Shown here: in pieces, positions 1 through 10,553 of the stretch
Numbering within the stretch: position 1 is the stretch's first letter
How the letters are laid out: each line of letters begins with the position of its first letter
DNA from: a candidate division WOR-3 bacterium
GTDB taxonomy: Bacteria; Hydrothermota; Tepidihabitantia; Tepidihabitantales; Tepidihabitantaceae
NCBI GenBank assembly: GCA_965648905.1
Contig: CBFGIT010000053.1
Span: 1-10,553, forward strand
Direction of reading: 5' to 3'
DNA: 10,553 nucleotides
Notes under the pieces: generated by a model
What the model was told of the DNA's origin: nothing
Database searches by the model: none
Seen by the model: only the letters and a program-made list of their open reading frames with translations
Position numbers and translations under genes: made by a program

Positions 1-1
1 C

Positions 2-82
2 GCTGAGGAAGAACTTGACCGCGCCTATCGGAGCAAGTATAAACCTGGCCGTCCACCAAAGGAGAAGTCCGATGCATCTTGA
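2..82 (+). CDS. possible 3' end of an upstream gene (partial, function unknown)
   Basis: Open frame from the window edge, AEEELDRAYRSKYKPGRPPKEKSDAS, ending at TGA 80-82. Too short to assign a function. Confidence 0.35.
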   Translation, partial: AEEELDRAYRSKYKPGRPPKEKSDAS

Positions 83-289
83 TACCAGCCCTAGCCGCTC
101 GGGTAGATCCAATTCTGAGGCAAGACGGCGGAAAGAAGGCGCTTTTCTGAGGCGTTAGAATAGGTGAATGAGTCGCACGCGCGTGCCGCCCAGCCGGACA
201 CGCTGGCGGCGGGGGCGGGAAGCGTGAGCGGTCAATGGACGCTGGTCGCCGGCCTGATTCGGACGCCGTCGCGGACGTCCGACCCTGCC

Positions 290-318
290 TTGACGGGGAT
301 GACTCTCCTTCCTAGAAT
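290..318 (+). promoter_or_regulatory. sigma70-type promoter of the TA operon
   Basis: TTGACG (290-295), 17 nt spacer, TAGAAT (313-318). The ATG at 327 lies 8 nt after the -10 box. Confidence 0.75.
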
Positions 319-326
319 GAAGAAGC

Positions 327-611
327 ATGAGCAAGTTGCTGGAGCAATACCGGGCCGACATCCTACGCATCGCCCGTTCACACGGCGCGCGGCGGATACG
401 CGTGTTCGGGTCGTTCGCCCGCGGTGAGGAACATCAGGACAGCGACCTGGACGTGCTGGTTGACCTCGAACCCGGCCGCGACCTGCTCGACATCGTGGCA
501 ATCAAGCAGGACTTGGAAGCTCTGCTCGGACGCAGGGTTGATGTCGTTACCGAGTCGGCGGTCAGTCCGTACGTCCGTGACGCGGTGCTTGCGGAAGCTG
601 CGGCGCTTTGA
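327..611 (+). CDS. mntA: minimal nucleotidyltransferase (MNT) antitoxin, MntA family
   Basis: 94 aa with the GSX10DXD motif (FGSFARGEEHQDSDLDVLV) and a C-terminal LLGRRVDVVT. Its stop overlaps the start of a HEPN gene (TTGA). Confidence 0.92.
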   Translation: MSKLLEQYRADILRIARSHGARRIRVFGSFARGEEHQDSDLDVLVDLEPGRDLLDIVAIKQDLEALLGRRVDVVTESAVSPYVRDAVLAEAAAL

Positions 612-943
612 AGTCTGACCGGACGTATCTGCTTCACATTCGAGACGCGATTGAGAGGATAGAGCAGTATGCGTCGCACGGCCACGAGGCCTTCCTGAAG
701 GAGTATCACTGGCAGGACGGGATCGTCCGCCAGCTTGAGATTATCGGCGAGGCGACCAAACACCTATCAGCAGAGTTCCGCAAGGCACACCCGCAGATCC
801 CCTGGCAGAGAATCGCCGGTTTGCGGGATGTGCTGATCCACGACTACATGGGAGTTGACTTGTCCGCGGTCTGGGAGATAGTCCAGAACCGTGTCCCGGA
901 GCTGAAGGCTCAGGTCTTGGCCGCGCTCAAAGAGACCGACTAG
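608..943 (+). CDS. hepT: HEPN / DUF86 ribonuclease toxin, HepT family
   Basis: 111 aa, TTG start. RX4HXY motif (RDVLIHDY), plus LEIIGEATK and PQIPWQRIAGLR typical of DUF86. Confidence 0.92.
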   Translation: MKSDRTYLLHIRDAIERIEQYASHGHEAFLKEYHWQDGIVRQLEIIGEATKHLSAEFRKAHPQIPWQRIAGLRDVLIHDYMGVDLSAVWEIVQNRVPELKAQVLAALKETD

Positions 944-1016
944 CGCGATCTTTCCCGGCTAAACTTGGTTACGGCAGGCAGGTTGAGTGCTGGCCGCGAG
1001 CAGTCAGCCGAGTGCG

Positions 1017-1108
1017 TCAGGCCTGCGCGGGGAACCAGTTGCGGGTCTTGAGGCAGATGCGGACGAGGAGGAGCATCATGGAGCCTCGATCAGGACGCCG
1101 AAGGCAGT
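1017..1108 (-). pseudogene. acr3: frameshifted remnant of an acr3 3' end
   Basis: Reads TAFGVLIEA(P, 1-nt deletion near 1080)MMLLLVRICLKTRNWFPAQA*. This matches the intact Acr3 C-terminus [24 protein letters not shown] at 18/24 residues (manual alignment). Confidence 0.85.
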
Positions 1109-1118
1109 TCGCTCTTGG

Positions 1119-1988
1119 CTAGCGAGCCAGTGGAACAAGCAGCACCGGCACTGGCGAGCGTCGGGCGACCTTGTTGCTGACTCCGCCGAGGAAGGCTTCG
1201 CCGATATGCCCCAATCCCTGCGAGCCCATCACCACGAGCGAGACGCCATTGCTGGTTGTCCGGTCGATGATCTCCCCGGCGACTGCGCCGTAGGGCACCT
1301 CGATGCTCACGTCCTTGGCCCCCTTTGCCAGCAGTTGGTCGCGTAGTCTTTCAAGCCGGGCCGTATCGATGGCGTTGAACTCGTCCAGCCGGTCCTTGAG
1401 ATGCCGGCCAACCACCTGGTCCTGAACGTGGAGCAGGGTCACCCGCTTGGCGCCGGACTCGACGATTCGCTCAACGTACGCGAAGGCGCATTCGGCATTG
1501 TCGGAAAAGTCGGTCGGATACAGGATGTGGCCGAGGGGGTCGCACGGCACGCCCTCACAGACGGTTGAGGCGCCTTCGGCGCGGAGCTTCATCTTCATCA
1601 GCAGCACCGGCTTGACGGCGCTCTGGATTACGGTGCCGGCAACGCTGCCGAGCAGGATTTCCCTGGCCAGGCTGTGGCCGTGCGAGCCGATGACGATAGC
1701 TGAACACTCCTTCTCAGCGGCAGCCCGGTTGATTTCAATGGCGGGAAGACCCAGCCGGAATTCAGCAGTGGCCTCGAGTCCGCACGCCGCAAGTGCGAGC
1801 CGTTGCTTCTCCAACTCCGGTGCGAGGAGGTCGGAAAGAGTGTTGGCCAGAGTGCCGACGTCGCGGATGTTCTGGCAGTGAACCAGCAACGCCTCCCGGG
1901 TTCCGAGCGGACGCAGACAGGAAACGGCCGCTATCAAGTGCTGCGATGCCGGGGAGAGGTCGGTCGCGACTAGAATACGCCTAAACAC
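1119..1988 (-). CDS. universal stress protein with two tandem USP domains
   Basis: Two USP starts ([19 protein letters not shown]) and two GSxG...LG(S/G)V...PVL motifs. GTG start with AAGGAG RBS, overlapping the acr3 stop by 8 nt. Confidence 0.9.
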
Positions 1989-3207
1989 GGGCAGCTCCTT
2001 TCGAGACGGGAGAACCTGACGGGAACCAGGCCTGCGTCTTCAAACATATCTTCACGAGCATGAGCATTACCGGGACTTCAATGAGGACGCCGACGACCGT
2101 GGCGAGGGCGGCGCCGGAGGAGAGGCCGAAGAGCATCGTCGCGGTGGCGATGGCGACCTCGAAGTGGTTGGAGGCCCCGATCATCGCGGCCGGCGCCGCG
2201 TCGGCATACTTCAACTTGAGCACCTTTGCCAGGCCATAGCCGAGCCAGAAGATGAGGTTGGTCTGGATGAAGAGCGGGATGGCAATCCAGAGAATCGTGA
2301 GCGGGTTCGAGACGATGACTTCACCTTTGAACGAGAAAAGGAGAATGAGTGTGACGAGGAGCGCGATGGTGGTAATTGGCGTGAGCACGTGGAGGAACTT
2401 CGAGGTGAACCAGACCGGCCCTTTGGCGGCGATTATCCACTTCCGCGAGAGATAGCCGGCAACAAGCGGCAGGGCGACGTAGATGGCGATGGATAGAACG
2501 AGCGCCTGCCACGGCACCGGCAGCCGGCCCACGCCGAGCAGGAACCCGCCGAGCGGGCCGTAGAGCAGGAGCATGGTCAGGGAGTTGATGGCGACCATGA
2601 CGAGCGTCAGACCGTCGTTGCCCTTGGCGAGGTAGCCCCAGACCAGGACCATCGCCGTGCAGGGGGCGATACCGAGGAGGATTGCACCGGCAAGGTAGGA
2701 GCGCCAGAGTGGAATCTCCAGCATCTTCACGCCGTTCGCCATCACGACCTTGCCGACACCGTAGACAGCGCCCGGTTCGAGGTTGACCCCGAGCGGCAGT
2801 TTCACGAGGTCGACTGCGTCCTGGCCGATGAGGCCACGAAAGAGCACGCCGAGGAAGAGCATGGCGAGGACGTACATCGTGAAGGGCTTGATGGCCCAGT
2901 TCACGAAGAGGGTCAGCCCGACCGGCTTGCCGCTCTTGCCCGCCTTTATCACCTCGCCGAAGTCAATCTTCACCATGATGGGGTACATCATGAAGAAGAG
3001 GCAGACGGCAATCGGGATGGAGATGACCGGCGCGCCGTTGGTGTAGATGGCGATGCCGTCGAGCGCCTTTGCCAGTCCGGGCGCGAGCTTGCCGAGCAGG
3101 ATGCCCGCGCCGATGCAGGCGAGCACCCAGAGCGTCAGGTACTTCTCAAAGACGTTGAGACCTTTGGGTTTCTTCTCGATGCACGCTTCGGTGACCACCT
3201 GGTTCAT
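1981..3207 (-). CDS. acr3: ACR3-family arsenite efflux transporter
   Basis: 408 aa, highly hydrophobic. Motifs [37 protein letters not shown] (conserved Cys), [21 protein letters not shown]. Confidence 0.96.
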
Positions 3208-3263
3208 CCTACCTTTCCGTCGGGCGTTATGGTCCCGCCGACGAGTCTTGACTCTCTCTTCAT
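3204..3263 (-). pseudogene. 19-aa mini-ORF, a remnant of an ABC ATPase 3' end
   Basis: [19 protein letters not shown] versus the ATPase C-terminus [19 protein letters not shown] (12/19 identical). DNA 3213-3245 matches 3946-3978 at 29/33. Its TGA overlaps the acr3 ATG (ATGA), and AGAGG lies upstream. Confidence 0.8.
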
Positions 3264-3281
3264 GTCAAATCCTCTTGTCGT

Positions 3282-3298
3282 GCTGCCTCACGGGCAGC
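3282..3298 (-). promoter_or_regulatory. hairpin, candidate bacterial SECIS element
   Basis: On the - strand GCTGCC-CGTGA-GGCAGC starts 12 nt after the TGA of the redoxin ORF. The loop has G at position 2 followed by U, and no U-tract follows. Confidence 0.45.
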
Positions 3299-3310
3299 GT
3301 ACTACCTTCC

Positions 3311-3862
3311 TCAGCCAAGGTTCGTGCCCCGGGCATCAGGCTTTACCGATCCGGCCGGCAGGTTCAGACGCTGGGTCAGCGACGCGGCGACGTCGGCCCA
3401 AACCGGCGAACCGCGGTAAATGACCTGCCCGGCGGAGTCCAACAGCACGACATGGGGCACAAACCGCACATCCCAGTCCTGCTGGGTTCGTCGCGTGACA
3501 TCGTACACCACCGTCGCCCCGGCAATACCCTCTCCGTAGGCCTTGCGGACTTCAGGTTCGGGATCGCCGAGGTTCACGAACACGGTCGTGATTTCCATCA
3601 AGCTGAACGTGGCGGCGACCGACGGCAGCTCCTTGCTGGCGGAGGCCGAGAACGGGCACTTGGTGTCAGCGAAAGTCAGGAGCAGGCCCTTCTTGCCGCT
3701 GTATTCCGCCAGCGTCCGCGTCACTCCCTGCAGGTCCGGCAATCGTGTCCCGGTTAATAGCGCCGGTGTGTCCTGCAGCCTGGCTGCGGCCTTGGGCTGG
3801 GAGCCGCAGGCGGTGAGCAGTATGAGCGCGGACAGCGTGTACGCGATTGGCAGGATTCTCAT
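3311..3862 (-). CDS. redoxin (AhpC/TSA- or TlpA-like thioredoxin fold) lipoprotein; may extend to 3302 via Sec
   Basis: Lipobox LLTA-C, LPDLQGVTRTLAEYSGKKGLLLTF, a single-Cys active site (TKCPFS), cis-Pro region FVPHVVLLD, IYRG. GGAGGAG RBS. Confidence 0.85.
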   Translation of the reverse strand: MRILPIAYTLSALILLTACGSQPKAAARLQDTPALLTGTRLPDLQGVTRTLAEYSGKKGLLLTFADTKCPFSASASKELPSVAATFSLMEITTVFVNLGDPEPEVRKAYGEGIAGATVVYDVTRRTQQDWDVRFVPHVVLLDSAGQVIYRGSPVWADVAASLTQRLNLPAGSVKPDARGTNLG

Positions 3863-3930
3863 CAGGACTCCTCCACGATGCGATGCATCGTGGGAAACAG
3901 GCAGATGGCAATCGATGTGTCCATGGCCAT
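3862..3930 (-). pseudogene. acr3: 22-aa mini-ORF, a remnant of an acr3 N-terminal region
   Basis: MAMDTSIAICLFPTMHRIVEES* versus Acr3 [16 protein letters not shown] 3871-3914 matches 2971-3014 at 33/44 without gaps. Its TGA overlaps the redoxin ATG (TGATG). Confidence 0.7.
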
Positions 3931-3936
3931 GTCGGT

Positions 3937-4614
<678 letters not shown>

Positions 4615-4617
4615 GAG

Positions 4618-5835
4618 CTAGTTCTCCTGCAGTGCCGTGCTGGGGTCGAGCCGGGCCGCACGACGGGCCGGGAAGAAGCTGGCGAGAAGCGATATCACGA
4701 TGGATATGCCCAGCGCCCAGAGCAGCAGTATCGGCATCGGCAGCACCGGCACGTTGGCCAGTCTCGGGCCGATGGCAACCGCCAGCACCGTGCCCACGAT
4801 ATAGCCGCTCACGCCGCCGACCAGACCGAGCAGCAGCGCCTTGAGCAGGAACATGCTGAGCACGGCGCGCGAGCCCGCGCCCAGCGCCATCAGCGTGCCG
4901 ATTTCCCGCCGCCGCTCGAACACGTTGGCGTACATGTAGTTGGCGATGGTCGCGCCACCGATGAGGGCGATTATTGCGATGAAGATGAGGGACAGGCTCG
5001 CCATCATCTTGTTGGTCTTTATCTGGGTGTCAACGACTTGGGTGATGGTGACGACCTTGGCTTCGGGGAGCAGCTTGTTTATCTTCTGCACCAAGCCAGT
5101 GTTGATCGCATTGCAGCAACCGACGACCTCAATCGCGTTCACGACCGCGCCCTTGCCGGTCAGCTTCTGCACCGTGTGCAGGTGGCCGAAGATGCGCGAG
5201 TCATCAACCGTGCCGGTCGGGGGCAGCACCGCCGTGACGGCAAAGCTCTGGCCCAGCATCGCGAGCTTGTCCCCTTCATTCAGGTTGGCGGCGACGGCGA
5301 CATCGTTCCCGATCAGGACCTCGTCCTGCTTCAGGTCCTCAATGACCCGCTTGCGGGCGAGGCTTCCCCTGGCGGCTTCCGGCGAGAGCGGCGATTTGAC
5401 GACGGTCCCGCAGTTCTCGGGCCGGGCAAATATGCCAGCGCCCTGCCACGCCGCCTTGGCCTTGAACTCGTTCATGGGCAGAATGCCGGTGAGCGTGAAG
5501 CTGCGTCCCGCCACTTCGACCGGTGAGGACAGCCGCGGGGACAGGTTGTCCAACCCTTGGATGTCCGAGAGCATCAAGCGCTCAACGTACTCTTCCGGGA
5601 AGTCGTCTTCCTGCATGTCCGCGCTGTAGTAGTCCTGCAGCGTCGCCGACTTGGGTAGAATCAGGATGTTCGCGCCCAGGGCATCCAGCTCCCGGGCCAC
5701 GGCCTTCTGCGAGTAGTACGCTACGTTCCTGATGGCGACAATCGCGGTTATGCCGAGGAATATGGCGATAAAGCTCGTCGCCAACTGGTTCTTGCGCTCG
5801 AATATCTCGCGCCAGACTATCGTTCTGAGTTTCAC
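4618..5835 (-). CDS. ABC transporter permease, MacB/FtsX-like (type VII)
   Basis: One N-terminal TM, a large extracytoplasmic domain and three C-terminal TMs. Motifs LGANILILP, ERRREIGTLMALGA, PARRAARLDP. GTG start. Confidence 0.92.
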   Translation of the reverse strand: MKLRTIVWREIFERKNQLATSFIAIFLGITAIVAIRNVAYYSQKAVARELDALGANILILPKSATLQDYYSADMQEDDFPEEYVERLMLSDIQGLDNLSPRLSSPVEVAGRSFTLTGILPMNEFKAKAAWQGAGIFARPENCGTVVKSPLSPEAARGSLARKRVIEDLKQDEVLIGNDVAVAANLNEGDKLAMLGQSFAVTAVLPPTGTVDDSRIFGHLHTVQKLTGKGAVVNAIEVVGCCNAINTGLVQKINKLLPEAKVVTITQVVDTQIKTNKMMASLSLIFIAIIALIGGATIANYMYANVFERRREIGTLMALGAGSRAVLSMFLLKALLLGLVGGVSGYIVGTVLAVAIGPRLANVPVLPMPILLLWALGISIVISLLASFFPARRAARLDPSTALQEN

Positions 5836-5847
5836 GGGTGTTCTTCC

Positions 5848-6822
5848 TTACTTCCCTGTCGGCCCGCAGCCGCTCGGCGCGCAGCCGCCGCTGCCGCAGC
5901 CGCCGGATGTTGCTGCCGTCAACGTGGCGATCATCACATTCTTGTCGGTTGCGCCGGCATACTTCGCGAGGACCGCGCCGGGAGGAGCGAGGAACGCGGT
6001 GACAGCTTCGGTCGTCCCGGGGTCGATCTGGAGTTGCGCGAGGAACTTGGATTCCGCGGCGTCGGTCGGGTCAAGGCTCACAACCTCCGTGAACTTCGCA
6101 TAGCGAGCATCGGCCTTGAACGCGTTGACGCCCTTGAGTGCCGCCTCGTTGGAGGTCGTTGATGCGTTCTGCACGCAGACAAAGACCAACTTGCCTTCCT
6201 GCAAAGCCTTCAGGGATTTCTCCAAGCCCGGGCTGACGAATGCGCCGGAGAGCTGCTCCTCAGTGACCTTGCCCGGGAACCCGCCGGTAACCGCCCCGCT
6301 GGGACCAACCACCAAGGCCAGCGGCATCGGGGCCCGGTCGACCTGGAACTTGGCGACGATGTCCTTCTCGGCGGCGTCGGCTACATTCACGGTGATGGAA
6401 TGGGCCTTGAGCTTTGCCGCCGCGCCTGCGAAGACCTTCTTCATCGCCTGGGTCTCGTCATCGTCGTTGCGATAGAAGAGGACCAGCAGGTACTTGCCGG
6501 CCGCGGCCGCCCGGTCGAGGGCGGCAATGCCGGTCACTTTCTGCGCCAGCTTCGCCGGCGGTGCCGGCGACTCCGCGGATTCGGATGCAGTGCTGGCTGA
6601 TACCGCCTGGTCGGGGACCGATTGCAGTGCCGCTGAATCGACTGGCGCCGGTTGGACCTGCGCAACCGTGCCTGTATCAACGGGCTTTGCCGCCTCGGTT
6701 CGGGCCGGCCCTTGCTGACCGCAGCCGACCAGCATCAGTATCAGTGATGCTGGCACCACCATAGCCGCCAGCGATGCGCGCAGACCGGGATTGTTACGCC
6801 GAGAGAGTAGTCGGGTTACCAT
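5848..6822 (-). CDS. putative lipoprotein with two thioredoxin-like repeats and a Cys/Gly C-terminal tail
   Basis: Start moved to the ATG at 6822 (AAGGAG RBS). Basic N-terminus, hydrophobic stretch, lipobox LVG-C, Ala/Pro/Ser linker, two similar alpha/beta repeats, tail GGCGSGGCAPSGCG. The fold assignment is an inference. Confidence 0.75.
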   Translation of the reverse strand: MVTRLLSRRNNPGLRASLAAMVVPASLILMLVGCGQQGPARTEAAKPVDTGTVAQVQPAPVDSAALQSVPDQAVSASTASESAESPAPPAKLAQKVTGIAALDRAAAAGKYLLVLFYRNDDDETQAMKKVFAGAAAKLKAHSITVNVADAAEKDIVAKFQVDRAPMPLALVVGPSGAVTGGFPGKVTEEQLSGAFVSPGLEKSLKALQEGKLVFVCVQNASTTSNEAALKGVNAFKADARYAKFTEVVSLDPTDAAESKFLAQLQIDPGTTEAVTAFLAPPGAVLAKYAGATDKNVMIATLTAATSGGCGSGGCAPSGCGPTGK

Positions 6823-6870
6823 GTTGCTCCTTCGAATTGGCCGGATTGCCATTGCTTCTTCACTGAGTCT

Positions 6871-7101
6871 CTATCCACCGCAGCAGCCGGTGCCGCCTCC
6901 AGGGCTGCCGCAGCAGCCGCCGGGTTGTGGGACACTGCTACGCGAGCCGCCCAGGATGTTCACGGTCGTCATCGTGCGGCGAACGCGGCCTGAACCGCAG
7001 GCCGGGCACTTCACTTTCAGCCCGCGTTCATACTCGGCAACGCTCACCTGAACGTCGAACATCATCAGGCATTTCTCACATCGGTAGTCATAGGTAGGCA
7101 T
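6871..7101 (-). CDS. FmdB-family zinc-ribbon protein with a Cys-Cys tail
   Basis: MPTYDYRCEKC...CPACGS pattern and tail GGCCGSPGGGTGCCGG. AAGGAG RBS immediately after the arsA stop. Confidence 0.9.
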   Translation of the reverse strand: MPTYDYRCEKCLMMFDVQVSVAEYERGLKVKCPACGSGRVRRTMTTVNILGGSRSSVPQPGGCCGSPGGGTGCCGG

Positions 7102-7112
7102 ATGCGTCTCCT

Positions 7113-8891
7113 TTAGACGGCCGCCACGCTCGCCAGCTCGCGCACGAGCTCACGCAGTCGTCCGGATCCGATTGGCTCAGCCGAGAGCCAGGGCACCAAC
7201 GCCGCGCGTTTCGCCAACTCGTCCACTACCTTCTTGATCTGCGGCAGTTCGGCCTGAGCCCGCGCCGCCGGCAGCGGGTCGCTAGGGTTTCGGACGGCGA
7301 GCGACGAGTTGATTACCCAAGCCCAGGGTTCGATTCCTGCCCGCCGCAGGTCGGCCTGCAGCGCGGCGGCTTCGAGTACCGGGGTCGTCTCGGCGAGCGT
7401 GACAATCAGTATCTTCGTCTGCTTCGGGTCCTGCAGGCGCATCAGCGGCGTCACGAGGTTCATTCCTTCCCGGGCGTGGCGCATTATCTCGTGGTGGTAG
7501 GCGCCGGTGGCGTCGAGGAGCAGTAGTGTATGCCCGGTAGGCGCCGTGTCCACCACGACGAACTTCCGGCGCGACTCGCTGATGGCGCGCGAGAACGCCT
7601 GGAAGACGGCTATTTCCTCCGTGCAGGGCGAGCGCAGGTCCTCCTCAAGCAGGGCGCGCCCCTCGGCGTCGAGGTCCTTGCCCTTGGTCTCGAGCACGTG
7701 CTGCCGATACCGCTCGGTTTCCACTCGCGGGTCGACGCGGCTGACCTGTAGGTTCTCGACGTTTGACTCCACCGTGACGGCGAGGTGCGCGGCCGGGTCC
7801 GTCGTCGTCAGGTGCACCTTGTGCCCGCGGGCAGCCAGCTCGACCGCGACCGCCGCGGCAATCGTCGTCTTGCCCACGCCGCCCTTGCCCATCACCATAA
7901 CCAGGCCATGGTCGTCGGCCGCAATCTCATCGACCAGTTGGCCGAACGACTTGGCCAGGGTTTGCGCCGACAAGGCCGGCACAGCCGCCGGCTGCGGGTT
8001 GGGGGTTGAGGGAGCGAGCAGCTCTCGCAATGCTCGGATGCCGACCATGTCCATCGGCTTGAGCGGCACTCGGTCGGTGGGAAGCTCCCTCAATACCTCG
8101 GGCAGGTGCGCCAGGGCTTCCCGGTCACGGCTTGCCAAAGCCTCGGCAACCGGGTCATCGCTCATCATGTCGGGCATCAATCCGTTGATGATAAGGCGCT
8201 GGTTGGTCAGGCCGAGCGCAGATAGTTCGCCCTTGGTACACGCGGCTTCATTGAGCGCCGACACCTGCGGTCGACTGACCAGTACTACCGTCGTGCGTGC
8301 GCCGTCGCCGAAGGCCTCTATGACCGCGGTATACTGCCGGCGCTGCTTGTCCAATCCGGCCAGCGGGCCGAGGCAGGACGAATCGCTCCCGCTCGTATTC
8401 AGGAAGTTGGACCAGGCGCTGGGCAGCTTCAACAGGCGCAGAGTGTGACCGGTCGGCGCGGTGTCGAAGACGATGTGGCCGAAGCGGCCGATCCTCGACT
8501 CATCGGTCAGGAGCGCCGTGAACTCGTCGAAGGCGGCGATTTCCGTGGTGCAGGCACCGGAGAGCTGCTCCTCCATCTGCCGTACTGCCTGCTCGGGCAG
8601 GACGCCGCGCGCGGGTCCGACGAGTCGGTCCCGGTACGCCTTTGCCGCCGCCTCCGGGTCGATGTCGAGCGCCCAGAGGTTCGGCACGCCCGCAACCGGC
8701 GTCGGGTCATGGTCGCCGATGCTTGCGCCGAACACCTGCCCCAGGTTTGAGGCCGGGTCGGTGCTGACCAGTAGAATCTGCTGTCCCTTATCAGCCAGAT
8801 GGATGGCCGTGGCACAGGCCAGCGAAGTCTTACCGACTCCGCCTTTCCCGGTGAAGAACATGTAGCGGGTCGGCTGCTCATACCACCTCAT
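7113..8891 (-). CDS. arsA: arsenical pump-driving ATPase ArsA
   Basis: Two GKGGVGKT P-loops, two DTAPTGHT motifs, and three metalloid-binding Cys contexts (SGACTTE, SCLGPL, RSPCTEE). Start moved to the ATG at 8891 (592 aa), which removes the overlap with arsD. Confidence 0.96.
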   Translation of the reverse strand: MRWYEQPTRYMFFTGKGGVGKTSLACATAIHLADKGQQILLVSTDPASNLGQVFGASIGDHDPTPVAGVPNLWALDIDPEAAAKAYRDRLVGPARGVLPEQAVRQMEEQLSGACTTEIAAFDEFTALLTDESRIGRFGHIVFDTAPTGHTLRLLKLPSAWSNFLNTSGSDSSCLGPLAGLDKQRRQYTAVIEAFGDGARTTVVLVSRPQVSALNEAACTKGELSALGLTNQRLIINGLMPDMMSDDPVAEALASRDREALAHLPEVLRELPTDRVPLKPMDMVGIRALRELLAPSTPNPQPAAVPALSAQTLAKSFGQLVDEIAADDHGLVMVMGKGGVGKTTIAAAVAVELAARGHKVHLTTTDPAAHLAVTVESNVENLQVSRVDPRVETERYRQHVLETKGKDLDAEGRALLEEDLRSPCTEEIAVFQAFSRAISESRRKFVVVDTAPTGHTLLLLDATGAYHHEIMRHAREGMNLVTPLMRLQDPKQTKILIVTLAETTPVLEAAALQADLRRAGIEPWAWVINSSLAVRNPSDPLPAARAQAELPQIKKVVDELAKRAALVPWLSAEPIGSGRLRELVRELASVAAV

Positions 8892-8907
8892 CAAGACACG
8901 ATTCTCT

Positions 8908-9534
8908 CTATCCTGAACACGAGCAGTTCTCGCCACAGCCCGAGCCGGATGGACTTGCGTTCGGGACCAGGTAGCGTTGAGCAAGGCGCACCATGGCCTG
9001 GGCCGGGGCGTCCTTGACCTGCAGCGCGACGTTTACCGCTGTGATCATGTCCTCGTTCGATGCCCCGAGCTTCCGGGCTTGGTCGTAATGATGCCTGAAG
9101 CAGGGCTCGCAGTTGCTGGCGATTGAAGCACCGATGGCAATCAACTCGGCCACGGCCGGCGTCACGAGTCCTTTGTACGGTTCCTCGGGCACTTCCTCTG
9201 CCGGTTCACTCTCAGCCAGGCCCAACCAGCCCGCCAGTTCGCTCCGGTCCGGGTATGCGCCATGTTGCATCACCCTGCCACCTACAGTGATGACAGGCAG
9301 GCCGTTTCCGTTGTTCTCGTTCATCAAGCGCTTGACCTCGGGGTTCTGGGCGAAGACCAGCGGCTCCTGAGCCAGGTTGTGTCGGCGTACTTCCACCCCT
9401 TTGCGGCGAAGCCAGGCGAGGTCGGCCGAGAACCGGACCTGCTGCGGGTCGGGGTCGGGTCCGCATGCTCCGCTGGGGCAGCACAGCGGCGGGTCGTAGA
9501 CCTCGACTACGGACCTGGTTGAACTCTCAGCCAT
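8908..9534 (-). CDS. arsD: ArsD arsenic metallochaperone fused to an AhpD/carboxymuconolactone-decarboxylase-like domain
   Basis: aa 1-106 are ArsD-like: YDPPLCCPSGACG, RHNLAQEP, GLP, GAYPDRSELAGW. After an acidic linker, aa ~123-190 contain ELIAIGASIASNCEPCFRHH...ARKLGAS, typical of CMD/AhpD. Tail GCGENCSCSG. Confidence 0.88.
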   Translation of the reverse strand: MAESSTRSVVEVYDPPLCCPSGACGPDPDPQQVRFSADLAWLRRKGVEVRRHNLAQEPLVFAQNPEVKRLMNENNGNGLPVITVGGRVMQHGAYPDRSELAGWLGLAESEPAEEVPEEPYKGLVTPAVAELIAIGASIASNCEPCFRHHYDQARKLGASNEDMITAVNVALQVKDAPAQAMVRLAQRYLVPNASPSGSGCGENCSCSG

Positions 9535-9932
9535 TATCTTCCTTTTTCATTACAGCACAGTGTCTTCAACTGCTTCAAAGCGGCCGCCATCGACTTGTCA
9601 GCCGACAGGTAGTCACGGAAGCAGTCCCATAAGCACTCCTCGATGTGATTCCTCGGTTGCGCCAGCCTGTAGTGCATCCACGTCCCGTCGCGGCGCACTT
9701 CGACGACGCCGGCGGAGCGCATGACCGCGAGATGGCGGGATATCTTGTACTCCGGCTCGGCCAGAGCCTCAGCCAACGTGCAGACGCACGTCTCTCCATT
9801 ACGCGAGAGGGCAACGGCGAGCCGCAGGCGCGTCTGGTCGGACAGGGCTCTGAGCAGGGCCGCTTCCTCGACCAAGCCGTTCGTTCCCGCGGCGGGGATT
9901 CGGCTCTGTTTAGTATCTGCGTTTCTGCGCAT
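9534..9932 (-). CDS. arsR: ArsR/SmtB-family As(III)-responsive repressor
   Basis: LRALSDQTRLRL, ETCVCTL (the ELCVCDL metal box), ISRHLAVMR, RRDGTWMHYRL, C-terminal CC. Start moved to the ATG at 9932 because the promoter lies inside the longer ORF. TAATG coupling to arsD. Confidence 0.92.
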   Translation of the reverse strand: MRRNADTKQSRIPAAGTNGLVEEAALLRALSDQTRLRLAVALSRNGETCVCTLAEALAEPEYKISRHLAVMRSAGVVEVRRDGTWMHYRLAQPRNHIEECLWDCFRDYLSADKSMAAALKQLKTLCCNEKGR

Positions 9933-9944
9933 GGACGCATATAT
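9921..9944. promoter_or_regulatory. candidate ArsR operator (imperfect inverted repeat over the start codon)
   Basis: On the - strand TATATGCG-TCCATG-CGCAGAAA, with core TGCG-N6-CGCA and 6/8 arm symmetry. It overlaps the predicted transcription start. Confidence 0.45.
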
Positions 9945-9970
9945 AATACGAGTTCCGGACTCCCTGTCAA
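9943..9970 (-). promoter_or_regulatory. sigma70-type promoter of the ars operon
   Basis: Perfect TTGACA (9970-9965), 16 nt spacer, TATTAT (9948-9943), in an AT-rich patch 10 nt upstream of the arsR ATG. Confidence 0.75.
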
Positions 9971-10052
9971 GAAACATCTCTCGAACGGCGGTTGCCTTTG
10001 GCGTGAAGGTATGCTACATCAGGCGTGTGGCAAGAGCACCGTCAGGCGGGCG

Positions 10053-10535
10053 TCACGACACGAACAGGTTAACCTTCGCTTCCCTGGCCGCGGCGGCGTA
10101 CTCGTTCAGACAGACCACCTTCTTGATGGTCGGTATCAGGTCGTCCTTGTCCACGCCGGTGACGTCCATGGTCATGCTGCAGGCCCACAGGCGAACGCCG
10201 GCCTTGTGGACGATGTCCAACATTTCTCCGGTCGGCGGCACGCCATGCTGGCTCATCATGCCGGTCATCATCTTCCGGCCCATGCCGAGCCAGTTGAAGC
10301 GCGACAGGGGCAGTCGCGACACGCCGCCGCGGTTCATCATGCCCATCATCTTCTGGACGAACCCCTTGCCGCCGCGCAGCCGTCCCTTGTCCTTCTTCAC
10401 TACATTCAGACCCCAGCAGGCGAAGAACACGGTCACGTCCATGCCGGCCTCAGCGAAGCTCTTGGCCAAGAGCAGCGACTTGTGGGCCTTGTCCATATTG
10501 CCGCTGAACAGGAAGATTACGGCCTTGTCCTGCAT
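10053..10535 (-). CDS. DsrE/DsrF/DrsH-like (DsrE2-type) putative sulfur carrier / sulfurtransferase
   Basis: GMDVTVFFACWGL, LPLSRFNWLGMG, ACSMTMDVTGV (conserved Cys), C-terminal NLFV. AGGAG RBS. Confidence 0.87.
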   Translation of the reverse strand: MQDKAVIFLFSGNMDKAHKSLLLAKSFAEAGMDVTVFFACWGLNVVKKDKGRLRGGKGFVQKMMGMMNRGGVSRLPLSRFNWLGMGRKMMTGMMSQHGVPPTGEMLDIVHKAGVRLWACSMTMDVTGVDKDDLIPTIKKVVCLNEYAAAAREAKVNLFVS

Positions 10536-10553
10536 TGTGATGTCTCCTGTTGG

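Follow-up and report, generated by a model that had tools for sequence, protein, structure and literature searches.

The gene on the minus strand at positions 3862..3302 most probably encodes an exported lipoprotein in which the UGA codon at 3313..3311 is decoded as selenocysteine (Sec) by means of the hairpin at 3282..3298. Judging from the sequence comparisons, we give this reading a probability of roughly 0.87. The DNA analyzed is a stretch of 10,553 nucleotides from a candidate division WOR-3 bacterium, and this whole stretch is called the window in this report. That the UGA is a Sec codon had been proposed in a preliminary description of the same DNA, and the proposal is supported by the conserved TGA, the conserved short extension behind it, the hairpin, the Sec machinery of the host and the existence of relatives with a Cys in the tail. 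In the mechanism that we consider, the 17-nt hairpin (3298..3282) would recruit SelB with Sec-tRNA(Sec) to the UGA of a message for a lipid-anchored protein of TlpA/ResA-like (PRX_like1-type) thioredoxin fold, and the product would end in G-U-G-R. The hairpin lies 3' of the real stop, and thus the SECIS would be untranslated.

The start ATG (3862..3860) was read from the sequence together with a Shine-Dalgarno-like GGAGGAG at 3868..3874, which ends 5 nt (3867..3863) before it. The apparent ORF (3862..3314, minus strand) consists of 183 codons followed by the TGA, and its end reads GGC TGA GGA AGG TAG. When the TGA (3311..3313) is read as Sec, it becomes residue 184, followed by the Gly and Arg codons GGA AGG (3305..3310), whose residues are kept across homologues, and directly thereafter by the true stop TAG (3304..3302). 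That is, the coding region as re-read (3302..3862) has 186 codons (183 plus Sec, Gly and Arg) and a stop, and the predicted C-terminus is ...GTNLG-U-G-R. Both this ORF end and this readthrough product had been described earlier, and both match the sequence on the minus strand. Residues 1-19 (3806..3862) were likewise read from the sequence as a putative lipoprotein signal peptide, which ends with the lipobox L-T-A-C (Cys19), called by the general lipobox consensus. The protein is predicted from this lipobox to be an exported lipoprotein, and its homologues have the same ...A(A/G)C-G lipobox pattern. The active-site motif C-P-F-S (3647..3658) contains Cys69, which is invariant in our family alignment A3. 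As the preliminary description stated, Cys69 is the single Cys besides that of the lipobox; the translation contains only these two. The protein exceeded the cut-offs of Pfam Redoxin (PF08534; 32.1 bits, cut-off 26.6) and AhpC-TSA (PF00578; 27.4 bits, cut-off 26), which indicates membership at the level of the domain only.

In order to clarify whether homologues keep the G-TGA end, 46 homologous loci were examined by tblastn, of which 43 had a usable C-terminal end. Together with the window these gave 44 sequences, 39 of them distinct, with 35-66% protein identity to the window by tblastn. Four loci were excluded from the counts, namely, L029, a chance match of 31 residues; L068, whose contig stops short of the C-terminus; L025, with 30% identity and 27 bits; and L035. 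The last nearly duplicates L037 (98%) but lacks 1 nt at a point 18 nt upstream of the TGA, and its DNA still contains the TGA and the hairpin. A TGA was found at the Sec codon in 39/39 distinct loci, and TGG, TGC or TGT occurred there in none of the 39. TAA or TAG did not take its place either; it is only the later, true stop that varies (TAG 16, TAA 14, TGA 9). The homologous loci are mutually related, so these counts overstate their independence.

The short extension behind the TGA was also conserved. Two or three sense codons separate the TGA from the true stop in all 39 distinct loci, with the layout U-x-x-stop in 19, as in the window, and U-x-x-x-stop in 20. The first codon after the TGA encodes Gly in 34/39 loci and uses all four GGN codons (GGC 18, GGG 9, GGT 6, GGA 1), and the second encodes Lys or Arg in 37/39 (AAG 19, AAA 9, AGA 4, AGG 3, CGC 2). 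An in-frame TGA is present in L069, L080 and L081 as well. Furthermore, a distant second subfamily, whose proteins would end in ...AG-U-R, has the layout G-TGA-CGN-stop-hairpin in 7/7 loci examined.

The hairpin at 3282..3298 (minus strand) is 17 nt long and lies wholly 3' of the true stop. It consists of a 6-bp stem and the loop CGUGA (GCTGCC / CGTGA / GGCAGC in the DNA), and starts 12 nt after the TGA, with the loop starting 18 nt after it, in agreement with the earlier description; the G-U of the loop occupies its positions 2-3. The bSECIS model of PMC13188914 (legend of Fig. 2) allows a loop of 3-9 nt, a stem of 4-16 bp and a G at loop position 1 or 2, with a spacing of 16-37 nt and a free energy of -7.5 kcal/mol or lower. 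The window hairpin lies within all these limits (6 bp, loop CGUGA, 18 nt, -9.6 kcal/mol), and the same holds for 36/37 complete family loci and for 8/10 further loci. The sole failure among the 37, L023, failed with its lowest-energy stem; this locus also has a GCCGCC/CGTGT/GGCGGC hairpin like those of L022 and L026, which pass. Across the loci the hairpin is GC-rich and kept in position while its sequence changes, and at least eight different stem sequences still pair.

The window hairpin alone is statistically unremarkable (z-score -1.2 for the 64-nt fold). Of 3588 long ORFs in the host genome, 316 (8.8%) are followed by a perfect hairpin with 6 bp or more whose start lies 11-16 nt behind the stop, and in the family the same criterion, counted from the TGA, holds for 38/39 loci, the one miss being cut by a contig end. 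Such hairpins being common after host ORFs, the signal beyond chance is the conservation across homologues. The covariation test, which used RNAalifold on alignment A2 and the covariance model R1 (fitted alignment A4), gave a modest result: both partners had changed in two of six pairs (9 cells), and pairing was seen in 93.7% of the cells compared with 88.3% in shuffles. Six sequences whose stems have 8 bp are misregistered in the model-fitted alignment, so that the formal counts underestimate the pairing, and the evidence for the hairpin was taken instead from the per-sequence hairpin tests. An Rfam scan of positions 3100-3500 gave no match at E <= 10, which is no surprise given the sparse coverage of bacterial SECIS elements.

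It is conceivable that the TGA is a real stop, that the hairpin is a terminator, an mRNA-stability element or another 3' element, and that the product is a 183-residue redoxin with one Cys; the bases between the TGA and the hairpin would then be conserved as part of the RNA element. In gene calls as in public records, those of NCBI and ENA among them, the family proteins do end at the TGA. TGA is the commonest stop of the genome (1998/3588 ORFs), post-stop hairpins are common as described above, and the hairpin of L083 has a U-run behind it and resembles a terminator. The window hairpin, in contrast, is not followed by a T-run, and a search of positions 3000-4100 gave no terminator-like site. 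Moreover, the codons after the TGA vary synonymously while Gly and Lys/Arg are kept; CGC and AAG, for example, share no base at any position and yet both encode basic residues. The second in-frame stop always stands three or four codons on (+3 or +4) and may be TAG, TAA or TGA, whereas the first is TGA in every distinct locus. The distant subfamily repeats the same layout, and the tail aligns to the Cys-containing tail of homologues. We therefore regard an ordinary stop as quite improbable.

The genes for Sec incorporation, a check suggested in the preliminary description, are all present in the host. The tRNA-Sec scored 72 bits and was called SeC with the anticodon tca by ARAGORN; selB scored 348 bits and selA 560 bits, all matches to the Sec machinery being over the curated cut-offs, and there are two selD genes, each with an in-frame TGA. 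Genes for SelA or SelB adjoin family members in L050 and L042, and selA lies about 8-9 kb from a family member on the same contig in the genomes G464 and G318. The selA gene was over the cut-off in 10/10 other carrier genomes; it was so also in 285/401 genomes of the phylum sample, and thus the co-occurrence is not discriminating and adds little.

Readthrough of the UGA with Trp, Cys or Arg inserted by near-cognate pairing, or leaky termination giving a minor extended isoform, would agree with an extension of merely 2-3 residues, but it is very improbable in view of a hairpin whose spacing and loop G agree with the SelB-type bSECIS model, of selA in all the carrier genomes tested, of a homologous residue that is Cys, the usual counterpart of Sec, and of the lack of TGG, TGC or TGT at the codon in any member. 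Passages of PMC3834832 report mixtures of Sec insertion and RF2-dependent truncation at such sites in E. coli, and more than one product is therefore likely in any case. The same passages describe that an untranslated 17-nt SECIS after the stop supports Sec insertion near the C-terminus in E. coli.

We next consider the fold of the protein and the partner of Sec184. In the AF2 model (pLDDT 94.6), the two blocks of the tail have values of 93 and 92. The best full-length Foldseek matches were 3u5r, 2ywi and 2cvb (E 3e-9 to 6e-8, TM 0.70-0.72, 164-169 columns), and all three carry the tail IGC(N/S/T)IK. By hhalign, alignment A3 matched the PRX_like1-type protein P0148 with 98.7% probability over 152 columns, the tail included, and the Sec column was placed on the Cys of the P0148 tail ...FGCSIK, so that G-C stands on G-U. 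Identity to the PRX_like1-type proteins is about 20-24%. Within the core family, Cys was found at the Sec column in 0/165 library proteins, none of which has any residue there. There being no Cys form in the core family, the equivalence of Cys and Sec rests on this distant alignment of about 24% identity. The preliminary description had asked whether Cys homologues exist at all; they do, in the more distant PRX_like1-type family only.

The active-site Cys of CPFS was present in 78/80 informative Sec-tailed proteins, and in one variant this Cys was lost while a Cys was gained in the tail. The co-conservation and the Cys-swap variant support redox pairing of Cys69 with Sec. Sec184 on its ordered C-terminal tail would then stand where the PRX_like1-type proteins have their C-terminal Cys, and Cys69 and Sec184 may form a thiol/selenol (selenenylsulfide) couple, a proposal for which we see about an even chance.

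Among named proteins, the PRX_like1-type structures are SMc02350 (3u5r), a Geobacillus kaustophilus protein (2ywi) and a thioredoxin-like protein of Thermus thermophilus (2cvb/2ywo). Proteins of the 3u5r/2ywi/2cvb type presumably bear the CDD label cd02969. They resemble the window protein in having the active-site Cys of a ...CPF motif in the same place and a long C-terminal tail whose Gly-Cys is aligned with Sec. Unlike the window family, which ends G-U-G-K/R-stop, they have Cys in the tail (IGC(N/S/T)IK); most of them have CxxC (CNHC), whereas the window protein has CPFS, i.e., CxxS; and the members seen (L074-76) start without a signal peptide, whereas the window protein is predicted to be a lipoprotein. 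In passages of PMC3091736 the C-terminal Cys of 2ywi is treated as a resolving Cys, and the passages of PMC3514251 on these structures give them no assigned function.

ResA, TlpA, CcmG and DsbE share the fold and the envelope location and are strong structural matches, and the best NCBIfam match of the window protein, below threshold, was to ResA (NF002854; 20 bits, cut-off 170). These proteins, in contrast, use CxxC without a C-terminal partner, whereas most Sec-tailed members have CxxS. Table 1 of PMC13188914 lists thioredoxin-fold selenoproteins, namely, the Redoxin family UxxC, UGC-containing TlpA, Prx-like UxxC and PRX_like2 UxxS. The Redoxin, TlpA and Prx-like proteins of that table are likewise of thioredoxin fold and predicted by the same comparative logic, but they have Sec in the N-terminal active-site motif, whereas the window family has an active-site Cys and Sec in the tail.

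The position of Sec resembles that in the UXX-star/GUXX-star families (NCBIfam NF041114, NF041211 and NF041212; Haft & Tolstoy 2025, listed in PMC13188914) and in SaoC (C-terminal Cys-Sec). In these proteins as in the window family, Sec is 2-3 residues from the C-terminus, and the SECIS must therefore lie beyond the stop. Thioredoxin-type folds are shared as well, and for some of these proteins there is a link to the handling of metals or metalloids. The UXX-star models, unlike the window protein, are glutaredoxin-like domains of roughly 70 positions; none of the three models matched the window protein or 11 further Sec-tailed relatives at E <= 0.01, and none had a match over the cut-off in the host genome. 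Sec near the C-terminus on a tail is also found in mammalian thioredoxin reductase (Gly-Cys-Sec-Gly) and in 'Sel-tag' proteins, and the E. coli 'Sel-tag' constructs, as passages of PMC3834832 describe them, have an untranslated 17-nt SECIS after the stop, a layout that would be natural in the window. These are unrelated proteins in which the partner Cys is adjacent to Sec, whereas that of the window protein would be 115 residues upstream; as to mechanism, the comparison is an analogy only.

We regard the family as new among selenoproteins, and its C-terminal "UXX-star" design as one already known. It is missing from the 2026 table of 119 selenoprotein families (PMC13188914); Haft & Tolstoy 2025 or BSepDB could list it. 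No NCBIfam model was over its cut-off for the Sec-tailed family. A protein search with a single sequence found 8 relatives only, and profile searches were needed to see its extent. The profile search gave 6521 library matches, with at least 76 protein clusters (50% identity) at E <= 1e-30; among the best 150 matches, nearly all top proteins end right before the Sec position, and 94 of the 165 library proteins compared end exactly at the profile position before it. The Sec-tailed family is thus almost certainly large and cut short at the Sec codon in public databases. Some members have two domains, the extra N-terminal one with a CxxS that adds a third conserved Cys. A search of sequencing runs for the stretch listed no RNA run, and the best DNA run contained 0.21 of its words.

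The preliminary description placed the gene in an arsenic operon, and the neighbouring genes bear this out. The next gene downstream encodes an ACR3 arsenite efflux transporter (1981..3207, minus strand; TIGR00832, 371 bits, cut-off 282.8). Upstream lies a MacB/FtsX-type ABC exporter found by profile matches (3937..5835, minus strand; ATPase 3937-4614, permease 4618-5835), and the head of the same-strand gene string (7113..9977, minus strand) consists of ArsR (9534-9977), an ArsD-CMD fusion (8908-9534) and ArsA (7113-8984). Two copies of a 45-nt direct repeat, 84% identical and spaced 733 nt apart, bracket the redoxin gene, one over the ACR3 start (3201..3245) and the other over the stop of the ABC ATPase (3934..3978). 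The operon also contains two further proteins with Gly/Cys-rich C-terminal tails (5848-6852 and 6871-7101). The former, a lipoprotein for which the protein atlas gave unnamed thioredoxin-like clusters only, was compared with the extra N-terminal domain of the two-domain members, and no homology was found.

Arsenic genes (ArsM, ACR3, ArsA, ArsR) flank the redoxin gene in 6/16 loci. Besides the window itself, ArsM over the cut-off adjoins the gene in L030, L045 and L023, ACR3 over the cut-off is near it in L031, L045 and L057, and ArsA in L031. The neighbourhood contained no arsenic gene in the other 10 of the 16, in 4 of which a membrane dipeptidase adjoins the gene. We suspect, tentatively, that the protein has a part in arsenic detoxification within the cell envelope. 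There it might repair or shield envelope thiols against the As(III) exported by ACR3, or, as an alternative, might bind As(III) or methyl-As(III) directly.

If Sec is indeed inserted, Cys69 and Sec184 could mainly form a soft-metalloid site for As(III) or methyl-As(III) instead of a catalytic redox couple. The protein would then serve in the periplasm as a chaperone or scavenger of arsenic and might pass it on to the MacB-type exporter encoded next to it, and in the two-domain members the CxxS Cys of the extra domain would join the site. The gene directly follows ArsM or ACR3 in several operons; the exporter and the two other Gly/Cys-rich-tailed proteins of the window operon, as well as the third conserved Cys of the two-domain members, are in line with such a site, and a 2026 review (PMC13188914) regards the Sec of UXX-star, SaoB and SaoC proteins as a possible metal ligand. 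On the other hand, the window protein is a single domain with one free Cys and Sec only, most of the loci compared have no arsenic gene nearby, and the nearest folds are thiol-disulfide oxidoreductases. We therefore think that a predominantly metalloid-binding role is rather unlikely. More doubtful still is the broader speculation that obligately Sec-containing exported lipoproteins bind or process As(III) or methylated As(III) in the cell envelope, by their Cys/Sec tail site and a third Cys in the two-domain members, and so form a selenium-dependent, extracytoplasmic resistance step after ACR3 and ArsM; with the subfamily ending in ...AG-U-R, they would also show that the natural 3'-UTR SECIS is widespread and no mere laboratory device.

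The claim of Sec insertion is directly testable, since the C-terminal peptide that it predicts would be three residues longer than the truncated one. If the claim is true, 76 or more protein clusters (50% identity), and probably the second subfamily too, are truncated in public databases, and these entries miss the residue that most likely does the chemistry. The hairpin would be a natural bacterial SECIS wholly 3' of the stop codon, the layout used in engineered Sel-tag constructs. The selenoproteins listed so far with a link to arsenic are arsenite methyltransferase and arsenate reductases (PMC13188914, Table 1), and through the protein described here, arsenic-resistance operons would gain a selenoprotein that is exported and lipid-anchored.

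The redoxin gene lies on the minus strand of the window. Its ATG at 3862 is preceded by GGAGGAG (3874..3868), and 183 codons lead to a TGA at 3313..3311, which is followed by GGA AGG, the true stop TAG at 3304..3302, and a perfect 6-bp hairpin with the loop CGTGA (3298..3282). The ORF end, TGA and hairpin of the preliminary description were thus confirmed, on the minus strand, and the hairpin begins 12 nt past the TGA with its loop at 18 nt, as had been given there. The protein has a lipoprotein-type signal at its N-terminus (…LLTAC/GSQ) and, apart from the lipobox Cys, the single Cys already described, within FADTKCPFS. Its assignment to Redoxin and AhpC-TSA is barely over the Pfam threshold.

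In order to see whether homologues keep G-TGA, a check proposed with the original observation, we compared the C-terminal ends of related loci. Among 61 related genomes there were four redoxin copies (46-52% identity), all in one other genus, and scans of genome and metagenome contigs gave 42 more loci, for a total of 46. A usable end was present in 43 of them. The three excluded were L029, which matched by chance, L068, whose contig stops before the C-terminus, and L035, which duplicates locus L037 at 98% but for a 1-nt deletion and in which the TGA and hairpin are still present. With the window this made 44 rows and 39 distinct sequences, and G-TGA stood at the aligned codon in all 39. The next codon was GGC in 18, GGG in 9, GGT in 6, GCC in 2, and GGA, AGC, AAG and GAC in 1 each; the second was AAG in 19, AAA in 9, AGA in 4, AGG in 3, CGC in 2, and CAG and ACC in 1 each. 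The extension past the TGA was 2 codons long in 19 loci and 3 in 20, and the true stop was TAG (16), TAA (14) or TGA (9). An invariant first "stop", synonymous variation next to it and a free second stop are the prediction for a translated Sec codon. If this region were an untranslated RNA element and not coding, that combination would be hard to explain.

Taken alone, the hairpin of the window is unremarkable. Its fold z-score is -1.2, and a comparable hairpin lies 11-16 nt past the stop in 316 of the 3588 host ORFs of at least 200 codons. Across the homologues it is kept: 38 of the 39 loci have it starting 11-16 nt past the TGA, and L033, the sole locus without it, is truncated where its contig ends. 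The stem sequences vary while the pairing is retained (GCTGCC/GGCAGC, GCCGCC/GGCGGC, GCACCGCG/CGCGGTGC, CACCACG/CGTGGTG, GCTGCCG/CGGCAGC, GCGCCGCC/GGCGGCGC). Formal covariation was weaker: paired cells amounted to 93.7% vs 88.3% in shuffles, with double changes in 2 of 6 pairs, in an alignment that leaves six sequences with 8-bp stems out of register.

The Fig. 2 legend of PMC13188914 gives the consensus bSECIS as a loop of 3-9 nt with G in its first two positions, a stem of 4-16 bp, a spacing of 16-37 nt and a free energy <= -7.5 kcal/mol. When the bSECIS search that had been recommended was applied to the lowest-energy perfect hairpin of each locus, 36 of the 37 complete loci satisfied this model, and the window hairpin does so with 18 nt and -9.6 kcal/mol. 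Of 10 extra loci, 8 also satisfied it. The one failure among the 37 was L023, where neither of the first two loop positions of the lowest-energy hairpin is a G; this locus nonetheless has a GCCGCC/CGTGT/GGCGGC hairpin like those of L022 and L026, both of which pass. No terminator-like site was found at window 3000-4100. Because the true stop falls between the UGA and the hairpin, the SECIS of the window would be untranslated, and in this layout it resembles engineered constructs reported in PMC3834832, in which E. coli uses an untranslated 17-nt SECIS for near-C-terminal Sec with some RF2 truncation.

The host genome (G000; 3.0 Mb, 99.6% complete), in which the window is contig C53, contains tRNA-Sec (72 bits vs a cut-off of 47; called SeC, anticodon tca, by ARAGORN), selA (560 bits), selB (348 bits) and two selD genes (C4:87631-88554 and C8:88040-88942) with one in-frame TGA each, the latter directly adjoining selB (C8:89013-90884). 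All of selA, selB, selC and selD are present, so selenoprotein synthesis is possible in this host. From these comparisons we predict, with a probability of about 0.9, that the UGA of the redoxin lipoprotein is decoded as Sec.

The AF2 model from A3, the alignment of the Sec-tailed family, had a pLDDT of 94.6 and a pTM of 0.90, and its tail was ordered (93 for block 141-150, 92 for block 151-160). The top full-length Foldseek matches were 3u5r, 2ywi and 2cvb/2ywo, followed by ResA, CcmG, DsbE and TlpA. The tail …(I/F)GC(N/S/T)IK is common to the three solved proteins and the library protein P0148 (site RCPVS), and in an hhalign comparison of A3 with P0148 (98.7% probability, 152 columns) the Sec fell on the tail Cys. 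Cys homologues therefore exist in the distant P0148 and, by tail match, in 3u5r, 2ywi and 2cvb; their tails also bear out the C-terminal Gly-Cys given in the preliminary description for many redoxins with a CPF site. The C-terminal Cys of 2ywi is regarded as a resolving Cys in PMC3091736, and PMC3514251 states the mechanism of PRX_like1 proteins as unknown.

After 14 fragments without the active-site region were set aside from 94 Sec-tailed proteins, 80 were left, and the CPFS Cys was present in 78. One exception, the A3 library match P0060, has Ser there but has gained a Cys in the tail, five positions ahead of the presumed Sec (…HGCTEYG), which looks like a relocation of the partner thiol; the other, P0082, is not really truncated. 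The conservation of the CPFS Cys favours a Cys-Sec working pair without proving it, as judged from sequence, and we hold the chances of such redox pairing in the lipoprotein to be even.

A search of the A3 profile (34 read-through translations) against 1.84 billion cluster representatives gave 6521 matches at E <= 1e-3, of which 76 reached E <= 1e-30. Among the best 150 of the 6521, nearly all top proteins stop at …(G/S)TxxG, the profile position preceding Sec. By local alignment, 94 of 165 library proteins end at that position and none of the 165 has a residue at the Sec column. In their sources these proteins go by nothing more specific than "hypothetical protein" or "thioredoxin-related protein", and the NCBI and ENA records are also truncated before Sec. 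The distribution is patchy: among 272 genomes of the host's phylum the family is confined to the host itself and to four genomes that belong to a single genus, and it was found as well in a planctomycete MAG and that MAG's phylum.

A distant, thioredoxin-like two-domain sister subfamily (loci L082-L086, L089 and L090; N-domain GCPGT, C-domain (S/T)(S/T)CPFS) ends in …(A/G/T)G-TGA-CGN-(0-1 codon)-stop with a hairpin in all 7 loci examined. Gly is terminal in 32 of 69 further library proteins. The subfamily is probably another unlisted Sec-tailed family. The C-terminus at locus L088 (CPYC site) reads ...GES-TGA-AAA-TAC-TAA.

The arsenic setting described earlier was also found, as the same-strand string ArsR, ArsD-CMD, ArsA, FmdB zinc ribbon, thioredoxin-like lipoprotein, MacB/FtsX ABC exporter, redoxin gene, ACR3 and universal stress protein. 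The exporter (permease and ATPase; 3937-5835, minus) lies between ArsA and the redoxin. Gly/Cys-rich C-terminal tails occur in the products of 5848-6852 and 6871-7101 (both minus), a 334-aa lipoprotein (weakly matching thioredoxin-like proteins) and an FmdB-family zinc ribbon, neither of which is a usual ars gene; on comparison, the former showed no relationship to the N-terminal domain found in two-domain redoxins. The ArsD protein carries a fused CMD/AhpD-like domain with CxxC (8908-9534, minus), whose AhpD part is weakly like that of NF041537, a model for an ArsM/AhpD selenoprotein (34.9 bits, far under the cut-off). A DsrE/DrsE_2-family gene (10053-10535, minus) directly precedes ArsR in the same orientation. 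On the plus strand, MNT-like nucleotidyltransferase and HepT-like ribonuclease genes (327-943) overlap at 608-611 in a layout resembling a toxin-antitoxin pair.

The redoxin gene is flanked by two copies of a 45-nt direct repeat, 84% identical and 733 nt apart, one over the ACR3 start (3201-3245) and the other over the ABC-ATPase stop (3934-3978). Because of this, it looks as if the gene was inserted with junction duplication between the once-abutting ABC-ATPase and ACR3 genes.

Sixteen loci, the window included, had flank enough to judge, and arsenic genes adjoin the family member in 6: the window (ars string including ArsA and ACR3), L030 (ArsR, ArsC-like fusion, ArsM), L031 (ArsA, ACR3), L045 (ACR3, ArsM), L057 (ACR3) and L023 (ArsM). 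ArsM and ACR3 exceed curated cut-offs in these arsenic-linked loci. In another four, a divergent membrane dipeptidase takes the place of arsenic genes. An envelope role of the redoxin in arsenic detoxification is conceivable, and we suggest it only tentatively. Genes for SelA, or for a SelB winged-helix domain, were noted at four unrelated loci, either adjoining a family member or no more than about 9 kb from it: SelA or SelB adjoins the family gene in L050 and L042, and the other two loci are on contig C592 of genome G464 and contig C15 of genome G318.

Table 1 of PMC13188914 contains 119 families. The Redoxin, TlpA and Prx-like selenoproteins in that table have Sec in the active-site motif only, whereas the redoxin lipoprotein would have it in the tail; this predicted near-C-terminal position is shared with the "UXX-star" and "GUXX-star" families of the same table. 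In NCBIfam the models of these two groups describe glutaredoxin-like domains of roughly 70 positions; they gave no report for the window protein or 11 further Sec-tailed relatives scanned and nothing over cut-off in the host genome. No NCBIfam model reached its cut-off on the Sec-tailed redoxin family. The family is not among the 119 of that table, and we found no description of it in the papers that our literature comparison covered. The most fitting description of the redoxin lipoprotein is a new selenoprotein family of a design already known, in which a thioredoxin fold is combined with Sec near the C-terminus and a SECIS in the 3' UTR.
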